This document shows positions 1 through 64,000 of a stretch of DNA of 64,000 bases, in pieces. A model generated the notes under the pieces. That model did no database searches. It saw nothing but the letters and a program-made list of their open reading frames with translations, and was not told where the DNA came from. The DNA comes from Candidatus Marinacidobacterales bacterium. GTDB taxonomy: Bacteria > Acidobacteriota > Vicinamibacteria > Marinacidobacterales > SMYC01. The DNA is taken from assembly GCA_965224085.1 (NCBI GenBank), contig CBDCYI010000004.1:1184001-1248000 (forward strand), written 5' to 3'. The translations under genes were made by a program, and so were the position numbers. Every line of letters begins with the position of its first letter. Positions within the stretch are counted from its first letter, which is position 1.

Positions 1-1
1 C

Positions 2-1366
2 GACCTGCCCTACCCCGGGTTCGCGGTGCGCAATGCCGGTGTTTATGGTCGGGGCGATGCGCCTCGCGACGACGCGGCGAATATCGATGCCGGTTGGTAC
101 GCCCAGGTAGTCAAGCGCGGGTATCGTCCACTCGGGGTTCCCACCGACGGTGATCTCTCGCATACGGTGTGTGACGAGCGCCGCTTCGGATGCTTGTCCG
201 GCCCCTACGAACCCTGCCACCGCTGGCGCTGCGCCCATCGCAAATCCGCCAAGCCCGACGGTCTCGACGATCGTCGAATCACCCATGTCCGGGTTGGCGT
301 CGACCTCGCTGAACCCCGGGAAGTACAGGCCCTGCGGCATCTCCACGGGTGCTGTGAACCACTCATCGCCGGTGCCACTCACTCGGATGCCAAAATCGGT
401 ACCGTTTCTGGACATGGCGGTCACCACCGTGCTCGCCTCGATACCGCGCACCGGATCCATCATCGCCTTGCTGAGCACCATCGCGATATTGAGGAAGAAC
501 TGGTCGTTGCCAGCGATGAACGTCAGTGCTTGCGCGAGCGTTTCGCTATCGTTACAACGCCGCGCCAGCGCGGGCGCCAATGCTCGCAACAGCAGTCCCG
601 TGCAGGCAACGTTTCGCTGGTGCATCTCATCACCCATCCCGAGACCGCGGGCCACCAGGTTCTTGACTGGGACGCCCCCCATGTCACGCAAAGCATCGCC
701 CAACACCGGACCGAGCACGTCACGCAGCCACGCGAGCCGGCTGAGGACATCCGCGTCGTTGCCACCGAAGCGCATGACTTTTCCCAGGCCTTCGTTGATC
801 GTGCAATACGCACGGTTGCCGAACGCACGGTTCTCTACAACCATCACTGGCTGGGACATCGTGGTCAGACCGGTCATCGGTCCAACGGCGGCAAAGTGAT
901 GGTTGGGCTGAAAGTCGAAAGCACCGCGCGCCGCCATGCGGTCCGCCGCGGCCAGGTCCTCCGCCCAGCCCTCGAAAACCGCGACCCCGGCCACCGCACC
1001 CCGCATCGGCCCGCACATACGCTGCCAGTCGATTGGCGGGCCGGCATGCAGGATCATTTGCGGCCCCAGCCCGGCAATGCATTCAGTCGCCGGCACGACA
1101 TCGATCAGCACCGGGTCGGAAGCGAGGATGCGCTGCAATGCCTCCCGATTGGCCGTCTCGACGCGCGAACTCAGGCCGCTCGCCGACACGTCATCGAGCT
1201 TCCCGAGCAGCGACGCCAGCTCCGGATCGCCACCAGCGGGCGGAGCCCAGTCCACGTGCACCACATCGACACCGAGCTCTGACAGGTCACTGGCGAACGC
1301 TTCGAGACCCACGTTGATGACGCCGGTTACCTGATCGAGGCGTTTACGATCTGGCGGTTTCGACAT
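2..1366 (-). CDS. DUF1116/YlbE (AllG-like, oxamate carbamoyltransferase subunit) protein with N-terminal FdrA-tail-like segment; runs off window start
   Basis: Manual minus-strand translation from ATG at 1366: MSKPPDRKRLDQVTGVINVGLEAF...VVHVDWAPPAGGD...ILHAGPPIDWQRMCGPMRGA...PNHHFAAVGPMTG...MGDEMHQRN...DANPDMGDS...INTGIAHREPGVGQV. Absent from the ORF track because there is no stop within the window. Confidence 0.85.
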   Translation of the reverse strand, partial: MSKPPDRKRLDQVTGVINVGLEAFASDLSELGVDVVHVDWAPPAGGDPELASLLGKLDDVSASGLSSRVETANREALQRILASDPVLIDVVPATECIAGLGPQMILHAGPPIDWQRMCGPMRGAVAGVAVFEGWAEDLAAADRMAARGAFDFQPNHHFAAVGPMTGLTTMSQPVMVVENRAFGNRAYCTINEGLGKVMRFGGNDADVLSRLAWLRDVLGPVLGDALRDMGGVPVKNLVARGLGMGDEMHQRNVACTGLLLRALAPALARRCNDSETLAQALTFIAGNDQFFLNIAMVLSKAMMDPVRGIEASTVVTAMSRNGTDFGIRVSGTGDEWFTAPVEMPQGLYFPGFSEVDANPDMGDSTIVETVGLGGFAMGAAPAVAGFVGAGQASEAALVTHRMREITVGGNPEWTIPALDYLGVPTGIDIRRVVARRIAPTINTGIAHREPGVGQV

Positions 1367-1378
1367 GGGCGCGACGGC

Positions 1379-2635
1379 TCAGCTCGGCTGTTCGTAGGCG
1401 GCGTAGGCGGCATCCACCGCCGCACCAGGGCTCGAAGTATAGTGCTGCCGACGGAGCACGGCTTCCAGTGCAGTAAGACAGCGCAATACGCTCGTTCGGC
1501 GACACACGTGACCCATCGTACCGATCCGCCAGATCTTGCCGTGCAACGGGCCGAACGAGGTGCCGATCTCGATACCGAAATCCTCCAGCATTTCGGTTCG
1601 CAGCCGATCACCGTCGATGCCATCTGGAATCACTACGCCGGTCACGTTCGCCATCCGCGCACCCGGGTCGCCGTATAGTTGCAGGTCCATGGCCTCGAGA
1701 CCGGCACGCAACGCGCGACCGGTAACGGCGTGTCTCTGAAACCCCTGCTCCAGACCCTCGGCCAATACTACGCGGGCGCACTCGCGCGCTGCGTAGAGCA
1801 TGCTGGTCGCCTCGGTGTGGTGATTCAGGCGTGTCGGCGACCAGTAGTCCATCAGCATCGGCAGGTCGAAATAGTTCGAGCGTATACGGGCCCCTGCAGC
1901 GTCCCGGGCTCCTTGCGGGCGAATGCCGAGTTCGATGTGTTTACGCGTATTGACGACGTCCGCCACGCGTTCATTGAAAGTGACCGGCGCAGAACCCGGG
2001 GGGCCTGACATGCATTTCTGCAATCCGGCGGTCACCGCATCGAGCTGCCACGCATCGACTTCCAGCGGATTGCCACCGAGCGTCGCCGTGGCGTCAACGT
2101 AAACCACGACATCCGCGTCATGACAATACGCCCCGATTTCGGCGAGCGGCTGCGCCATGGTCGTCGAGGTGTCACCATGAACCATCGCCAGTACGTTGGG
2201 CCGATGTCGACGCACCGCGTCGGCGATCTGGTCGGGCTCGAACACGCTCCCCCACTCGGTTTCGATCGATTCGACGCGCGCGTCATAGCGCGCCGCGATC
2301 TCCATCAGCAAGTGCCCGAAACGCCCGAACACCGGCACCAGCACCGTATCCCCCGGCGTGATCAGGGATGCCAGACAGGCTTCGATACCGGCTCTGGCCG
2401 TGCCGTCGACCAAAAGCGTCCACTGATTGTCGGTACGAAACACCTGCCGGTACAACACCATGACCTCGTTCATGTAGGCGGTAAACTGTGGGTCGAACTG
2501 ACCCAGCATGGGTGTTGCCATGGCACGCAATACCGGCGGATAGACGTCGACCGGACCCGGACCCATCAGCAGTCTTGGTGGCGGGTCCAGAGCGTCGAAA
2601 AGGGCGGGGGTCCGACTGCTCGTCATGTCATCCAT
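1379..2635 (-). CDS. PLP-dependent alanine-glyoxylate aminotransferase family, PucG/ureidoglycine-glyoxylate transaminase-like
   Basis: LLMGPGP, VHGDTSTT, GLQKCMSGPPG (PLP lysine), RLNHHTEATSMLY, EIGTSFGPLHGKIWRIGTMG. Start trimmed to ATG 2635. Confidence 0.85.
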   Translation of the reverse strand: MDDMTSSRTPALFDALDPPPRLLMGPGPVDVYPPVLRAMATPMLGQFDPQFTAYMNEVMVLYRQVFRTDNQWTLLVDGTARAGIEACLASLITPGDTVLVPVFGRFGHLLMEIAARYDARVESIETEWGSVFEPDQIADAVRRHRPNVLAMVHGDTSTTMAQPLAEIGAYCHDADVVVYVDATATLGGNPLEVDAWQLDAVTAGLQKCMSGPPGSAPVTFNERVADVVNTRKHIELGIRPQGARDAAGARIRSNYFDLPMLMDYWSPTRLNHHTEATSMLYAARECARVVLAEGLEQGFQRHAVTGRALRAGLEAMDLQLYGDPGARMANVTGVVIPDGIDGDRLRTEMLEDFGIEIGTSFGPLHGKIWRIGTMGHVCRRTSVLRCLTALEAVLRRQHYTSSPGAAVDAAYAAYEQPS

Positions 2636-2901
2636 AGCAAACGATCCCACCACAATCCGCGCGATACTGTCCAGTGACGTTACCAGGCGCATCGTGCCAC
2701 GCAACAGCGACGCACATCGCAGCGATGTCCACGTTGTGAACCTATCCGCCCCTCGCGTCGGACTGTGGAGCGGCCGGGTTGGTCGGCAGTGACGACGACA
2801 ACTCTGCCGGGAACCGGCTGCCATCACAGTGTAGCGCGTGCACGCGTTGTGCGCTTCCCGATACTCTTCCGGGATGAGACTCTGTTCAGCAGCGCGAGTG
2901 G

Positions 2902-3339
2902 CAGAACCGCGGCTGCAGTTTTGCGCTGGACAAGCACTCGCTGAATGAGCTCAAACCGCGCCGCCGGCCGTTTCACACCATTCAACCTCCACTCGCGCTG
3001 CTGAACGACGGGCGTACCCTGGTGTTCGGCACTATGGGTGGTGACGGCCAGCCTCAGACGCAAGCGGTAGTGTTCACTCGTCACGTGCTCTACGGCCAGG
3101 AGTTGCAAGCAGCGATCACCGCACCGCGCTGGCTGCTGGGGCGGACCTGGGGAACCGAAATCACCCGTCTGAGGATGGAGAGTCGTTTCGACGTAGATCT
3201 CATCGATCGGCTTCGCGACGCTGGTCACGACATCGAAGTCGTGGGCCCGTACGACGAGTTGATGGGCCATGCCGACGCCGTGGTGCACCATCCGTCCGGT
3301 CTTCTGGAAGGCGCGTCCGATCCACGCAGGCGATGGTGA
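2902..3339 (+). pseudogene. C-terminal remnant of gamma-glutamyltransferase family protein (HpxW/oxamate amidohydrolase-like)
   Basis: QNRGCSFALD...LKPRRRPFHTIQP...FGTMGGDGQPQTQA...APRWLLGRTWG...MGHA...GASDPR. The N-terminal part of a full-length GGT is absent. Confidence 0.75.
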
Positions 3340-3390
3340 AGCGGCTGGCTTCTAGCGGACCAGCATGCGACAAATCTGTGCATCACGACC

Positions 3391-4746
3391 TCAACGAATC
3401 AAGTAGAACGACTCCTGTCGCGGTCGGAAGAATATGTAGCCGGATTCGGTCAGGTAGGCAGGGTCCTCGTGCATCACGAACACTTCCTTCCCGTTCCATT
3501 CCGGAACCGGAGTTCTCGTGTTGAGCTCGATGGACATGTAAGAGCCGTTTCGAAGCCGCTTGGCGAGCCGGTCCCGGCGGTCGCGCTGGACACTGCGGAA
3601 GTCGATCCCGGCACCCATGCCGTGGCCATGATTGCCGAGAGGATGGCTGTAAATCTGCGCGCGAATGCCCTTCTTCTCCATCTGTGCCATGGCGATCTCG
3701 TAGACCTCGCCCGCGGTGCGTTCCGGACGCGCGGCGCGAAGCGTGAGCGCATCCTGTAGAGCGTTGGTGTTGGCGAGCGCCCGCTTCAGTCCCGCGGGCG
3801 CATCGTCTTCACCCTCGCGCAGAACGTAGGCCATCTTTTGCCAGTCGCTGTCGAATCCCATGTAACTGATGCCGAAGTCCAGGTGCAGGAGATCGCCGCG
3901 CTCGACGACGAGGCTCTCGCTTGCCACCGCCAGAAAGCCGCGGGAAGTCGCGTTCGGCGTTTCCATGCGCTGAAGGCGAAAGTCGGGCTGGAACCAGGTG
4001 TCGACACCGTTCTCCCAGAGGGCATCATAGAGCCAGCGGCGCAGATCTCCGATGGTCGTCGTGCCGGGCGTGATCGCCCCGTTCGAAAGGGCGCGGCGCG
4101 CCAGCACTTCGGTGAGGTGAACGAGCTTCTCGTAGTGCTCTTTCTCTCCCGGAATCCGCGTCTCGAGAAACTCCTCGATGAGATCGGCGGCACTCGTGAG
4201 CTTGTCCGCGTCCGCCCCGAGCGCCTCGCTCAACAACAGGAACGTATCGTGCGTCAAGCTCCGCGTCATGCCCCGCCGGCCACCGATGCCCACCGCAACC
4301 TTTTCCGGTCGATACGTCTCGTTGAGCGCCGCCAGCACCTCTTCCGAGGGACGCGGCTCGTCCGGGTTTGGCGTAAAGCGAGCCTGCTCGAAGAAACGTT
4401 CGAGGTTCTCCTCCCAGAAGCCAGTCAAGGCGACCCGCTTCAGACCATCGTCACCGGCATCGATGAAGACGAAGATATCGCGGCCTCCCGCGTACGGTCG
4501 TGGTGGAGCGACGTACTCGGTGAGCGGATCGTCATGGAACTCCTCGTTCACCACGATCCACATACCGATGCCGTGCCGGCGCATCATGGGCAGGAGCATC
4601 TCGTAACGCTCGACGAGCCATCCCTCGCGCACCGCCATCTGCTCGGACCAGCTGAGAAGAGCCGGCTCCGTCTGTGACCGGGCGGCGGTTACACCAAGAA
4701 GCGAAAAAAGGAAGGCGGCGACGGCGACGGGGCTGCGAGGGGACAT
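3391..4746 (-). CDS. M24 family metallopeptidase (Xaa-Pro peptidase-like), signal peptide
   Basis: 451 aa ORF with hydrophobic N-terminus; pita-bread ligands HLDFG..DSDWQ, HPLGNHGH, IELN, HED. Confidence 0.85.
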   Translation of the reverse strand: MSPRSPVAVAAFLFSLLGVTAARSQTEPALLSWSEQMAVREGWLVERYEMLLPMMRRHGIGMWIVVNEEFHDDPLTEYVAPPRPYAGGRDIFVFIDAGDDGLKRVALTGFWEENLERFFEQARFTPNPDEPRPSEEVLAALNETYRPEKVAVGIGGRRGMTRSLTHDTFLLLSEALGADADKLTSAADLIEEFLETRIPGEKEHYEKLVHLTEVLARRALSNGAITPGTTTIGDLRRWLYDALWENGVDTWFQPDFRLQRMETPNATSRGFLAVASESLVVERGDLLHLDFGISYMGFDSDWQKMAYVLREGEDDAPAGLKRALANTNALQDALTLRAARPERTAGEVYEIAMAQMEKKGIRAQIYSHPLGNHGHGMGAGIDFRSVQRDRRDRLAKRLRNGSYMSIELNTRTPVPEWNGKEVFVMHEDPAYLTESGYIFFRPRQESFYLIR

Positions 4747-5375
4747 CAGGACGTACCGGACGACAGCGAGTCCAGCTCGACCTTCGGTTGGAAGCCTCGG
4801 CCGGTGACACCCGCCGTAGGAGAGGCAAACCCTGGTCCGGTCCGGAAGTCACCGAGCGTCGCTCGTTCCACGCGTCGGTTCCGCAGAAGGTCGATCATCA
4901 CGCGGATCGCCTGCTCCCAATCCTCGGAAAGAACTTCCACGGAGAGCGTGAGGCCGTCGACGTCGAGCTCGGCGTCGAGTTGCGTGCCGAGGGATTCGAG
5001 CCGGAGCGACAAGGGCGGTGAGCCCTGCGAGTCGCTGGTCAGAACGCGCGTCAGCGCCTCCGAGCCGCCCGCCTCATCCTCTCTCTCGTAGAATCGCCCG
5101 ATCGGAATAGCCGCCGTCACCCGGACTAGTGGGTCGGAGGCATCCGCTATCACGTAGGCCCGAAGACCGCTCGCGGCCTCCAACCGGGCCGTTTCCGGAG
5201 CGGGAGGTCGAAACGAGCTGGGCTCGAAAGTGAAATCCCGCGGATGTGGCCAGTCGTGCTCGAGGAGAGGGCGCGAGTGACCGGGAAGTATCGTTGCTTC
5301 CTGCTCGCAGCTGACCAGCACAAAGGTCGCGACGCAGCAAAGGCCTGCCGAAACGATGAACGTCTTCAGAGTCAT
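4746..5375 (-). pseudogene. Truncated M16 (insulinase-like) peptidase subunit, possible lipoprotein
   Basis: VLVSC lipobox-like motif; L..GLRAYVI..PLVRV...LESLGTQL...LSVEVLSEDWEQAIRVMIDLL resembles an M16 N-half; ends abruptly at 209 aa. An M16-like tail (ADDIARVARRYF..SNRVIA) lies just upstream at ~5372-5550. Confidence 0.55.
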
Positions 5376-5700
5376 GGCGAACTCGCTTTCCCCGGGTCGC
5401 TTCGCGTCGTGGCGATGACCCGATTCGATGAAACGAAGTAGCGGCGGGCCACCCGCGCGATGTCGTCCGCGGACTGACGAAAGAAAAGCTCGATCGCCTC
5501 ATTCGGAAGGTCGAGCGCCGCGGCTACGAAGAGGCGGTTTTCCTCAAAGGACCTCCCTCAACGGGGTGTTGACCGGGCCGAAACTGCCGGGGATTGTATC
5601 CGCCTGCGAGGTCAGAAGCGAGGACCAGCTTGCCAGCACCAAAACCCTTCTCCCAGGGGAGAGGGAGCGCGCGCTCGAAGGGCATCGTGAACTCGTCGGT

Positions 5701-6495
5701 TCATTCGATCTTCAACACACGGGCGGCGTTGCGGTACACGAGCTTGTCGACCACCTCCGGCGCGAACGGATACTCGAGGAAGCGCTTCAAATCGTCGAGG
5801 GGACGAAAGGGGAAACCGCTCGCGTAAATGATTCTGTCCTGCAGGATCGTATTGGCAGCCTCGAAGATGGGCTCGGCTCCCGGCAGGAACTCATAGATCG
5901 AAGCTTCCAGATAGACGTTGTGGCGCCGGTAGGCGAGAGCAATGAGCTCGGTGACTTGCGGCCAGATCCCGTGCGAGCAGACGAGCGTCAGGTCGGGAAA
6001 ATCCTCGGCCACGCTGTCGACGCTCCCGGGCTCGGCCCATTTGCCCACGATGGGACCCATCGTGATGATGACCGGAACATCCAGCTCCACGCACTTCGCG
6101 TAGAACGGGTGCCAGATGGGATCGTCCGGCGGGCGTCGGGAGGAATGGGGATCGATAGAGATGCCCTTCATGCCGAGCTCGTCGACCGTACGCTCGATCT
6201 CGCGCAACGCCCTCTCTCCCTGGGTCGGATCGATTCCTGCGAATCCGAGCAGGCGTTCGGGATGCGCCTGCACACACTCGAAGACGTAGTCATTAGGAAG
6301 GGTCTTGACCGGCGTCTGACGGCCGGTAAAGACCGCGCGCGTGACCCCGGCTTCATCCAGCGCGTCGATGAAGCGGGACAGAGGCGCCGACTCCGGTCGG
6401 GGACATTGAAAGAACCGCTCCCATGGACGGGTATCGGGATACAGGCCCATGTACTCCTCGGTGTTGGGGCGAGCGCGAAAATCGATGACTGTCAT
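5701..6495 (-). CDS. Amidohydrolase family (amidohydro_2-like) protein
   Basis: IDFRARP, LLGFAGIDP, GMKGISIDP, CSHG, NVYLE, RIIYASGFPF, NAARVL. Confidence 0.8.
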   Translation of the reverse strand: MTVIDFRARPNTEEYMGLYPDTRPWERFFQCPRPESAPLSRFIDALDEAGVTRAVFTGRQTPVKTLPNDYVFECVQAHPERLLGFAGIDPTQGERALREIERTVDELGMKGISIDPHSSRRPPDDPIWHPFYAKCVELDVPVIITMGPIVGKWAEPGSVDSVAEDFPDLTLVCSHGIWPQVTELIALAYRRHNVYLEASIYEFLPGAEPIFEAANTILQDRIIYASGFPFRPLDDLKRFLEYPFAPEVVDKLVYRNAARVLKIE

Positions 6496-6518
6496 GGATC
6501 TACTCCCTGAAACGGGGC

Positions 6519-7397
6519 TCACACTCGGAGTCCCAGGCCGTTAGAAAGATCGTCGAGCGCCGCCAGCGATTCCTCCAGCGATAAATGCCGATAGTCGACG
6601 TCGGCAATGAGCGCATTCACGCCCAGCTTCGCGTAGCTCTCGACCAGCGCCTGGCTCGGAACGATGGCGCGCCCGGGACGCACCACGAGCTCGACGTCGG
6701 TCATGGAGCGCCCGGTCTGTTCGAGCTCCCGTTCGAGACGCTCGAGCCGTTCCGCCAGGAGCTCCGGAGGCAGGTTCGAGGGTTGCCATCCGTCGCCCAC
6801 TTCCGCGACCCGTCGCAGCGCCGCGTTGCTGTGGCCACCGATCAGAACGGGCAGCCCGGCGCCGTCAACCGGCTTGGGCGACATGTCGAACGGGACGGGC
6901 GAGTGGAACTCGTCTGCCAGCTCGATGGGACCGGGCGCCCAGCAGGCACGCAGCGCTCGAATGGCCTCGGTCATGCGGCGGCCTCGCTCAGAGAAATCCT
7001 GGCCGCAGAGCTCGAACTCCTCCGCGAGCCAGCCAGCCCCGACCCCCAGCAGGAGTCGACCACCAGAAAGGCGGTCCAGGGAAGAGGCCATCTTCGCCAC
7101 GAGGAGTGTGGGGCGCAACGGAAGCACCAGGATGGAAGTGCCCAGGTGCACGCGTTCGGTGACCGCCGCTGCCCAGAGCAGCGTGGCGAACGGGTCGAGC
7201 CAAGGGAGATCGGAGGGCCAGCTCATGCGACCGTCCTTGCTGCCCGGATAACGGCTCTCGGACTCGAGAGGAATGGCGACGTGGTCGCTCGCCCACAAGG
7301 ACGTGAAGCCGAGTCGTTCCGCTTGCCCGGCCACCGATTCGATCGCTCGCGCGCCGGCCAGCGGCCCGGTGCCGGGAAGCATGACGCCAAACTTCAT
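6519..7397 (-). CDS. LLM-class (luciferase-like, probably F420-dependent) oxidoreductase
   Basis: AERLGFTSLWASDH, LGTSILVLPLR, LDRLSGGRLLLGVGAGWLAEEF, IGGHS..ALRRVA..GDGW. Confidence 0.85.
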   Translation of the reverse strand: MKFGVMLPGTGPLAGARAIESVAGQAERLGFTSLWASDHVAIPLESESRYPGSKDGRMSWPSDLPWLDPFATLLWAAAVTERVHLGTSILVLPLRPTLLVAKMASSLDRLSGGRLLLGVGAGWLAEEFELCGQDFSERGRRMTEAIRALRACWAPGPIELADEFHSPVPFDMSPKPVDGAGLPVLIGGHSNAALRRVAEVGDGWQPSNLPPELLAERLERLERELEQTGRSMTDVELVVRPGRAIVPSQALVESYAKLGVNALIADVDYRHLSLEESLAALDDLSNGLGLRV

Positions 7398-7462
7398 CGA
7401 ATCCCTGTTACCATACATGCCGCTCGTCTGTCGATGGGCGATGCCTCTGAGCGGAGCGTTCG

Positions 7463-8326
7463 ATGATCATAGACTTCCGAGTTCGGCCTCCTTTCAAAGC
7501 TTTCTGCGATCTTCATATTTTCCGTCCTCGCGAGCCCGAGCCGGATCCCGTCACGGTGAGCGGCCTTCGACTCGACCTGCCGTCCTATCGCTCGTTCGAA
7601 GAGAAATCCATCGCTTTTTTCCTCGAAGAGATGGACGAGGCGGGCATCGATATGGCGGTGGCCATGGGCCGGCAGTCTCCGCCCCCCTACGGATCGGTCC
7701 CCAACGAGGATCTGTCCGAGCTAGTGACCACCTACCCGGACAGGTTCGTCGCTTTCGGGGGCATCGACGGCTCTCAGGGCGAAGAGGCTTTGCGGGAAAT
7801 CGATCGCTGCCGCGAAATGGGTTTCAAAGGAGTGGCGCTCGACAACGGTTGGTGCGATCCACCTCTCTATGACGACGACGCAAAGCTGTTCTCCATCTAT
7901 CAAAAGTGCATGGAGGATGGTCTCATCGTGTCTCTGACCAGCAGCATCTTCGTTGGGCCCGATCTGACGTATTGCATGCCGGTTCACATCCAGAGAGTCG
8001 CCCGGCGCTTCAAAGAGCTCACGATCGTCGTGCCCCATGCGGCCTGGCCCTGGACGACCGAGATGTGCGGCGTCGCGTTCCAGAACCCGAATGTCTATCT
8101 CATTCCAGATTTCTACGGCCACATTCCCAACACGCCGGGTGCTACGGAATACGTTCGCTCGGCCAACTACTTCCTGAGCTACCGGATGCTCTTTGCCAGC
8201 AGCTATCCGGTACGTCCTCTCAAGCAGAGCGTCGAGCAGTTCAAGGACCTCGGATTCGAGTTCGAAGAGATTCGCTCCCGCTGTCTGGGTGAGAACGCAG
8301 CGCGGCTACTCGGTCTCGACGACTGA
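7463..8326 (+). CDS. Amidohydrolase family (amidohydro_2-like) protein
   Basis: MIIDFRVRPP, RFVAFGGID, GFKGV, VPHAAWPW, RMLFASSYP, NAARLLGL. Confidence 0.8.
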   Translation: MIIDFRVRPPFKAFCDLHIFRPREPEPDPVTVSGLRLDLPSYRSFEEKSIAFFLEEMDEAGIDMAVAMGRQSPPPYGSVPNEDLSELVTTYPDRFVAFGGIDGSQGEEALREIDRCREMGFKGVALDNGWCDPPLYDDDAKLFSIYQKCMEDGLIVSLTSSIFVGPDLTYCMPVHIQRVARRFKELTIVVPHAAWPWTTEMCGVAFQNPNVYLIPDFYGHIPNTPGATEYVRSANYFLSYRMLFASSYPVRPLKQSVEQFKDLGFEFEEIRSRCLGENAARLLGLDD

Positions 8327-8341
8327 CGTGCGGAGAGCCGA

Positions 8342-9409
8342 GTGAGCTTCGGACGTGCCCTGTTCCTCCTGACGGCATTCGCGGCGGGAGGTTGTGGGGA
8401 ATCGAACGAGGCCCCGGGCCGTCCGGATGGCTCTCCGCTCTGGGAGGAGCTGGCTCGCGGCGATCCGTCGTGGCGTCGGCTGGTCGAGGAGGCCCTCGTG
8501 GAAGGGGAGGTCGTGGTGCGGAGCGTGTTTCCGGAGGTGATCGAGATGGATCTCTTCCGGAGGTTCGAAGAGGCGAGCGGGATCCGCGTGAGCTACAGCC
8601 GCAAAGGAGGATCGGCACCGACGCTACAGACCTACCTTACCGAGGTGGCCGCGGGGCAGCACCTTGCCGATGTGCTCCAGCTCGAAGTGAGTATCGCCGC
8701 CAGCATTCTCAGCGAAGAGCGGCTGGCGGAGTTCGAGATCCCGAACGAGATCCACTATCTGGAACGCTACCAGGAGCGGGCTCCCGGAGCCCATCCGGTG
8801 GCTTCTCTGGGAGTCCCGATCGTCTACAACCGCAACTTGATCGGGGAGGAGGAACTCCCTGGTTCCTACGAAGAGCTCGCGCATCCCAGGTATAAGAGCA
8901 AGCTGGCGATGGGAAGTCCAGAGAACTCATCCAACGTCGTGGGCCTTTTGTTTCTCTGGGAGCAGCAGTTCGGCGTGCCCTGGCTCGAGTCGCTCGCGGC
9001 CAACGATCTACTGGCTACGGATCGAGAAGTGGAAGCTGCCAACTTCATCGCCCGGGGCGAGCGCCTTCTCGGACCCATGAGCCAGACCTCTCCGTCGGCG
9101 CAAATCGAGGCCGGTGCTCCACTGGGCTACCACTGGGTCCAGGGCACGAAGCTCGATTCCTACGTTGCGGTGGTCCCGGAGGCCGCGCCTCACCCGAACG
9201 CGGCGCGCCTGTTCGTGAACTTCGTTCTGTCCCCGTCTCACCAGCAGCGGCTCGCCGACAAATTGAGGGCCTTTCCCGTCGTCTCGGGCGTTTCGGCCCC
9301 GGAGGGATTCCCGGATCTGGAGGCGCTGGACCCGGTCTCTTTCGACGTCCAGACCTTCAACGAAAACCGTGAAAGAGTCATCGCGCTCTGGCGGTCCATC
9401 CTCCGTTGA
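8342..9409 (+). CDS. ABC transporter substrate-binding lipoprotein (Fe3+/polyamine/thiamine clade)
   Basis: AGGC lipobox-like motif; IVYNRNLI..LP.SYEEL.HP.YK, APHPNAARLFVNFVLS; directly upstream of ATPase and permease. Confidence 0.8.
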   Translation: MSFGRALFLLTAFAAGGCGESNEAPGRPDGSPLWEELARGDPSWRRLVEEALVEGEVVVRSVFPEVIEMDLFRRFEEASGIRVSYSRKGGSAPTLQTYLTEVAAGQHLADVLQLEVSIAASILSEERLAEFEIPNEIHYLERYQERAPGAHPVASLGVPIVYNRNLIGEEELPGSYEELAHPRYKSKLAMGSPENSSNVVGLLFLWEQQFGVPWLESLAANDLLATDREVEAANFIARGERLLGPMSQTSPSAQIEAGAPLGYHWVQGTKLDSYVAVVPEAAPHPNAARLFVNFVLSPSHQQRLADKLRAFPVVSGVSAPEGFPDLEALDPVSFDVQTFNENRERVIALWRSILR

Positions 9410-9440
9410 GGTCGCAAAGGCTGCAACGTAGCATCCACCT

Positions 9441-10553
9441 ATGGCCCAGGTCAGGGTAGAGCACCTGACGAAGACCTTCGGTGGAGGCGTCCGCGCGGTG
9501 GACGGCGTGTCCTTCACCGCCGACGAAGGCCGGATCGTGACGCTACTGGGACCGAGCGGCTGCGGCAAGACAACGATCCTGCGCTGCATCGCCGGGCTGG
9601 AAGAACCCACGGCGGGACGCATCGTGATCGGGGACGAAGTCGTTCACGACAGCGCGTCGGGCCGAGCGGTCCCGGTCGAAGAGCGAGCCATCGGTATGGT
9701 GTTCCAGTCCTACGCCATCTGGCCTCATCTCGACGTCTTCGACAACGTGGCGTTTGCGTTGAAGATCGGCGGGAAGAAAGCGGAACGACCCGAGGCGTTG
9801 CGGGAGAAGGTCGTGGAGGTTCTTCGCTCCGTGGGGATGGAAGGCTATGAGAAACGATATCCGTCGGAGTTGAGCGGCGGACAGCAGCAACGGGTGGTGC
9901 TGGCGCGGGCGCTGGTCTACCGGCCGCGCGTACTGCTCCTGGACGAGCCGTTGGCCAATCTCGATGCCAAGCTGCGCGAGGCGATGCGGCTCGAGCTTCG
10001 CGACGTTCAAAAGCGCTACGGTCTGACCACCATCTATGTCACCCATGACCAGGCGGAGGCCATGGCGCTCTCCGACCAGGTGATCGTTCTTCGAAGCGGG
10101 ACGATTCTGAGCCAGGGGACGCCGCGGGAGATTTTCACCAGGCCGGCGCATCCCTTCGTGGCCGATTTCCTCGGCGTCTCGAACCGTGTTGCCGGCCGGA
10201 TCACAAAGGCGCGAAAGAACCGTTCGGTCGAGGTCGTACTCGAGGGCGTCGACCGGCCCATCCTGGTGAGCGGTGACGCCGCGGCCGAGGAGCGAGTCGT
10301 GGTGGCGATTCGCCCGAGCCGGGTCGAGCTCCACCGCCAGCTCGCGGAATCTCAGGAAAACACACTGCCGGGTCGGATCGTTCGCGTTACGTTTCTCGGA
10401 GAGGAGCTCGATTGTCTCGTCCAGGTTGGAGACGTGACGCTCCGCGCCAGAGATTCCGCCGAGAAAGAGTGGCGGTCGGGCGAGGACGTCCAGGTGCGGC
10501 TCGCCCGCGAGCACCTGATGCTTCTTCCGCCCGACCCCGCCGAGGAGCCGTAG
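9441..10553 (+). CDS. ABC transporter ATP-binding protein (PotA/FbpC-like, TOBE tail)
   Basis: Walker A GPSGCGKT, LSGGQQQR, LLLDEP, VTHDQ. Confidence 0.95.
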   Translation: MAQVRVEHLTKTFGGGVRAVDGVSFTADEGRIVTLLGPSGCGKTTILRCIAGLEEPTAGRIVIGDEVVHDSASGRAVPVEERAIGMVFQSYAIWPHLDVFDNVAFALKIGGKKAERPEALREKVVEVLRSVGMEGYEKRYPSELSGGQQQRVVLARALVYRPRVLLLDEPLANLDAKLREAMRLELRDVQKRYGLTTIYVTHDQAEAMALSDQVIVLRSGTILSQGTPREIFTRPAHPFVADFLGVSNRVAGRITKARKNRSVEVVLEGVDRPILVSGDAAAEERVVVAIRPSRVELHRQLAESQENTLPGRIVRVTFLGEELDCLVQVGDVTLRARDSAEKEWRSGEDVQVRLAREHLMLLPPDPAEEP

Positions 10554-10556
10554 GTA

Positions 10557-12314
10557 ATGAACGAGCCCGACACCAACAGATCGAGACGTGGATGGCGACA
10601 ACATCCTTTGGCGCCCGCAGTCGTGGTCGGGCTTCTGGTGGTGGGCGTCGTGAACGTGTATCCGATGCTCTGGTTGGCTCTGGGCAGCGTGAGAGGAGAC
10701 GAAGGAGACATCACGCTCGAGCATTACCTTTCACTTTTCCAGCGCCTCGGCCCCATCGAGGCCCTCAAGAACTCCATCGTTTTCACCGGCTGCTCGCTTG
10801 TACTGGGGCTCGGAATGGCCGCCGTCTCGGCACTCAGCACGACCCGCCTGCAGACGCCTCTGGCAGGCTGGGTGCGCTCGATGAGCATCATCGCTTTCGT
10901 GAACCCACCCTGGATCCTGGCCATGGCTTACGCCTGGCTGCTGTCACCGCAAGCCGGAACGTTCAACCGCTGGTCGGATGCGCTTTTTGGCGTGAAGCTT
11001 TTCGATGCTTTTTCGATGCCCAGCATGGTGTTCGTTGCCGCGCTCTTCCTCTACCCCTACCTCTACCTCACGCTGAGCGCCGCCCTCGAGAACGTCGACA
11101 GCGCCTATGAGGAAGCGGCTCTCACGGCGGGAGCGTCTCCGTGGCGCATGTTCCGATCGGTGACACTTCCGTTGGTCACACCGGCGATGGTTACCAGCAT
11201 CGTCTTTTCCATCGTGCTGCTCTGGGAAAGCTTTTCCATTCCGGCCATCCTGGGGACACCAGGCAGAATCTACGTCTTTGCCACGTACTTGTATCGCCTC
11301 CTCAGCACACCTCCACCCGAACTCGGTCTTTCGGCGGCCGTCGCTGTCTTTTTCGCCGTCACCGCCGGTCTGGCCGTCTGGCTGGTCCTGGGTCTGGCGC
11401 GCCGTCGTCATGGCGGGCGTTTCCAGGTCATTGGCCGCAAGGCTCACCGCACCGTCCGGATCGAAGTCGGTTGGGTGAAGTATCCGCTGGCGATCTTCAA
11501 CGTGAGTGTTATCGGTCTCGCGCTGCTGGTTCCATACGCGACGCTTCTGATGCTCTCGCTGTCGCAGAATCTCTACGAGCGCTTCTCCTTTTCGAACCTT
11601 ACGCTGCGGCACTACACAGAGCACCTGCGAAGTCCCGTGTTCCACGAGATCTTCTGGAATACCTTGCAAGTGGCTTTCTTCATGTCCATCTCGGCGAGCC
11701 TGATCGCTTTGCTTGTGGCCTACCTGGACCTCCGCGGCCGTAGCCGATTCGAGAAGCTGCTCTCCCTGAGCGCGACGTTTCCGATTGCCGTGCCCGGTGT
11801 CGCTTTTGTGGTCGGTGTCGCATGGGCGTGGCTGCGCCCGCCGCTGGTGCTTTACGGGACGATCTGGATCATCGTCGTCTGCCAGATCTCGAGATTCCTG
11901 CCGCTCGGAGTTCAGCACCTTCGCGACGGTTTGAGCCAGGTTCAGGCGGAGCTCGAAGAAGCGGCCCGAATCTGTGGTGCGGGGACGCTCACCATGCTGT
12001 GGCGCATCACCCTGCCCGTGATACGTCCGGTGGCGGTAGCCACGTTTCTCCTTCTCTGGATGGCGAGCATGCGGGACCTGCTCACCCCTCTGTTCCTCGG
12101 AACCGGGACACCAGAAACGGCGACGCTCTCACAGCGCATCTACTTCCTGTGGGGCGAGGGCCTCACCGCCCAAAGCGCTTCGCTCGCGGTGATCCTGGTG
12201 AGCCTCATGGCGGCCTTGTACGCACTGATGCGCGTCGTCCTTGGCGTCTGGGCGCCGAGTGTCAGTCGAACGAAAACGCCGGCCCCCACCGGTAGGCCTG
12301 CAATCGGCGTTTGA
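10557..12314 (+). CDS. ABC transporter permease (FbpB-like, duplicated TM module)
   Basis: Two EAA motifs (YEEAALTAGA, LEEAARICGA); many TM helices. Confidence 0.9.
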   Translation: MNEPDTNRSRRGWRQHPLAPAVVVGLLVVGVVNVYPMLWLALGSVRGDEGDITLEHYLSLFQRLGPIEALKNSIVFTGCSLVLGLGMAAVSALSTTRLQTPLAGWVRSMSIIAFVNPPWILAMAYAWLLSPQAGTFNRWSDALFGVKLFDAFSMPSMVFVAALFLYPYLYLTLSAALENVDSAYEEAALTAGASPWRMFRSVTLPLVTPAMVTSIVFSIVLLWESFSIPAILGTPGRIYVFATYLYRLLSTPPPELGLSAAVAVFFAVTAGLAVWLVLGLARRRHGGRFQVIGRKAHRTVRIEVGWVKYPLAIFNVSVIGLALLVPYATLLMLSLSQNLYERFSFSNLTLRHYTEHLRSPVFHEIFWNTLQVAFFMSISASLIALLVAYLDLRGRSRFEKLLSLSATFPIAVPGVAFVVGVAWAWLRPPLVLYGTIWIIVVCQISRFLPLGVQHLRDGLSQVQAELEEAARICGAGTLTMLWRITLPVIRPVAVATFLLLWMASMRDLLTPLFLGTGTPETATLSQRIYFLWGEGLTAQSASLAVILVSLMAALYALMRVVLGVWAPSVSRTKTPAPTGRPAIGV

Positions 12315-12558
12315 GGCTTCGTGAAAGGCCAACGGCCGTCCAGTTCATCACCGAAATCGCCGCGGAGCCCGACTGGGCGACGAGTGCGACCGCGCCGGGT
12401 TTCGCCCTGGAGCCCGCGCTCAAGAGCGGAAGACCGGAGCGACTGTTCGCACGAGACTTTGTCGTCGAGCCCCACGCGGTTAGGGTGCCTGTGGTATACA
12501 CGTTCTCGTCCGAGCGTGGCCCTCCCCAAACGGCGACCTCGACCGAAAGGAACCCACG

Positions 12559-15183
12559 GTGTCGAAGCGGCGACGGCACTGGCTTCTGCCAGCGGCGCTC
12601 CTCTGGGCGTCGGTGCCCTTATCGGCCGAAGATGAGTCTCCACCATCCGCTACTCCTTCGTCCCCTCGAGAAGTGCGCTTCGTGGACGGGAGCTCGATTG
12701 CGGTTCAACACTACGAGGTCCAGGAAAAGTTGGTCTTGCTGGTGACTCCCGAAGGGAAACTCCACTCGGTGCCCCGGTATTTTGTCGACGTCGAGGCCAC
12801 GGTACGAGAGAATCACGCCGTTGCCGAGGCGTCGCCTTCCCCTCTGTCCTCCCCGTCCAAGACCCGTCCCCCACCAGAGCCAGTCCGTGCCCATCAGGCA
12901 CGGCCGGCGACCGAGGTGCCTCAGATCCTCTCGCTAACCCAGCCGGCTCTCGATACATCCGCTCGATCGAGTGCGGGGCATCTCGTCATCGACGGCCCGC
13001 CGCCACCGGAGTCGCCGGCGGTCGTTTCACGCGACGCCGAAGGACGTTTCACCATGAGGGCGATCCGGCTCGATTCGCCGCTGACCGTTGACGGGAAGCT
13101 CGAGGAAGCGGTCTACGGCAGGGTTCCCGGCGTGAGTGGTTTCATCCAGGCCGAGCCCCGACCCGGCGAGCCTGCCACGGAAAAGACCGAAGTCTGGGTG
13201 CTCTTCGACGACCGTAACGTTTACGTCTCTGCTCGCTGTTGGGACAGTCATCCCGAGCGCATGGTGATGAACGAGATGCGGCGTGACAACACGGGCATCT
13301 TCGGCAACGAGACCCTGACGGTCATTCTCGACACGTTCTATGACCGCCGAAACGCCTTCTTCTTCTACACCAATCCCCTCGGAGCACTCTCCGACAGCGT
13401 CATCACCGACGAGCGCAACATCAACCGCGACTGGAACACCGTCTGGAGCTCCAAAGCGAGCCGTTTTGCCAACGGCTGGACGCTGGAAATGGCTTTCCCG
13501 TTCAAATCGTTACGCTACCGGACCGGCGGCTCTCAGCTCTGGGGAATCAACTTTCGGCGGGTCGTTCGCTGGAAAAACGAGCTTTCCTACCTGGCTCCCG
13601 TTCCGCCAGCCCTCGGCGCAATGGGTATCAGCAAAGTCTCCTCCGCCGGGACGCTGGTGGGTCTGGAGACACCGCCCCGTTCCAGCAACCTCGAGGTAAA
13701 GCCGTACGCCATCTCTGAGCTGGTCACCGATCGAAACGCCGACCCCCCCTTCTCCGACGAACTCGAGCCGGACGCCGGCTTCGACGTGAAGTATGGCGTC
13801 ACCCAGGGACTCATCGCGGATTTCACCTTCAACACCGATTTTGCCCAGGTGGAAGCTGACGAGCAGCAGGTGAACCTCACCCGCTTCAGTCTTTTCTTTC
13901 CGGAGAAGCGCGAGTTCTTTCTGGAAGGCCAGGGGATCTTCGATTTCGGAGACGCTCGAAGCGCTCGGGCCCAGCGCGCCGCGCGGCGGTTCGGGACTCC
14001 CACCTCCACGCCGATCGTTTTCTTCAGCCGACGGATCGGCCTGCATGAGGGCGAGGAGGTTCCCATCCTTGCGGGAGGAAGGCTCACCGGCCGAGCCGGC
14101 AAATACAGCATCGGGCTGCTCAACATACAGACGGAAGACGCCCCGCCGTCAGGAGCGCTGGCCACGAACTTCTCTGTGGTGCGCCTCAAGCGGGATATTC
14201 TGCGACGAAGCAACATCGGGGTCATCGCAACCAACCGCTCGGTCGCACTCAATGAGGACGGCTCCAACCAGGTTTTCGGTCTCGATGCCAACCTGGCGTT
14301 CCACGAGAACGTCCGCGTCAACGGTTATTTCGCCCGGAGCCAGACCACAGGCCTTTCGGGCGAGGCGGACACTTATCGCGGTTTCTTCGAATATGACGGA
14401 GACCGATACGGGGCGGAGCTCGAGCGACTGGTCGTCGAAGAGAACTTCAACCCGGAGATCGGGTTCCTGCGGCGGACAGACTTCCAGCGGAACTTCGCGC
14501 AGGCCCGATTCAGCCCGCGGCCAGCTTCCATAGAAGCGGTGCGCAAGTTCACCTGGCAAGCCAGCCTGGATTACACGACCGACAACCGGGGACAGCTGGA
14601 AACACGCATTGGCAAGACCACCTTCCGAACGGAGTTCGAGTCGTCGGATCAATTGAGCTTCGACTACACCCGAAACTTCGAGTTCCTGCCAGAGCCTTTC
14701 GAGATCTCCGAGGGCATCACGATACCGATGGCCGGCTACAACTTTCAGGACGTGCGGATAGGCTTCGAGCTCGGGCGCCAACGAAGGATTTCAGGGAACC
14801 TCTCTTTTCTGACCGGCAGCTTCTTCAGCGGCGATCGCAAGGAGTTGGGCTACCGGGGTCGCCTGGGAGTCACAGCGCAGCTCTCGGTCGAGCCCATGCT
14901 CTCCTTCAACTGGGTCGACCTGGAGGAGGGAAGCTTCACCACCCAGCTGGTGGGCGGCCGCGTGAACTACAGCATCAGTCCCCGCAGCCTTTTTAGCGCA
15001 CTGATTCAGTACAACTCCACGAACGACTTTCTATCGAGCAACGTACGGTTTCGCTGGGAGTATCAGCCGGGGAGCGATCTCTTCGTGGTCTACAGCGATG
15101 AGCGGAACACGCTGATGCCCGGATTCCCCGGACTCGAAAATCGCAGCTTCGTGGTAAAGCTTACCCGGCTGTTTCGATTCTGA
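12559..15183 (+). CDS. DUF5916/CBM9-like outer-membrane protein with extra N-terminal domain
   Basis: Signal peptide; VDGKLEE..Y, TFNTDFAQVEAD, RFSLFFPEKREFFLEG, FFSRRIG, RWEYQPGSDLFVVY; C-terminal Phe. Confidence 0.8.
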   Translation: MSKRRRHWLLPAALLWASVPLSAEDESPPSATPSSPREVRFVDGSSIAVQHYEVQEKLVLLVTPEGKLHSVPRYFVDVEATVRENHAVAEASPSPLSSPSKTRPPPEPVRAHQARPATEVPQILSLTQPALDTSARSSAGHLVIDGPPPPESPAVVSRDAEGRFTMRAIRLDSPLTVDGKLEEAVYGRVPGVSGFIQAEPRPGEPATEKTEVWVLFDDRNVYVSARCWDSHPERMVMNEMRRDNTGIFGNETLTVILDTFYDRRNAFFFYTNPLGALSDSVITDERNINRDWNTVWSSKASRFANGWTLEMAFPFKSLRYRTGGSQLWGINFRRVVRWKNELSYLAPVPPALGAMGISKVSSAGTLVGLETPPRSSNLEVKPYAISELVTDRNADPPFSDELEPDAGFDVKYGVTQGLIADFTFNTDFAQVEADEQQVNLTRFSLFFPEKREFFLEGQGIFDFGDARSARAQRAARRFGTPTSTPIVFFSRRIGLHEGEEVPILAGGRLTGRAGKYSIGLLNIQTEDAPPSGALATNFSVVRLKRDILRRSNIGVIATNRSVALNEDGSNQVFGLDANLAFHENVRVNGYFARSQTTGLSGEADTYRGFFEYDGDRYGAELERLVVEENFNPEIGFLRRTDFQRNFAQARFSPRPASIEAVRKFTWQASLDYTTDNRGQLETRIGKTTFRTEFESSDQLSFDYTRNFEFLPEPFEISEGITIPMAGYNFQDVRIGFELGRQRRISGNLSFLTGSFFSGDRKELGYRGRLGVTAQLSVEPMLSFNWVDLEEGSFTTQLVGGRVNYSISPRSLFSALIQYNSTNDFLSSNVRFRWEYQPGSDLFVVYSDERNTLMPGFPGLENRSFVVKLTRLFRF

Positions 15184-15217
15184 TCCGGCTGCTTCATCAT
15201 CATTCTCACCGAGATGC

Positions 15218-15352
15218 CGATACGTTCTCGTCTACCAGCCTCGTGGTGTATCAGTTGATGGCCAGCACGATCTCGAGATCCGGGTCAAGAGCACCGACGT
15301 GGACGAACTCCGCGCCCGGCCCGGCTACTTCGCGCGCCCGAGCCAGAACTGA
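15218..15352 (+). pseudogene. C-terminal remnant of an acidobacterial-type VWA-domain protein
   Basis: Manual translation RYVLVYQPRGVSVDGQHDLEIRVKSTDVDELRARPGYFARPSQN* matches the Y.L.Y.P...G..H....RAR.GY tail of that family; no start codon. Confidence 0.55.
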
Positions 15353-15423
15353 AATGAGCGGTCAACGTCAGCTCGTTTTGTGGCAAAGCGAGTGTGGGTG
15401 TGATTGCCATGCAGCACTCGTCA

Positions 15424-16548
15424 CTAACGCTCTTTCCGCTCCTCCGCGCGCACCGACTCGGCGATGGGGCGGATGAACGGTTCCAGAAAACGGTAGTCGC
15501 TCGTACCGTCTCCCGGCCCGGTTCCGGCACGGGCCGCCACGATTCCCAGACTGGGAATGACGACGAGAAGCGTCTCGGTGTCGCGGGTCACCTGACCGCC
15601 CCAGGCCCAGAATGCATCTCTTGGAACATTAGGGAGCGTCCCGTCCGAGTTGTTCCACCACAAGAGCCCATAGTGGTTCGAGGCCTCGAGGTTGTCGTCG
15701 GGGTTCAGCACAGGAAGCCCAAGCAGCTCCGGAGGCGTGATGCGTACCGCGTCGACGAAACCCTTCGGCAGGATCTGCGTCCCCTCCCACCGTCCGTCGA
15801 GAGCGAAGAGGTAACCGATGCGCGCCAGCGCGTCGACATTCGCCCGGATGCCGGAGCCGAGTTCGCGCCGCTTAATCCCTTCGATCTTGTCCGGCCGATA
15901 GTAGCTGTCACGCCAGGTCAGATCCGACTCGGTGATTCCCAGGGGCGAGAACACCCGGTCGAAGAGAAGGGTTTTGATGTCCTGCAGGTACTCGAGCGTA
16001 ATGCACTCCGCCAGCCAGTTCGGGCCGCCGTCGGAGTAGGACCACTTCGTCCCGGGTGCGAAAAGCAAGGGTTGAAAACCGTGCGCGAGGTCGAACCCCG
16101 CCGTATGTGTCGCCAGCTGTTGAAGCGTGATCTCGCCGAGCCAGCCGGTCGCTCGGTTGCTGGTGGGCGGGACTCCGAAACCGGGATGGTACTGCGACGC
16201 TCTGTCGCTGAGCGTCATCCGGCCGTCCAGGATCGCCAGCCCCAGCGCGCTGATTCCGATCGATTTGGTAACGGACTTCACCTGGTAAAGCTCGGTGGGA
16301 CTCCCCCAGGCCATCACCAGCTTTCCGTCGCGGGTGATGAACCCCGAACCACCGCGATGCGGGTCCTCGCGTTTCAACAGAACGTAGTCCCGCGCCTCTT
16401 CCAGCTTGCCACGGTCCATGCCCGCTTCCTCCGGTGTCGCTCTCTGCCACTCGAACCGCTCCTGCGCGCGAGCGTTCAGCACCGGCATGAGTCCAAGAAG
16501 TACGATAGCGGCCCGGCGAGAAAAAGCGATCCGGAGCTGGTGCGACAT
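15424..16548 (-). CDS. Serine hydrolase, beta-lactamase class C-like fold, secreted
   Basis: SVTK (SxxK), LATHTAG, PGTKWSYSD, YGLLWW, AFWAWG. Confidence 0.85.
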   Translation of the reverse strand: MSHQLRIAFSRRAAIVLLGLMPVLNARAQERFEWQRATPEEAGMDRGKLEEARDYVLLKREDPHRGGSGFITRDGKLVMAWGSPTELYQVKSVTKSIGISALGLAILDGRMTLSDRASQYHPGFGVPPTSNRATGWLGEITLQQLATHTAGFDLAHGFQPLLFAPGTKWSYSDGGPNWLAECITLEYLQDIKTLLFDRVFSPLGITESDLTWRDSYYRPDKIEGIKRRELGSGIRANVDALARIGYLFALDGRWEGTQILPKGFVDAVRITPPELLGLPVLNPDDNLEASNHYGLLWWNNSDGTLPNVPRDAFWAWGGQVTRDTETLLVVIPSLGIVAARAGTGPGDGTSDYRFLEPFIRPIAESVRAEERKER

Positions 16549-16678
16549 GAGCCTACCTCTTTTCGGGATCGATCCTGTTTCTACGATTCGCTCGTATTCT
16601 ACTGACAATTCCCGCTTCGTTCTCACCTGCGAAAACGAACTTGACAAAGCCGGCTCGAATCAGCCAAAACCCGTGTTC

Positions 16679-18304
16679 ATGACGAACCTTCGACGGCTCC
16701 GACTCATACTGCCCATACTCCTGAGCGTCTGCGCTGGCTTGTCCTGGGCGGACGACTACCCCAGGACGCCGGGCCTCGACGTACTCCATTACACCTTTCG
16801 GCTCGAGCTGAGCGATGCGACGGACGAGATCATCGGCGAGACCACCGTGGTGGTCCGTTTTGTTTCCGAAGGTGGGACGGACTTCCATCTCGATCTGATC
16901 GGCAAGAAGGAAATCACTGGGATGACGGTGAGCGCCATTTCAGAGGATGGCGAGCCCGCCACTTTTACCCACGAGGACGACAGGATTCACATCTCGCCGC
17001 TCTCGCCGGGAAAAGCGGGGGAGCGGCGAAGCTACACGATCCGCTATCATGGCGTTGCTGCCGATGGACTTGTCATTGCCAACAACAAACACGGCGAGAG
17101 AACGTTCTCGGCCGATAACTGGCCCAACAAAACGCATCACTGGCTTCCCACCCTCGACCACCCTTATGACAAAGCGACCTGCGAGTTCGTGATCGCGGCT
17201 CCCGATCACTATCAGGTCGTCGCCAACGGCCTGAAACTCGAAGAGACGAACCTTGCTGCCGATCGTCGCCGAACGCACTGGAAGCAATCCGTTCCCATCG
17301 CTACTTGGCTCATGGTCATCTCCGTCGCTCGATACGCGGTCCAGTACGTGGGTGACTACCAGGGTACGTCGATACAGACCTGGGTCTTTCCTCGAGATCG
17401 GGATGCGGGGTTCTACGATTTCGCGCGGGCCAAAAGGCCGCTCGCGTTCTTCAGCTCCTACATCGGACCCTACTCTTATGAGAAGCTGGCGAACGTACAG
17501 GTAACGGCTCCGGTGGGTGCGACGGAGGCGGCCACGTCCATCTTCTATCAGCAAGAATTTGTCACCGGCGATCGCGAGCGAGAAAACACCATTACTCATG
17601 AGATCGCCCACCACTGGTTTGGAAACGCCGTCACCGAAGACGACTGGGATCATGTATGGCTGAGCGAGGGGTTTGCGACCTACTTCACCCTTCTTTTCAT
17701 CGAATATGCCTATGGGAGAGACCGCTTCGTCGAGGGACTAAAGCGAAGTCGCGAAAGGGTCTTCGAGTTCTACAAGGACAACCCCGACTACCACATCGTC
17801 CATGACAATCTCACCGACATGTCGAAGGTGACCACCCGCAACACGTACCAGAAGGGGGCCTGGGTTCTCCACATGCTTCGGGGCCTCATGGGAGACGAGA
17901 GTTTCTGGGCCGGGATCCGCGAGTACTATCGAAGATTCCGCGACACAAACGCCTCCACCCAGGACTTCCGGCACGTCATGGAAGAGTTTTCTGGAGAAGA
18001 CCTGTCATGGTTCTTTCATCAGTGGCTCTATCAGGGAGGGAAACTCGAGTACCGGGGCCGATGGAGCTACGATGGAGAACAAAAACAGCTCGAGCTGGAG
18101 CTCGACCAGGTACAGACAGACGGCACAACCTTTCGCATGCCGGTCGAGATCGGCATCTATGGAGCCGGAGAGCCGCAGATCGAACGACTCCAGGTCGACG
18201 AAAGAAAAACCCGATTCACGATCGCGCTGGAGGAGCCGCCCACCACCGTTGTGCTCGATCCCAACAGCTGGGTCCTCATGGAATCGGAGCTCGCAAGAAG
18301 GTAG
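16679..18304 (+). CDS. M1 family aminopeptidase, secreted
   Basis: HEIAH...WLSEGFATY (HEXXH-18-E), YQKGAWVLHMLR, GATE exopeptidase-motif variant. Confidence 0.9.
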   Translation: MTNLRRLRLILPILLSVCAGLSWADDYPRTPGLDVLHYTFRLELSDATDEIIGETTVVVRFVSEGGTDFHLDLIGKKEITGMTVSAISEDGEPATFTHEDDRIHISPLSPGKAGERRSYTIRYHGVAADGLVIANNKHGERTFSADNWPNKTHHWLPTLDHPYDKATCEFVIAAPDHYQVVANGLKLEETNLAADRRRTHWKQSVPIATWLMVISVARYAVQYVGDYQGTSIQTWVFPRDRDAGFYDFARAKRPLAFFSSYIGPYSYEKLANVQVTAPVGATEAATSIFYQQEFVTGDRERENTITHEIAHHWFGNAVTEDDWDHVWLSEGFATYFTLLFIEYAYGRDRFVEGLKRSRERVFEFYKDNPDYHIVHDNLTDMSKVTTRNTYQKGAWVLHMLRGLMGDESFWAGIREYYRRFRDTNASTQDFRHVMEEFSGEDLSWFFHQWLYQGGKLEYRGRWSYDGEQKQLELELDQVQTDGTTFRMPVEIGIYGAGEPQIERLQVDERKTRFTIALEEPPTTVVLDPNSWVLMESELARR

Positions 18305-18379
18305 TGGATGTTACTCGGCCCGGACCTGTGTCGAACGTTCGCTCTCCGTCCTCCACAGTCTTCGTGCGAGAAGCACCGG

Positions 18380-18920
18380 TGCGTGGCTGCAGCGTCGTCG
18401 CGGCCATCTGCGACGAGATGGCGTTCTGGTGGGACGAGTCGAGTGCGAATCCTGACGTGGAGATTCTGAACGGGCTCCGTCCCTCGATGGCGACGGTACC
18501 GGACTCTCTCTTGTTGTGCATTTCGAGCCCGTACGCGCGGAGAGGCGAGCTTTACAAGAGCTATCGGGAGCACTTCGGCAAGGAACGAGATCCGGTGTTG
18601 GTATGGCAGGCGGCCACGACCAGCATGAACCCGACGCTTCCGGCGCACGTGATCGAGGAGGCGACCCATCGAGCGCCAGCGCGTAGTACGGTGCAGCGTT
18701 CAGAACGGACGTGGAAACCTTCGTCTCGGTCGAGGCCTTGGAAGCGTGCATGGTGCCGGGCGGTGCAGTGCTGCCTCCGGTGCAGGGTGTGAGCTACATC
18801 GCCTTCACCGATCCGAGCGGCGGCTCTCAAGATTCGTTCACGCTCGCGCTTGCGCACCAAGAGGGCGAGGGAGCGGTGCTCGACCTGGTGTTGGAAAGAC
18901 GGCCTCCGTTTTCGCCTATG
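18380..18920 (+). pseudogene. Phage terminase large subunit-like fragment (frameshifted)
   Basis: VRG...AICDEMAFW (Walker B), LCISSPY (motif III), NPTL, then in another frame YGAAF and IAFTDPSGGSQDSFTLAL (RNase H-like nuclease start). No Walker A. Confidence 0.65.
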
Positions 18921-19087
18921 GTAGTCAACGAGGACTCGATTGTCTCCTCGCGAAAACGCGTGATCGCGTTTATAGAAGGGACAGGTATCCACCGTCGAGT
19001 GAGTCACCCGGGCTTCCAATTTTTCCTGGAGCGCCAACGCGGAGGCCCGTCACGAATCAGTCACCCGTCGTCAAGAATCTCTATTCT

Positions 19088-19788
19088 TCAACGCCGTTGA
19101 GACAATTCGACCGCAGACTTCGGAGTTGTTCTGCTAGCAGCCAGGACCTGCTCCGTTCTCATCTCGACGACGGACCGCAGAGCTTTGGCTTGCGCCCTAG
19201 TAATGTGCAAGCCCAACGGTCTGAAGTCCGTGAGAGCATCCCGAGACAGCTTTTGTTTCAGAATTCCGGTCTCGCTGTGACTAGGGCCGAGAAGACAATG
19301 GGCAAGCTCGTGGGCGAGGACGCGGCCGATGGCCCGAGCCACGACACGGGGCGTCAAGCCGTTCCATTTCCACAAGCCCCATCCCGAGCTCGTTGCCGCC
19401 TCTTCCACCGAGTTCCTTGAAATGTGAATGGTCTCCACTCGGAACTCACCGGCCTGACTCCAGAAGGTATAGCCCATGACGCGGCGCTCAGCGACATTCA
19501 ACTCGAGCTTCGACAGCAGGCTCGGCAAGAACTCGCGGAAAATGTAGACGTGGACGATCCCCCTCTCGCCAAGGAGGGGCGAACACTTTGGGAACCATCA
19601 GAGTTGAACCTGCAGCCGATTGTTCTCGCCAGCGCGGGTTTATGAGGTCGCTCCAAACGTCTCGCCCACGGTCAAGAAAGACGCTGCACAGACGAACAAC
19701 GCCGGAAATGTCGCGAGGCCATCCAGTGTTCTTCTGCTCGTCCTCAACCACTGCTCGAAAGTGCGCTGTTTTAGTCCAGCCCGTCTCA
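19088..19788 (-). pseudogene. HEXXH-containing hypothetical protein, N-terminus disrupted
   Basis: GRVLAHELAHCLLGPSHSETGILK within ORF 19088-19528; upstream frame interrupted. Confidence 0.5.
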
Positions 19789-19839
19789 TGATATAGCTCC
19801 TCTCACCGGCTTTTGGTGTTTCTTGAAAGAGCGCGTCAC

Positions 19840-20076
19840 CAAGAACTCCGATCGATCAGGTCATTCACCGTCAGAACGGGCTTCAGAATTCCATCTTCGG
19901 TGTGGCCCGACAGCAGGAATCGATGTGCGAGCTCGTGCGCCAGGACAATCGACGAGGTAGACGTGAAGCTCGGCTCGAATTTCCGGGTCGACCTCAGTAG
20001 GGGCGGTGGCCCATCCTTCCCAAGCCAGGAGAAGCAAAAGAGGAAAGTACCAAAGATTTTTGCCCGCCGTGGCCAT
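19840..20076 (-). pseudogene. Second HEXXH hypothetical paralog with internal deletion
   Basis: Signal peptide MATAGKNLWYFPLLLLLAW followed, in another frame, by IVLAHELAHRFLLSGHTEDGILK. Confidence 0.5.
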
Positions 20077-20279
20077 CGTGGCCTCCCTTCCGAAGGTCCT
20101 CCGGCCTTCTTCGGGCAGCCTAGGCGTTCCCGAACGGCGACTGAATGTTCGCGGGCTGATCCGTCGGTTGTTTGTTCTGATCGAAGATGATCGATCTAAT
20201 TCGTCAGAAGTGAGGGATTTGTACGGAGTGATCGGTTGGGGATTTCGCTATAATCTGCTCAGTCACGGGAGGGCTTGCT

Positions 20280-20447
20280 GTGACGCTCCGTTTCGACGGG
20301 TTCACCCTGGATCCGGAGACAGGTGAGCTGCGGAAGGACGGAGAGCTCGTCAAGCTCAAGCCGGCGCAGGTGCTGGCGCTCTTGGCCAGCCAAGCCGGCA
20401 GCCTCGTCACGCGGGAAGAGATCCAGAAGGAGTTCTGGCCGGCGTGA
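20280..20447 (+). pseudogene. Truncated OmpR/CadC-type winged-helix domain
   Basis: VTLRFDGFTLDPETGELRKDGELVKLKPAQVLALLASQAGSLVTREEIQKEFWPA*; closely parallels the N-terminus of the ORF starting at 22885. Confidence 0.7.
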
Positions 20448-20545
20448 CGGTTTGGCCTCAGGACAACGAAGGGCTCGAACGCCTCTGCCGGTACCTACTT
20501 CGCTGCCCCCTTAGCCTGTCTCGCATTCATTGGACACCGGGCTCC
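20444..20545 (+). mobile_element. IS91-family (Y2 rolling-circle) transposase fragment
   Basis: DNEGLERLCRYLLRCPLSLSRI resembles the L.RL.RY..RPP....R catalytic Tyr motif. Confidence 0.5.
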
Positions 20546-20862
20546 TATCCTTCGCTCAGTGTGTCGAGAACTACCCACCCACCGCGGTTTCTCAAAGAAA
20601 CACGGATGCTACTAGCTCCCGAGCAGCGTAGTCCCCGGGACACGGCGTTGGATGGGTCGAGCGTCCGGCTGAGAAAGAGTCGCCGGTCGACCGCTCCGGG
20701 TTAATGCGGTAGATGTTCCAGCATTTCTCCCGTGATGGTGATGAGAACAAGCGTGAGGGTGCGGCGCGGGGGGGCCCGCATGCAACCTACCATGCGGATT
20801 GCCTCCCCGCACGGTACCGTATACGCTACACACTCGTCCCTCACCTTCCGGACTTGCGCCGG

Positions 20863-22885
20863 TCAGCGTCTCGCTGGTACGCGACGTTTGAGCTCTTCGT
20901 CGAAATTCTGAACGAGAACTAGCTCAGTGGGCGCGGGGTTGGAGAGGATCTTTTCGACGACTGCGAAACTCTGGCCGTCTGGTGATACGTCGAAAACTTG
21001 CCGGAGGCCGGGCTCTCCGAAAGATTTCTCGAAGACGAGCTTCGGCGCCCCGGGGTCGAGCTTCCCGTTTGTCGCGACTTCGACGGACATCAGCTCTTTC
21101 CCGCTAGAGTAGAAGAGCTCTCGCCCGTCGCGACTCCATCTCGGAGCCCAACCCCCGTTGGCGGAGATGCGCCACTTCTTTCCAGGTCCGGGATAGGGAC
21201 GCACGTAGATCTCGAAACGGCCCGTTTCGTCAGACTCATAAGCGATGTGTCGTCCATCGGGAGAGAATTCCGGGAACCACTCGTTGAACTCGGTCGACAA
21301 GAACGGCTGAACGACGTATTCGCCTTCATTTGAGATCAAGGCAAGGTCCCAGCCCCGATTCGGCTCGAGAATATGCAGCGCCCAGAGCTTCCCATCGGGG
21401 GACGGGCTGGCGAGACGGAACATCCGATCCATGTCACCGATCGCTTCGACCTCGCCCCCGCCATCGGCCGGCGTCCGATAGGGCTTCCAGACGCCCGAAC
21501 GAGTCGATACAAAGTGGAGGTGTCTCCCATCGTGGGTCCAGACAGGCAGCTGGTTGTCCCATACAAACGTAAAAGGGTTCATCGTGCCGCGGTCGAGGTC
21601 TCGGACCCACACCTGCGTGCTCAGACCACCGGCCGTGAACGCGAGTCGACGGCCATCCGGCGAGAAACGCGGGTCGCGAACGAAGTCGAGGGTCGAAGGG
21701 TACGGCGAGCAGCCCCCCTCCTCGCGCGTAGACGAGATGCCCCGATGGGCTGTAGCGCGCGAACCGGCCCCCTTCCAGGACCACCCGGTACTCGCCGGTC
21801 TCCAGTGAAAGGACGGCGATGGAAGCTTCGCCCCAGGATTCGGTGTCTGCCATCGCCATCGTGAGCAGAAGCGTCTTTCCGCCCGGTAGCATCTGGGGGA
21901 AGCGGTGGCTTTCCTCTAGCCGCTCACGTTTCGGGACGGTGAGAGGCTCCGCTGCCCCTTCTTCGAGCCAGACTTGCGAAAGCCCCCCAGCGAAGAGTCG
22001 AGTACCCAGTACAATCCTGCCATCCGGTCCCCAACTTCCCCCGCGGTGGGCACCCGCCAAATCAGCGATCGTGACCGGCGCCCCGCCGCTGACGGCAACC
22101 TTCTTCAACACGCGACCCGTGCCGATGGAAGTCACACTCGCGTAATAGGCCAGCCATTGACTGTCGTGAGAGAAGAACGGCTGGCGGGCACCCTCGCCAT
22201 CAATGGCGCGAGCCTCCAGCTGACCAGAGGCGCGTAAGTAGAGCTGGCTCGCGTCGCCGTCTCGAGCAACGTAGGCGATGTATCGACCGTCCGGCGAGAT
22301 CGCCATGCTCGTGTCGTCGCCATCGAGCGCAAGGCTGCTGCCGGGCACGAGTGGAATCACCGCGCGCGTGACGGCGCGCGCGGGCGGCGCATCGGATCTC
22401 CGGAGTGCCAGAAATATCGCGAGGAGGCTCAGTAGCACAGCCAGCGGGATCCACATGAAAGGTTTTCGTCCGACGTCACGGCCCGGCCAGCCCGCGCTCG
22501 ATGCGTGGGACGGAGTTGTCGTTGTTGTGTCGGCGCCTTGGGCACCGCTTTGGCCTTCCTCTGCGGCCGCCTGACGAGACGTCCGGTTGACGAACCGATA
22601 GCCCTTGCGAGCCAGCGTCTGGACGTAGCGCGGGCTCCCCGCATTATCCTCGAGCGCGATGCGAATCTGGCGGATGCACGAGTTGATGCCGAGATCGAAG
22701 TCGACATAGGTGTCGTCCTGCCAGAGCGCCCTCTGAATCTCTTCTCTGGTGATGACCTCGCCGGGACGACTGGCCAGCAGCGCAAGAACCTGCGCCGGCT
22801 GCGGCTTCAACTTGACGAGGTCCCCGCCCTTGCGGAACTCCCTCGTCTCCGCGTCCAGGGTGTAGTCGTCGAAACGGAGCATCAC
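20863..22885 (-). pseudogene. Winged-helix (CadC-like) + TM + PD40/TolB-like beta-propeller regulator, frameshifted near 21690
   Basis: ORF 21434-22885 gives wHTH, TM helix and SPDG repeats up to AVPFD; the homologous continuation (PRFSPDGRRLA...FSPDGRHIAYESDETGRFEIYV...LVLVQNFDEELKR) is in the frame of ORF 20863-21612. Confidence 0.75.
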
Positions 22886-23104
22886 TGCCAGCTCCTCCTG
22901 CTCAAGTGAATTATAGTCGAGACCAGATGGCCGGCTCGACCAGCTGATTCACCATTTCAGCGTGTCTCGCACCGTTGGACACGGATGGTGCCCCAGGTGG
23001 GGCGAGGGTACTTAGCTGGGCTCTTTGGAAGGCGAAATAGAACGAACTGCCAGCCGGGACACTAACTGACACTCGACCGTCGAGCTTCATATGACGGCAA
23101 AAGC

Positions 23105-23133
23105 TTGCAAATACTTGCACGGTAAGCTACACT
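23105..23133 (+). promoter_or_regulatory. Sigma70-type promoter of the TA operon, probably leaderless
   Basis: TTGCAA (23105-23110), 17 nt, TACACT (23128-23133), then 7 nt to ATG 23141; no SD. Confidence 0.6.
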
Positions 23134-23140
23134 GATAATC

Positions 23141-23341
23141 ATGGCGTCGATCACGCACCGCATCGATGAAGAGCTGAAGGAGCTCTTGGACCGCTTCTGC
23201 GACGAGCACGGCCTCAAAGCGCAAGCCGTCGTTCAAGAGGCAATCGCACAGTGGCTCGAGGACGCCGAAGATTTGGCGTTGGTCGAAGAGCGCCGCCGCG
23301 GTCCGTGGGTCGAGTGGGACGAGGTTCGAGACGACATATAA
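23141..23341 (+). CDS. Type II antitoxin, ribbon-helix-helix (RelB/CopG-like)
   Basis: 66 aa, acidic; ITHRIDEELKELLDRFC...VVQEAIAQWLED.EDL...WDEVR; overlaps a RelE-like gene. Confidence 0.8.
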   Translation: MASITHRIDEELKELLDRFCDEHGLKAQAVVQEAIAQWLEDAEDLALVEERRRGPWVEWDEVRDDI

Positions 23342-23606
23342 AGTCGTTCTGCACGCGGCCGTCCCAAAAGAGCTTCGCAAACTCCCTACGAAAATTCGGA
23401 CGGGCGCGAAGGCTGCCATCGACGGCTTGAAAAAAGAGCCAATCCCACTAGGAGCGGGGCGACTACGAGGGCGCGCGAACGCGTATCGTATTCGAATCGG
23501 AAGCTATCGGATCGTCTATGAGGTGCACGCGACCGAAGTCGTCGTGTATGTTGTGGGAGTCGGGCACCGGCGCGAAGTCTATCGCCGAATTCTAGACCGC
23601 CGCTAG
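23331..23606 (+). CDS. RelE/ParE family toxin (91 aa), apparent ACG start
   Basis: Manual translation TYKVVLHAAVPKELRKLP...AYRIRIGSYRIVYEV...VVGVGHRREVYR; missing from ORF track because no canonical start nearby. Confidence 0.8.
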   Translation, partial: TTYKVVLHAAVPKELRKLPTKIRTGAKAAIDGLKKEPIPLGAGRLRGRANAYRIRIGSYRIVYEVHATEVVVYVVGVGHRREVYRRILDRR

Positions 23607-23624
23607 GGCAAACTCCGCCGCGCC

Positions 23625-24494
23625 ATGCTCCGTGTTCTCATCTTCCTCGTCTCTCTCGGAACCCGTGCGATCCGGGCGATGTGTCGTCGCCGAGCCGGCC
23701 TCCCCTCGAGGACGCGGACCGCGCGTTCTGGGTGGCGCTCCGCCAATCCTGGCCCGGGTGGGCTAGTCGCTTGGTCATCGTCAACGCGGACACGGTCGCG
23801 CGGTGGAATCGGGATCAATTCCGACGATACTGGGCAAAGATCTCGCGGAGACGTTATCCGGGACGACCTCGAGTGGATGGCGAGATTCGCCGGCTCATCC
23901 GGACCATGGCTCAGGATGGCTGGGGCGCACCGCGTATCCACGCGGAGCTCACGAAGCTCGGATTCATCGTGTCCGAGATGACGGTGTCGCGATACTTGCC
24001 GCGGCGCCCAGCCGAGCCCGACCAAGTGAAGCGATGGATAGCGTTCTTGCGCAACCACAAGGACGACATTGCTGCGATGGATCTGTTCACGGTGCCGACG
24101 GCGTCGCTTCGGCTGCTGTACGGCTTCTTCGTCATCGAGCACGGCCGTCGGCATATCGTTCACTTCAACGCCACGTTCCATCCGACGTCCGCTTGGGTGA
24201 TGCAGCAACTGCGTGAGGCGTTTCCCTACGACACGGCGCCGAGATGCCTCATCTTTGACGGCGACGCGATCTTCAGCCCGGCGGTCGTCAAGTTCATAAG
24301 GGCCATGGGCACAAAGCCTATTCACCTCGTATCGCAGCCCTTGGCAAAACGGAACCGCCGAGCGCTAGATCGGCAGCTGTCGGCGCGAGCTCCTCGAGCA
24401 CGTCGTAGTTCTGGGCAAGCGCCATCTCGTCCGACTCGTGCGAGCTTACATCGCTTACTATCACGAGGACCGTTGCCATTTGGGCCTCGGTAAG
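23625..24494 (+). mobile_element. Degraded integrase-core (rve) transposase
   Basis: WGAPRIHAELTKLG, AMDLFTV, FFVIEHGRR, LIFDGDAIF; later SPWQNGTAER..G..RRELL and CHLGLGK in another frame; internal deletions. Confidence 0.75.
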
Positions 24495-24571
24495 GTACTT
24501 TCGAGTGAACGAACGATTTCGGTCACTCTCCGATGACCTCCGCCCACGCGGGCGGTGCCATTGCTGTCAAG
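24492..24571 (-). mobile_element. 80-bp non-autonomous IS110 mini-element (left end + right end only)
   Basis: 44/50 nt identical to IS110 left end (24787-24836) and 14/15 nt identical to its right end (26454-26468); bounded by CTT at both ends on the minus strand. Confidence 0.7.
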
Positions 24572-24722
24572 TTTTCCACGGCCTGACGGCCACCCCGAAT
24601 GAATGAAACGCGGTAGTCTCTGGAGGTGGCACCGGCTCAACACGACGCCTGAGGGAGTTCGGTTTTGACGTCACTGCCCCCAAACGCTACACCCTGAGTT
24701 TCTTATTAGTTGGGAGCGCGGA

Positions 24723-24772
24723 CCACCAGATATAGTCGTTGCTACACCTAACCTGACCACACAATATTGTGG
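24723..24772. promoter_or_regulatory. Possible tandem NrdR-box-like palindromes
   Basis: CCACCAGATATAGTCG (24723-24738) and CCACACAATATTGTGG (24757-24772) versus consensus acaCwAtATaTwGtgt (11/16 and 12/16). Confidence 0.3.
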
Positions 24773-24789
24773 TACCTCACCTCAATTTG

Positions 24790-25030
24790 ACAGCAATGGC
24801 ATCGCCCGGGCGGGCGAAGGTAATCGGAGACTGACCCTTTGAGATCTGTGGGAGGAAGTAGACTCCGATCGAGTGCAGCCGGGAGTCAAGGCCGAAGGTA
24901 CGATGGTGCTCAGTGCCCGTTTGACAGCAAGGTCTGGAGGGTTAGCGGGAGTATCCGTGGTGGCATGTCGCGAGGCATGACCCCGTTCGAAAGAATGTTT
25001 TGAATCGCCCCTCTCTCCTGGTTGCGCCGA
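24790..25030 (+). ncRNA. Candidate bridge RNA region in IS110 left end
   Basis: ~255-nt non-coding leader with hairpins (TCGCCC/GGGCGA; GACTCC/GGAGTC) upstream of a DEDD recombinase; boundaries unknown. Confidence 0.5.
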
Positions 25031-25042
25031 AAGGAGCGAGAA

Positions 25043-26431
25043 ATGGCACGTCGCGTCAGGACAAAAAGCAGTCGTCAAGCAAGACGGAAAAAATTGGAGC
25101 ACGAGCTCGACACGGTAAATCTAGATGCTGCAGGGATTGATATTGGAGCGGAGTCAATCGTGGCGGCAGTCCCGAAGGGGCGCACTCCTGAGGGCGAACA
25201 TGTCCGCACGTTTCAGAGCTTTGTATGCTCGCTGCGAGAGCTGGCCAATTGGCTGAAGGCGTGCGGCGTGTGCACGGTGGCGATGGAGTCGACCGGAGTT
25301 TATTGGATTTCACTGTACGAGTTGTTGGAAGACGAGGGATTTGAAGTCTATCTGGTCGATGCTCGCAAAGTGAAAAACGTATCTGGGCGCAAGTCAGACG
25401 TGTCGGATGCGGAGTGGCTGCAACAGCTGCATACATTCGGGCTACTCCCAAAAACCTTTCGGCCGGAATCGGCGATTTGCGAGCTAAGGGCATACACCCG
25501 CCAACGAAGCTCGCTGGTGGAGTCAGCGGCTCGCCACATTCAGCATATGCACAAAGCGCTCAACCAAATGGGGCTCCAGCTACAACACGTCCTGCGCGAC
25601 GTGACCGGAGTCACCGGCCTTGCGATCATCCGAGCGATCTTGAGAGGAGAGCGAGATCCTCGTGACCTAGCAAAACTGAGGCATGAACGTTGCCACAACG
25701 ATGAGGCCACGATCGCGAAAGCCTTAGAAGGTAACTATCGGAGCGAGCATGTTTTCGCTCTTCAACAGTCGGTGGAGTTGTACGATTTCTATCAAGAGAA
25801 AATGGAAGACTGTGACAAGCGGATCGAGAGATGCCTGTCCAAATTGGAGACCCGGCCTCAGGACGCTCGGCCTAAGCCGAAACCACGGACACGGCGAGCG
25901 CGTAGCGGCAACGGGCCGCGCTTTCCGCTCGCTGAGTCTCTATTGGGACTCACGGGGGTGGACCTAACCAGGGTTCCCGGCTTAGGTAGCTATGCCGTTC
26001 TGCAGCTCGTAGGAGAAACCGGTTGCGACATGAGCCCGTGGAAAAGTGACAAGCACTTCACCTCATGGCTAGCTCTCGCACCGAATAATAAGGAGTCCGC
26101 TGGTCGAATCTTTCGCCGGGCCACCCCAATGAGCTCCAGTCGTGCTGCAAAACTCTTTCGCCTCGCCGCGTGCGCTGTCCGCAATACCCAAACCGCGCTC
26201 GGCGCTTTCTATCGACGAATCCGATCGCGACGAGGTGCTCCAAAGGCCATCACAGCTACCGCCCGTAAAATAGCGACCATCTACTTCCGCATGCTTGCGA
26301 CTGGAGAGGAGTTCATTGAGCTCGGTCAGGACGCCTATGAAAGGCAATACCAGCAACGCCTCCTGAGTAATCTCCGACGCAAAGCTACCCGACTCGGCTT
26401 CAGCCTCGTTCCCGATCAATCCATATCATGA
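25043..26431 (+). CDS. IS110 family DEDD recombinase/transposase
   Basis: AGIDIG, AMESTGVYW, RKSDVSDAEWL, LAPNNKESAG, AITATARK; RBS AAGGAG at 25031. Confidence 0.95.
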   Translation: MARRVRTKSSRQARRKKLEHELDTVNLDAAGIDIGAESIVAAVPKGRTPEGEHVRTFQSFVCSLRELANWLKACGVCTVAMESTGVYWISLYELLEDEGFEVYLVDARKVKNVSGRKSDVSDAEWLQQLHTFGLLPKTFRPESAICELRAYTRQRSSLVESAARHIQHMHKALNQMGLQLQHVLRDVTGVTGLAIIRAILRGERDPRDLAKLRHERCHNDEATIAKALEGNYRSEHVFALQQSVELYDFYQEKMEDCDKRIERCLSKLETRPQDARPKPKPRTRRARSGNGPRFPLAESLLGLTGVDLTRVPGLGSYAVLQLVGETGCDMSPWKSDKHFTSWLALAPNNKESAGRIFRRATPMSSSRAAKLFRLAACAVRNTQTALGAFYRRIRSRRGAPKAITATARKIATIYFRMLATGEEFIELGQDAYERQYQQRLLSNLRRKATRLGFSLVPDQSIS

Positions 26432-26709
26432 AAAATGCCTTCGGCCGGGAGTGTCAGTCGAAAGTACCCAATGAACTCCTCTCCAGTCGCAAGCGTTGTG
26501 GCAACGTTCATGCCTCAGTTTTGCTAGGTCACGAGGATCTCGCTCTCCTCTCAAGATCGCTCGGATGATCGCAAGGCCGGTGACTCCGGTCACGTCGCGC
26601 AGGACGTGTTGTAGCTGGAGCCCCATTTGGTTGAGCGCTTTGTGCATATGCTGAATGTGGCGAGCCGCTGACTCCACCAGCGAGCTTCGTTGGCGGGTGT
26701 ATGCCCTTA

Positions 26710-28069
26710 GGGCCTGTTACATATTAATATTTACAATACACTGTCATTGCTGCTATCCTCTGCTGGTTGCGAGACTATACGAGGATGGCAACAGATCGAA
26801 AGGTACCAGAGTCTGAGCGTCACTGGTTGAGGGTGCTGGGGACGTTGAACGAAGCGCAAGCGCGTGTTTTTGTGGCTCAACGGGCGCTTGAAGAAGGACG
26901 CGGCGGGGTCAGTCGGCTGTCACGACTTACGGGGATGTCGCGGCCGACCATCATGAAGGGCGTGGCGGAACTCAAAGCGAAAGCGCCGATAGTTGATGAC
27001 GACAGCGCCCGAGTGCGCAAGCCTGGCGGGGGGAGAAAGCGGGTCGAGGAGTTAGACCCGAGAATCGAGCGGCAGCTGAAGAAGATCCTCGACGAAAGAA
27101 CCGCCGGCGACCCGATGAAGCATCTCAAATGGACGAACAAGTCCACGAGAGCGATGGCGGAGGAGCTTGAACGCAAAGGTCACGATGTCTCGCACGTGAC
27201 AGTTGCTCGACGCCTAGGAGAAATGGGTTACTCGCTGCAAGCTAACGTGAAGAGACTGGAAGGGGATCAGCACCCGGATCGGGACAAACAGTTTCGTTAC
27301 ATCAACAAGCAAGTAAGCAAGTTCATGCGAAGCAAGGATCCGGTCGTGAGCGTCGATACCAAGAAGAAGGAATTGATAGGAGCCTTTGAAAACAGGGGTA
27401 AAACGTGGAGGAAGAAGAAGGGCGGAGGTGAGCCGGTTCTTGTACACGACTTCCCCAGTATGGCTGAGGGCAAAGCAATTCCCTATGGGACTTACGATGT
27501 GTCCCGCGACGAAGCGCTGGTCAACGTCGGCATTACTCACGAGACTGCGGAATTCGAGGTAGAAAGCATCCGGAGATGGTGGCGCATACTCGGAAAAAAG
27601 TCTTATCCGATGGCGAAACGTCTGCTTGTTTGCGCGGACGCCGGTGGAAGCAACGGAAACCGGCTGCGAGGCTGGAAGCTCCACCTCCAAAAGCTATCGG
27701 ACCAACTGAAGATTCCCATCACCGTATGCCACTATCCACCGGGAACCAGTAAATGGAACAAAATCGAACATCGACTATTCTCCTTTGTCAGCATGAACTG
27801 GAAAGGACGGCCTCTCGTGAGCTACGAGGCGGTCGTCAATCTTATCGGCAACACCAAGACCCGAACCGGCTTGAAGGTAAAGGCCATGCTGGACAAGAAC
27901 TCCTACGAGACAGGCCAGAAGGTCAGTAACGAAGAAATGCAGGAGCTTCGACTCAAAATCCACCCCTTCCACGGCAACTGGAATTACACTCTCCATCCCC
28001 GACGTGCTTGATTGAGGGTATTAATTCTTACCGAACTCGTATTTGTAAATATTATTATGTAACAGAACC
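26710..28069 (+). mobile_element. ISAzo13-family IS, 1360 bp, with TIRs and 3-bp TSD
   Basis: 27-bp TIRs, 24/27 match (GGGCCTGTTACATATTAATATTTACAA / TTGTAAATATTATTATGTAACAGAACC); TTA duplicated at 26707-26709 and 28070-28072. Confidence 0.9.
26767..28011 (+). CDS. ISAzo13 family transposase
   Basis: GDPM..LKWT.KS, HPDRDKQF, SVDTKKKELIG, ADAGGSNG, HYPPGTSKWNKIEHRLFS, FHGNWNY. Confidence 0.95.
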   Translation: MRDYTRMATDRKVPESERHWLRVLGTLNEAQARVFVAQRALEEGRGGVSRLSRLTGMSRPTIMKGVAELKAKAPIVDDDSARVRKPGGGRKRVEELDPRIERQLKKILDERTAGDPMKHLKWTNKSTRAMAEELERKGHDVSHVTVARRLGEMGYSLQANVKRLEGDQHPDRDKQFRYINKQVSKFMRSKDPVVSVDTKKKELIGAFENRGKTWRKKKGGGEPVLVHDFPSMAEGKAIPYGTYDVSRDEALVNVGITHETAEFEVESIRRWWRILGKKSYPMAKRLLVCADAGGSNGNRLRGWKLHLQKLSDQLKIPITVCHYPPGTSKWNKIEHRLFSFVSMNWKGRPLVSYEAVVNLIGNTKTRTGLKVKAMLDKNSYETGQKVSNEEMQELRLKIHPFHGNWNYTLHPRRA

Positions 28070-28985
28070 TTAGCTCGCAAATCGCCGATTCCGGCCGAAA
28101 GGTTTTTGGGAGTAGCCCGAATGTATGCAGCTGTTGCAAGCCACTCCGCATCCGACACGTCTGACTTGCGCCCAGATACGTTTTTCACTTTGCGAGCATC
28201 GACCAGATAGACTTCAAATCCCTCGTCTTCCAACAACTCGTACAGTGGAATCCAATAAACTCCGGTCGACTCCATCGCCACCGTGCACACGCCGCACGCC
28301 TTCAGCCAATTGGCCAGCTCTCGCAGCGAGCATACAAAGCTCTGAAACGTGCGGACATGTTCGCCCTCAGGAGTGCGCCCCTTCGGGACTGCCGCCACGA
28401 TTGACTCCGCTCCAATATCAATCCCTGCAGCATCTAGATTTACCGTGTCGAGCTCGTGCTCCAATTTTTTCCGTCTTGCTTGACGACTGCTTTTTGTCCT
28501 GACGCGACGTGCCATTTCTCGCTCCTTTCGGCGCAACCAGGAGAGAGGGGCGATTCAAAACATTCTTTCGAACGGGGTCATGCCTCGCGACATGCCACCA
28601 CGGATACTCCCGCTAACCCTCCAGACCTTGCTGTCAAACGGGCACTGAGCACCATCGTACCTTCGGCCTTGACTCCCGGCTGCACTCGATCGGAGTCTAC
28701 TTCCTCCCACAGATCTCAAAGGGTCAGTCTCCGATTACCTTCGCCCGCCCGGGCGATGCCATTGCTGTCAAGTTGACGTTGCGAGCAAGCCGGCACCGCC
28801 GGATTGTCGTCTCTGCTCGAGTCAGGCGGCGCACGTGACGGCGTCCCAAGCGAGGAACGCGCGACCTCGTAGCTCTCGGTATTGTGATCCGGCGCGAGTC
28901 AGCGTTGTGCCGCTTCGCAATTGCACGCGCGCCGGATACAATCCTTACGTTAGACCGACACAACATCAAGAGAGAATATTGAGCG

Positions 28986-29150
28986 ATGCCATCGCCAGAT
29001 CCGCCGTGTGACAACCCGAAGGCAGCATTAGAGCGATACATTGTCGAGTTATGGGACGAATATCTTCCATGGTACGATCGGTCCTCGTTAATCAATTACT
29101 ACCCGTGGGTTGTCATCCAGCTTCTGGCAATTGTCGCCGGCTTACCCAGA
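28986..29150 (+). pseudogene. N-terminal fragment resembling a SLATT/DUF4231-type membrane protein
   Basis: PWYDRSSLINYYPWVVIQLLAIVAG pattern (WY...then TM helix), then truncated. Confidence 0.3.
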
Positions 29151-29196
29151 GCGAAGGCCATGCGCGTGGTTATGACGGCGTTTTTCCCGCACTCAG

Positions 29197-29544
29197 TTGG
29201 CCGAGGTTCTTTCTCAGGCCGACGCAGTTGTGCTCAGCGTTCCGCTCACACCGGATACTGAGCAGATGTTCAATGCGGAGATACTTGCGGCCATGAAACC
29301 AGATGTAATTCTCGTCAACATCGCCCGTGAGCAAGTGGTAGACGAAATCGCGCTGATCAAAGCCCTGAAGGACGACCGGATCGGATTTGTCGCACTTGAC
29401 GTTACGCAGACCGAACCGCTGCCTGCCGATAGTCCGCTTTGGGATCATCCCAATGTTCTCATAAGCCCGCACGGCGCAAGTACGGTTGCGGATGAAAACA
29501 GAACAGAACTGACATTTTTATACATAATTTGGAGTGCCTGCTAG
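29197..29544 (+). pseudogene. D-2-hydroxyacid dehydrogenase C-terminal fragment
   Basis: VPLTPDT, LVNIAR, ALDVTQTEPLPADSPLWDHPNVLISPH; N-terminal half absent. Confidence 0.75.
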
Positions 29545-29704
29545 GACAGCCGGCCAGGCAGCATGAAAAACGTTTTTAATAAATCGCAACTCTATGGACG
29601 TTTTAGGACAGTTAGAGGCTGACTCAAAAAGAACTGTTTGACATCAGGCTCTTGCAAGCCTGCGTGTGACGAGGCGCACGGCGGCGAAACGGGGAGGAAC
29701 GGGC

Positions 29705-30883
29705 ATGGATCCCAACAACGCGATCGACGGCCTGACGGAAAAGATCACCGACGAGCTCATCCGAATCCGGCGCAGCATCCATCAGAATCCCGAGTTGGGG
29801 TTCGAGGAGTTCGAGACCGCGAAGCTGGTGTCCGGCACTCTCGACAGGCTGGGGATTCATCAACGCAGCGGCGTCGGCGGCACCGGCGTTGTCGGCGTCA
29901 TTGAGGGCGCCGGCCCCGGCAAGACCGTCGCGATCCGCGCCGACCTGGACGCACTTCCCATCCACGAGCAGAGCGGCGTTTCCTTCGCCTCCAAGGTGCC
30001 GGGCAAGATGCACGCCTGCGGCCACGACATTCACACCGCCATCGCCCTCGGCGCAGCCATGGTGCTAAACGAGATCAAGGATCGTCTTAAGGGCCAGGTG
30101 AAGCTTATTTTCCAACCCAACGAGGAGGGCCTTGGGGGCGCCCAGGCGATGATCGAGGACGGGGTGCTCGAGGACCCGGCGATCGACATCGTGCTGGGCT
30201 ACCACAACTGGCCGCTCCTGGAAGCAGGCAAAGTCGGTTACCAGACGGACGTGGTGTTCGCGGCCGCGGACTTATTCGACATTACCCTCAAGGGGGTGTC
30301 CGGGCACGCCGCCCATCCCCACACCACCGTCGATGCCATCGCCGCCACGGCCTACTTCATCACCCAGTTGCAGACCATCGTCAGCCGCGAGATTTCGCCG
30401 ACCGAACCGGCCGTCATCAGCATCGGGCAGATCGAGGGTGGCACCGCGCGCAATATCATCGCCAGCGAGGTTCGCCTGTCGGGCGGCGTGCGCGGCCAAT
30501 CGACCGAGGTGATGAAGCGGGTGGAGAAGACCATGCGCCGGCTGCTGGACGGCATCAAGGCGGGGATGCGCGTTGATTACGAGCTCGACTACCGCATTGC
30601 TGTCCCGGTACTGCGCAACGACACGGCGACCCTGGATCGGGTGCTGAGATCGGCGCGGAACATTCTGGGCGACGAAAACGTCAAGGACCTAGCCTTTTCC
30701 TCCATGGGCAGCGAGGATCTGTCCTTCTTCACCGAACGCTTTCCCAGCGCCCACCTGCGCATCGGCGCCAAGATCGACGGGCTGGAGACCATGCCGCACA
30801 AAGCCAACTACGATTGCAACGAACTGGCCATCCCGACCGCCGTTCGCGCCATCAGCCGCGCTACCCTGGACCTGCTGGGATGA
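29705..30883 (+). CDS. M20D family amidohydrolase (hippurate hydrolase-like)
   Basis: HQNPELGFEE, IRADLDALP, MHACGHDIH, FQPNEEG, GHAAHPH, MGSED. Confidence 0.9.
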   Translation: MDPNNAIDGLTEKITDELIRIRRSIHQNPELGFEEFETAKLVSGTLDRLGIHQRSGVGGTGVVGVIEGAGPGKTVAIRADLDALPIHEQSGVSFASKVPGKMHACGHDIHTAIALGAAMVLNEIKDRLKGQVKLIFQPNEEGLGGAQAMIEDGVLEDPAIDIVLGYHNWPLLEAGKVGYQTDVVFAAADLFDITLKGVSGHAAHPHTTVDAIAATAYFITQLQTIVSREISPTEPAVISIGQIEGGTARNIIASEVRLSGGVRGQSTEVMKRVEKTMRRLLDGIKAGMRVDYELDYRIAVPVLRNDTATLDRVLRSARNILGDENVKDLAFSSMGSEDLSFFTERFPSAHLRIGAKIDGLETMPHKANYDCNELAIPTAVRAISRATLDLLG

Positions 30884-30923
30884 AAGCCCGGGTCGACGCC
30901 AGCTCGAAAAGACGAGACAAGCG

Positions 30924-31454
30924 ATGACCGGGACCGACGGTGCCAACCCAAGGCGGCCCCTGGACTTGGCTTTTCCTTTGCGCCTGGTCGTCGGCGCCGG
31001 ATTCGGCGTGATCGTGGTGCTGACCATCGCCCAGGTCATCTTCCGCTTCGTGTTCGACAGCCCCCTGGTGTGGAGCGAGGAGCTGGCGCGACTGCTGCTC
31101 GTCTGGGTGACGTTCCTCGGCGGTGCCGTGGTCTGCTGGGATGGCGCCCACCTAAACGTGGACGCTCTCTTCGTCAAGCTTCCGCGCCCCTTGCGCCGCT
31201 ATGTCCGTATCTTCAACGGGGCCGTCGCCATCGTCTTCCTGGTGGTGCTTTCGTATTTCAGCATCGAAATGGTGATCATCGAGCACATCACGACGCTGGG
31301 ATCCATGGACATCCCGGCAAGCTTCGTTCGCGTCCCGGCAACCATCGGCGGCGCCTTGATGGTTATCTTCATCGTGCTGCGTTGGGTCTATCGCCTGCCC
31401 GCCGAACGGGCGGCGATGGGCGAAGCGTTCGACGACAGCGAAGAGCCCATGTAG
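30924..31454 (+). CDS. TRAP transporter small permease (DctQ)
   Basis: QVIFRFVF..PLVWSEELAR...W..FLG, HLNVD. Confidence 0.9.
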   Translation: MTGTDGANPRRPLDLAFPLRLVVGAGFGVIVVLTIAQVIFRFVFDSPLVWSEELARLLLVWVTFLGGAVVCWDGAHLNVDALFVKLPRPLRRYVRIFNGAVAIVFLVVLSYFSIEMVIIEHITTLGSMDIPASFVRVPATIGGALMVIFIVLRWVYRLPAERAAMGEAFDDSEEPM

Positions 31455-31472
31455 GCGGCGGGAGGAAAGACC

Positions 31473-32003
31473 GTGCTCGTCGTCGCCATACTGGTGCTTC
31501 TGGTCGCGCTGCTGTTGCTTGGCATGCCCCTGGTATTTGCCATGGGGACGACGGCGGTCATCTATCTCTACATCACCGATATCCATTTTTCCATGCTCGC
31601 CCAGCGCATGACATCGGCGGTCGATTCCTTCCTCATCCTGGCCATCCCGTTCTTCTACCTGGCCGGCGAGCTGATGAACGCCTGCAAGCTGACCGACCGT
31701 ATTGTGGCCATGGCCAAGGCCTTGGTCGGCCACATCCAGGGCGGCCTGGCCCAGGTCAACATCGTGGCCAGCATGATCTTCGCCGGCATGTCGGGTTCGG
31801 CCACCGCGGATACGGCGGCCTTGGGTTCGGTGCTTATCCCGGCGATGAAGAAGGAGGGTTACCACGCCGATTTCAGCGCCGCCGTCACCGTTGCCTCGGC
31901 GATGATCGGCCCAATCATCCCGCCCAGCGTCGCCATGGTGATCTTCGGCGCCGTCGCCGACGTCTCCATCGGCAGGCTACTGCTTGCCGGCATCCTGCCC
32001 GGC
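31473..32003 (+). pseudogene. TRAP transporter large permease (DctM), truncated
   Basis: LAIPFF.LAGELM, FAGMSGSATAD, GPIIPPS, SIGRLLLAGILPG, then homology stops at the intron remnant. Confidence 0.85.
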
Positions 32004-32171
32004 TTGCCGGCGGCTTTCGCCACGTGCCGGTGCCTCAGTCCTTGCCATGTCCCCCTTTCCAGCCCCCTCCACCTCGCACGCAACGTGCGGATTTCCCGCA
32101 AGACGCGCCCCTGCACACTTCGTATCAAGGGTTATGTGACCTAGCCGGTTGGCCACTGTCCGCGAGGGGCA
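32004..32171 (-). mobile_element. Group II intron 3' remnant (domain V and part of domain VI)
   Basis: Minus strand: GGTCACATAACCCTTGATACGAAGTGTGCAGGG-GCGCGTCTTGCGGGAAATCCGCACGTTGCGTGC-GAGGTGGAGGGGGCTGGAAA...CCGGCACGTGGCGAAAGCCGCCGG; DV-like hairpin at 32076-32108; no RT ORF. Confidence 0.7.
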
Positions 32172-32240
32172 CGAGATAACGGACCCGATAGTCATTAAAT
32201 TAAACTAGAATCTCGAGCCGTTCTCGCGCTCCGGCAGCTA

Positions 32241-32282
32241 CTGGATGCGTACTACGAAATGCTGGATGCGTACTACGAAATG
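32241..32282 (+). repeat. Perfect 21-bp tandem duplication
   Basis: CTGGATGCGTACTACGAAATG x2. Confidence 0.95.
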
Positions 32283-32355
32283 ATGGGCTGGGATGAAAAC
32301 GGCGTGCCGCGAGCGGCCACGTTCTACGACCACCACCTGGAGTGGGTGCAGGGAG
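32241..32355 (+). pseudogene. Aldehyde:ferredoxin oxidoreductase C-terminal remnant
   Basis: MLDAYYEMMGWDENGVP matches the AOR-family YY..RGWD..G.P tail. Confidence 0.55.
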
Positions 32356-32364
32356 CCCACTCTA

Positions 32365-33834
32365 TCAGCAGACAGGCAAGCGGATCGTAAAGACGCTTCC
32401 TTTGCCGGGCTTGCTCGACACGTCGATGGTGCCGTTGTGCTCCTCGATGATGCGATAGCTGATGGAAAGGCCCAGCCCGGTGCCGACCCCTACGCCTTTA
32501 GTGGTGAACCCGGGATCGAAAATCCGCTCCCGTTCTTCTTCGGAGATTCCACGCCCGGTATCGGCAAACTCCAGAACGACGCTATCACCGTCGCGTCGGG
32601 TGGTGATGGTGATCGTGCCCCGACCGTCCATTGCTTGAAAGGCGTTTACCAAGACGTTCATGAAGACCTGGTTGAGTCGATTGGGAAAACACTCCATGTC
32701 TTCGAGATCCCCGTAATTTTTGACGACCTCGACGCCGTCCTTTAATTTGTGCCGCAGAAGCGTCAGGGTGCTGTCGATCCCTTCATGCAGGTCGGCTTTC
32801 TTGCGCTGGGCTTCATCGAGACGCGCGAAGCTGCGCAAGGATTTCACGATCCCGACGAGGCGGTCCGAGGCCGTGTGCGTCGTAGAGGTCGCTTGTCTAA
32901 GGGCCTCGAGCGCCGGCTCGAGTTTCGGATACCGGGGAAATACGTCGGTGAGATCTTCACTCTCGAGCGCTTTCGTCACGATCGTCGTCGCACGCTTAGC
33001 GACGTCGGCATTGGCATGGATGGAGCCCAGCGGTGTATTGAATTCATGGGCGACCCCCGCGACCAGGTCGCCGAGCGCGGCCATTTTCGCCGATTGAACG
33101 AGCTGCGCCTGGGTTTCTCTGAGCTCGATGTTGGTCTTTTGAAGCTCTTCGGTGCGCTCGCGCACGCGTTGTTCGAGTGTCTCGTTGAGGAGCTTCAATC
33201 GCTCGTGCGCTTCCGCGAGCTCTTTGCGGCGCTCCTCCTTGGCCCGATAGAGCTGCGCATTGTGAATGGCGCTTGCGGCCTGGTTGGCGACGATCGTGAT
33301 CAGGATCTCGTCTCGTTCGCTGAAGACTCGGTGCTCCTCACTCTCGACCGAGAACACCCCGATGAGCTTGTCCTTGATCACGAGCGGAATGGCGATCTGG
33401 CTTTCGACGTTAGGAAGACCGGGTAGCTTCGTGGGTTCCCCGAGCTCGACCACCTGTCCTTGTTGCTCCATCTGGCTACGAACGGTGGAGTGGTAGGCGC
33501 GGCGCTGGCCCAGGTTGCCGAGCCGCATCATGCGGCGCTTTTTAGCGACGACACCGATGAGTCCGGTTCCCACCGGTACTTTGGCGCCAATGGCATCTTC
33601 TTCATACCCGTGGCTGGCTACGACGCTCAGAGTCTCTTCAGAATCGTCGAGTAGCAGGATAGAGTGGCTGAAGCCGAAGAGATCGTCCATGGTGCCGAGG
33701 ACGATGTCGAGGATCTCGTCGAGGTTCGGAGTGGAGTTGATGACGGTCAAGACTTGTTGAAGGATGCGGACTTCCGCGGTCTTTTGGGCGAGCTCGCCTT
33801 CGAGCTCGGCGCTCGCCGGACGTTCGGAGTTCAT
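32365..33834 (-). CDS. Cytoplasmic GAF-domain sensor histidine kinase
   Basis: GAF (IAIPLVIKDKLIGV...FSERDE...ANQAASAI), coiled coil, H-box AHEFNTPL, N-box QVFMNVLVNA, DTGRG, FTTK, GTGLGL; no TM helix. Confidence 0.9.
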   Translation of the reverse strand: MNSERPASAELEGELAQKTAEVRILQQVLTVINSTPNLDEILDIVLGTMDDLFGFSHSILLLDDSEETLSVVASHGYEEDAIGAKVPVGTGLIGVVAKKRRMMRLGNLGQRRAYHSTVRSQMEQQGQVVELGEPTKLPGLPNVESQIAIPLVIKDKLIGVFSVESEEHRVFSERDEILITIVANQAASAIHNAQLYRAKEERRKELAEAHERLKLLNETLEQRVRERTEELQKTNIELRETQAQLVQSAKMAALGDLVAGVAHEFNTPLGSIHANADVAKRATTIVTKALESEDLTDVFPRYPKLEPALEALRQATSTTHTASDRLVGIVKSLRSFARLDEAQRKKADLHEGIDSTLTLLRHKLKDGVEVVKNYGDLEDMECFPNRLNQVFMNVLVNAFQAMDGRGTITITTRRDGDSVVLEFADTGRGISEEERERIFDPGFTTKGVGVGTGLGLSISYRIIEEHNGTIDVSSKPGKGSVFTIRLPVC

Positions 33835-33839
33835 GGGCA

Positions 33840-34259
33840 CTACCCGGAAGGTTTGAGAGAAACTTTGCGGATCGATTGGACTTCGTAGACATCCGCCGCT
33901 TTGAGCTTGAAGATCCCGGACATTCCGCTCACCGAGGCGATGGCCTCGATCTGCATGTCCATCTCGTCGAAAATAGGGCCTTCCGTTTGCGAGTGATCGT
34001 AGCGAGCTTGAATAATCCAATGCGCGTATCCGTGATAGTCATTCAGGAGGACGCAAGCATTCGGATTCTCACGGACGTTTTTGACCGTCTTGTTGAAGAA
34101 TTGAAAGGATAGAGCCACATGCTCCGGGTCCACGTAATAGACCTGGGAGATGATGGTCGTATTCGGTGCACCATCTGCCGAGCACGATATGACCAGTGCG
34201 GGAACACCGTTCTCAAGGACCGGCTTGATCGCGTCTGGGAGCTCGACCCCTTCCATCAT
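33840..34259 (-). CDS. Pyridoxamine 5'-phosphate oxidase-like (split-barrel) protein
   Basis: ISCSADGAPN, SQVYYVD..HVALSFQFFNKTVKNVRENP; real start at MMEGV (34259). Confidence 0.8.
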   Translation of the reverse strand: MMEGVELPDAIKPVLENGVPALVISCSADGAPNTTIISQVYYVDPEHVALSFQFFNKTVKNVRENPNACVLLNDYHGYAHWIIQARYDHSQTEGPIFDEMDMQIEAIASVSGMSGIFKLKAADVYEVQSIRKVSLKPSG

Positions 34260-34729
34260 TCCTCCGCGGGTACGAGTCTGCGCCCGGCACCCGGGCCAGG
34301 AGTCTGGAGATAGATTTCCTGCACTTTGAAGCTTATGGCCACGCTCGGTTCGGCGGCGGACGCGCGGCAGCTGTCCTCCGAGAATCCAAACAGCTTGGTT
34401 CCACGGTCGACGAAGTTCGATCGGCACTGCTCGAAGGCGGCAACGTCCGATTCGCTGTACGACCGGGTTGAAACGAAATCTCCCTTGAACTGGTAGGTTT
34501 CGTGCGAGGGTACTTCGCAGACGGTTAGCGCAAAATGACCGTTGTCTTCGAGCGATGGGATCAGCTCCGGCGTGAAGTGCTCGGCAACGAGGCAGGTGAT
34601 GGTCTGCCGATCCGGTTCGACGAACCATCCCGAAAGCCGGTGCACGTGCGGGACGAGATTCTTGTCTCGCGTGCCACCGATGCCCACCGTCGCGGTTTTC
34701 AGGAACTCGATGATCGCGTCCGGGATCAC
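34256..34729 (-). CDS. Second PPOX-like split-barrel protein
   Basis: GTRDKNLVPH, LEDNGHFALT, HETYQFKG, IYLQTPGPGAG; stop overlaps next start (ATGA). Confidence 0.7.
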   Translation of the reverse strand: MIPDAIIEFLKTATVGIGGTRDKNLVPHVHRLSGWFVEPDRQTITCLVAEHFTPELIPSLEDNGHFALTVCEVPSHETYQFKGDFVSTRSYSESDVAAFEQCRSNFVDRGTKLFGFSEDSCRASAAEPSVAISFKVQEIYLQTPGPGAGRRLVPAEE

Positions 34730-34983
34730 GGAAACCCCCTACGTAGCTCTGTGCTTCTCCAAGCGACGAGCAATTCTTTGTCAGCCCGTAGCCGAAGCGA
34801 GTTCCGATTCTAATCGAGGAGACCGCGTTGGGGCAAGCAGTCGCGGCACGAGCTCAGGTGCTTCCGCAATCAAGTGTTGGCGGTGAGCCCTGACCCCTCT
34901 GCGTGGTAGAGTTTGAGCCTGATTTCGAGAGACGCAGTTCTTTTGTCGACAAGGCCCCCGCGAGGTGAAGAAGCTGAGTTGTC

Positions 34984-36069
34984 TCAACGCAGAAGTGCCT
35001 GCTCCGGGGACATATAAGCGAGAGTGCCCATGATTTGACCGACGCTGGTCTCGCGCCGTGCCCGCGTTTGGGCTTCAGCGGCCTTCTCAGGCAAAGGCTC
35101 CACGAGTTTTGCTAGGCCGAAGTCAATGATCTTGGGGTGGCCGTCATCGGTGACCATGATGTTCGCGGGTTTAATGTCACGATGCACGATGCCTTTCGAG
35201 TGAGCCTTGGTGAGTCCCTCGGCGACCTCAGTCACGATGTGGACCGCACGCTCGGGAGTCCGTTCTATCTCGAGGACGCCTGCCTTGAACGCTTTGGAGT
35301 AGAAGGTGTTGACGAGATGGCGCGTGTAGAACCGCGGCTGTTCGAGCGCCCGCTGAATACTCCCCTGGGAACGATGATCACCCTCGACTTGCACCAGCTC
35401 CCGGAGCGTCGCGGCAAGCTCAGGCTGACGGAAGATGTCGCCAGGCTCGGGCAGGTGACCGTCCCGCAGGTAGATTTTCGCCGTGGAAGGAAACTGCTTG
35501 GTGCCCTCAATCCGAGCACTTCCTCGAGGCTCATGGTTCCGAAGCGATCCAGCGCCAACACGAGCGTGTCGAAAACGGCGGGCATGGTGGCCGTCAAGAT
35601 TCCGGTCGGTTCGTGTCATGGTGGCCGTCAAGATTCCGGTCGGTTCCCCACCTCGCTGTTTGTAGAAATCAATACTCGCCGACTTGGGTGCGAAACCGAC
35701 CCCGCTGATGGCGTAAACCTTGCGTTCGTCCGCCACATACACCAGGACAGGCACCTCGCCACCGAATCCGAACACATCGAGCTCGGTCACCGCCTCGGCA
35801 AATACCGTCGCCACACCTGCGTCAATGGCGTTGCCTCCCTGTATGAGAATCCTCTGCCCGGCTTGGGCGGATAGGTATTTGCGGCCCCCGAGAGCTCCTC
35901 GCAGACCGCGAACCACTGGCTTATATGTCTTCGCGTAGTAGGCCTTGGTGAAAGCCTCCATTTGTTCTGGAGAACCGTCTCCTTGGGGCTTACGGGTCTG
36001 CGCTGCCAAAGCGGCTGCCAGTGTCCCCGAAAGCACAAGGGATGTTCGGACTAGCGTACCTCTTCTCAT
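34984..36069 (-). pseudogene. Chimeric ORF: gamma-glutamyltransferase pieces fused in frame to a Ser/Thr kinase fragment
   Basis: [16 protein letters not shown] and [10 protein letters not shown] (GGT) followed by [24 protein letters not shown] (kinase subdomains VI-VIII only). Confidence 0.75.
35583..35646. repeat. 30-bp direct repeat separated by 4 bp
   Basis: CATGGTGGCCGTCAAGATTCCGGTCGGTTC at 35583-35612 and 35617-35646. Confidence 0.9.
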
Positions 36070-36518
36070 GATTCTGCCTCCTTTGTCTCACCCCGAGGAT
36101 ATCCTGCATCTATTGAAATCGGTGAGTGACTCCGTTCAGATCGTCGGTGTCAAAGCTGGCGGTCAAAAAGAAAGGAGCCACCCGGTGAGAGGAAATACGA
36201 AGAAGAGCAAGAATGCAACTCAGATGCTGAGGGCGACGCAGGAGCAAGAGTGGTGGGCGATCAAGTTATGCGGGTAGTGTGCTAAAACTCAGCCTGAAGA
36301 CGAAATCGGCATCACCAAACACACGCTCTGGCTGAATTGGAAGGAAAAGGACACTTTCGGCTGCCGTTTCCCGAGCATCGCGCCTTCGGCGGCGTTCGGT
36401 CTTCGGCCATGAACCGCGGCCGCTCCGCTTACGCTGCCTGCCAGTAGTAGCTACCGCTTCACCCCGGAAGTACTTCTCGAGTTGCCTCTTCAGTTGGGAG
36501 AGGTAAATCAGTCTTCGC

Positions 36519-39500
36519 CTAAGGCGGCACGTCGGTCGGCGGCAAGTTTATGGTACGCCCCGGGGTCCAGGGGACACCCGCCGCATCGAGCTCTTGCTCC
36601 AGCGCCGGCAGGTCCAGCCGGACCAGGCGCTCCACTGCCGCGATCTGCTCGGTGAGCTTCTCCTGGCTGTGCCGGGTCAGCCGCTTTTGGTCGGCCGTCG
36701 GCAACGCGGTCGAGGACTCGACGTTGGCGTACAGCAATCGGACCTGTTCGGCGAGAGCTGGCGCGCCCCTCTGCTCGGCCCGGCTGCGGGTGTTCTCCTC
36801 CCCGTTGATTGCCCGTCGGACCTCCGTCAGGGCGTCGTCGATCTCCGTGAGCTGGGAATCGATGGCACCGGGAACGTCGGCCTGCGTTTGGAGCGCCCGG
36901 CGCATCCCACCAAGTCGCTCCTCGACCTCCGCGGTCGTCAACAGAATCGCGTGCACGACGCCTATCAACTGGTTGAGCGTCTGTAGCGTGTCGTGCCACG
37001 TACGGCGGTCCGCGGTGCTGATGTCGATCCACGGGTCGCCGGAAACCGCGACACTCCGGACCTGCTCCGTCTCTCCCGCCCTGAGCCGGACCTGATAGGT
37101 GCCCGGCAACACGAACGGACCCGCCAATATGCCACGGAACAACGGCGCGGAGTCTCCCTCACCGGGCTTGAACGTCAACGGGTGTCGCAAGTCCCACACC
37201 AGCCGCTGGACGCCAGCTCCGTCTGGACCCTGTGGGGCTTCCAGCCGTCGCAAAAGCTGCCCGCCTTCGTGCAGGATGTCGACCGCCACCTTCGGAGCGG
37301 ACGACGTCGACTCCATCAGCGCCGGGTTGACGTAGTAGGTGAGGATCGCTCCATCCGGGGGGTTCGGTGCCGTGTAGTGGCTGTGACCCAGACTGCGCCG
37401 GCCCCGGTTGAACTTGTGCATCTGGATGGCCGGACGCACCGACGCCAGATGAAGGTCCGATGCCAGCACCTCCTCGGAAAGCTCCTCCAGGATGGCAACG
37501 TCGTCGAGAATCCAGAAGCCCCTGCCATGGGTTCCAATCACCAGGTCGTTTTTCTGTGGCTGGATCACCATGTCATGCACCGGCACCGTCGGCATGTTGT
37601 TCTTGAGCGACACCCACTGGCCACCGCCGGTGATCGAAACGAAGACCTGAGACTCCGTGCCGACGAACAGCAGGTTGGGATTGCGCGGATGCTCGACGAT
37701 CACCCGCGTCGAGCCGAACTCGGGAAGGTCGCCGGTGATGTCGCTCCAGATGGCTCCGTAGTCCGTGCTCTTGTACACGTAGGGCAGGAAGTTCGCGTCC
37801 TTGTGGCCGTCGAATGTGGCGTAGAGCGTCCCCTCCTGGTGCTGTGACCAGGACACCCGGCTCCCGCGGGTCTTCTCCGGTATGGTCGTGGGAGTCTCCG
37901 CCCGGACCCAATCGTCGCCGTCGTTCCGGCTCACGTGAATCAGCCCATCGTCGCTCCCCACCGCCAGCAAGCCCCGGCGGATCGGCGACTCCGAAAAGGT
38001 CGTGATGTTTCCGTAGTCCGAGGTGCTCCGGTGCAGGTCGAGGGCGTCCCGGGGCTGGATCTTGCCCTGCATCGGCATGTCGAAGTAGCTGATCTGGCGT
38101 GTCAAGTCGGGGCTAATCACTTGCCAGCTGTCGCCGCGGTCCGCGCTCTTGAACACCACGTTGGCGGAGAAGTAGAGCGTCTCGTTGTCGTAGTGGGAGA
38201 TGTGTAGCGGCGACGACCAGTTCCACAGGTACATCGGCGCGTCCTCGGGATGGGCCGGCTGGATCAAGCGCCGCTCACCGGTCTCGGTGTCGAAGCGCAC
38301 CAGCCGACCGTACTGGGACTCGCTGTAGACGATGGTGGGATCCTCGGGGTCGATGCGGGCGTGAAAGCCGTCGCCGCCGACCGTGACGAACCAATCCTCG
38401 TTGGCAATGCCGTCGGTGAAGCGCGTAGCGCTCGGTCCTCCCAGCGTGTTGTTGTCCTGGGTGCCACCGTAGACGTAGTAGAAGGGCTCCCGCTGGTCGA
38501 CCGCCACCGTGTAGAACTGCATCACCGGCAGGTTCGTCACGAAGTTCCACTTCTTGGCACGATCGAAGGTGAAGTAGACGCCGCCGTCGTTACCGATCAC
38601 GATGTGGTCGGAGTTTGTCGGGTCGATCCACATCGCCCGCTGGTCGACGTGGACTTGCGCTCCCGCGAAGTCGTAGGTAAACGTCCGGCCGCCGTCCTCG
38701 GAGACATTGTTGCCGTTGCGCAACAGGTAGACGCGCTCCGGGTTGTTGGGGTCGCATCGCAGCTTGTAAGCTATCTCGCCGCTCCGCCGCTCCCAGCTCG
38801 CGCCCCGATCATCGGAGCGGTAAAGACCTTCCTCGTCCCCCTTTGCGCGGATGGCCGCGTAGATCGTGTCGGGCTGGCTGCGACAGACGGAGAGCGCGAT
38901 GCTGCCGACGTCGCCCGCGGGCAGGCCGTTTTGAAGCTCCTGCCAGGTGGCGCCGCCGTCCGTCGTCCGGTAAATGCCGCCCTCGGGGCCGCCTCCGAGG
39001 AAGCTCCAGTTGCGCCGCTCCCGCTGGAAAGCCGCCGCATAGAGCAACGCCGGATCCCGAGGATCCATCTCCACGTCGGAAACGCCCGTGTACTGGCTGA
39101 CGAAGAGTACCTTCTCCCAGGTCTCGCCGCCGTCGGTGGTTTTGAACACCCCGCGTTCCTCGTTCGCGCCCCACAAGGCTCCCATCCCCGCAACGTAAAC
39201 GATGTCGGGGTCCTCCGGATGGATCACGATCTTTCCGGTGTGCCGCGTCTCCTCGAGCCCCATGTGCTTCCAGCTCTTGCCACCGTCTTCCGACTTGTAG
39301 ACCCCGTCGCCCCAGGAGGCGCTGCGGGCATTCCAGTTTTCTCCCGACCCGAGCCACACGAGGTTGGGGTTGTCCGGTGCGACGGCAATCGCGCCGAGAG
39401 ACGCCGTCCCCCGATTCTTGAAAATCTCTTCCCAGGTGATACCCCGGTTGGTGGACTTCCAGGCCCCACCGGTCGAGGTGGCGACGTAGACGATGTCGGG

Positions 39501-39701
39501 GTTGCTCTCGACCGCGGTGAGGTCACCGATGCGGCCGCTCTTGGCAGCCGGCCCGATGGTGCGCCACTCGAGCTTGGCTAGGGTCGAGCTCAGCGCTCGG
39601 CGGCCGTCGCGCTCTTGCCCGAACGATACCGAAGGGGATACCAGCGCGGCGGTCAACAACACCGACGCCAGGTTCAATAGCGTTACCGTACGGCTCCGCA
39701 T
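36519..39701 (-). CDS. Secreted BNR/Asp-box (VPS10/sortilin-like) beta-propeller protein, putative glycosyl hydrolase
   Basis: Many S/T-x-D-G-G-x-T/S-W repeats; WRTIGP..SGRI, GGTQDN, GGDGF, GTHGRGFWILDD; helical tail. Confidence 0.85.
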   Translation of the reverse strand: MRSRTVTLLNLASVLLTAALVSPSVSFGQERDGRRALSSTLAKLEWRTIGPAAKSGRIGDLTAVESNPDIVYVATSTGGAWKSTNRGITWEEIFKNRGTASLGAIAVAPDNPNLVWLGSGENWNARSASWGDGVYKSEDGGKSWKHMGLEETRHTGKIVIHPEDPDIVYVAGMGALWGANEERGVFKTTDGGETWEKVLFVSQYTGVSDVEMDPRDPALLYAAAFQRERRNWSFLGGGPEGGIYRTTDGGATWQELQNGLPAGDVGSIALSVCRSQPDTIYAAIRAKGDEEGLYRSDDRGASWERRSGEIAYKLRCDPNNPERVYLLRNGNNVSEDGGRTFTYDFAGAQVHVDQRAMWIDPTNSDHIVIGNDGGVYFTFDRAKKWNFVTNLPVMQFYTVAVDQREPFYYVYGGTQDNNTLGGPSATRFTDGIANEDWFVTVGGDGFHARIDPEDPTIVYSESQYGRLVRFDTETGERRLIQPAHPEDAPMYLWNWSSPLHISHYDNETLYFSANVVFKSADRGDSWQVISPDLTRQISYFDMPMQGKIQPRDALDLHRSTSDYGNITTFSESPIRRGLLAVGSDDGLIHVSRNDGDDWVRAETPTTIPEKTRGSRVSWSQHQEGTLYATFDGHKDANFLPYVYKSTDYGAIWSDITGDLPEFGSTRVIVEHPRNPNLLFVGTESQVFVSITGGGQWVSLKNNMPTVPVHDMVIQPQKNDLVIGTHGRGFWILDDVAILEELSEEVLASDLHLASVRPAIQMHKFNRGRRSLGHSHYTAPNPPDGAILTYYVNPALMESTSSAPKVAVDILHEGGQLLRRLEAPQGPDGAGVQRLVWDLRHPLTFKPGEGDSAPLFRGILAGPFVLPGTYQVRLRAGETEQVRSVAVSGDPWIDISTADRRTWHDTLQTLNQLIGVVHAILLTTAEVEERLGGMRRALQTQADVPGAIDSQLTEIDDALTEVRRAINGEENTRSRAEQRGAPALAEQVRLLYANVESSTALPTADQKRLTRHSQEKLTEQIAAVERLVRLDLPALEQELDAAGVPWTPGRTINLPPTDVPP

Positions 39702-39722
39702 TTTTCCTGTCCTTCCATAACG

Positions 39723-42700
39723 CTACCTGCCGGATGGACGCGAAGACGTCGACGGCAGGCGGATAGGACGCCCTGGCGTCCATCGGACGCCGGCCCCGTC
39801 GAGCTGTTGCTCGAGTGCCGGCAGCTTGTTGCTCACCAGACGATCGACAGAGGCGATTTGCTCGCCGAGCTCCTCGTGGCTGCGCCGGGTCAGCTGGCGC
39901 TGCTCGACGGTGGGGAGCGACGTGGCCGCCTCGACGGCGAAATAGAGCTGACTCACCCGTCTCGCCAGCGGTGGCGCTCCGGGAAGGGTGGCGCCGCCCG
40001 TCTCCTCGCCCTCCAGCGTTCGGAGCATCGTTTCGACGTCGTTCGCGATCTCATCGATGGCATCGTGAATCGAGCCGGAGACGTCTCCATGGGCCGCGAT
40101 TGCCTCACGGATCCCTTTGAGCTTCTCCTCAACCTCGCGGGTCGAGCGCACCAGCGCCCTCGAGGTCGCCATCATCTGGTTGAGCGCCTGAGCGGTGTCG
40201 TGCCACACGCGGCGATCCTCGACACTGATCGTGATGGCGGGATCCCCCGCGACCTCGATGCGTCTCGCCTGTTCGGCATCACCGACCCGGAGCCGTACCT
40301 GGTACGTTCCCAGCAGCACGAAGGGCCCTCTCGGCTGGCCGCGGAAAAACGGAACCGAATCGTCTTCGTCGGGCTCGTACGACAACGGATGCCTCAGATC
40401 CCATACCAGCCGCTTCATGCCGGTGCCCTTCGCACCTTGCGGCGGATCCAGCCGGCGAACGAGCCCACCGTCACCATCCAGGATGTCGAGTTCGATCCGC
40501 GGAGCTCCACCCTCGGAGCCGTTGTCGGTGGACTCCGTTGCCACCTCCATCATCGATGGGTTCACGTAGTAGGCGAGGATCGCCCCTTCGGGAGGGTTCG
40601 GGGCGACGTAGCGCGTGTGGCCCATGCTTCTGCGGCGGCTGAACTTGTGCAACTGGGTCGCGGGCTGAAGGGATGCGAGGTGGAAGTCCGACGCCAGAAC
40701 GTCCTCGGAAAGCTCTTCGAGCAGGGTGATATCTTCGAGGATGAAGAACCCCCTTCCGTGAGTGGCGATCACGAGGTCGTTCTTCTTCGGCTGGATCACC
40801 ATATCGTGCACCGGTACCGTTGGGAGGCCTTCCTTCAAACGTACCCAGTTCTCGCCTCCGTTGATCGTCACGAAGGCCGCGAACTCCGTGCCCACGAACA
40901 GCAGGTTCGCGTTGCGGGGGTGCTCGATGATCACCCGCACCGGGCCGAACTCCGGTAAATCTCCCGTGATGTTGCTCCAAGTCGCCCCGTAGTCGGTGCT
41001 CTTGTACGCATACGGTAAGAAATTGTTGTCCTTGTGGCCCTCGAAGGTAGAATAGAGCGTTCCCTCGGCGTGGTTCGACCACACGACCCGGCTCACGAAC
41101 GTCATCTCCGGGACCGTCTCCGGGATCTCCGCCGCCACCCAGTTGCCACCGTCGTCGCGGGTGATGTGGATCAATCCGTCGTCGGTCCCTACCGCCAGGA
41201 GCCCCTGTTTCAGGCGCGACTCCGAGAACATGGTGATGTTGCCGTAGTCCGAGGTGGCCCGGTGCAGCATGAACGCGTCCCGCGGCTGCACTTTGCCCTG
41301 CAGCGGCAAATCGAAGTGACTCGTCTGCCGGGTCAAGTCGGGGCTGATCACGTTCCAGCTGTCACCACGGTCGGGACTCTTGAACACCACGTTGGCGGAG
41401 AAGTAGATCGATTTGTTGTCGTAGTGCGAGATATGCACCGGCGACGACCAGTTCCAACGATACTTGCTGCCGTCGTCCGGCTGCGCCGGCTGGATGAGCT
41501 TCCCCTCACCCGTCACCGTATCGAAGCGGAGCAGACGCCCGTACTGGGATTCGGTATAGACGATGGTGGGATCCTCTGGGTCGATCTGCACGTAGAAGCC
41601 GTCGCCGCCGGAGGTCCGGTACCAGTCCGCGTTGGTAATGCCGTCGGTGTAGCGCGTACCGCTCGGGCCGCCCATCGAGCCGTTGTCCTGCGTTCCCCCG
41701 TAGACGTAGTAGAAGGGTTCCTGGAGGTCGACGGCGACCGTGTAGAACGTGCTCACCGGCAGGTTCTCGGCGAACTCCCACGTTTCGCCGCCGTTGTCGG
41801 TGATGTAGAAGCCGCCATCGTTGCCGATGAGGATGTGCTTCGAATCGGCGGGATCGATCCACATAGCTTGCTGGTCGCTGTGGACGGTTCTGTCCTTGTA
41901 GGGCCGGGTGAGGGTCCTGCCACCGTCCTCCGACACGCCGTCCTCGTCGGTGACCAGGTAGACGCGCTCCGCATTGCTGGGATCACAGCGGACTTTGCTG
42001 GACGAGGCCTCGTTGACGCGCTCCCAGCTCGCGCCCCGGTCGTCCGATCGGTAGAGCCCCTGCTCGTCCTCTCCCGCCGTGATGCTCGCATAGACGCGGT
42101 CGGGCATGCTGCGGCACACCGAAAGGCCGATCTTCCCCAGATCTCCCTTTGGCAGGCCGTTGGTCAGCCGCACCCAGCGCTCGCCCCCGTCGGTGCTTCG
42201 GTAGATCCCACTCTCCGGACCCCCGCCCAGAAAGCTCCATACCCGCCGCTCCCGTTGAAACGCGGCCGCATACAGCCAGTCCGGATTCCGAGGATCCATT
42301 GCCAGATCCACGACTCCGGTGTGCGGGCTCACGTAGAGCACCTTCTCCCAGCTGGCACCCCCATCCGTGGTCTTGAAGACACCGCGCTCCTCGTTTGCTC
42401 CCCACAACGCGCCACCGCCCGCCACGTACACGGTGTCCGGGTCCTCAGGATGAATGAGGATCTGACCGACGTGTCGGGTCTCTTCCAGTCCCATGTGCTT
42501 CCACGTCTTGCCACCGTCTTCCGACTTGTACACGCCGTCGCCCCACGAAACGCTTCGCCAGTTCCACGTTTCCCCCGAACCCAACCACAGCAGGTTCGGG
42601 TTCGAGGGTGCGATCGCCACCGAGCCCAGGGATGCCGTGCCGCGGTTCTCGAAGATCGGCTTCCAGGTAGAACCGCGATCCATGGATTTCCACAGCCCGC

Positions 42701-42971
42701 CGGTGGACGTCGCCACGTAGATGATGTCGGGATCGCTCTCCACCGCCTCGATGTCGGCGATCCGCCCGCTGATGTGGGCGGGACCGATGTTGCGCCACTC
42801 GAAACTGGTCAGGTGAGACGGTTTCAGCGCTCCGCCGTCACCCGAGCCGCTCTGTGCAGGCTCGGCCGGAACTCCGTAAGCCGAAGGCACCGCTGCTGGC
42901 GCTAGGACGGCGGCCGCGCAGCACAGAATCAGGACGATGCGTACGATGGTCCTCTGTCGTTCGATGCTCAT
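39723..42971 (-). CDS. Paralogous secreted BNR/VPS10-like protein
   Basis: Same architecture and shared peptides, e.g. WGDGVYKSEDGGK.WKHMGLEETRH. Confidence 0.85.
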   Translation of the reverse strand: MSIERQRTIVRIVLILCCAAAVLAPAAVPSAYGVPAEPAQSGSGDGGALKPSHLTSFEWRNIGPAHISGRIADIEAVESDPDIIYVATSTGGLWKSMDRGSTWKPIFENRGTASLGSVAIAPSNPNLLWLGSGETWNWRSVSWGDGVYKSEDGGKTWKHMGLEETRHVGQILIHPEDPDTVYVAGGGALWGANEERGVFKTTDGGASWEKVLYVSPHTGVVDLAMDPRNPDWLYAAAFQRERRVWSFLGGGPESGIYRSTDGGERWVRLTNGLPKGDLGKIGLSVCRSMPDRVYASITAGEDEQGLYRSDDRGASWERVNEASSSKVRCDPSNAERVYLVTDEDGVSEDGGRTLTRPYKDRTVHSDQQAMWIDPADSKHILIGNDGGFYITDNGGETWEFAENLPVSTFYTVAVDLQEPFYYVYGGTQDNGSMGGPSGTRYTDGITNADWYRTSGGDGFYVQIDPEDPTIVYTESQYGRLLRFDTVTGEGKLIQPAQPDDGSKYRWNWSSPVHISHYDNKSIYFSANVVFKSPDRGDSWNVISPDLTRQTSHFDLPLQGKVQPRDAFMLHRATSDYGNITMFSESRLKQGLLAVGTDDGLIHITRDDGGNWVAAEIPETVPEMTFVSRVVWSNHAEGTLYSTFEGHKDNNFLPYAYKSTDYGATWSNITGDLPEFGPVRVIIEHPRNANLLFVGTEFAAFVTINGGENWVRLKEGLPTVPVHDMVIQPKKNDLVIATHGRGFFILEDITLLEELSEDVLASDFHLASLQPATQLHKFSRRRSMGHTRYVAPNPPEGAILAYYVNPSMMEVATESTDNGSEGGAPRIELDILDGDGGLVRRLDPPQGAKGTGMKRLVWDLRHPLSYEPDEDDSVPFFRGQPRGPFVLLGTYQVRLRVGDAEQARRIEVAGDPAITISVEDRRVWHDTAQALNQMMATSRALVRSTREVEEKLKGIREAIAAHGDVSGSIHDAIDEIANDVETMLRTLEGEETGGATLPGAPPLARRVSQLYFAVEAATSLPTVEQRQLTRRSHEELGEQIASVDRLVSNKLPALEQQLDGAGVRWTPGRPIRLPSTSSRPSGR

Positions 42972-42982
42972 GAGCCTTTCTC

Positions 42983-43657
42983 CTATGGCATTCGGTTGGG
43001 CCGACGCTCGCGGAAACGCGACGGTCGCCGGCTGGTGAATAACCTCGATTCTCGGGCCGAAGCTGTTGTGGTGGCGGCACCCAACGGCCGCCTCTTCTGG
43101 AGGGAATCTAGGGCCCTTACTCCTCTCTTGCGCTTCAGAAAGAACTCGTTCGTCCCGGTCTTTTTCCCGTTCCCGTGAACCGCCCAGACCGCTTCGATGC
43201 GATCGTCTTCGAGAATACGGATCTCACCATTGTGGACGTGGATGTCTTTCGCGGGGTCGAGATTGGTTCCTCCGGCGAAAACGAAACGCAGCACGTTGGG
43301 CGTGGAGCTCTCGACGTCCAGTCTCATCTCCGGCTGATTCCCCATGACGCAATAATGCTTGCGGACAAGATCGGCGCCGTCGAGGTGGTAGGCGGTGATC
43401 ATCTCGCGCGAGGTCCCCGGAAAATCGGTCTGCAGGATCGTGTGTCCGGCGGCGCTCACGCGGATCTCGACAAGTCCCAAAGCGCCATCCTCGCTCGTGC
43501 TCGTATCTTCCCATCGCCCGTCGAGGCTCTTGAGCGTCTCGAAAGCCGCGCCGGCGGTGACGTCCTCACCGGCACTGACCGGCCCACCCATGGGGAGCGC
43601 CAGCGCCAGCAGGGAAAAACCGATAGCGTATCGTCCAGGAAAGCTAACGAATCTCAC
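42983..43657 (-). CDS. Secreted hypothetical protein (lipocalin-like beta-barrel suspected)
   Basis: GGAGG RBS before GTG 43657; signal peptide; FETLKSLDGRW, MITAYHLDG, HYCVMGNQP. Confidence 0.65.
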   Translation of the reverse strand: MRFVSFPGRYAIGFSLLALALPMGGPVSAGEDVTAGAAFETLKSLDGRWEDTSTSEDGALGLVEIRVSAAGHTILQTDFPGTSREMITAYHLDGADLVRKHYCVMGNQPEMRLDVESSTPNVLRFVFAGGTNLDPAKDIHVHNGEIRILEDDRIEAVWAVHGNGKKTGTNEFFLKRKRGVRALDSLQKRRPLGAATTTASARESRLFTSRRPSRFRERRPNRMP

Positions 43658-43895
43658 TGTCTCCTCCTCCCGGCTTCTCGCGAGCGGCGAGCCGCTCGAG
43701 GAACACATGGCCGATTAAGCGACCCCCCAACCATACTCCACCACAGGTAGGTTCGTCGAGAGCGCTCGACCAATTAAATCTCCTCCCGAGGAGCTCGGCC
43801 CGGACGAGGGACGGAAGCGTGGCAAGAGGACCGACCTCGTCCTCGAGAAACGAGAGAAACGAGATCGTTCCCCTGACCTGAAAGAGCGCTTCTAT

Positions 43896-45392
43896 CTACT
43901 GCGAAGCCTTTTTGTCCAGAAACACCTGAAAGCTGGTGGGGGTGGCGGCCATGGCCTCCACGTCGTCGATCTCGATGGGAATCGAACGGCTCAACCACTC
44001 GTGACCCGTCTCGGTCACGATCACGTCGTCCTCGAAAGCGACGCGCGGCCCATCGGGTGGGGCGACACCCTGCTCGATGGAGAGCACCATCCCGGGCATC
44101 AACGGCGCTTCATAGTCCCCCTCGTCGTGGACCTCCATGCCGATGAAGTGCCCGATCCCGTAGGTATAGTACTGGTCGTAGCCTCCCGCTTCGCGGAGCA
44201 TGTTCACCGCCAGCTCGTGGAGCTCCCACCAGGTGACACCCGGCTTGATCCTCGAGATCACTGTTTTCTGCACATCGAGGGCGATCTGGTAGAGCCTCCT
44301 TTGCTCCGGCGAGAATTTTCCGTCCACCGGGACGTTGCGCTGCAGATCCGCCGAGTAGTGATTGAAGGCGGCCCCGGTGTCCACATGGACCATATCGCTC
44401 GCCTCGAAGACCCTCGCTCCCGAGCGGGGAACGAACTGGATGAAGCCTTCCGGAACGGCGCGGCGGTGCATCGGTCCCGCCATCGGCATTTTTCGGACCG
44501 CGGTCGGAAAACCCAGGAGCCCGCCCCGATACCGGTAGACGAAGTCCATGATCTCCATGATGTGCTTTTCGGTCAGGCCGACGCGCACCGCCCGCAGACC
44601 CTCGACGATCCCTTCATGGCTGATCGCCACTGCGCGACGAAGCGAGGCGAGGCCGTGAGCGTCGTGGAGCATACGGACCGGATCGAGGATGTCTCCCGAG
44701 TCTCGAATATCGAGCTCGGGCGAGAACCGCTTCAGCCTCTCGAAGTAGGCGAGCCGTGGGGACTCCGGCATCCCCAATCGTAGGAAGCGCGGATAGTTGA
44801 GATAGAGGACCTTGTCGTCACGACCCCAGGTTTTCGAGAGCGCGGCGGGAAGCGGCCACCGGCGGATCTGGGTGATGCGCCAGTCGCGGTAGTCGGTGAG
44901 CGCCACCGAGAGGTCTTCTTCGAGCTCGGGAAACGGCCGGATATCCTCGATGCCGGTGACCGATCGCATCGCCTCGACGTCGGCCGAGGTGTACAGAACC
45001 ACCCAATCCTTCGCCTCGGTGGGGACGAGGAGGATCGCTGAGTCGTAGCTGTCGAGTCCGTCGACGCCGGTCAGGAAGATGAAGTCGTGATTCTCACTGT
45101 GGGGCACCTGGAACTCGAGCCGCCTCGGCTGGGATCGCTCGGCGGAGAAGACGAGCATCGCTCCATCCGGTATGGCATGCAGCACCCGCGCCCGCCGGCG
45201 CGCGAAAATACTCCGGATCTGGTCCGGATCCGGGTTGTCGAGATCGAGCCGCGACGCCAATTCCGCTTCTCGGGTGTAGTCGTACTCTGCCGACGGTGTC
45301 GTCTCTTGCGCCTCGACATTCGCGGTGACGAGCAAGCAGCCGCCAAGGACAAGGGTGACGGCGAAGGGTTCGATGAAATACCTGAGCTTCAT
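43896..45392 (-). CDS. M24B aminopeptidase P family protein, secreted
   Basis: DFIFLTG, VDTG...YSADLQR, GHFIGMEVHD, IEQG, FEDD. Confidence 0.9.
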   Translation of the reverse strand: MKLRYFIEPFAVTLVLGGCLLVTANVEAQETTPSAEYDYTREAELASRLDLDNPDPDQIRSIFARRRARVLHAIPDGAMLVFSAERSQPRRLEFQVPHSENHDFIFLTGVDGLDSYDSAILLVPTEAKDWVVLYTSADVEAMRSVTGIEDIRPFPELEEDLSVALTDYRDWRITQIRRWPLPAALSKTWGRDDKVLYLNYPRFLRLGMPESPRLAYFERLKRFSPELDIRDSGDILDPVRMLHDAHGLASLRRAVAISHEGIVEGLRAVRVGLTEKHIMEIMDFVYRYRGGLLGFPTAVRKMPMAGPMHRRAVPEGFIQFVPRSGARVFEASDMVHVDTGAAFNHYSADLQRNVPVDGKFSPEQRRLYQIALDVQKTVISRIKPGVTWWELHELAVNMLREAGGYDQYYTYGIGHFIGMEVHDEGDYEAPLMPGMVLSIEQGVAPPDGPRVAFEDDVIVTETGHEWLSRSIPIEIDDVEAMAATPTSFQVFLDKKASQ

Positions 45393-45479
45393 GATGGCCT
45401 CCAGTCTGGAGCGGCGATTGTACCTTTACTGGAAGGATGCTGGTCGGACATGGTACACCGTCATTCACGAGAGGAGACA

Positions 45480-45650
45480 ATGACGATGAGCTCGACCGGT
45501 CTCAGGCCTTTTTCGTCGGTGCTCGCGCTCGGCGCTTTTTCGCTGATAGGATGCGAGGCCCCAGAGTCCACTCGCACGGAGCCGGCGGAGAAGCCGAACG
45601 TCCTCTTCATTTCCGTCGACGATCTGAACGACTGGATCACGACCTATGAC
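45480..45650 (+). pseudogene. Sulfatase N-terminal stub cut near the IS5 left end
   Basis: Lipobox LIGC then KPNVLFISVDDLNDWI; homology ends just before 45661. Confidence 0.7.
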
Positions 45651-45660
45651 ATCTTCGAGT

Positions 45661-46747
45661 GGCGTTGTTGCACCGCTCTTGGCTGAGCGCGAAATCTACC
45701 TATGGTGGTGGCCGAGGTAATGTTCGACCATGAAGTATCCCAAGCGCAGCCAGTACAAGCACGCGAAGCAGAAGAAGTACCACGTTTCCAACTGGGCGGA
45801 ATACAACGAAGGGCTACGCCGCCGGGTCGATTTGACGGTCTGGTTTGACGAGGAGGCAATCGCGAACTGGAAGGCCGACAAGAGCGGTAAGCCTGGCGGT
45901 CAACGGGTCTATTCAGAGATGGCGATTGAAACGGGCCTGGTTGTCCGGATGGTGTACAAGCTTGCCTACCGCCAAACCGAAGGCTTCTTGCACTCGATCG
46001 CCTCGCTTCTCCGGCTGTGTATCGAGATCCCGGACTACTCGACGTTGTGTCGGCGGTCGAGGCTGCTCCGCAAGAAGCTGCGGATTGGGAAAGCCGCAAG
46101 CAATCAACCAATCCACCTGATGATCGATAGCACGGGCTTGAGGATTCATGTTGGAACCACCCGCAAACCGCCAAAGCAGCGCGCCTGGCGCAAGTTGCAC
46201 ATCGCCGTTGATCGCAAGACCGGCAACATTGTTGCGTCCGAACTGACGGCGTCACGAGCTCGCAACGCAACGCGAGTCCCCCCTTTGCTAACACAGATTC
46301 AAGCACCTATAGCGTCGGTGGCGGCGGACAGTGCATACGACAAGGAAGCGGTCTACGAAGCCATCGAAGCGCACAGCCCTGGACGAAGGACGCGCGTGGT
46401 GATTCCGCCGCAACGAAACGCCACGCTCAGTCAGAATTCGAACACCGCCATGCGGGAACGCGACCGCCATATTCGTGCAATCGAAAGACACGGCCGACGT
46501 GAATGGTACAAGCTCTCAGGCTGCACCGAGCGAAGCATGGTGGAGAACGCGGTCTATCGTTACAAGGCGATCATGGGGCCCGAGATGCGGGCTCGAACGT
46601 TGGCGAGGCAACGAGTTGAACACAGAATTGGGTGCGAGATACTCAACAAGATGACCGCGCTCGGCATGCCCGATACTTACTGCGCCGGGTGACTCTCCGA
46701 CCGGCACAGGGAGGTCAGCGATTTGTTCCGGGCCGTGCAACAACGCC
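45661..46747 (+). mobile_element. IS5-family (IS903 group) element
   Basis: Perfect 13-bp TIR GGCGTTGTTGCAC / GTGCAACAACGCC; no flanking direct repeat visible. Confidence 0.9.
45730..46692 (+). CDS. IS5 family transposase
   Basis: NWAEYNEGL, YRQTEGF, PDYSTLCRR, IDSTG, WRKLH, ADSAYD, RSMVENAVYR. Confidence 0.92.
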   Translation: MKYPKRSQYKHAKQKKYHVSNWAEYNEGLRRRVDLTVWFDEEAIANWKADKSGKPGGQRVYSEMAIETGLVVRMVYKLAYRQTEGFLHSIASLLRLCIEIPDYSTLCRRSRLLRKKLRIGKAASNQPIHLMIDSTGLRIHVGTTRKPPKQRAWRKLHIAVDRKTGNIVASELTASRARNATRVPPLLTQIQAPIASVAADSAYDKEAVYEAIEAHSPGRRTRVVIPPQRNATLSQNSNTAMRERDRHIRAIERHGRREWYKLSGCTERSMVENAVYRYKAIMGPEMRARTLARQRVEHRIGCEILNKMTALGMPDTYCAG

Positions 46748-46910
46748 GCTCACGCCCGAACGCGCACAACGTTTGCACCTACGCATCAAGTAGGTGGAAT
46801 GGAGAGGTGCTTCCGCCATCGAGTGATGGGATGGACTCCTCCGCTGACATAGACGGCATCGATGTGCCAAAGTCAGTCGAAAGAACGCATCGAAAAAGGA
46901 GGAGTTCCGA

Positions 46911-47945
46911 ATGAAAGATACGACGATCGCTGTGGATCTTGCAAAGAACGTCTTCGAGATTGCCATCTCGCGCGAAGCGGGGAAGGTGTCCAAGCAACTC
47001 CGTGTGAGTCGACCCAAGTTGGTGTCGTTTTTTGCGAAACAGAGCGCTGCCACCGTGCTTCTCGAAGCCTGCGGCTCGGCTCACTTCTGGGCAAGGACGT
47101 TGCGACGGTTGGGACACGACGTCGTCCTGCTCCCACCTCACCTCGTAAGGCCGTATCGACGCGGGAGCAAGAACGACCGCGCGGACACCAAAGCTTTGCT
47201 CGAGGCTTACCGGAACGAGGAGATTCTTTCGGTGCCCATCAAGTCCGTGCGCCAGCACACCCTCGCCGCGCTCCATCGCCTACGCTCAGGATGGCTCTCC
47301 ACACGGACCGCACGCATCAATGCCGTACGCGGGGTCCTGCGCGAGCTCGGACTCTTCATCCCCAAGGGCGCTCACTTCGTCGTGCCCGCCATCTCCGAGC
47401 TCGTCGAAGACGCTGATTCTGATTTGCCCGACGTGCTCCGTCCGCACCTGCGTGATGCGTGCTCCGAGATTCGAGAGCTCAAGGACAAGTGCGCTGGCAT
47501 CGAGCACGAGCTCAAGGCGCTCACCAAGCAGCTTCCTGAGGTGCAACGACTTCTCACCATTCCCGGCATCGGACTTCTGACCGCGACCGCCATCGTCGGC
47601 TTCGTTGGGGATCTGCGCCGCTTCCCATCGGGACGCCGCTTCTCGAGTTACCTCGGCCTCGTTCCCAAAGAGAACTCCAGTGGTGACATTCGCCGCCTCG
47701 GGCGCATCACCAAGCGTGGCGACTCCTACCTCCGTACGCTCCTCACGCAGGGCGGACGCGCCGTGCTCCGAGCGGCCAACGTCAGCAAGAGCCCGCCCGA
47801 CAAGCTCCGCGCCTGGGCGCGGAAGCTCCACCGCTCGCGGGGACACAACAAAGCCGCGATTGCTGTCGCCAACAAACTCGCCCGGATAGTCTGGGCCGTC
47901 TCCACCCGCGAGAGTGAATTCCAGTCGGTGCCCGCGGCCGCATAG
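46911..47945 (+). CDS. IS110 (IS1111 group) DEDD recombinase
   Basis: AVDLAKNVF, LEACG.AH.W.R, KNDRAD, IPGIG, YLGLVP..NSSG, KRGDSYLR, AVANKLARI; RBS AGGAGG. Confidence 0.95.
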   Translation: MKDTTIAVDLAKNVFEIAISREAGKVSKQLRVSRPKLVSFFAKQSAATVLLEACGSAHFWARTLRRLGHDVVLLPPHLVRPYRRGSKNDRADTKALLEAYRNEEILSVPIKSVRQHTLAALHRLRSGWLSTRTARINAVRGVLRELGLFIPKGAHFVVPAISELVEDADSDLPDVLRPHLRDACSEIRELKDKCAGIEHELKALTKQLPEVQRLLTIPGIGLLTATAIVGFVGDLRRFPSGRRFSSYLGLVPKENSSGDIRRLGRITKRGDSYLRTLLTQGGRAVLRAANVSKSPPDKLRAWARKLHRSRGHNKAAIAVANKLARIVWAVSTRESEFQSVPAAA

Positions 47946-47989
47946 AGGCTCCACTTTCGTGTTTTCCTTCTTCCCTTCCAACAGAGGCT

Positions 47990-48175
47990 GCGACGATACC
48001 CATCCAACTGATGGCGTACCGGTCGGACCGGCGCGGGGTCAAGCCGATAGCAACACTGGCCCTCAGAGGTCGCTCAAAGTGATTGGCTCCTCGCGCGCGG
48101 ATTTTCCGTCATGGCCCGGAGCACCCAAGACGCTCCTCACTGAGGCCGTAGATATGTTTGCAGTCTGACCCACTC
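47990..48175 (+). ncRNA. Candidate bridge/seek RNA in the IS1111 3' non-coding region (second, slightly deleted copy at ~48635-48815)
   Basis: Four short segments match the reconstructed target and donor (see findings); position downstream of the recombinase is typical of the IS1111 group. Confidence 0.7.
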
Positions 48176-48215
48176 GTCACCGATTTGGACGAGCAGCTCT
48201 GAGGAAGACTTTTTT

Positions 48216-48921
48216 GAACGAGGAGATTCTTTCGGTGCCCATCAAGTCCGTGCGCCAGCACACCCTCGCCGCGCTCCATCGCCTGAGGATGGCTCTCCAC
48301 ACGGACCCACGCATCAATGCCGTACGCGGGATCCTGCGCGAGCTCGGACTCTTCATCCCCAAGGGCGCTCACTTCGTCGTGCCCGCCATCTCCGAGCTCG
48401 TCGAAGACGCTGAGATTTGCCCGACGTGCTCCGTCCGCACCTGCGTGATGCGTGCTCCGAGATTCGAGAGCTCAAGGACAAGTGCGCTGGTCGAGCACGA
48501 GCTCAATATGAGGAAGACTTTTTTGAGAAAGGTGTTGATTGAGGAGTCCAGATATGACCCACTCGTCACCGATTTGGACGAGCAGCTCTGAGGCTCCACT
48601 TTCGTGTTTTCCTTCTTCCCTTCCAACAGAGGCTGCGACGATACCCATCCAACTGATGGCGTACCGGTCGGACCGGCGCGGGGTCAAGCCGATAGCAACA
48701 CTTCAGAGGTCGCTCAAAGTGATTGGCTCCTCGCGCGCGGATTTTCCGTCATGGCCCGGAGCACCCAAGACGCTCCTCACTGAGGCCGTAGATATGTTTG
48801 CAGTCTGACCCACTCGTCACCGATTTGGACGAGCAGCTCTGAGGAAGACTTTTTTGAGAAAGGTGTTGATTGAGGAGTCCTGAGGAAGACTTTTTTGAGA
48901 AAGGTGTTGATTGAGGAGTCC
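48216..48921 (+). repeat. Degenerate re-copies of transposase interior, NCR and a 41-bp right-end unit
   Basis: ~48216-48506 copies ~47213-47516 with small deletions; TGAGGAAGACTTTTTTGAGAAAGGTGTTGATTGAGGAGTCC at 48509, 48840 and 48881. Confidence 0.9.
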
Positions 48922-48967
48922 AGATATGATGCTACGGCGGTTGCGTTTTAGGCTTTTGTTCGATTGT

Positions 48968-48996
48968 TGAAATAAAACACGGTCGCGCGACGTCTC
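48968..48996 (+). promoter_or_regulatory. Putative autoregulated ECF-sigma promoter
   Basis: TGAAAT-N17-CGTCTC about 50 nt upstream of the ECF gene, resembling AAC/AAT...CGT ECF promoters. Confidence 0.45.
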
Positions 48997-49047
48997 ATTA
49001 GTAGGGCCGGCACGTGGAAGGGCGGCGCGCGGTATGCTGGGTCGCCT

Positions 49048-49581
49048 ATGGACGCGGACCGAGACGTGCTGGCCCGGTATCTCGACGGTGATGAAAAGGC
49101 ATTCGAAGAGTTGGTCATCCAATATGAAGCCGGGGTTCGAAACCTTGTCTACGGGCTGCTTCGGGACTGGGCGCTCGCCGAAGATGTGGCGCAGGAGACC
49201 TTTCTCACCGCTCATCGCAAGGCCGATACTTATCGTGGAGAAGGAACGGTGCGCGGCTGGCTTTTTCGTATCGCTGTCCGGCGCGCTCACGACGAGTTGC
49301 GGCGTCGCGGCCGCAAGGCCGAAGTGGCGCTCGAAGAGGCGCCCGAGCCGTTCGAGAGCCCACACGAGGGTCTCGAAGCTGGCTGGGATGTCACGGAAGC
49401 GCTCGCGACGCTCTCGCCCGATCATCGTGCGGCGCTAATGCTCAAGGAAATCGAAGGTTTGAGCTATCAAGAGATCGCGGAAGCCATGGATTGGCCGATA
49501 GGAACGGTGGGCACGCATATCCACCGTGCCCGGCTCGAGCTCAAGGCTTTCATGGAGGAGAAGGCACATGGCTTGTCCTGA
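49048..49581 (+). CDS. ECF RNA polymerase sigma factor
   Basis: AFEELV, AEDVAQETF, WLFRIA, GLSYQEIAE...GTV...IHRAR. Confidence 0.92.
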   Translation: MDADRDVLARYLDGDEKAFEELVIQYEAGVRNLVYGLLRDWALAEDVAQETFLTAHRKADTYRGEGTVRGWLFRIAVRRAHDELRRRGRKAEVALEEAPEPFESPHEGLEAGWDVTEALATLSPDHRAALMLKEIEGLSYQEIAEAMDWPIGTVGTHIHRARLELKAFMEEKAHGLS

Positions 49582-49996
49582 AGATCGAATCTCCCTCTGG
49601 CTCGATGGTGAGCTAGTCTTGGAAGCCGAGGCGCGCGAAGTGAGAACCCACGTCGATGGCTGCGCTTCTTGCCAGAAGCTCGTCGAAGCCTTTGGCTCAC
49701 GAACATTGCCGCAGCTCGAGCCCGATCCGTCGTTCATCGTGCGTTTTCGCGCGCGGCGCGACGAGCAGTCGATTGCGCCTTGGTGGACGTGGCGCCAGCT
49801 CGCGCTGCGTCTTTTGCCACTCGCCGCGGCCGTCGTGGGCGCCGCGGTTCTGAGCATCTGGATCGCGGCTTCCTCTTCGGAAAGCTCTCTCCGGGCGCTC
49901 GAGCTCGAGGCGCTCGGCGATCCGGTGGCGTTCGATGCGGAAGCCGAGGCGGTGCTCAGCATTGCCTTCGAGCCTTTTCCTTCAGATATTGAGTAG
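49568..49996 (+). CDS. Zinc-binding (ZAS/zf-HC2) membrane anti-sigma factor
   Basis: WLDGEL...HVDGCASC (HxxxCxxC), one TM helix; overlaps sigma stop. Confidence 0.85.
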   Translation: MACPEDRISLWLDGELVLEAEAREVRTHVDGCASCQKLVEAFGSRTLPQLEPDPSFIVRFRARRDEQSIAPWWTWRQLALRLLPLAAAVVGAAVLSIWIAASSSESSLRALELEALGDPVAFDAEAEAVLSIAFEPFPSDIE

Positions 49997-50013
49997 GAGA
50001 TTAGGAGGTCGAC

Positions 50014-50430
50014 ATGGTGGCTACAGCGAGGAAGTGGATGAGCGTCACGCTCTTGGCGACGCTTTTCATCGGTGTCGGCGCGGGTATTCTCGTCGACCGT
50101 TTTCTTCTCGGGCCGACGGCCTTTGGCGCCGATGTCGAGGGGCGCAGCGGACGGGGCGGCGACCACCGCGACCATGGCCGTCATATGGTCGAGCGGCTCG
50201 AGGAGCGGCTCGACCTCGAGTCGGACCAAGTGGCCGAGCTCGAAGCCGTCGTGAATCGGCACCACGAGACCGCGCGCGCGTTTTGGAAAGATTCGCGCAG
50301 CCAGTTCGAGACGCTACGCGTGCGAATCCGGCACGATATTCGTGAGCTTCTGACCGAAGAGCAGAAAGTGGAGTTCGACACGATGGTTGCAGAATACGAG
50401 TCCACTAGGGAGCACAGGCGTGAGCGATAA
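50014..50430 (+). CDS. Periplasmic helical Spy/CpxP/ZraP-like accessory protein
   Basis: N-terminal TM/signal, DHRDHGRH, LDLESDQ and LLTEEQ (LTXXQ) motifs. Confidence 0.7.
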   Translation: MVATARKWMSVTLLATLFIGVGAGILVDRFLLGPTAFGADVEGRSGRGGDHRDHGRHMVERLEERLDLESDQVAELEAVVNRHHETARAFWKDSRSQFETLRVRIRHDIRELLTEEQKVEFDTMVAEYESTREHRRER

Positions 50431-53400
50431 AGAGCACATCAACCCCATCGCCAAGTTTGCCGTCGAGCGGCGGGTGACGATGACGATGGCGGTCTTCGGC
50501 ATTTTTGTTCTCGGCTACTTGTCGCTGACGCGACTCCCGCTCGAGTTCATGCCGAGCTTTTCCTCGAACAGCATGTGGGTGCGCGCGCCCTACGCCTCCT
50601 CGTCTCCCGAGGAGGTCGAGCGGCTCATCGTGCGGCCCATCGAAGACATCATCGGGACCGTCAACGGTATCGACACGCTGAGCGCCACCGCTTCCGCCAC
50701 CGAAGGCAGCGTCAATATCACCTTCAAAGACAACGTGGATATGGATCTCGCCGCTGTCGAAGTGCGCGACCGCATCGATCGCGTGCGCCATTTGCTCCCC
50801 GACGATCTGCGCCGGATTCGCATTCGTCGCTTCCAGAGCACCGACATCCCTATATTTCGTTTTCACTTGAGCACCGAATGGGACAAGGATCGCTTCTACG
50901 ACTTTACCGAGCAAGTCGTGCAGCGGCGCCTCGAGCGGCTCGAGGGGGTAGCCTCGGTCGAGGTGCGCGGCATCAGAAAGCGCGAGCTCCAAGTGCAGAT
51001 CCGGCCGAGCCGCTTGCAAGCCGCCGGCCTCGACGCGCGTGACGTCACCAGCGTTTTGCGGAACAACCATGCGAACGTTTCGGGCGGCTACATCAAGGAA
51101 GGCCCGCGCAAGCTCATCGTACGCTCGGTCGGGGAGTTTCGAACCGTCGAGGAGGTCGAGACGCTTCCGATCGGCTCTTCCGGTGTACGCATAAAAGACG
51201 TTGCCGACGTCTCCTACACCTACCCGCGGCAAGACAACTTCAACTTTCTCAACGACAATGAGGCCGTTACACTCAGCGTTTTCAAGGCCTCGACGGCGAA
51301 CCTTCTCGCCGTCGTCGACGGAGCGAAAGCGGAGCTCGAAGCAATTAAGGCGATGCGGTCGGCCGAAGGCCTCGAGACGCGCATCTTGATGGACTCCTCC
51401 GTTGACGTGCGTCAGGGGCTCGGACAGCTGCGCAATGCCGGGCTTCTCGGGGGCGTTCTCGCCGTCGTCTTCCTTTTCCTCTTCCTCCGGAAGCTTCGGA
51501 CGACAGCGCTCGTCGCCATCTCGATCCCCATCTCGATCATCCTGACCTTCGTCATCTTGTACTTCTTGCGACAGCTCGGCTTGGTGACGACGACAATCAA
51601 CGTCGTGAGCTTGATGGGACTCATGCTCGCGGTCGGGATGCTCGTAGACAACTCGGTCGTGGTCATCGAGTCGATTTCGCGCCACTTCACGGATCTTGAC
51701 GAGGACCCGCGGACGGCGGCCCTCCGAGGCACCTCGGCGGTGGCGATGCCCATCATCGCGTCCACGCTCACGACCATGTGTGTGTTCATCCCCATGATCT
51801 TTCTCGCGACGACAGGCGGCGGGTTCATGCGCTTCATGCTCGATATCGGCATCACCATCTGTATCGTGATGGTGTCGTCGCTTCTCGTTGCGCTGACAGT
51901 CGTGCCGATGGTGGCGTCCATTCTGCTCGGCGGTGAGACCAAGAAAGAGTCGAAGCTCACCGAGGCGCTCGAGACGGGCTATGGCCACGTCATCGGCTTC
52001 ACGTTGAAGCACCGCCTCTTGTTCTTCCTAGTTATCGTCGGGATGCTCTACGGATCCTACGAGCTTCTCGGGACGATCGAAAGGACGTTCTCTCCTCGCA
52101 CGATGGCCCGGCAGATCTCCATCAACGTCGATACGCCGCGCTCCTACTCGCTCGATCAGACCCGGAAGCTCCACGCGGAAGTCGCCACGATCCTCAACGA
52201 GAACCAGGAAGAGCTCGACATTTCAGACGTCGTCTACCGCTATAGCCGCACCGGCGGACGCTCCCGGGGAGGCTTTCGCGGGAGCCGCAAAGTCGACATC
52301 TATCTCGTCGACGAGGAAGAGGCGAAGCGCCCCGTGCGCGAGATCCGAGACGCGATCCGCGAACTTCTGCCGATGAAAGCGGGCGTCAATTTCAAAATCG
52401 CCCAGAGCACGGGCCATGGGGGGCATGGCGGCGGCAGCTTCGGCGTCAATCTGGACCTCAAGGGCGACGACATGGCTGTGCTCGAGCTAGTGGCCGAGCG
52501 CGTCGTGACCGCTCTCGAGGACACATCCTGGGCGCGCGACGTCGACAGCACGCTCGACAGCGGCACCGACGAGATTCGTGTGAGCGTCGATCGTGAGCGT
52601 GCGCTTGCTTCTGGGCTTTCGACCCAAGCGGTGGCCTTTTCTATCTCGAACGCGCTGTCTTCCCGCCCGATCAGCCAGATCGCTGCGGACGATCGGGAAG
52701 TCGACCTCGTCGTGCAGTTCCGGGAGGAGGACCGCTCGACACTGGATCAGCTAAAGAAGGTGCCGATCATGTCGAGCGCGGCGGCGCTTCCCATCGGGGC
52801 GATGGCCGATTTCGAGATACAACAGGGGCCGCGGCGTATCGAGCGCGAAGACAAAAGGCCCAAGCTCAGCATCACCGCCAATACCAACACGGCCGGCGCG
52901 TCGTTCCGCATGCAGGGCCAAGTCAGCGAGATTATGAACAGCATCAGCTTGCCTCTGGGCTACGAATGGGGCTTCGGGCGCAGCTGGGGCCGCGCCCAGC
53001 AGGACTGGGGGAGCGCGCTCTTCGCGTTCATCTTCGCGCTCGCTTTGATCTATTTGATCATGGCGGCTCTTTTCGAGAGCTTCGTCCAGCCTTTCACGAT
53101 CATGTTCGCCATTCCGTTCGCTTTCATCGGCGTCGGGATCGTGTTGAAGCTCACGAGTCAGCCGCTCGACAACATGGCGAATATGGGGCTCATCATTCTC
53201 GTCGGGGTCGTCGTCAACAACGCTATCGTGCTCATCGCCCACATCAATCATCTGAGATGGCAAGGTGTTTCGCGCGACGAAGCCATCATGCTTGGCGGGA
53301 GGCACCGTTTGCGGCCCATCTTGATGACGGCGCTCACAACGATTCTCGGTTTGTTTCCGATGGTCGCCCCGCTCATCTTCCCTGGTTTTCTAGGGAACGC

Positions 53401-53554
53401 GGAAGGCCGTGCCGGCAACTGGGCGCCCGTCGGGCTGGTCATTCTCGCGGGACTCACGACGTCGACCTTTCTGACGCTCGTGATCATCCCGACAATTTAT
53501 TCGCTGGTGGATGACATCACGCGATTTTTTGGAAAGATTGTTCGAGCGGCTTGA
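50420..53554 (+). CDS. RND efflux permease (AcrB/AcrD/AcrF family) #1
   Basis: SSPEEVE, GMLVDNSVVVIE, ASTLTT..VF.P, ALFESF..PF.I, VVNNAIV, RLRPILMT. Confidence 0.93.
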   Translation: MSDKEHINPIAKFAVERRVTMTMAVFGIFVLGYLSLTRLPLEFMPSFSSNSMWVRAPYASSSPEEVERLIVRPIEDIIGTVNGIDTLSATASATEGSVNITFKDNVDMDLAAVEVRDRIDRVRHLLPDDLRRIRIRRFQSTDIPIFRFHLSTEWDKDRFYDFTEQVVQRRLERLEGVASVEVRGIRKRELQVQIRPSRLQAAGLDARDVTSVLRNNHANVSGGYIKEGPRKLIVRSVGEFRTVEEVETLPIGSSGVRIKDVADVSYTYPRQDNFNFLNDNEAVTLSVFKASTANLLAVVDGAKAELEAIKAMRSAEGLETRILMDSSVDVRQGLGQLRNAGLLGGVLAVVFLFLFLRKLRTTALVAISIPISIILTFVILYFLRQLGLVTTTINVVSLMGLMLAVGMLVDNSVVVIESISRHFTDLDEDPRTAALRGTSAVAMPIIASTLTTMCVFIPMIFLATTGGGFMRFMLDIGITICIVMVSSLLVALTVVPMVASILLGGETKKESKLTEALETGYGHVIGFTLKHRLLFFLVIVGMLYGSYELLGTIERTFSPRTMARQISINVDTPRSYSLDQTRKLHAEVATILNENQEELDISDVVYRYSRTGGRSRGGFRGSRKVDIYLVDEEEAKRPVREIRDAIRELLPMKAGVNFKIAQSTGHGGHGGGSFGVNLDLKGDDMAVLELVAERVVTALEDTSWARDVDSTLDSGTDEIRVSVDRERALASGLSTQAVAFSISNALSSRPISQIAADDREVDLVVQFREEDRSTLDQLKKVPIMSSAAALPIGAMADFEIQQGPRRIEREDKRPKLSITANTNTAGASFRMQGQVSEIMNSISLPLGYEWGFGRSWGRAQQDWGSALFAFIFALALIYLIMAALFESFVQPFTIMFAIPFAFIGVGIVLKLTSQPLDNMANMGLIILVGVVVNNAIVLIAHINHLRWQGVSRDEAIMLGGRHRLRPILMTALTTILGLFPMVAPLIFPGFLGNAEGRAGNWAPVGLVILAGLTTSTFLTLVIIPTIYSLVDDITRFFGKIVRAA

Positions 53555-53574
53555 GCCCAGTGTATTTGAGGTTG

Positions 53575-54933
53575 ATGACGAAAGCTAGACGGGTACTTGT
53601 GATGGTGGCTGCGGTCGCGGCGGCGGGTTTTCTCTCCAGCGCTTGCGGAGGCAGCTCTCCCGACGAGGGCGGTCCTCCCGGAGGACGCTTCAGAGGCCGC
53701 CCGGGGGAAAGAGGCGGCCCCGGTGGACACGGCGGCGGGCCAGAAGGCATGGTTGGACCTCCGGGCGAAAGTCGTTCGGCGGCCGTTCCCGTTGAAGTCG
53801 CCTCGATCGAGAGGCGCTCGGTGTCGTCCTTTCTCGAGACGAATGGAAGCCTCGAAGCCGAGAACGACGTGCAGATCGTCGCGCGCACCCAAGGTCCCAT
53901 CGTAGAGCTCTTGGCGGAAGAAGGCATGCGCCTCAAAAAGGGAGAGGTCATGCTGCGGATCGACGAGACCGAGCTTCGTGCTCAAGTCGAGATCGCGAAA
54001 GTCGCGCTGAAGGACGCGACCCGCGCGCACGAGCGTGCTACCGCGGCCCGTGAGAGCGAGATCATTTCGCAAGAGGTGTACGACGCCGCTCTCGCGCAGC
54101 TCGAGTCCGCGCAAGCGCAGCTCATGGGCGCCGAGATTCTCTATGACTACACGGAAGTCGCCGCGCCTTTCGACGGGATCGTCGTCGACCGCCTCGTGAA
54201 GCTGGCAGAGAACGTGTCGCCGAACCAGCAGCTCTTTCGATTCTCCGAATTCGTTCCTCTTCTGTGCAAGATTCAGGTGCCCGAGAAAGAGCTCTCGCGG
54301 CTTCGAAAAGGGCAGATGGCCTATCTGAACGTCGAAGCCTGGCCTGGCCAGCGTTTCGAAGCGAGGGTTCTGCGGGTAAGCCCCGTCGTCGACGCGACGA
54401 CGGGCACCATCCGTGTCACGCTCCAAGTGCGCGCGCGGGGCAAGCTGAGCCCCGGTATGTTTGCGAGCGTCTTCCTCGTGACCGACACCCACGACAATGC
54501 TGTCGTCATGCCGAAGCGCGCGCTCTCGATCGAAAGTCTCAGCGATACCGTCTTCGTCGCGGAAGACGGCCAGGCCGTCCGCCGTGACATCGAGCTCGGT
54601 TACGAAGAAACCGATATCGTGGAAGTCGTCTCCGGCCTTCGAGCCGGCGAGCGTGTCATCGTGGTCGGTCAAGACGGCCTAACAGACGGCACCCCGGTGC
54701 AAGTCCTAAAAGGCCCAGGCGCTCGAGAAATGACCACCGCCCAAAATGAAGGCGAAAGCTTCGAACGCCCCCCCGGCGCGGGGCGCCCTGGAGGAGGTGG
54801 ACACCACCGCCCCGACTTCTCCAACATGACCAAAGAGCAGCTAGAGCGCGTAAAAAGCCGCATGCGAGAACGAGGCATGACCGACGAACAAATCGATCAA
54901 GCCATAAAACGCCGCCAAGAAGCCCAGCACTGA
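53575..54933 (+). CDS. RND periplasmic adaptor (membrane fusion protein), lipoprotein
   Basis: LSSAC lipobox, APFDGIV, SPVVDATTGT, L.PGMFA, SGL..GERVIV.GQ; Gly-rich N and C extensions. Confidence 0.9.
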   Translation: MTKARRVLVMVAAVAAAGFLSSACGGSSPDEGGPPGGRFRGRPGERGGPGGHGGGPEGMVGPPGESRSAAVPVEVASIERRSVSSFLETNGSLEAENDVQIVARTQGPIVELLAEEGMRLKKGEVMLRIDETELRAQVEIAKVALKDATRAHERATAARESEIISQEVYDAALAQLESAQAQLMGAEILYDYTEVAAPFDGIVVDRLVKLAENVSPNQQLFRFSEFVPLLCKIQVPEKELSRLRKGQMAYLNVEAWPGQRFEARVLRVSPVVDATTGTIRVTLQVRARGKLSPGMFASVFLVTDTHDNAVVMPKRALSIESLSDTVFVAEDGQAVRRDIELGYEETDIVEVVSGLRAGERVIVVGQDGLTDGTPVQVLKGPGAREMTTAQNEGESFERPPGAGRPGGGGHHRPDFSNMTKEQLERVKSRMRERGMTDEQIDQAIKRRQEAQH

Positions 54934-54981
54934 GCATCGAAACGCGATCGTAAATGCTGAATCCTGAACCCTGAGCCCGAA

Positions 54982-57900
54982 ATGCGGATAGTCCACTTCT
55001 CAACGCGCCGCCCCGTCACTATCCTAGTGTTCTTCATCGCCGCGGTTGTCTTCGGTGTCGTCGCGTTCCGTGACCTCGCTGTCGACCTCCTTCCTGAGAT
55101 AACTTACCCATCCGTCACTGTCCGAACCGAGTTCGAGGGCACGGCGCCCTCCGAGGTGGAGAGCCTCATCACAAAACCCATCGAGAACGCGGTCGGCGTC
55201 GTCAACAACGTCGTGCGCGTCATCTCGAGCTCTCGCTCCGACACGAGTGAAGTCACGCTCGAGTTTGGTTGGGACGCCAACATGGACATGGCGGCGCTCG
55301 ATGTGCGCGAGCGCCTCGACCTCGTCGTTCTCCCCGACGACGCCGACCGGCCCGTGCTTCTGCGCTACGATCCCTCGCTCGATCCGATCATGCGGCTCGG
55401 GCTCCACGGCGACGAGGATCTCATCCGTTTACGACTCATTGGCGAGCAGGAGGTCAAAAGGTTCCTCGAGCGCGTGGAAGGTGTCGCGGCGGTACTCGTG
55501 AGCGGCGGGCTCGAAGAAGAGATCCATATCGAGATCGATGAGCGTCGCCTTTCGAATCTCGGAGTGAGTGTCGCGCAAGTGGTTGCGCGTCTCGCCGCCG
55601 AGAACGTGAACTTGACGGGCGGACGGCTTCAGGACGGGCAGACGGAATATCTCGTCCGTACTATCAACGAGTTCGAGCGCCCGTCGGACATGCGGCACAT
55701 CGTCATCGACAGCGCGCGCCGCGACATCCGTCTCGAAGATGTTGCGCTCATCACGCGTGGGCACAAAGAACGTGAGGTCATAAGCCGCATCGATGGCCGC
55801 GAAGCGGTCGAGATCGCGATCTACAAAGAAGGCGGCACGAACACGGTTATGGTCGCGCAAGCCGTCAAAGAGCGCGTGGAGCTTCTCGAGAACCGGCTCG
55901 AGCGTCTCGGCGAAGGTCTCGAGCTCCAGCTCATCACGGACCAGTCGCGTTACATAAGCCAGTCGGTCTCCGAAGTGCTGCAAACCGCGTTCATCGGCGG
56001 TGGGCTCGCGATCTTGATCCTCATGCTCTTTCTGCGGGACTTGAAGTCGACGATCATCATCGGTATCTCGATCCCCGTCTCCGTCGTGGCGACGTTTTTT
56101 CTCATGTTCGTCTCGGGCATCTCGCTCAACATTATGTCGCTCGGCGGCATCACGCTCGGCATCGGGCTTCTCGTGGACAACTCGATCGTCGTGCTCGAAG
56201 CCATCCAGAGAAAGCGCGAGGACGGGCTCGACATCGTCGAAGCGGCGCGCGCGGGCGCGGGTGAAGTCGGCCAGGCGGTCATCGCGAGCACGATGACGAC
56301 CGTTTGTGTCTTCGTCCCTATCGTCTTCGTCGAAGGAGTCGCGGGCCAGCTCTTTGGCGATCAAGCTTTGGCCGTCACCTTCTCTCTGACGGTGTCGCTC
56401 TTCGTCGCGCTGACCTTGATCCCGATGCTCGCCTCGCGCAAGTTCGGCGCGGCGCCCAAAGAAGATGTGCCCGAGCACCACCGCTCGAAGATCGCTAAGC
56501 TCGTCATAGCCGTCGTGGGCTTCGTCGGACTCTTCATAGCCCGGCTCGTCAAATGGATCGTGAAGGGTTCGACTTACGTGCTCCTCGCCGTTTTGTTCGT
56601 GCCGTCGAAGATCTTTCACGTGTTCTATGGAGCCGTGAGCGACGGCTATCCGCGCGTGCAGGCTGCGGTGCTCGGGCGGCCCTATCCCTTCATCGGCGTC
56701 ACGCTGCTCGTCTTCGCGTCCTCGCTTCTGCTCCTGGACAAGCTGGGGAGCGAGCTCGTCCCCGAGCTGGTGCAAGGCGAGTTCTTCGTCAACACAGAGC
56801 TTCCGCCCGGCACCCACCTGGAGCTCAACGAAAAACGGATGCAGCTTCTGGAACGAGAAGCGATGAATCTCGAGGGGATTACTTCCGTCTACACCGTCAT
56901 TGGCTCGAGCAACGAGCAAGGCGGAACGGCGGGTGAGCTTCGAGAGAATATCGGCCAGCTCACGATGACGGTGTCACCGCCGTCGAGCTTGCAACGAGAA
57001 GAGGAGCTGATGGAGCTCATCCGTCCCTCGCTCGAAGCCGAGGAGAACATGCTCTACCGCTTCGGCCGGCCGACTTATTTCAGCTTCAAGACGCCGATCG
57101 AAGTGGAGATCCGTGGCTTCAACTTGAACCTTCTCACGCGGCTCGCCGACGAGCTCATGGCGCGGGTGGAGACGATTCCGGGGCTCGTCGATATCAAGTC
57201 CTCGACCGAGGGTGGAAACCCCGAGCTCCAAATTCGATTCGATCGTGACCGCCTCGCGACGCTCGGCTACAACGTGATGGAGGTCGCGTCCCTCGTACGG
57301 TCCAAAGTGCTCGGGGACGTGGCGACGGACATCACGCGCGAGGATCGCACGATCGACATCCGGCTGCGGGCGCAGCAGCAGTTCCGAGACAGCGCACGTG
57401 ATTTGCGGAACCTGAACATCGCCCAGACAGGCACGACGCCCATACCCCTTTCTTCGGTGGCGACGGTGGAGGAGACGGAAGGACCTGCTGAGATCCGGCG
57501 ATCGGACGGTGAGCGCGTAGCCGTCATTACTGCAAACCTGGTCGAACGCGATCTGGCTTCCGCGTCCGCGGCAATCGAAGCGCAGATCGGCGAGATGACG
57601 CTGCCCATGGGTTTCGACTGGCGCATGGGCGGCCAGCAGCAGGAAATGGAGACCTCGTTCGAGAGCATGCGCTTCGCCATCCTACTCGCGGTCTTCATGG
57701 TCTATCTCGTGATGGCGTCCCAGTTCGAATCGCTCCTCCACCCGTTCGTCATTCTCTTCAGCGTACCGTTCTCGCTCGTGGGGGTGCTCGTCACGCTCTA
57801 TCTACTGAACGTGACGGTGAGCGTCGTCGTTCTCATCGGCGTCATCATGCTCGCCGGCATCGTCGTGAACAACGCGATCATCCTCGTCGATACGACGAAC

Positions 57901-58149
57901 CGGCTGAGACGGGGAGGCCAGGCCAAGGTGGAGGCTTTGAAACAAGCCGGCAAGCTTCGGCTGCGGCCGATCTTGATGACCACCTCGACGACGGTGCTCG
58001 GGCTGCTGCCGATGGCCGTCGGGCTCGGCGAAGGGAGCGAGCTCCGGGCTCCGATGGCGATTACCGTCATCGGCGGCTTGCTGGTCTCGACCGTGCTGAC
58101 ACTCCTGATCATCCCGGCGGTCTATGCCGTCGTCGACCGCACGGCGTAA
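54982..58149 (+). CDS. RND efflux permease #2
   Basis: RRPVT, APSEVE..ITKPIE, GLLVDNSIVVLE, MASQFES..HPF, VVNNAI, RLRPILMT, PMAITVIGGL. Confidence 0.93.
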   Translation: MRIVHFSTRRPVTILVFFIAAVVFGVVAFRDLAVDLLPEITYPSVTVRTEFEGTAPSEVESLITKPIENAVGVVNNVVRVISSSRSDTSEVTLEFGWDANMDMAALDVRERLDLVVLPDDADRPVLLRYDPSLDPIMRLGLHGDEDLIRLRLIGEQEVKRFLERVEGVAAVLVSGGLEEEIHIEIDERRLSNLGVSVAQVVARLAAENVNLTGGRLQDGQTEYLVRTINEFERPSDMRHIVIDSARRDIRLEDVALITRGHKEREVISRIDGREAVEIAIYKEGGTNTVMVAQAVKERVELLENRLERLGEGLELQLITDQSRYISQSVSEVLQTAFIGGGLAILILMLFLRDLKSTIIIGISIPVSVVATFFLMFVSGISLNIMSLGGITLGIGLLVDNSIVVLEAIQRKREDGLDIVEAARAGAGEVGQAVIASTMTTVCVFVPIVFVEGVAGQLFGDQALAVTFSLTVSLFVALTLIPMLASRKFGAAPKEDVPEHHRSKIAKLVIAVVGFVGLFIARLVKWIVKGSTYVLLAVLFVPSKIFHVFYGAVSDGYPRVQAAVLGRPYPFIGVTLLVFASSLLLLDKLGSELVPELVQGEFFVNTELPPGTHLELNEKRMQLLEREAMNLEGITSVYTVIGSSNEQGGTAGELRENIGQLTMTVSPPSSLQREEELMELIRPSLEAEENMLYRFGRPTYFSFKTPIEVEIRGFNLNLLTRLADELMARVETIPGLVDIKSSTEGGNPELQIRFDRDRLATLGYNVMEVASLVRSKVLGDVATDITREDRTIDIRLRAQQQFRDSARDLRNLNIAQTGTTPIPLSSVATVEETEGPAEIRRSDGERVAVITANLVERDLASASAAIEAQIGEMTLPMGFDWRMGGQQQEMETSFESMRFAILLAVFMVYLVMASQFESLLHPFVILFSVPFSLVGVLVTLYLLNVTVSVVVLIGVIMLAGIVVNNAIILVDTTNRLRRGGQAKVEALKQAGKLRLRPILMTTSTTVLGLLPMAVGLGEGSELRAPMAITVIGGLLVSTVLTLLIIPAVYAVVDRTA

Positions 58150-58237
58150 TTCATCACGTACGGGCCCGGTCGGCTATTCTCCGCAGGTATAATTCGATGA
58201 GTAGAGAAAGAGTTCACAGATCGGAGCCGTACCTCCT

Positions 58238-59644
58238 ATGCCAATTGGTACAAACGAGCATCCTCTTCGTGTTGCGATCATCGGGTCGGGGCCTACGGGC
58301 TTTTACACAGCGGAGCACTTGTTCAAGCAGAAAGACTATGTGTTCGAGGTCGATCTCTACGATCGGCTGCCGACGCCGTTCGGGCTCGTACGCGGCGGGG
58401 TCGCGCCGGACCACCAGAAGATCAAATCGGTCACCAAAGCCTATGACCGCGTCGCGTCCAACCCTCGATTCCGATATTACGGCTATGTCGAGTTCGGCAC
58501 GGACGTGAAGCTCGACGATTTGCAGAAGCACTACTATCAGATCGTATTTACCGTGGGCGCGCAAATCGACCGCAGCATGGGCATCCCCGGAGAAGATTTA
58601 GGGCGGAGCCACGCGGCCACCGAGTTCGTCGCTTGGTACAACGGTCATCCCGATTACACAGACCGGAAGTTCGATCTCTCACAGGAATCCGTCGCCGTTG
58701 TGGGCGTCGGTAACGTGGCCGTCGACGTTTGCCGCATCCTTTGCCGTGGCCGCGAGGAGCTCGCGCGCACGGACATCGCCGACTACGCGCTCGAAGCGAT
58801 CGCGAACAGCAACGTCAAGACGGTCTACATGCTCGGCCGCCGCGGTCCGGCGCAAGCGGCCTTCACCAATCCCGAGATCAAAGAGCTCGGTGAGCTTCTA
58901 ATCGCGGATATTAGAGTGCCTGAGCGAGACGCGTCCATCGGTGAGGCGACGAAGGCCTTCATGGCCAAAAACCCCGACAAGGGGACCGATCGCAAAGTCG
59001 AGATCCTCCAGAAATACGCTGAGGAGAAGCGCTCGGGCAAACCGAAAACGCTCGTTCTTCGATTTTGCGTCTCGCCCACCGAGCTCATCGCGGGCGACGA
59101 CGGTGGCGTCGCCAAGATCAAGCTGGTGAAGAACGAGCTTTACTTGAACGAGCGAGGGACCGTTCGGCCGCGGGCGACTGAGACGGGGAGTGAGGAAATC
59201 GAGGCGGGTCTAGTCTTTCGCTCGGTCGGCTATTACGGGGTGGCGCTCCCGGACGTTCCATTTCGCGAGGATTGGGGTGTGATCCCCAACGAGAAAGGAC
59301 GCGTTTTGGCGCACGCGTCCAAGCCCGACGCGGTTCCTGGGCTTTATTGCGCGGGCTGGATCAAGCGAGGGCCTTCCGGTGTCATCGGCACCAACAAACC
59401 CGACGCGCTCGAGACGGTGCGGTGCATGTTGGAAGATGTTGTGAGCGGCAAGCATTTCACGCCCAAGGCCCCTTCCGGGAACGCAGCGCGCGACCTCGTG
59501 CACGAGCGCAAGCCGAACTACTTCTCTTACGCCGATTGGAAGAAGCTCGATGAGCTCGAGGTCGCGAATGCCGAAGGGACGGAGCGCCCGCGGGTAAAGT
59601 TCACGAGTTTCGAGGAGATGCTGGCGGCGCTCGGTCGCAGCTGA
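58238..59644 (+). CDS. Ferredoxin-NADP+ reductase, adrenodoxin reductase/FprA-like
   Basis: IIGSGPTG, PFGLVRGGVAPDH, FVAWYNGHP, GVGNVAVD, GRRGPAQAAFT, GWIKRGPSGVIGTNK. Confidence 0.9.
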   Translation: MPIGTNEHPLRVAIIGSGPTGFYTAEHLFKQKDYVFEVDLYDRLPTPFGLVRGGVAPDHQKIKSVTKAYDRVASNPRFRYYGYVEFGTDVKLDDLQKHYYQIVFTVGAQIDRSMGIPGEDLGRSHAATEFVAWYNGHPDYTDRKFDLSQESVAVVGVGNVAVDVCRILCRGREELARTDIADYALEAIANSNVKTVYMLGRRGPAQAAFTNPEIKELGELLIADIRVPERDASIGEATKAFMAKNPDKGTDRKVEILQKYAEEKRSGKPKTLVLRFCVSPTELIAGDDGGVAKIKLVKNELYLNERGTVRPRATETGSEEIEAGLVFRSVGYYGVALPDVPFREDWGVIPNEKGRVLAHASKPDAVPGLYCAGWIKRGPSGVIGTNKPDALETVRCMLEDVVSGKHFTPKAPSGNAARDLVHERKPNYFSYADWKKLDELEVANAEGTERPRVKFTSFEEMLAALGRS

Positions 59645-59648
59645 TCGG

Positions 59649-60737
59649 ATGCGGGATTTTTGCGGGCGGGCAGGCGCTTTTGCGCTTCTCGTCTGCCTGT
59701 TCTCCGCGTGCTCGCGAGACGCCGAGCCTATCCCGAGCTTTCGCGAGTTCGTCGAAGAGCTCTCCGAAGAGGGCGCTTATTTCGATACCGATAATCTCAT
59801 TTCCAACGAAACGGCGTACTCCCAGGTGGTCGAAGACCTCGAACCGATGGGGGGTGTCTATATCGGTGTCGGACCCGAGCAGAACTTTCACTACATCGGG
59901 AAGCTTCGTCCGAGCTGGGCGTTCATCGTGGACATTCGCCGCGACAACATGCTGCACCATTTGTTGTTAAACGCGCTCCTCGTGAACGCCGAGACACCCT
60001 ACGCCTATCTCTGCTGGCTCTTCTCTCTCTCGTGCGAGCCGCTCGCGAGCGAAGACGACTTTGAATCCGTTCTCGCTGCCGTGGGAGGAGCGGCGCCGGA
60101 CGAGAGGCTCTTCGCGACAAACTTGAAAGCCATCTACGGGCATATCGAGAATCGCCTGGAATACGACCTCGACGACGAGGACGCGCTCAGGATCGAGCTT
60201 GTCTATCGCGCTTACTTCGACGGACAGCTCGGGCTGCGTTTTCGAAGCCACGGCAGAAGGCCGATGGCGCACCATCCGACCTATCGAAGGCTTCTCGTAG
60301 AGCGCGGGTCGAGCGGTGAGACGGGCCACTTCCTGTCGCGTCCGGACGACTATGCCCATGTGCGCGGCCTGGCGGAGGCGGGTCGCCTCATACCAGTGGT
60401 CGGCGACTTCGCAGGTGATCATGCCCTTCGAAAGATCGGCGAGCTCGTCGAGGAGCAAGGCGAGACCGTTTCGGCCTTCTACGTGTCCAACGTCGAGTTT
60501 TACTTGATCCGAAACGAGATTTTCTCTAAGTATGTCGACAACGTGCGCACGCTGCCACTTGGCGAGAACAGCCAGTTCATCCGGGCCTATTTCAGTTATG
60601 GACAGCCCCACCCGGCGGGCCTTCCCGGTCACCGCAGCACCCTTGTCATACAAAAAATAAAGAGATTTCTAAAACTTTTCGACGAAGGTGCGTTCTACAA
60701 TTACTGGGCCGTGAGTGTCCTAGACTACGAACCATGA
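59649..60737 (+). CDS. Conserved hypothetical lipoprotein
   Basis: LFSAC lipobox; FDTDNLISNE, YIGVGPEQNF, FYVSNVEFYL. Confidence 0.7.
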   Translation: MRDFCGRAGAFALLVCLFSACSRDAEPIPSFREFVEELSEEGAYFDTDNLISNETAYSQVVEDLEPMGGVYIGVGPEQNFHYIGKLRPSWAFIVDIRRDNMLHHLLLNALLVNAETPYAYLCWLFSLSCEPLASEDDFESVLAAVGGAAPDERLFATNLKAIYGHIENRLEYDLDDEDALRIELVYRAYFDGQLGLRFRSHGRRPMAHHPTYRRLLVERGSSGETGHFLSRPDDYAHVRGLAEAGRLIPVVGDFAGDHALRKIGELVEEQGETVSAFYVSNVEFYLIRNEIFSKYVDNVRTLPLGENSQFIRAYFSYGQPHPAGLPGHRSTLVIQKIKRFLKLFDEGAFYNYWAVSVLDYEP

Positions 60738-61015
60738 GCTCGCTTGAGTGGAAACGCATCCGCGTCGACTGGGAGGAGCTCGAAGAAGCCTTCGAAGACG
60801 GCGCGTCCGACCACCGCTATTATCTCGACCGGGAGACGGGCGCCGTCCACTTCTTCTCGAGCTATCTGGACAACGAGGAAGAAGAAGAGGACGAACGAGC
60901 AATCACGTCGAAAGAGCGTTACGTGCTCATCCCGCCCGAGCTGCGACTTTCCCACAAAAACCTCGAGGCGCGCATCGAATCCTGGCTTTCCGAGGTTAGC
61001 GTCGAGCCACTCTAG
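60734..61015 (+). CDS. Short UPF0158-like protein (possibly internally deleted)
   Basis: VDWEELEEAF...YYLDRETG.V...RY..IP...WL pattern; only 93 aa. Confidence 0.55.
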   Translation: MSSLEWKRIRVDWEELEEAFEDGASDHRYYLDRETGAVHFFSSYLDNEEEEEDERAITSKERYVLIPPELRLSHKNLEARIESWLSEVSVEPL

Positions 61016-61128
61016 CGAGGTTGGTTACGAGCGTCAACGCGAACGCGCAACGGAAAACAGGGAGACTTTTCTTCGTCCTTGGCCCCTACTCTACGGTTAC
61101 GCTTTCAAAACAGCCTTCGCGGAATCCT

Positions 61129-62253
61129 TTACTGATATTGCTCGAGTTGCGAGAGAGCCCACCGTATCTCCTCCCTTACGGCTTCGTCCGCCTCGACGGC
61201 TAGACGCGCCTCGAGCTTGGGCTGCGCGCGGAGGTCGGCTAGGTGGGCGAGGGCCCAGGCCGCGTGGCCTCGTACCAGGGGCTCTTCATGCGCGAGCGCA
61301 TCCATGAGCGGCGCGACGGCTTTCGGGTCGCCGCTGTTACCGAGGGCGACGGCTACGTTTCTGAGAAAGCCTGGATAGCGCGCGCGTCGGATGGCGCTTT
61401 TTCGGGTGGCGTCGAGAAACGCTTTGCGGCTCATGCTCATCATCTCGATCAGGTCCATGGAAGCCAATGGCTCCCGTGCGAAGAACGCGCTCTCCTCGCT
61501 CTTCTTCGCAAAGCGGTTCCATGGGCAGACGTCCTGACAATCGTCACAACCGTAGATGCGGTTTCCGATGAGCGGTCGTAGCTTGCGCGGAATGAAGCCG
61601 CGAAGCTCGATCGTGAGGTACGAAATGCACAGACGACTATCGACCACGTAGGGCTCGACGATGGCGTCCGTCGGACAGGCATCGATGCATCGCGTGCACG
61701 TACCGCAGCGATCGGGAGCTTCGGTGTCTACTGGGAGGTCGAGAGGTACGAAAATCTCTCCGAGGAAGAACCATGAGCTTCCATCCTGTGACAGCAGATT
61801 CGAGTGCTTGCCGAGCCAACCGAGCCCGGCGGCAGCGGCATAAGACTTCTCGAGAACGGGACCGGTATCGACGTAGAGCTTGGTCGGCACGTGGCAGGTC
61901 TCTTCGATGAAAGACGCCAGTTGTTCGAGCTTTTCCTGTAAAACGTCGTGATAATCCGTGCCGTGTGCATAGCTCGAGATGACGCCAGCTAGAGGTTCGT
62001 CCTTGAGCAGGCCCTGATAGTAGTTCAAAGCGCAGCAAACGAGTGTGCGTGCCTCGGGGAGAACCCGCGCGCCATCCGTCCGCCGCTCCGGCGCACGCTC
62101 CATCCATCGCATCTCACCGTGGTAGCCGCGCTGCAACCACTCGTTCAAGTGCGCCTCCTCGCGTTCGAGCCGGGCGTGGCTGAAGCCCACCTTGGAGAAT
62201 CCGACCGCATAGGCTTTTTTGAGAATTGCCTCCCTGAGCTCCTGTTTGGGCAT
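61129..62253 (-). CDS. queG: Epoxyqueuosine reductase
   Basis: YHGEM.WM, DYH, VDTGPVLEK, AGLGWLGK, CGTCTRCIDACPT, CISYLTIE, GCDDCQDVCPWN, HEAT-like tail. Confidence 0.95.
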   Translation of the reverse strand: MPKQELREAILKKAYAVGFSKVGFSHARLEREEAHLNEWLQRGYHGEMRWMERAPERRTDGARVLPEARTLVCCALNYYQGLLKDEPLAGVISSYAHGTDYHDVLQEKLEQLASFIEETCHVPTKLYVDTGPVLEKSYAAAAGLGWLGKHSNLLSQDGSSWFFLGEIFVPLDLPVDTEAPDRCGTCTRCIDACPTDAIVEPYVVDSRLCISYLTIELRGFIPRKLRPLIGNRIYGCDDCQDVCPWNRFAKKSEESAFFAREPLASMDLIEMMSMSRKAFLDATRKSAIRRARYPGFLRNVAVALGNSGDPKAVAPLMDALAHEEPLVRGHAAWALAHLADLRAQPKLEARLAVEADEAVREEIRWALSQLEQYQ

Positions 62254-62280
62254 AGGTCCAGGTTAAGATAAACGCCTTCT

Positions 62281-62520
62281 ATGTCCAAGCTCGATAATGT
62301 CATTGCTACTTTGAACAATCTGGACGTGGGCTCTATCGACAAGATCATCGAGCAGCTCGTCGCAGTGAAGGAGGAGCTCGCCCGACACGAGCTCACCGAG
62401 CTTTTGGAAACAGTCGATGCGTGCCGCGAAGCACTGTCTCGGGGCGAGCTCGAGGAGTTCCGGCGCTTGCGCGAGACGGCCGTTAGCCGGCTCGGCCACG
62501 CACGCGTCAAGATGGAGTGA
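62281..62520 (+). CDS. Small helical hypothetical protein
   Basis: 79-aa ORF, divergent from queG with a 27-bp gap. Confidence 0.55.
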   Translation: MSKLDNVIATLNNLDVGSIDKIIEQLVAVKEELARHELTELLETVDACREALSRGELEEFRRLRETAVSRLGHARVKME

Positions 62521-62614
62521 TCCGGCTGTCCAGCTTCGACGGTCGTTTTGACAGGCCCCAGCCCGGCTGCTATAGTGCCCCCAACCCCCGACCTTGTCCA
62601 AAGGGTCGAAGTTC

Positions 62615-63664
62615 ATGTCCTCTCAAGTTTCGAAACGGGCGGTGTTGTTGGCCTCCAGTGAAACCGCCGAGCACCTCTACCCTCGTGGTGAGTTCTGCCA
62701 ACCTCTCCTCGACCTTCTAAACAAAGGGCGGGACCAGGCGGCGCTTGACTATCTCGCTCGGGAAACTTCTCTAGAAGTGCTCAGCGAATGCCTCCGGAAG
62801 GTGCCCGATCAAAGGCTCACCGCCTATCTGCTCGAGCAGTTCTTGCTCGTGGGCTCCATGCTTTCATCCGCGGCATTCACCGCCATCGAGAACTTGCGAG
62901 ACGAGCTGAAAGCGCTCGGTCTGGGAGCGTCCGCCGAGGATCCGAAAGACGTCCTCGTCCTTTACGACCGGCGTGTCGAGAAACTGGGAAAGTATTTCTT
63001 CGCCCTCGGCCGCCGATTGCAGCAGCTCGAATACTTCATGGAGAGCTGTCCGCTCACCGGAAGCGCGGAGCAGCTGCAAGGTCTCTACGGCCAGCGTGTA
63101 CGCGACCTCGCGGGAGACGTACGGTTCATAAGGCAGGGGCTCTCGCGTTGGGTCCTCCGGTTCGTGCCGCTTAGACGCGACCCCAAATCGATTGAAGTTG
63201 CCGACCTCGAGCTCATCGAAGGCCGTATCGACGCGGTCGTCGACGAGCTCGGGCTTCGGCTGCGAGAAGTTCGCGAGACTCTAAATATGACGCTCTATGA
63301 GCAGCTCTTGGTCATCGACCCGTCGCTAACGCGAAAGCAGCTCTTTCGGGGCGACGCGGAGAACATCGTTGATGTGGGCCGCCTTTTGGATTGGCTCGGG
63401 AATGTCCTGGAGCGCGCTCGGGAATTCGATAATGGGCGGCGACCCGATCAGCTCGATCGCGTCAAGACGCTTCTGCGCGAGTTCGAGCCCGAACAATATG
63501 TCGCGTTTTCCGGACTCCGAGAATCCGATCAAGATCTCTTTTTGCGCTGCATCGAAGACATCGAGAGCGAGGAAAACGACCCCACTCAAGTGCTCATACT
63601 TCTCACAGGAGATTTCATCGCGACGCTGAGGCGACAATATCGTGACGCAGGAACGCCTTCATGA
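62615..63664 (+). CDS. Hypothetical all-helical protein
   Basis: 349-aa ORF, protein-like composition, ends 6 nt before kbl; no motif recognised. Confidence 0.7.
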   Translation: MSSQVSKRAVLLASSETAEHLYPRGEFCQPLLDLLNKGRDQAALDYLARETSLEVLSECLRKVPDQRLTAYLLEQFLLVGSMLSSAAFTAIENLRDELKALGLGASAEDPKDVLVLYDRRVEKLGKYFFALGRRLQQLEYFMESCPLTGSAEQLQGLYGQRVRDLAGDVRFIRQGLSRWVLRFVPLRRDPKSIEVADLELIEGRIDAVVDELGLRLREVRETLNMTLYEQLLVIDPSLTRKQLFRGDAENIVDVGRLLDWLGNVLERAREFDNGRRPDQLDRVKTLLREFEPEQYVAFSGLRESDQDLFLRCIEDIESEENDPTQVLILLTGDFIATLRRQYRDAGTPS

Positions 63665-63670
63665 CGCGCT

Positions 63671-64000
63671 ATGTTTGACGAATCACGAGAATCTTTTCAG
63701 CAAACGCTGAGCGAAATCGAAGAAGCCGGTCTGTACAAGCACGAGCGCGTCCTCACGTCTCGGCAGGGCGCTGCGATCGAAGTGCAAGCGGGCGAAGTCC
63801 TCAATTTTTGCGCGAACAACTATCTGGGGCTTTCGAACGACCCGCAGATCCTCAAGGTGGCGCATAAAGGTCTCGACGAGCGGGGCTTCGGACTGTCTTC
63901 GGTACGATTCATCTGCGGTACGCAGGATATCCACAAAGAGCTCGAGAAGAATGTCGCGCGCTTCCTCGGGACTGAAGACACGATTCTCTACAGCTCGTGC
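63671..64000 (+). CDS. kbl: Glycine C-acetyltransferase (2-amino-3-ketobutyrate CoA ligase), partial
   Basis: Manual translation: GLYKHER...[12 protein letters not shown]...[19 protein letters not shown]...EDTILYSSC; runs off window end. Confidence 0.92.

Follow-up and report, generated by a model that had tools for sequence, protein, structure and literature searches.

In the 64,000-nt window (the whole stretch of DNA that was analysed) we identified a 64-bp sequence on the minus strand at positions 24500-24563 (CAATGG...TCGAA) which, reading all results jointly, is probably a non-autonomous derivative of an IS110/IS1111-type element that was re-inserted by means of the recombinase and the guide RNA of a full-length copy. 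The miniature has no ORF and lacks the recombinase gene as well as either guide-RNA loop. Its first 43 nt come from the left end and its last 11 nt (13 nt if the AG core copy is counted) from the right end, with a linker of ~10 nt between them. A donor arm is kept on either side (CAATGGCA in the left part, TCGAA+AG in the right part), as are the two arms of a subterminal inverted repeat, one in each part; the left part also has a hairpin. The sequences adjacent to the core, CAATGGCA and TCGAAAG, are identical between the miniature and the full-length element that resides in the same window.

A preliminary description of this DNA had presented an 80-mer at 24492-24571 on the minus strand as an IS110 mini-element. 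The 80-mer is indeed found there, but its limits had to be redrawn. Because empty and occupied sites can be compared, the true limits are fixed at 64 bp plus a 2-bp AG core: in the terminal inverted repeat of IS6-family elements the empty site reads ...TTGACAG|TACC and the occupied site ...TTGACAG[CAATGG...TCGAAAG]TACC. The flanking TTGACAG (left) and TACC (right) are thus parts of the target inverted repeat. On the element strand the core reads AG, hence CT on the plus strand of the window. A comparison of empty and occupied ends places one CT copy at 24498-24499, on the right-end side of the miniature; the second copy (24564-24565) reads together with the inner part of the IS6-like inverted repeat as CTGTCAAG (24564-24571, plus strand), the last two bases of which (24570-24571) are the AG core of a neighbouring insertion. 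The CT(T) core suggested previously was therefore correct as to CT on the plus strand and wrong as to position, the CTT...CTT bracket being target and flank sequence. A core of CTT or CT beside TTGACAG was considered and dropped, as the empty sites rule otherwise. Across 58 parsed copies of the miniature the base preceding TTGACAG was C in 35, T in 20 and G in 3 cases, and the bases 3' of TACC vary freely. The 80-mer had also been said to sit where rve homology ends. A broken rve-type gene does end at ~24493, but it is cut there by GGTA (24494-24497, plus strand), the tip of an IS6-like repeat, and the position is incidental to the miniature.

The relationship to the IS110 family is carried by both ends. 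The left end matches the full IS110-type copies at 24784-24836 and 28722-28774 (families D15 and I6) with 87-89% identity over 53 nt, and counting by hand gives 6 mismatches in 48-50 nt. The final ~15 nt match ...TCAGTCGAAAGTACC with one mismatch. In 100 shuffles a 51-mer match of this kind was never obtained, which rules out a chance likeness. These matches agree with those reported before, as does the difference in the left-end hairpin, which is CCGCCC-GCGT-GGGCGG in the miniature (24540-24555, minus strand) and TCGCCC-GGGC-GGGCGA in the full element. The exchange of the outer pair, C-G for T-A, is a real covariation, and the hairpin is also found in distant relatives.

The full-length element (copy 1) occupies 24794-26464 on the plus strand, with 1669 bp followed by the AG core at 26463-26464 and the repeat tip TACC at 26465-26468. 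Its recombinase ORF (25043-26431) encodes 462 aa and carries the Pfam domains DEDD_Tnp_IS110 (N-terminal, RuvC-like; PF01548, 88 bits) and Transposase_20 (C-terminal; PF02371, 34.7 bits); against NCBIfam NF033542, 'IS110 family RNA-guided transposase', it scores 257.9 bits (cut-off 140). As is usual for the IS110 family, insertion is site-specific with the short AG core at both junctions and no long target duplication. Throughout this genome we counted 9 left junctions, 11 right junctions and 7 intact ORFs of the full element. A broken second copy with an internal deletion lies on the minus strand at 26469-28766 (pieces 26469-26710 and 28068-28764). It is interrupted at ~26706-28073 by an ISAzo13-type IS, and its left end adjoins an X-like IS6 inverted repeat, CT-GTCAAGTTGACG, from 28765 onward, X being the main host element described below.

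The miniature itself is embedded in an IS6-like remnant of ~100 bp. The left inverted repeat of the remnant reads GGTA-CT-GTCAAG-TTGGGAG, to be compared with GGTA[T/C]TGTCAA... at intact ends, with the outer 4 nt being the tip at 24494-24497; body (24710-24785) and inner right inverted repeat TTTGACAG extend to the AG core at 24792-24793, all on the plus strand (24710-24793). The same left repeat holds a second miniature, mini-Y (136 bp, 24572-24707, plus strand, second AG core copy at 24708-24709), which was inserted 6 bp deeper and derives from a different IS110-type element of ~1.49 kb, Y. The genome has ~13 copies of mini-Y of ~146 bp, and ends of Y ~1.4 kb apart at ~8 places. The full-length Y element encodes a protein of 428 aa with 37% identity to the copy-1 recombinase. 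For 22 public runs the data are assembled contigs; in those of four runs (2 RNA, 2 other) breaks occurred at the repeat borders 24492/24493, 24521, 24565, 24710-14, 24780/1 and 26469; one contig in run X5 skips 24570-24707 and so represents an empty mini-Y site, with just 21 nt on one side.

The BLAST search with the 80-mer across the genome, proposed earlier along with a search for empty sites, returned 33 matches in this genome. Twenty of them span at least 60 nt and comprise 19 full-length copies and one degenerate copy; the others are fragments. Empty sites were found in the end repeats of IS6-family elements. The miniature is present in 9 of the 41 genomes searched, this one included (8 of 40 related genomes). 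These tallies take in one genome flagged as unpublished (G027), which has no miniature and only distant relatives of the recombinase. The 58 parsed copies come from six genomes, and all of them measure 66 bp including one core copy and share position and orientation. The earlier classification as a non-coding, multicopy IS110-type derivative is thus borne out. At the threshold used, the copies fall into 17 left-context clusters with at least 10 clearly different host repeats, and into 50 right-flank clusters. Some copies are parts of larger duplicated units in which both flanks are identical (loci L137/L138, L141/L142 and L154/L156-158). Among the 58 miniatures there are 11 variable positions with two singletons in the stem, a variation too low for stem covariation to be assessed within the miniatures.

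Most of the host sites in this genome belong to one IS6-family element, X, which has an IS6-type DDE transposase (NF033587, 213.5 bits with a cut-off of 125, and PF13610). X is 806 bp long and ends in GGTATTGTCAAGTTGA... and ...TCAATTTGACAGTACC. Its left ends, ...ACAATACC, were empty in 29 of 29 cases. Of the right ends, 14 hold the miniature and 3 the full element, 1 is a hybrid, and the empty ones have G at the core position in 7 cases and A in 3, so that ~70% of the susceptible X ends are occupied. Repeat ends with A for G at the core position were never occupied. The empty target end reads ...TTGACAGTACC or ...CAATTTGACAGTACC, and hybrid ends read ...T[T/C]GAAAGTACC. Full element and miniature share their position and orientation in the IS6-family terminal inverted repeat: they lie between ...TTGAC-AG and TACC and have AG at either end. 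Elements of the IS6 family generate an 8-bp target-site duplication. None of the 23 X copies for which both flanks are displayed has matching flanks; recombination between copies could explain this lack.

In all nine elements compared (the full element, the miniature and 7 distant relatives) a left-end hairpin starts 7-10 nt into the element. The relatives' hairpins are individually not significant, with 0 to 159 of 300 shuffles being equally stable. The miniature folds as two hairpins with z = -4.2, and 0 of 200 shuffles were equally stable. In its subterminal inverted repeat the left arm GAGTGA (24523-24528, minus strand) pairs with the right arm TCACTC (24503-24508, minus strand), 5 nt from the element end including the core; the arms take up positions 36-41 and 56-61 of 66. 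The full element has GACTGAC as its left arm, and the change from C to G in the left arm of the miniature is matched by a change from G to C in the right arm. Eight of 8 elements have a subterminal repeat with complementary arms of 6-10 nt, one at positions 33-47 of the left end and the other 4-6 nt short of the right end; in the 7 full-length elements it has the same position and a different sequence in each. The miniature differs from the full element at six positions of the left end, and each of these changes leaves the structure unaffected or improves it: two form the compensatory stem pair, two lie in the loop, one makes a G-C pair that extends the stem and one is matched in the right end. 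The miniature keeps only the folded end pieces that its parent seems to need for mobility. Its limits fall near the conserved left-end hairpin and the conserved pairing of left and right ends. The left-end hairpin of miniature and full element is not a canonical terminator.

We predict that the guide RNA is encoded by the leader of the full element. One loop would carry two stretches: TTTGACAG+CAA, for the left target, the core and the element's first bases, and GGTAC, the complement of the right target. Matches to target and element place this candidate target-binding loop at 24897-24930 (plus strand): GGTAC (24897-24901) is complementary to G+TACC and provides a right-target guide of just 5 nt, TTTGACAG (24920-24927) equals the left target plus core, and CAA (24928-24930) repeats the 3 nt with which the element begins, so that the left-target guide plus handshake amounts to 11 nt. 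The other loop would carry the candidate donor guide TTCGAAAG (24986-24993, plus strand) for the right end plus core; full element (GTCGAAAG) and miniature (CTCGAAAG) each agree with it at 7 of 8 nt. Two motifs of the form CCCG+6 nt+AG+3 nt, ~65 nt apart, occur in the full element and in most relatives. When each element was compared with its own guides, the first one was seen again 121-141 nt upstream in 7 of 17 elements (swapped-guide control: 22 of 272) and the second one at the right end in 13 of 17 (control: 14 of 272). The unrelated resident element Y follows this rule as well, in that the leader motif CCCG-TTGTCAAG-TTT is identical to Y's own left junction. A complement of AG+CAATGG that could serve as left-end donor-arm guide was not found in the leader by eye with G-U pairs allowed, and the right-target guides of two relatives (L011 and L018) received no confident assignment. 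The Rfam scan of 24300-26600 (E ≤ 1) detected no bridge-RNA family and a single chance lncRNA match, and the promoter and terminator scan of 24450-25100 yielded 0 promoters and 0 terminators. Parts of the leader are represented in metatranscriptome contigs at a depth of 2-3, a level that does not establish transcription.

We propose that the miniature is cut out or copied and re-inserted by the recombinase and guide RNA of a full-length copy. The helper may be the resident copy (here and in genome G021) or a closer, unsampled parent, and copies of the miniature may also be carried passively as their IS6-type hosts move or pass between genomes. IS110-family elements move as circles in which the two ends are joined, and under trans-mobilisation the circle junction of the miniature would be ...TCGAAAG|CAATGG..., i.e. 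...CTCGAAAG|CAATGGCACC.... Such a mobilisation appears mechanistically plausible from the sequence because the donor-arm sequences are retained. An intact cognate recombinase with its leader was present in only two of the nine genomes that bear the miniature, namely this one (G000, 7 intact ORFs) and G021 (6). The assemblies of the other seven contain no intact cognate element, which counts against mobilisation in trans in those genomes. There is one truncated copy each in G003 and G002, no match at E ≤ 1e-30 in G012 and G025, and in G010, G033 and G016 we found only relatives of at most 51% identity. At the loci examined these ~50%-identical relatives, like those in G018 and other genomes, had no matching junctions or guides. 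The exact signature CCG-N-TTGACAG-CAA is absent from G002, G003, G010, G012 and G016, where matches with one mismatch stayed at control level.

The distribution among genomes is also what would be expected if the miniature were a pure hitchhiker that goes back to one or a few ancient insertions and now spreads solely with its host IS6-type elements or larger blocks, with no bridge-recombinase movement today. In line with this, 13 of the 19 copies in this genome lie within a single host element, X, several copies share both flanks and so stem from block duplications, and X and miniature are 95-100% identical across genera. We nevertheless consider it unlikely that passive spread explains everything. 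The 17 left-context clusters include at least 10 clearly different host repeats, identical X haplotypes are seen empty, with the miniature and with the full element, and one miniature variant with loop GTGC occurs on 4 different X haplotypes, one of which is ~2.4% diverged. Moreover an insertion 4 bp from the tip of an IS6/IS26 end would be expected to disable that end. Another question is which element supplied the ends. The resident full element is probably not the direct parent, since its left end differs at 6 of ~48 positions (~12% divergence) and the repeat arms differ (GAGTGA versus GACTGAC); the linker of the miniature has no counterpart in it either. A different and closer IS110-type parent from outside the sampled genomes may therefore have mobilised the miniature in place of the resident full-length copies. 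We regard this as possible, though doubtful: a search of the 41 genomes for the parent returned no left-end-only match above 89% identity, and the core-adjacent CAATGGCA and TCGAAAG are the same as in the resident element.

Two further explanations would detach this sequence from any mobile miniature. If it were a REP-like hairpin repeat or a variant IS6 inverted repeat, unrelated to IS110 and similar through the target sequence alone, one would expect a structure of two hairpins, as observed, and indeed 12 of the 80 nt in the originally reported 80-mer are target sequence. The likeness to the full element, however, continues beyond the target by 43 nt at the left end and by 13 nt at the right; the miniature also shares the insertion point, orientation and core of the full element, and the positions of hairpin and subterminal repeat match 7 full-length relatives, which makes this origin highly improbable. 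The small size, and nothing more, would suit a scar left by a single deletion within a full copy here. With 19 full copies here and copies in 8 other genomes, all with the same break points and diagnostic substitutions, the copy count refutes such a scar and we attach next to no probability to it.

Classical bacterial MITEs are short, non-coding, multicopy internal-deletion derivatives of IS that rely on a transposase supplied in trans. The 64-mer agrees with them in being short, non-coding and multicopy and in taking its ends from an autonomous IS. In contrast to them it has no terminal inverted repeats and no duplication past the 2-nt core, its insertion is site-specific and would be RNA-guided, and the guide RNA would also have to be supplied in trans. 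Because its inverted repeat is subterminal and asymmetric and only the 2-nt core is duplicated, we call it 'MITE-like' and not a classical MITE. Within a Tn21-type terminal inverted repeat, IS with a DEDD recombinase and subterminal inverted repeats reportedly insert at a fixed site and in a fixed orientation. Here, by comparison, the host repeat is of IS6 type, the guide region lies upstream of the recombinase gene and a miniature derivative is present. According to the available parts of one source (PMC11187229), subterminal inverted repeats define the IS1111 subgroup and the guide region usually lies downstream of the recombinase gene. We observed subterminal repeats in 8 of 8 elements, but the guide motifs of copy 1 (24897-24993) precede the ORF, which starts at 25043, and the element ends just 33 nt past the stop codon. 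The same excerpts state that cargo between the IS ends moves if transposase and seekRNA are provided.

For IS621 the accessible portions of the publications (PMC11208160, PMC11208158, PMC13626964) describe a DEDD recombinase, an upstream leader and two loops with target and donor guides, which resembles the candidate loops found here; the 2-nt core at both junctions and 2-3-nt 'handshake' matches are likewise shared. As far as these portions go, the two differ in the core (AG here, CT in IS621, in recombinase-sense orientation), in the length of the recombinase (462 versus 326 aa) and in the order of the guides. In the part of PMC11208160 that we could consult, a 22-bp donor suffices for IS621 with the guide RNA in trans, and a left-end hairpin and subterminal inverted repeat, conserved in the elements studied here, go unmentioned. 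Excision of IS621 depends on recognition of the donor arm, as stated in the available section of 10.64898/2026.08.31.748434. The closest parallel is MITEPpu9, or the ssr9 module, of ISPpu9 (IS110 family, Pseudomonas putida), a MITE-like unit proposed to be mobile with the transposase in trans (PMC12288879, consulted in part). Like the 64-bp miniature it is non-autonomous, multicopy and flanked by IS110-family-like ends. From the same partial text, MITEPpu9 has an sRNA gene, REP targets and experimentally shown minicircles, whereas the miniature has no recognisable RNA gene, targets IS6-type repeats and is known from sequence alone, with ~20 copies per genome in 9 of 41 genomes. As far as that text goes, a non-autonomous IS110 derivative is not a new idea (MITEPpu9, 2025; PMC12288879), and targeting of inverted repeats by the IS110 family is also known. 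Because both precede our finding, we see the advance as incremental and not categorical.

Bridge (IS110-type) recombinases are being developed for programmable genome writing, for which the requirements of the donor in cis are a practical question. A natural 64-bp derivative with many copies in several genera points to a testable minimal donor for this clade and to structural donor requirements that the consulted parts of the IS621 literature do not describe. In a wider and tentative reading, which taken as a whole we think could hold but rather doubt, the miniature serves as the natural 'minimal donor' of a separate clade of bridge/seek-RNA recombinases whose donor DNA (or RNA) must be folded or paired in cis, and both IS110-type elements are hyperparasites that disable the IS6 family. 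The clade so conceived is marked by enzymes of 462 aa, AG as the core, a leader upstream of the gene and guides that lie on the 3' side of their loops. If true, a cis folding requirement absent from the IS621 picture would be added, which would fit a single-stranded circular intermediate. The insertions probably inactivate their IS6-family hosts. The finding is a case of transposon-on-transposon parasitism, in which two guide-RNA elements and their miniatures use IS6-family ends as safe, self-multiplying landing sites; if the wider reading holds, these unrelated elements, each with its own miniature, insert specifically into the ends of IS6-family elements, split them and so disable that family across several genera.

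On the minus strand, positions 24492-24571 read CTTGACAG-CAATGG...TCGAAAG-TACCTT. The preliminary description had taken this 80-mer for a miniature IS110 element between two CTT triplets. IS110-type similarity is present at both ends: the first 53 nt match 24784-24836 and 28722-28774, in the two IS110-type copies of the window, with 87-89% identity and the last ~15 nt match ...TCAGTCGAAAGTACC of the full element. A chance match is excluded, as the 51-mer was not produced by any shuffle of the window. The claimed hairpin difference between the miniature and the full element was also seen in the sequences.

We searched the genome (6.87 Mb, 12 contigs; G000) with the 80-mer using BLAST, a check already proposed with the original description. 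There were 33 matches, of which 20 cover at least 60 nt: 19 full-length copies (95-100% identity) and one degenerate copy. This multicopy family rules out a one-off deletion scar. Truncated pieces were also matched. A truncated miniature at G000:C4:52153 has its second-hairpin segment in inverse orientation to the right end. For the full-length element (1669 bp plus core), the genome contains 9 left junctions, 11 right junctions and 7 intact ORFs of 462 aa.

The left flank of most miniature copies is an 806-bp repeat, X, with termini GGTATTGTCAAGTTGA... and ...TCAATTTGACAGTACC, which codes for an IS6-family transposase (NF033587, 213.5 bits with a cut-off of 125; PF13610). The search for empty sites was likewise successful: an empty X right end reads ...TTTGACAGTACC and an occupied one ...TTTGACAG[CAATGG...TCGAAAG]TACC, with no difference between miniature and full element. 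The inserted unit thus consists of 64 bp (1669 bp in the full element) and a single AG core, and TTGACAG and TACC are target sequence. From empty and occupied IS6-type ends, the miniature proper lies at 24500-24563 (minus strand), flanked by core copies, CT on the plus strand, at 24498-24499 and 24564-24565. The CTT triplets, proposed as element limit and core, are coincidental: TTGACAG is preceded by C in 35, by T in 20 and by G in 3 of the 58 parsed copies, and the sequence that follows TACC varies.

Among the X right ends of the genome 14 carry the miniature, 3 the full element, 7 are empty with G and 3 empty with A at the core position, and 1 is a hybrid. The X left ends, 29 in all, read ...CTTGACAATACC without exception and carry no insertion. 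Ends of other elements reading CTTGACAG do carry insertions, which identifies the G of the core as the discriminating base. An 8-bp target-site duplication was not recognisable at any of 23 X copies examined genome-wide, which suggests that in a genome so rich in IS the copies have recombined extensively or undergone cointegrate-type rearrangements.

For the parsed set we combined the 19 copies of this genome with 39 of 40 fetched from G010, G012, G016, G025 and G033; one 67-nt copy fell outside the pattern. Each of the 58 measures 66 bp with the core, and position and orientation do not differ between copies. The left contexts form 17 clusters with at least 10 clearly distinct host repeats, and the right flanks form 50. 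In this genome identical X haplotypes were found in three states (empty, miniature-bearing and carrying the full element), and a miniature variant with a GTGC loop is present on 4 different X haplotypes. Some copies share both flanks and represent block duplications.

The miniature of the window occupies the left repeat of a ~100-bp IS6-like remnant (GGTA-CT-GTCAAG ... CACCTCAATTTGAC-AG-TACC). An rve-type integrase gene (23681-24493), broken by a frameshift and an in-frame stop, is cut off at the repeat tip. The same repeat holds, 6 bp further in, a second miniature of 136 bp plus AG core (24572-24709; element 24572-24707). Its source is a different IS110-type element of ~1.49 kb, Y. The 428-aa recombinase of Y has 37% identity to that of copy 1; the genome has ~13 copies of this miniature and ~8 of full Y. 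Copy 1, a full-length IS110-type element (24794-26464, plus strand; DEDD_Tnp_IS110 and Transposase_20), occupies the other repeat of the remnant. To its right lies a broken second IS110-type copy, interrupted by an ISAzo13-type IS (26706-28073) with a 414-aa DDE_Tnp_ISAZ013 protein and ~31-bp inverted repeats. Elsewhere in the window there are two ~1.7-kb segments (37394-42318; 3231 bp apart, 70-73% identical), which look like tandem paralogues, and a dense direct-repeat cluster at 47192-48929 (families D3-D10), with 39-178-nt units of 88-100% identity.

The leader of copy 1 contains three candidate guide motifs on the plus strand: TTTGACAG-CAA (24920-24930) equals left target, core and the element's first 3 nt, GGTAC (24897-24901) is the complement of G+TACC, and TTCGAAAG (24986-24993) matches the right end plus core at 7/8 positions. 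Paired CCCG+6 nt+AG+3 nt motifs, ~65 nt apart, also occur in most of the distant relatives, which have protein identities of at most 53%. An element's own first guide was found again 121-141 nt upstream in 7/17 elements (swapped guides: 22/272), and its own second guide at the right end in 13/17, including one wrongly picked motif at locus L011 (swapped: 14/272). The multi-copy relatives at L011-16 and L018-27 also have an AG core, with junctions at ...CTGAG|. In the Acidobacteriaceae MAGs (L011-L027) the insertion is at ...TGTCAT[C/T]CTGAG|, apparently a dispersed short repeat, and this site is matched by their guide motifs, ATCCTGAG and TTTCTGAG. Y follows the same rule, with CCCG-TTGTCAAG-TTT in the leader and TTGTCAAG|TTT at its left junction. 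The guides of this element are on the 3' side; for IS1111-type seekRNAs PMC11187229 gives the reversed order.

The miniature lacks an ORF and both guide loops. What it retains are nt 1-43 of the left end and the final 13 nt of the right end, with a ~10-nt linker between them, and it folds into two hairpins (z = -4.2; 0/200 shuffles as stable). Two structures occur at fixed positions with differing sequences in the miniature and 7 full-length elements (the resident one and six relatives). One is a hairpin beginning 7-10 nt into the left end, individually weak (0-159/300 shuffles as stable). In the other, found in 8/8 elements, 6-10 nt at left-end positions 33-47 are complementary to a stretch lying 4-6 nt from the right end; shuffled right-end tails equalled the observed length in 0-56/500 trials per element. 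The break points of the miniature lie just inside these complementary arms. Six left-end differences separate it from the resident element: two form a compensatory change from T-A to C-G, two are in the loop, the fifth creates a G-C pair that lengthens the stem and the sixth is a C-to-G change in the repeat arm with a matching G-to-C change in the right arm. Core-adjacent bases are the same in both (CAATGGCA and TCGAAAG).

Two IS6-type ends of this genome (G000:C4:1695361 and G000:C9:841555) deviate from both forms: one, in an X copy with 99.9% identity to the reference, reads ...CAATTCGAAAGTACC and the other ...CAATTTGAAAGTACC. Four more ends (L182-L185; G002, G010, G012) read CAACT[T/C]GAAAGTACC, each within a recognisable IS6-type end. 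The general pattern, ...CAA[T/C]T[T/C]GAAAGTACC, mixes the left junction (target) 8-mer with the right-end 8-mer, which share 6/8 bases; the reversed pattern, used as a control, gave 1 match. These ends may be excision footprints, as excision with an off-centre crossover, or heteroduplex repair, would leave such hybrids. For those with a single change, point mutation is a possible source.

MITEPpu9, a published MITE-like derivative of an IS110-family element (PMC12288879), resembles the miniature as a non-autonomous unit. In the literature searched, we came across neither an IS110-type miniature of this size nor IS110-type targeting of IS6 ends. IR-targeting is reportedly known for IS4321/IS5075.

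Most likely the miniature is moved by the recombinase and guide RNA of a full copy, which would recognise its donor arms and the IS6-end target. This is consistent with published statements that donor-arm recognition is enough for IS621 excision (10.64898/2026.08.31.748434), that transposase and seekRNA move cargo bounded by IS ends (PMC11187229) and that a 22-bp donor functions with guide RNA in trans (PMC11208160). The miniature is present in 9 of the 41 genomes searched. Intact cognate recombinase ORFs, and the cognate leader at E <= 1e-20, were found in G000 and G021 only. G003 and G002 have one truncated copy apiece, nothing matched at E <= 1e-30 in G012 and G025, and in G010, G033 and G016 the matches were limited to relatives with at most 51% identity, whose examined loci had no matching ends or guides. 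The exact guide signature was absent from G002, G003, G010, G012 and G016. That most miniature-bearing genomes lack an intact cognate element speaks against current mobilisation in trans, and most copies are orphans today. The miniature probably does not descend directly from the resident full element, and passive spread together with its IS6-type hosts must account for part of its distribution.

Follow-up and report, generated by a model that had tools for sequence, protein, structure and literature searches.

A conserved trio of two split-barrel proteins and a GAF-domain histidine kinase points to a widespread, uncharacterised sensor module

We analysed a window of 64,000 nucleotides (contig positions 1184001-1248000) from a Candidatus Marinacidobacterales genome, near the middle of which two genes for small split-barrel (PPOX-like) proteins, PPOX-A and PPOX-B, precede the gene of a histidine kinase (Table 1). 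The original prediction, made from the sequence, described a split-barrel pair joined by an ATGA overlap and followed after 5 nt by a soluble GAF kinase, and this layout was confirmed on the minus strand, where the gap from the PPOX-B stop to the kinase ATG spans 33839-33835. The overlap suggests that translation of PPOX-A and PPOX-B may be coupled. All three products are predicted to be soluble, since no 19-residue window in any of them exceeds a Kyte-Doolittle value of 1.39. Upstream of PPOX-A we found 2 promoter-like sites, compared with 1.0 expected in shuffled sequences.

Table 1. Positions in the window of the three genes, the kinase domains and the signals read from the sequence.
Feature	Positions	Strand	Remarks
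PPOX-A	34256..34729	minus	157 aa; GTG start; stop TGA 34258-34256
PPOX-B	33840..34259	minus	139 aa; ATG start; stop TAG 33842-33840
GAF-HisKA-HATPase_c histidine kinase	32365..33834	minus	489 aa; ATG at 33834
GAF domain	33259..33726	minus	kinase residues 37-191/192; GAF_2 match
HisKA dimerisation/phospho-acceptor domain	32812..33075	minus	kinase residues 254-341; H-box HEFNTP at 263
HATPase_c catalytic domain	32371..32682	minus	kinase residues 385-488; N, G1, F and G2 boxes
ATGA overlap, PPOX-A stop / PPOX-B start	34256..34259	minus	read from sequence
Shine-Dalgarno-like AGGGGG	34735..34740	minus	5 nt ahead of PPOX-A GTG; read from sequence
Sigma-70-like promoter match, TTGCCC-18 nt-TAGAAT, 9/12	34807..34836	minus	some 78 nt ahead of PPOX-A; weakly supported

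The kinase scored 33.7 bits for HisKA and 95.9 bits for HATPase_c in Pfam, and its motifs are HEFNTP (residue 263), NAFQA (397), DTGRG (425), FDPGFT (439) and GTGLGL (451). Its N-terminus is a helix, which is followed by a GAF domain that scored above threshold with three profiles (GAF_2, 64.3 bits; GAF_3, 46.1 bits; GAF, 44.1 bits). This GAF contains a family-specific insertion holding the invariant residues Y114, P138-G-L140 and S145-Q146, and E164 is invariant as well. The nearest solved GAF structures are those of PtsP (3ci6, E 7.8e-19), which does not have the insertion, and NifA (9qq6); profile A1 returned GAF matches only among solved structures. Cysteines occur in the kinase at residues 382 and 489 only, and none falls in a conserved GAF column. 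A bilin photoreceptor, in which a split-barrel heme oxygenase or biliverdin reductase would feed the GAF domain, was considered and discarded, as conserved Cys residues are lacking and this GAF belongs to the PtsP/NifA group.

The kinase is a soluble orphan of the NtrB/AtoS-like kind. In agreement with the earlier observation that no response regulator adjoins it, the window contains zero receiver domains; the genome gave 51 receiver-domain matches, those closest on this contig being at 973999 and 1460008, about 210 kb off. The earlier description of three intact frames amid gene debris was also borne out, with the neighbouring ORFs being fragments as judged by profile coverage: the DctM ORF at 31473-32144 covers only positions 1-181 of a 413-position profile, the ORF at 34984-36069 fuses a gamma-glutamyltranspeptidase fragment (2-74 of 512) with a protein-kinase fragment (96-167 of 263), and the ORF at 29197-29544 is a C-terminal piece of a 2-hydroxyacid dehydrogenase. 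Transposases of IS110 and ISAzo13 type are found 4-9 kb from the trio, and in the closest relative (L002) the module has decayed, with PPOX-A frameshifted and the kinase cut after residue 88. These fragments, transposases and the broken copy, together with a response regulator missing over some 210 kb, would fit a trio that is itself a decaying, non-functional remnant in an IS-rich and pseudogene-rich region, but we find that reading hardly credible. In the three intact frames no family-invariant residue and no kinase motif has been lost, and dN/dS against G013 was 0.12-0.19 for all three genes (0.121 for the kinase against its G013 orthologue), that is, they are under purifying selection. Kinase-type modules elsewhere are also orphans: at 7 such loci, no receiver domain was detected in the 35 flanking ORFs that were scanned, out of 112 candidates.

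PPOX-B scored 40.7 bits for the Pfam family PNPOx_N (PF01243), where the cut-off is 28.1, and matched over profile positions 1-119 of 120; PPOX-A scored 15 bits against the same profile (E 0.032), below cut-off. The PPOX-A family has no Pfam model. Almost all of its 368 homologues are without annotation, precomputed Pfam assignments were empty in 117 of the 120 homologues listed, and 1737 representatives were recovered at E<=1e-10 among 1.84 billion. Aligning the PPOX-A profile with PPOX-B by hhalign gave a probability of 1.9%, i.e. no detectable sequence kinship. The PPOX-B invariants include C26, G30, P32, N33, D44, H47, S51, Q53, F54, F55, K57, T58 and N61, while across 86 sequences those of PPOX-A are H76, K82, G83 and a C-terminal QTPGP..G (142-149). 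The K57-T58..N61 group of PPOX-B stands at the start of helix 2, the place where the PNPOx_N family binds the flavin phosphate; in comparison with the family consensus, this phosphate-binding motif is kept by PPOX-B and missing in PPOX-A. Searches against solved structures gave little by sequence. PPOX-B, alone or as a profile, had no significant split-barrel match, with ferritin noise on top and the best split barrel (3in6) at E 0.32; the best match of the PPOX-A profile was HupZ at a non-significant E 0.063, and the A-B profile matched HupZ alone (E 0.18). Within the weak alignment of PPOX-A with HupZ (E 0.063), both proteins have a C-terminal Q-S/T-x-G-x-x-A-G-K/R.

Structure prediction was more informative about the fold. 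As a stand-in for the pair we used a natural A-B fusion (P0005) that is 50% identical to PPOX-A and 65% identical to PPOX-B of the window, and its AlphaFold2 model was confident (pLDDT 89.3, pTM 0.88), with both halves folded as split barrels. The nearest solved structures to the PPOX-B half were the FMN-binding 3in6 (Z 15.4), HupZ (Z 15.0) and the Desulfovibrio vulgaris FMN-binding protein (Z 13.9), and to the PPOX-A half the PNPOx-like 2i02 (Z 11.3); the heme binders HutZ, HugZ and Pden_1323 and F420 and FMN reductases were also among the nearest folds. The proposed PPOX heterodimer thereby gained indirect support, from the natural A-B fusions and the confident two-barrel model, while the geometry of the pairing is something we infer. 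The model of a natural B-GAF fusion was moderate (pLDDT 79.9, pTM 0.70, without an inter-domain measure). Prediction of a complex of PPOX-A, PPOX-B and GAF(1-215), in which the GAF was the partner, scored 0.73, 0.73 and 0.74, with partner-replaced controls at 0.00 and 0.00 and a chain-A-replaced control that still reached 0.66, so that it favours neither binding nor its absence. The suggestion that the A/B pair may dock on the GAF domain is one that we draw solely from the natural fusions.

A neighbourhood survey showed that the order A, B, GAF is conserved, as it was in all 9 loci of related genomes and in all 80 loci of named genomes. The related loci come from 8 genomes (one of them, L007, from the unpublished genome G027), and since the arrangement recurs in every related locus examined it is more than chance. 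The 80 named-genome loci span many phyla, and PPOX-A is missing only in L064, where the contig starts. Among the 79 loci scored for A-B spacing (L013-L091), the genes overlap by 4 nt in 19, by 1 nt in 8 and by 8 nt in 1, and are separated by 0-20 nt in 41 and by 21-60 nt in 7, such that the PPOX-A stop and PPOX-B start overlap or lie no more than 20 nt apart in 69 of the 79. The GAF subfamily follows the pair closely: in 41 genomes its 10 strong matches (E<=1.4e-23) were exactly the 10 PPOX-B loci, with the next match at 2e-13, and it is confined one to one to the PPOX-B neighbourhood in this set. No fourth conserved gene beside the trio emerged from all-versus-all clustering of flanking ORFs, which was swamped by high-GC shadow ORFs and multi-domain families. 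The module is dispensable. We found it in just 26 of the 301 genomes sampled from the phylum, and did not find it in the four genomes of the same genus.

What follows the GAF domain varies. The 80 loci included 48 nucleotide cyclases, 18 AAA+/Ser-Thr kinases, 8 histidine kinases, 4 fused domains without a Pfam match and 1 PP2C, and the invariant gene order stands upstream of six unrelated output types in all. The idea that outputs are swappable was supported, in that they differ from lineage to lineage behind the same A-B-GAF order, and on the sensor tree they cluster by type (6 label changes, compared with a mean of 33.8 in shuffles). The original prediction also stated that in other proteins the second PPOX type is joined to a GAF domain of similar kind that carries different outputs, and this proved to be real. 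Among the best 120 longer PPOX-B homologues, 96 have PPOX-B at the N-terminus, and 88 of these are PNPOx+GAF proteins of 400-499 aa; the same 120 also include a single sigma54 activator and a single form with an AAA+/Ser-Thr kinase. The natural fusions fall into A-B proteins some 320 aa long (P0005 among them), B-GAF proteins some 461 aa long, and the B-GAF-sigma54 activator P0004, B-GAF-AAA+-kinase P0022 and A-B-GAF protein P0389. The C-terminal domain of the 461-aa family had no Pfam match and no sequence match among solved structures; going by its predicted strand/helix order and a motif picked out by eye, it has an OmpR-like winged-helix appearance. The original prediction spoke of a detachable sensor; what the data show is that, in evolution, split and fused forms of the module can replace each other, which is not the same as a complex that dissociates.

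The fusions and the fixed order bear on whether the pair has anything to do with signalling. If PPOX-A and PPOX-B were an ordinary oxidoreductase, serving regulated detoxification or cofactor salvage, they would share an operon with the kinase without physical coupling to it. Most PNPOx-fold proteins are indeed enzymes, and the reductases among the fold neighbours point the same way. We nevertheless hold this to be very unlikely, in view of a GAF subfamily that accompanies the pair one to one, an order that does not vary ahead of six output types, the covalent fusions, and the loss from PPOX-A of a phosphate-binding motif that PPOX-B keeps.

We consider it rather more probable than otherwise that the trio makes up a single cytoplasmic sensor, in which an A/B split barrel acts through a dedicated GAF domain on the output of the kinase. 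PPOX-A and PPOX-B would pair as a heterodimeric split barrel, probably with one composite cofactor site to which PPOX-B would give the helix start K57-T58..N61 for binding a phosphate or propionate, and PPOX-A, which has no motif of that type, would contribute H76, K82 and the QTPGPGAG tail. That invariant residues of both proteins share a single pocket is our reading of secondary structure and of what is known of the family; C26, H47, K57 and T58 of PPOX-B and H76 and K82 of PPOX-A are compatible with a cofactor pocket. The pair, resting on its GAF domain, would probably carry flavin, with heme as the alternative, and a change in the barrel driven by redox state, a gas or a ligand would pass to the GAF and from there to whichever output follows. 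Here that output would be autophosphorylation of the orphan kinase, with its response regulator encoded elsewhere. The third cofactor originally put forward, F420, was rejected for the source genome and is unlikely in that organism: the PPOX score against TIGR03618 (F420-dependent PPOX-class) was 18.1 bits, far below the cut-off of 79.05, and in the 95% complete genome (G000) no CofD (TIGR01819) match exceeded its cut-off, the best being 21.4 bits. Among 5 module-bearing genomes, CofD was above cut-off only in G043.

The roles within the trio could also be reversed, with the GAF doing the sensing and PPOX-A and PPOX-B serving as an accessory enzyme or chaperone that makes, destroys or loads its ligand, for example a heme chaperone or oxygenase of the HupZ/HugZ kind feeding a heme GAF of the DosS kind. 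The heme binders among the nearest solved structures, the C-terminal motif common to PPOX-A and HupZ in their weak alignment, and the GAF's own invariants (Y114, PGL, SQ, E164) and closeness to the GAFs of PtsP and NifA, which bind small molecules, speak for such an arrangement. Permanent B-GAF and A-B-GAF fusions, however, are more easily reconciled with a lasting complex than with an enzyme and its product, Cys is absent from the GAF region, and no conserved heme or bilin pathway gene was found among the flanking ORFs, and so we regard a sensing GAF with an accessory pair as improbable.

Several known systems resemble the proposed A/B-GAF sensor in part. Stand-alone H-NOX or NosP heme sensors have their genes next to those of histidine kinases or diguanylate cyclases, which they are presumed to control by direct contact. 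As in the proposed sensor, a small soluble cofactor protein and a soluble signalling enzyme share one operon, and outputs vary by species; the trio differs in fold, as it would pair two distinct split-barrel proteins into a heterodimer, and its GAF adaptor would be obligatory. As in NifL-NifA, a flavin-type sensor would act on a regulator with an N-terminal GAF of the same subtype (9qq6), and a B-GAF-sigma54 activator form exists (P0004); NifL, however, is a PAS-FAD protein and no split barrel, it inhibits its partner by an interaction directed at the AAA+ domain, and no homology of NifL to PPOX-A or PPOX-B was seen. DosS/DosT (GAF-heme), LOV and PAS-heme kinases are likewise soluble cytoplasmic cofactor kinases for redox, gas or light, but they hold the cofactor in the kinase's own GAF or PAS domain, in contrast to the two extra proteins always present here and a GAF of PtsP/NifA type. 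The D. vulgaris FMN-binding protein and Swol_0183 (3in6) are the structurally closest to PPOX-B, which passes PNPOx_N and keeps the K-T..N motif; such FMN-binding split-barrel proteins are homodimeric carriers or enzymes without a signalling partner, and PPOX-A has lost that motif. HupZ, HugZ and HutZ share the fold (119-121 residues aligned with HupZ) and some weak likeness of sequence and C-terminal motif with PPOX-A, but they form homodimers and serve the use of iron or heme, with no link to GAF signalling proteins, and the sequence similarity is non-significant. The split-barrel heme-binding family does include non-enzymatic heme sensors such as plant GBP (PMC11602992); the terms 'GAF', 'histidine kinase' and 'heterodimer' are absent from the main text of that article.

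The trio is a real, widespread and uncharacterised tripartite module, probably a sensor, and the original prediction is largely though not wholly supported. Its remark that no characterisation of such a system was known agrees with a literature search, which found no paper on a signalling module of PNPOx/split-barrel and GAF proteins. The A-B-GAF unit recurs in hundreds of bacterial species with varied outputs, and so has the look of a cytoplasmic sensor that has yet to be described. A more ambitious version, to which we would give slightly less than an even chance, is that the A/B heterodimer is a signal input domain of a new class and the first sensor with a PNPOx fold, holding a single flavin or heme in an asymmetric site that invariant Cys and His residues line, and reporting redox state, a diatomic gas or light via the dedicated GAF adaptor. 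The module would then have moved between phyla. It would control cAMP/cGMP synthesis in SAR116, other Alphaproteobacteria and Rokubacteria/Methylomirabilota; its output would be Ser/Thr phosphorylation in Vicinamibacterales, transcription in both Nitrospira and Comamonadaceae, and a His-Asp phosphorelay here.

Cytoplasmic cofactor sensors (PAS, LOV, BLUF, H-NOX, globin and GAF-heme) are our main handles on the bacterial sensing of oxygen, redox state, NO and light, and several have become optogenetic or biosensor tools. If the proposal is true, a new fold would join this list, made up of two different subunits that depend on a GAF adaptor, and PPOX-A, a sizeable family, would gain a function. 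The model can be tested directly with three small soluble proteins. PPOX-B is carried by at least 575 species-level genomes, and strains of Luteitalea, Ottowia and Comamonas are examples of carriers in culture. Carriers of the module include the abundant marine SAR116 group as well as soil Acidobacteriota, Rokubacteria and Nitrospira, where it is mostly a matter of nucleotide cyclase control.

PPOX-A, PPOX-B and the kinase gene follow one another head to tail, in that order, on the minus strand. PPOX-B is a PNPOx_N protein in Pfam (40.7 bits against a cut-off of 28.1), PPOX-A reaches a sub-threshold 15 bits with that family, and the third protein carries GAF_2, HisKA and HATPase_c with a complete set of kinase boxes; its top NCBIfam matches, T2SS_HK, AtoS and ZraS, each fall under their own cut-off. 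No hydrophobic segment was found in any of the three. The trio is flanked by real gene debris, namely a truncated DctM, a chimeric ORF and a dehydrogenase tail, and on this contig none of the genome's 51 receiver-domain matches comes closer than ~210 kb to the window on either side. The layout first proposed, an ATGA overlap and a 5-nt gap leading to a soluble GAF kinase amid debris with no adjacent response regulator, was thus borne out in every detail. With such surroundings the trio might itself have decayed in this genome; dN/dS against the orthologues in genome G013 was 0.151 for PPOX-A, 0.187 for PPOX-B and 0.121 for the kinase, showing purifying selection on all three genes, and we consider decay much less likely.

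Features of the trio and its surroundings, in window coordinates
Feature	Position	Strand	Remarks
PPOX-A	34729..34256	-	GTG start, 157 aa
Shine-Dalgarno-like AGGGGG	5 nt upstream of PPOX-A start	-	
PPOX-B	34259..33840	-	139 aa; start overlaps PPOX-A stop as ATGA
GAF histidine kinase	33834..32365	-	489 aa; 5-nt gap after PPOX-B
TRAP DctM fragment	31473-32144		N-terminal, profile positions 1-181 of 413; intact DctQ precedes
2-hydroxyacid dehydrogenase fragment	29197-29544		C-terminal piece
Chimeric ORF	34984-36069		gamma-glutamyltranspeptidase N-terminus joined in frame to middle of protein kinase
IS-rich stretch	25022-28536		GC 0.55-0.57 against ~0.62 elsewhere
IS110-family transposase	25022-26431		
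ISAzo13-type DDE transposase	26767-28011		
IS110 fragment	28021-28536	opposite	
ORF, 483 aa	21434-22885	-	N-terminal OmpR-type Trans_reg_C, then PD40/WD40-like beta-propeller repeats
Tandem ORF, 1060 aa	36519-39701	-	Sortilin-Vps10/BNR repeats
Tandem ORF, 1082 aa	39723-42971	-	

The neighbourhood survey called for by the original prediction showed that the trio is conserved as a unit. Among 41 genomes (40 related ones and the window's own), PPOX-B was present in 9, at 10 places, and was not found in 4 genomes of the same genus. By tblastn, PPOX-A, PPOX-B and the GAF protein stood in the same order at 9/9 loci outside the window (8/8 without L007, a locus from the unpublished genome G027). A scan with one genome per species yielded at least 575 PPOX-B relatives among 593 pattern matches, and custom HMMs applied to the best 80 loci placed a GAF downstream of PPOX-B in 80/80 and PPOX-A upstream in 79/80; in the sole exception, L064, the sequence begins 96 nt ahead of PPOX-B. 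Carriers include Acidobacteriota, Latescibacterota, Krumholzibacteriota, Actinomycetota, Nitrospirota and Methylomirabilota/Rokubacteria, as well as Binatota, Myxococcota, Verrucomicrobiota, SAR324 and Alpha- and Betaproteobacteria, many SAR116 single-cell genomes among them. Phylum-wide, PPOX-B (E<=1e-20) occurred in 26/301 sampled genomes. The converse search of the 41 genomes with the kinase GAF region gave 10 matches at E<=1.4e-23, which were exactly the 10 PPOX-B loci, while the next-best GAF scored 2e-13. Since the matches coincide, this GAF subfamily occurs only with the PPOX pair in the 41-genome sample.

Spacing between the PPOX-A stop and the PPOX-B start was scored at 79 loci (L013-L091). 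Overlaps measured 4 nt (19 loci), 1 nt (8) or 8 nt (1), and gaps 0-20 nt (41) or 21-60 nt (7); PPOX-A was split or absent in 2 loci and truly fused to PPOX-B in 1. No fourth conserved gene was found around the trio. A scan of the 35 larger ORFs (of 112 candidates) that flank the module at 7 kinase-type loci gave no receiver domain, and these ORFs were unrelated between loci. Simple co-transcription of the PPOX pair with the kinase is much less likely, given the conserved gene order, the co-occurrence and the natural fusions.

The outputs, that is the domains after the GAF, were counted in the best 80 loci, of which 23 were checked with Pfam; these loci score best and are closest to the query rather than random, so the proportions are biased. 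A class III nucleotide cyclase followed the GAF in 36, a sigma54-type AAA+ with a Ser/Thr kinase in 18, a cyclase with HD in 12, a histidine kinase in 8 and a fused C-terminal domain lacking a Pfam match in 4; PP2C/SpoIIE and a truncated protein each occurred once. Outputs do differ between loci, as originally predicted. At the 18 AAA+ loci (L015, L018-L036; Vicinamibacterales, Krumholzibacteriia) the PPOX-A/PPOX-B pair always precedes, and the GAF-AAA+-kinase protein is one output variant of the module. On a quick IQ-TREE sensor tree (concatenated PPOX-A, PPOX-B and GAF alignment, 83 rows) the output labels needed 6 changes, where shuffles averaged 33.8 (0/200 as low), so that exchange of outputs was rare and the output types mark deep clades. 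A single clade (support 99) unites the kinase and AAA+/Ser-Thr kinase types, which are interleaved within it. The tree also departs from taxonomy, with an Acidimicrobiia locus beside Acidobacteria and a Verrucomicrobiia locus among Rokubacteria; together with the two-clade genome G008, this discordance points to lateral transfer of the whole module.

Natural fusions were surveyed in the best 120 homologues longer than PPOX-B (383 significant among 491 candidates), classed by length and position. PPOX-B was N-terminal in 96, 88 of them 400-499 aa long and nearly all of these PNPOx_N plus GAF by precomputed Pfam. Two single cases, P0004 (B-GAF-sigma54 activator with HTH_8) and P0022 (B-GAF-AAA+-Ser/Thr kinase), carry further outputs, and the original statement that the second PPOX type occurs fused to a similar GAF with other outputs was right. 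In the other 24 PPOX-B was C-terminal or internal, mostly in PPOX-A-linker-PPOX-B proteins of ~300-340 aa such as P0005. A metagenomic representative, P0389 (660 aa), holds PPOX-A at 14-161, PPOX-B from ~212, GAF at 363-519 and ~140 more residues; this may be a genuine triple fusion, or else an artefact of gene calling or a frameshift. Nitrospira, Ottowia and Comamonas host a fused family of 445-470 aa whose conserved C-terminal domain of ~110 aa (~352-461 in P0056; 2488-2820 in locus L010) has no match in Pfam or solved-structure sequences; the predicted succession of strands and helices makes it a candidate OmpR-type winged helix.

The PPOX-A family is essentially unannotated: 368 homologues of similar length are almost all 'hypothetical' and have no Pfam assignment. 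A profile search of 1.84 billion representatives returned 2349 at E<=1e-3, 1737 at 1e-10 and 289 at 1e-30. The only hint in the PDB was HupZ (E 0.063), whose QSGANAGK pairs with the QTPGPGAG tail. H76, K82, G83 and the C-terminal Q142-T-P-G-P..G149 motif are invariant in 86 sequences. The AF2 model of the natural A-B fusion P0005, of high confidence (pLDDT 89.3, pTM 0.88), is disordered in the linker only; its B half aligns with the Swol_0183 FMN-binding protein (3in6, Z 15.4), HupZ (Z 15.0) and the D. vulgaris FMN-binding protein (Z 13.9), and its A half with the PNPOx-like 2i02 (Z 11.3). On this model, both proteins are predicted split barrels. PPOX-B is invariant at C26, G30, P32, N33, S38, D44, H47, S51, Q53, F54, F55, K57, T58 and N61. 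In the model K57-T58 open helix 2, which we take to be the superfamily's flavin-phosphate binding position, and PPOX-A has no conserved residue there. We infer that the two may pair as a heterodimer whose single functional site is asymmetric. The GAF is closest to those of PtsP and NifA (3ci6 at 7.8e-19; 9qq6), and its family-specific insertion, with invariant Y114, P138-G-L and S145-Q, offers a candidate surface for docking.

PNPOx_N membership and the K-T..N motif favour a flavin cofactor, an assignment drawn partly from general knowledge of the family, and we give it about an even chance. Heme is a serious alternative, given the likeness to HupZ, HutZ and HugZ structures and the invariant Cys and His; we rate it possible but less likely than flavin, and another ligand, or none, less likely still. 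F420, also named in the original prediction, is unlikely in this organism: TIGR03618 reached 18 bits where its cut-off is 79, and CofD passed its own cut-off in 1 of 5 genomes with the module but had no such match in the 95% complete genome that the window comes from. The heme-binding split-barrel family is also reported to include non-enzymatic sensors from plants (PMC11602992); the main text of that paper contains neither 'GAF' nor 'histidine kinase'.

A tripartite sensor is the reading we favour. In it, PPOX-A and PPOX-B would pair into a heterodimer that carries the cofactor and remains seated on a dedicated GAF domain, which would pass the state of the pair to the output, in the window an orphan NtrB/AtoS-like histidine kinase. 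The analysis establishes the gene order, the co-occurrence, the fusions, the fold, the purifying selection and the variety of outputs; the GAF contact, cofactor, stimulus and sign of regulation are our inference. If instead the GAF were the sensor, PPOX-A/B would be an enzyme that loads or converts its ligand; this is the main rival.

Stand-alone H-NOX or NosP sensors pair with kinases or cyclases. The tripartite sensor would work alike, and like NifL on the GAF-bearing NifA, but belongs to none of these families. Its profile match places PPOX-B in the split-barrel superfamily, the fold alone places PPOX-A there, and the third protein belongs to the GAF histidine kinases; tests for an F420-dependent PPOX enzyme, a bilin-type GAF and a classical kinase-regulator operon were all negative. 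The original prediction knew of no characterisation of such a module, and searches of open-access main texts turned up no signalling module of PPOX or split-barrel proteins with a GAF. We rate cofactor-based cytoplasmic sensing with exchangeable outputs as known already, and as new the fold and subunit arrangement from which it is built here, for which no earlier link to signalling is known.

The closest relatives hold a decayed module, at L002 1217-2385 (G010) and L012 3479-4800 (Candidatus Marinacidobacterales bacterium): PPOX-A is split by a frameshift, the kinase ends after ~88 residues (88 in L002) and PPOX-B is 96% identical. Genome G008 carries two modules from different clades, L008 and L010, in two forms: a split one with A, B and GAF-kinase, and one in which A precedes a 451-aa protein that joins B, GAF and a C-terminal domain and whose PPOX-B is only 45% identical. 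At L037 (Bryobacterales) a kinase-type module lies between two transposase genes of the IS481 family (993-2195 and 7608-8399), which fits module mobility.

Follow-up and report, generated by a model that had tools for sequence, protein, structure and literature searches.

An unnamed multi-copy IS1111-family insertion sequence from a Candidatus Marinacidobacterales genome, with probable RNA guides for its target and its own ends

The 64,000-nt window analyzed here, the whole stretch taken from a Candidatus Marinacidobacterales genome, raises the question of whether the insertion sequence at 46813–48940 carries, downstream of its recombinase gene, an RNA whose short guides can be read against both the target site and the joined ends of the element. 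A sequence-only reading had proposed this design. Our comparison of the interval with its relatives indicates that it is very probably one copy of an unnamed, multi-copy IS1111-family insertion sequence with RNA guides. It is a new but ordinary addition to the RNA-guided IS1111/IS110 transposons already known, and the earlier observation is confirmed.

The element and its rearranged copy in the window

The canonical element is ~1,420 bp long, is present in the genome as nine near-full copies, and consists of a gene for a 344-aa DEDD recombinase, a 9-bp subterminal inverted repeat, and a ~160-nt structured RNA 3′ of the gene. The recombinase, described earlier as intact, matches the IS110-family domains PF01548 (2.2e-11) and PF02371 (Transposase_20, 1e-25) as well as NCBIfam NF033542 (306.5 bits, cut-off 140). 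Alignment A2, which omits one relative (L067) with a stop codon, shows no variation at D9, E52, and D92 or at G249, L250, P252, and G258. The assignment to the IS1111 type also stands. The protein falls within 330–350 aa and carries the GL-P----S(T)G motif (GLVPKENSSG, YLGLVPKENSSGD), and the long non-coding region lies on the downstream side of the gene, with ~300 nt after the stop codon in the canonical copy and 85 nt (46826–46910) separating the core TG from the start codon. The subterminal inverted repeats match at 9/9 bases, 7 and 5 nt inside the core, and the passages that define the IS1111 group give such repeats as 7–17 bp (PMC11208160; PMC11187229). The nearest named relative, ISPa25 of the IS1111-attC group, is 47.1% identical in amino acids (best plasmid match).

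Table 1 Features of the window copy, in window coordinates; helices follow the A3 column-to-window mapping
Feature	Position	Strand	Remark
Left target half (LT) GGTGCTTCCGCCATCGAG	46806–46823	+	Within genomic repeat; G at −3 where the consensus has A
Left copy of core dinucleotide TG	46824–46825	+	TG ends 41/41 unique left flanks
Left end of element	46826–46910	+	Right-donor ATGGGAT 46826–46832, subterminal repeat GGACTCCTC 46833–46841, 5′ untranslated region
Recombinase gene, intact, 344 aa, IS110-family RNA-guided DEDD transposase	46911–47945	+	Pfam, NCBIfam matches
Predicted bridge / long seek RNA, copy 1, intact, 160 nt	48006–48167	+	Covariance model R1, 139 bits, E 4e-34
Helix P1	48008–14 with 48106–12	+	
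Helix Pa	48019–22 with 48028–31	+	
Helix P2	48032–37 with 48090–95	+	
Helix P3	48042–48 with 48082–88	+	
Right-target guide TAGCAACAC	48048–48056	+	Reverse complement of G-TG-TTGCTA; 5′ arm of target loop
Inner target hairpin	48058–61 with 48068–71	+	
Left-target guide region TCAAAGTGAT	48074–48083	+	AAG-TG = left target + core; final AT in P3; 3′ arm of target loop
Right-donor guide TTTTCCGTCAT	48102–48112	+	Pairs A-TG-ATGGGA with two G.T/U.G wobbles; 48106–48112 = 3′ strand of P1
Helix P4	48113–16 with 48144–47	+	
Inner hairpin by P4	48118–22 with 48132–36	+	
Left-donor guide AGATATG(TT)	48150–48158	+	Right end AGATA + core TG; single-stranded, 3′ of P4
Degenerate partial duplicate of recombinase-gene interior (canonical 390–692)	48216–48506	+	Four small deletions; non-coding debris
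Right-end tail (canonical 1377–1424, ends CCAGATA-TG) joined at TG to canonical 1343–1381	48509–48593	+	
Second copy of 3′ non-coding region (canonical 1122–1417)	48590–48880	+	Alignment; covariance model 123.5 bits
True right end	48880–48926	+	Subterminal repeat GAGGAGTCC 48913–48921, left-donor AGATA 48922–48926
Right core TG (48927–48928) and right target half ATGCTACGGCGG	48927–48940	+	A at +1 where consensus and guide expect T

The window copy is not canonical but a rearranged composite. Positions 46823–48217 align with positions 1–1394 of a canonical copy; the undamaged parts, which are the left end, the gene, RNA copy 1, and the terminal right end, share 99.4% identity with the canonical sequence. 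Ahead of the right end, however, lie ~680 bp of scrambled partial duplications (48216–48880), so that the interval first described as one element keeps its ends, its gene, and one RNA but is not a single clean unit. The second RNA copy (48651–48807) carries a 5-nt deletion (GGCCC) that leaves the inner target hairpin without its 5′ strand, a form present once in the genome. The junctions read CCGCCATCGAG-TGATG-GGATGG on the left (46813–46835) and CCAGATA-TGATG-CTACGGCGG on the right (48920–48940), and the site occupied is a variant with one mismatch per side.

Of 11 distinct joints of a right end to internal sequence, 10 are at TG or CG, a position which suggests that they are by-products made by the recombinase. 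Gene-less modules made of the RNA plus the right end also exist, 15 with an exact RNA compared with the nine near-full copies. Reciprocal products would be expected as truncated heads with x-TG-TTGCTA at their ends. Instead, the 18 distinct truncated heads abut unrelated DNA, several of them the end of another repeat, (C)GTCCTGTGCCAAAACTCGGCCC, and look like interruptions by other elements.

It is rather unlikely that the window copy is an immobile relic or a partial assembly artefact, with a patchwork at 48216–48880 that is unreal or inactivating and an interval that amounts to a non-functional unit. Four joints in the window are at microhomologies and not at TG, small deletions account for almost all differences between the duplicated pieces and their sources, and the second RNA copy is damaged; the comparison with contigs of two DNA runs covered a canonical copy. 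Yet other copies in the genome and a MAG assembled independently (L028, L036, L037, L043) have similar tail duplications, where the joints sit exactly at the right end, and the near-identity of the intact parts to the canonical copy also speaks against a relic. The circle junction predicted for the element, ...GAGGAGTCCAGATA-TG-ATGGGATGGACTCC..., was not found in the genome, the collected loci, or the contigs of four sequencing runs, in which rare forms are dropped. In two RNA libraries, the contigs reach parts of the gene and the final ~130 nt and leave the RNA region uncovered, and such contigs are uninformative on expression or its absence.

The target repeat and the TG core

The flanks of other copies, a comparison that the sequence-only reading had suggested, gave the target consensus GGTGCTTCCGCCATCAAG-TG-TTGCTACGCC, a genomic repeat (41 unique left flanks, from which the left half was derived, and 27 external right ones, taken from three genomes). 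Because all 41 left flanks end with TG and 22 of the 27 right flanks begin with it, followed by TTGCTA rather than ATGCTA, the shared core is the dinucleotide TG alone. The longer TGATG previously taken for the core is peculiar to the window copy, and the CCGCC/GGCGG arms noted around it do not extend to the family, whose consensus right flank reads ...TTGCTACGCCG.

Relatives of the repeat without an insertion also occur and have one TG (ATCAAG-TG-TTGG). The 20-mer of the repeat has 60 matches at ≤4 mismatches, with dozens of occurrences in the genome. A few copies form inverted pairs 260–276 bp apart; an IS5-like gene, whose 136 bits stay under the cut-off of 140, lies inside one 2.27-kb inverted pair, and further copies adjoin a gene for a reverse transcriptase and a gene of another IS110-family member. 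It is probable that the repeat forms the end of other mobile elements. A separate repeat search did not recover the 2.27-kb inverted pair. Immediately upstream of the window copy lies an IS5-family element (45730–46692) that seems, by eye, to have different inverted ends of its own; it was rejected as the target.

Insertion into attC sites of integron cassettes, the mark of the IS1111-attC group, is not seen for this element, whose target is GGTGCTTCCGCCATCAAG-TG-TTGCTACGCC. Many relatives carry ...TGTTAGSC flanks, and a class 1 integron harbors ISPa25. By its target, the window element is thus related to that group without belonging to it.

A structured RNA and what its guides would read

Covariance model R1 matched 87 times in 99 sources, always on the gene strand and 3′ of the recombinase gene. 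Differences in loop length kept RNAalifold from finding the inner hairpins on a MAFFT alignment, and the structure was therefore hand-set and then refitted with the covariance model. On that alignment, whose pair counts lean towards the model, covariation was seen in 7/7 helices: over 38 pairs, 91.7% of the cells are paired versus 80.0% in shuffles (reached by none of 500) and 31–48% in slid controls, and 26 pairs have changed on both sides. The covariation check named beforehand thus came out in favor of the RNA. The single-sequence MFE fold was uninformative (z = −1.77), with the guides buried in alternative pairs. Conservation of the region at the DNA level persists in relatives with 45–49% protein identity, and ISPa25 has a homologous RNA. 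The non-coding region is thus predicted to give a conserved structured RNA of the seekRNA / bridge RNA type. Rfam had no match at E up to 1 over 46000–49500, a promoter scan gave no sigma-70-like site, and terminator-like sites showed no excess over shuffles; a candidate junction promoter seen by eye across the joined ends (TTGATT ... TATGAT) has just 12 nt of spacer.

The four segments picked out at first, TAGCA (48048–48052), AGTGAT (48078–48083), TCCGTCAT (48105–48112), and AGATATG (48150–48156), all lie where they had been placed. TAGCA proved too short, the full guide being TAGCAACAC, and the two wobbles claimed for TCCGTCAT recur in the longer right-donor guide (Table 1). As in other seekRNAs and bridge RNAs, the target is matched (TAGCAACAC and AAGTG against AAG-TG-TTGCTA) and so is the donor, with the right-donor segment largely in helix P1 and its signal small. 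The guides follow each other as right-target, left-target, right-donor, and left-donor, which is the IS1111 seekRNA order given in a passage of one paper, where the match to the top strand precedes that to the bottom strand (PMC11187229). Of the two loops envisaged, the target loop is there; the donor part forms no simple second internal loop, and its guides flank a stem-loop, in line with a published remark that donor-binding nucleotides of IS1111 elements lie in a multi-loop, the RNA being in the right end (PMC11208160).

Across relatives, all four guide positions change with the flanks and the element ends. The longest run shared by right-target guide and right target averaged 6.63 versus 4.15 (67 pairs, permutation 0/2000), and the run of left-target guide and left target outward from the core 3.03 versus 0.56 (59 pairs, 0/5000). 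For the donor guides, the values were 5.08 versus 4.70 on the right (39 pairs, 0/5000), a small signal from a little-varied right donor, and 5.95 versus 5.15 on the left (21 pairs, 0/5000); these permutation tail counts overstate independence because the relatedness of the elements is ignored. Each of the right-end variants AGATA, ATATA, ATACA, and AGACA is mirrored in its left-donor guide (4/4). Natural retargeting was found in L026, whose guide GATAACAAT goes with the flank ATTGTTATC, and four more relatives (L107, L165, L141, L095) have non-consensus guides with 7–9 nt matched in their own flanks. In the window element, an extra A in the left-target guide (TCAAAG versus TCAAG) limits in-register pairing to AAG plus TG. 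As right-donor guide, a sister variant (L029) has TTCCATCAT, which is fully complementary to its own ATGATGGAA. The TT after AGATATG equals the first two target bases in the window element, and over 68 relatives the handshake bases agree weakly (1.10 versus 0.91 of 3, 17/5000).

We propose that the RNA binds the recombinase, as homology and covariation suggest, and that the internal loop closed by P3 would read the target, TAGCAACAC with the top strand of G-TG-TTGCTA and AAGTG with the bottom strand of AAG-TG. The segments flanking P4 would read the joined element ends, (UU)CCGUCAU pairing with A-TG-ATGG(GA) and AGAUAUG matching AGATA-TG. Recombination at the TG core would then put the element, in one orientation, 18 bp into the repeat GGTGCTTCCGCCATCAAG|TG|TTGCTACGCC, at a predicted site CCATCAAG-TG-TTGCTACG.

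It seems improbable that only the target-reading domain guides, the donor guides being by-products, P1 purely structural, and the ends recognized by the protein through the subterminal inverted repeats. P1 does covary as an RNA–RNA helix (column 5/155: GC 54, CG 27), and in the clade with C-G at this column the DNA keeps the G of its dinucleotide, a base that the guide there fails to match. The outcome that the sequence-only reading had named as adverse, guides in stems, thus applies in part, 7/8 bases of TCCGTCAT being the 3′ strand of P1. The right donor is almost invariant (ATGR), so that complementarity could be inherited and not selected. In a passage on ISEc11, a short 82-nt seekRNA, described by its target matches, was enough for transposition, so that donor reading by the long form may not be necessary, and the role of that form is stated there as unknown (PMC11187229). 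However, column 9, column 151, and right-donor position 4 agree three ways (G/C/G 36, A/T/A 11, G/C/A 9), the right donor ATGGCAT occurs together with the guide AUGCC(C)AU and ATGGAAT with UUCCAU, the four right-end variants are each mirrored as above, and the entire 160-nt structure, beyond the target domain, is kept in the 87 matches. Chance similarity of four 5–9-nt matches in an ordinary 3′ untranslated region or terminator, to which the lack of an Rfam match would be congenial, has next to no probability and is already contradicted, since TAGCAACA, AAGTGAT, CCGTCAT, and AGATATG appeared in order in none of 200,000 mononucleotide-shuffled versions of the 270-nt non-coding region, as the earlier argument from order had it, and since structure and guides covary family-wide, the latter with the flanks.

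We tentatively consider, as a possibility short of an even chance, that the conserved long form does more than carry four guides. The right-donor guide sits in P1 opposite an RNA strand that repeats the top strand of the donor itself, and RNA 5′ strand, RNA 3′ strand, and DNA vary jointly (G/C/G 36, A/T/A 11), which would fit a strand-displacement gate or an RNA that reads the left end on both DNA strands. The first core base also differs regularly between the guides of most relatives, the right-donor guide having TG like the left junction and the left-donor and both target guides CG like the right junction; a heteroduplex or single-strand transfer intermediate would give this disagreement. 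Finally, recombination of the right end with internal TG/CG pseudo-sites would build tandem RNA-plus-right-end modules as "half-match" fossils. The 87 RNAs with their own flanks lend computational support to end-reading by a long IS1111-attC-type seekRNA, which matters because published work left its role open.

Comparison with known systems

For the field, the element is a confirmation and a useful data set rather than a surprise. It offers a clean natural example of an RNA-guided IS1111 element from an uncultured lineage, and its guide code is readable without experiment because there are many copies, a sharp target consensus, and relatives in which guides and flanks change together.

The closest known systems are ISPa25, ISKpn4, and ISPst6 of the IS1111-attC group, with a similar end architecture (TG-ATGGAAT-GGACTCC ... 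GGAGTCC-ATATA). The ISPa25-group RNA scaffold is alike column for column (GCCGATAACA...GGCC...CGAT(T/A)GGC...CCATGATGGCC...ATATACG), the top-strand match likewise lies 5′ of the bottom-strand match, and the RNA size agrees with the long forms of 148–154 nt in the table of a review (PMC13604230). The differences are in the target, a repeat AAG-TG-TTGCTA here and an attC site (...CG-nnTGTTAGSC) there; in the core of the left-target and left-donor guides, TG here and CG there; in the right end, AGATA against ATATA; and in the host, an uncultured lineage with the nearest relatives in MAGs labelled Candidatus Marinacidobacterales. Within the compared set, only the window element has TG in both guides and both junctions. 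It thereby displays a core switch from CG to TG and a retargeting from attC-like sites to a repeat resembling the end of other mobile DNA.

The IS621 bridge RNA of the IS110 group is similar in that a DEDD recombinase works with one RNA whose target and donor guides read both strands around a dinucleotide core. In contrast to IS621, the RNA of the window element lies 3′ and not 5′ of the gene, its target guides come in the reverse order, its donor guides sit at a stem junction, one partly in a helix, instead of in a simple internal loop, and the subterminal repeats are long.

Within the IS1111 family, Partridge and Hall reportedly found in 2003 that IS4321 and IS5075 insert at a single position and in a single orientation within the terminal repeat of transposons. 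The fixed site and orientation are the same here, whereas target sequence and host differ, and the parallel of a targeted transposon end is only partly shown. The close relatives ISEc11 and ISXne4, in the part of a paper devoted to them, keep their stems and exchange guide bases with the flanks (PMC11187229); the parallel here is the window type versus L026, other elements and known computationally. The gene-less RNA modules, with joints that involve only the right-end half-site, resemble the ISPpu9 modular circles and the IS621 "half-match" as outlined in excerpts of two reports (PMC12288879; 10.64898/2026.08.31.748434), except that the modules of the window type are genomic fossils in an IS1111-type element.

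Recombinase gene, insertion sites and core

The product of the recombinase ORF matches Pfam DEDD_Tnp_IS110 and Transposase_20 as well as NCBIfam NF033542 ('IS110 family RNA-guided transposase', 306.5 bits, cut-off 140), bearing out the intact recombinase of the sequence-only reading. The copy has subterminal inverted repeats of 9 bp (GGACTCCTC / GAGGAGTCC) and a long non-coding region 3' of the gene, and GLVPKENSSG in the protein fits the IS1111 motif GL-P----SG; subterminal repeats, a non-coding region after the gene, protein size and motif are the IS1111 criteria in PMC11187229 and PMC11208160.

The genome containing the window (12 contigs, 6.87 Mb) gave 24 matches to a 1,411-nt element query, nine of them nearly full-length relative to that query; clean copies measure ~1,420 bp. 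Eleven left junctions there read ...(A/G)AG-TG-ATGGGATGGACTCC, with TG-TTGGGATGG in one, and external right junctions are mostly GGAGTCCAGATA-TG-TTGCTA.... When two MAGs carrying the element at 93-99% DNA identity were added, the unique left flanks had the consensus GGTGCTTCCGCCATCAAG and ended in TG in 41/41 cases, and external right flanks began with TG in 22/27, followed by TTGCT-a-c-G-c-c-G-C. Since an uninterrupted target repeat with a single TG, ATCAAG-TG-TTGG..., also occurs at many places, the shared core is the dinucleotide TG. The strings quoted in the sequence-only reading were all found in place, but these 41 left and 27 right flanks reduce its shared TGATG to TG, the longer string arising in the window copy because the right flank starts with AT, not TT. 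The insertion site of this copy is a variant of the consensus site, with GAG for AAG on the left and ATGCTA for TTGCTA on the right. Comparing the flanks of other copies, as had been proposed, recovered the target consensus AAG-TG-TTGCTA.

A second, unoccupied target repeat in the window (GGTGCTTCCGCAATCAAGTG) continues with TTGGCG, not the guide-matched TTGCTA. Allowing up to four mismatches, the 20-mer GGTGCTTCCGCCATCAAGTG occurs at 60 places in the window's genome with at least three continuation families (for example C4:55886-56145 and C5:1866521-1866796, on contigs C4 and C5); some copies form MITE-like inverted pairs 260-276 bp apart, and an IS5-like gene whose score falls below the cut-off sits within one 2.27-kb pair. 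The repeat probably represents a terminus of other mobile elements. Because a different IS110-family transposase (376 aa, NF033542 258 bits; 935-2065 (-) of locus L171, G000:C4:30196-33700) adjoins a repeat copy, more than one RNA-guided IS may use this repeat family. A reverse-transcriptase gene (RVT_1, 2.6e-39; 677-1801 (-) of locus L170, G000:C4:1822931-1826300) adjoins an uninterrupted variant, ATCGAT-TG-TTGCTACGCC. Element copies are interrupted at differing internal positions by DNA ending (C)GTCCTGTGCCAAAACTCGGCCC (C5:1927912-1928223, L056, L059, L072, C5:1892510), apparently the end of a further mobile element that inserts into IS of the window type. Just upstream of the target repeat is the IS5-family gene; by eye, the inverted ends of its element, GAGTGGCGTTGTTGCAC / GTGCAACAACGCC..TCAC, differ from that repeat.

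Features of the element and its surroundings (window coordinates; canonical, position in a clean copy)
Feature	Position	Sequence or canonical position	Remark
Unoccupied target repeat	34857-34876 (+)	GGTGCTTCCGCAATCAAGTG	
IS5-family transposase gene	45730-46692 (+)		NF033579 248.7 bits; DDE_Tnp_1_5, DDE_Tnp_1; apparent ends near 45650 and 46755
Recombinase ORF	46911-47945		344 aa
RNA copy 1	48006-48167		139 bits
Helix P1	48008-14 with 48106-12	CUGAUGG (48008-14)	
Helix P3	48042-48 with 48082-88		
Right-target guide	48048-56	TAGCAACAC	5' arm of target loop; reverse complement of G-TG-TTGCTA
Left-target guide	48074-81	TCAAAGTG	3' arm of target loop; AAG-TG = left target + core
Right-donor guide	48102-12	UUUUCCGUCAU	pairs with A-TG-ATGGGA, two wobbles
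Helix P4	48113-16 with 48144-47		
Left-donor guide	48150-56	AGAUAUG	= AGATA-TG
RNA copy 2	48651-48807		123.5 bits
Block	46823-48217	1-1394	99.4% identity
Block	48216-48506	390-692	gene piece; 4 small deletions
Block	48509-48556	1377-1424	right-end tail
Block	48555-48593	1343-1381	joined to preceding block at CCAGATA-TG
Block	48590-48880	1122-1417	non-coding region, second copy; 5-nt deletion
Block	48880-48928	1376-1424	genuine right end
ECF-type sigma factor	49048-49581 (+)		Sigma70_r2/r4; downstream host gene
ORF	50387-53554 (+)		1,055 aa; downstream host gene

A structured RNA and its guide segments

Rfam gave no match within 46000-49500. The segment at ~48010-48165 is conserved at the DNA level even in relatives with 45-49% protein identity. 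From 17 aligned sequences, with 38 pairs in seven helices placed by hand (four of these helices first found by RNAalifold), a covariance model was built and searched against 99 sources, yielding 87 matches, all 3' of the gene and on its strand. After refitting, the alignment had 86 distinct rows; 91.7% of 3,189 cells were paired, against 80.0% in shuffles and 31-48% with partners slid, and 26 of the 38 pairs changed on both sides (341 such cells against 84 in shuffles), pair counts that favor the model to which the alignment was fitted. None of 500 shuffles reached any of five covariation measures. Both the slid-partner controls and the variety of pair types at individual positions speak for the helices being real; covariation analysis had been proposed as a check. 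P1 covaries strongly (column 5/155, GC 54 and CG 27; column 9/151, GC 62 and AU 15).

The target loop is the internal loop between P3 and the inner hairpin, and its left-target guide has one additional A relative to TCAAG. The top-strand target match stands 5' of the bottom-strand match, the same order as in published IS1111 seekRNAs (PMC11187229). The donor guides flank P4, and 48106-12 doubles as the 3' strand of P1. The main claim of the sequence-only reading, an IS1111-type element with guides in its 3' non-coding RNA, proved real and rightly interpreted; of its four segments, the right-donor one lies mostly within stem P1. Durrant et al. (PMC11208160) describe the nucleotides that bind the donor as lying within a multi-loop in many IS1111 orthologues.

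Agreement between guides and DNA

The 87-row alignment supplied the guide columns, and each locus its own flanks and ends; with RNA copy 2 of the window left out, 86 rows remained, the right end being recognizable in 68 and the left end in 66. In permutations that ignore element relatedness, and hence overstate independence, the right-target guide shared a longest run of 6.63 with the right flank against 4.15 permuted (sd 0.12; 67 distinct pairs, 0/2000; variable part only, 3.45 against 2.34, 0/2000), the left-target guide matched the left flank over 3.03 nucleotides outward from the core against 0.56 (59 pairs, 0/5000), the right-donor guide formed 5.08 of seven Watson-Crick pairs with the left end against 4.70 (39 pairs, 0/5000), and the left-donor guide had 5.95 of seven identities with the right end plus dinucleotide against 5.15 (21 pairs, 0/5000). 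Each of the right-end variants AGATA, ATATA, ATACA and AGACA is mirrored by the left-donor guide. Position 4 of the right-donor sequence (RD) agrees with both P1 strands (G/C/G 36, A/T/A 11, G/C/A 9, G/T/A 3). Retargeted cases are individually striking: locus L026 has guide GATAACAAT and flank ATTGTTATC, and other non-consensus guides match their flanks over 8-9 nt (L107, L165, L141) or 7 nt (L095).

A metagenome contig (run X1) agrees with the element as far as GCCGATA, departs from it exactly at the right-target guide (position 2726 of locus L007, window ~48044) and then matches the inner hairpin, which suggests a co-occurring element variant with a different guide.

Since a short seekRNA is enough for ISEc11, with the role of the long form left open (PMC11187229), it is from covariation that we infer that the window RNA would read the donor. 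No transcript of the RNA region was seen in contigs of two RNA libraries, nor a circle junction in the genome, element loci or sequencing-run contigs (contigs drop rare forms), and a promoter scan found none.

Left-target and left-donor guides carry CG in most relatives; family-wide, three of the guides read CG, the exception being the right-donor guide with TG. Junctions of relatives (L025-L167) are almost always TG on the left and mostly CG on the right, as in ISPa25 (TG left, CG right). The order left-target guide, left-donor guide, left junction, right junction reads CG/CG/TG/CG in 17/52 rows, and the window element's is the only row with TG throughout. Such a regular asymmetry would fit heteroduplex or single-strand transfer.

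Composite copy, right-end joints and known relatives

The window copy appears to be a composite with scrambled partial duplications, the reality of 48216-48880 resting on similar copies elsewhere: tail duplications also occur in other copies of the window's genome and in an independent MAG (L028, L036, L037, L043). Besides the CCAGATA-TG joint, the remaining four block joints have microhomology of just 1-4 nt.

Eleven distinct joints connect the right end (GAGGAGTCCAGATA) to internal element sequence, at TG (8), CG (2) or AG (1). By eye, the internal sequence itself has TG or CG at the joint point in those ten; TG and CG make up 16.2% of element dinucleotides (binomial P ~1e-7 for 10/11). The left side of all 11 is the exact element boundary, which suggests that the recombinase used the right-end half-site together with a pseudo-site. 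Reciprocal products were sought and none found. The window's genome holds 15 exact target modules and 15 exact donor modules, against nine near-full elements. These pseudo-site joints merit a specialist's second look, as do the regular CG/TG asymmetry among the guides and the P1 pairing of the right-donor guide with a donor-strand copy.

The joints resemble the 'half-match' recombination reported for IS621 (10.64898/2026.08.31.748434) and the separate RNA modules in ISPpu9 (PMC12288879). The closest named relative of the recombinase, ISPa25 (47.1% aa), has the same end architecture and RNA scaffold, and its copy sits inside a class 1 integron; flanks like ...TGTTAGSC are common among relatives. 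ISKpn4, ISPst6 and ISPa25 are described as sharing one target site, which for ISKpn4 is an attC site (PMC11187229), whereas that of the window element differs. The window element is a retargeted relative of this IS1111-attC group, and an ordinary additional case of a recently characterized RNA-guided kind.
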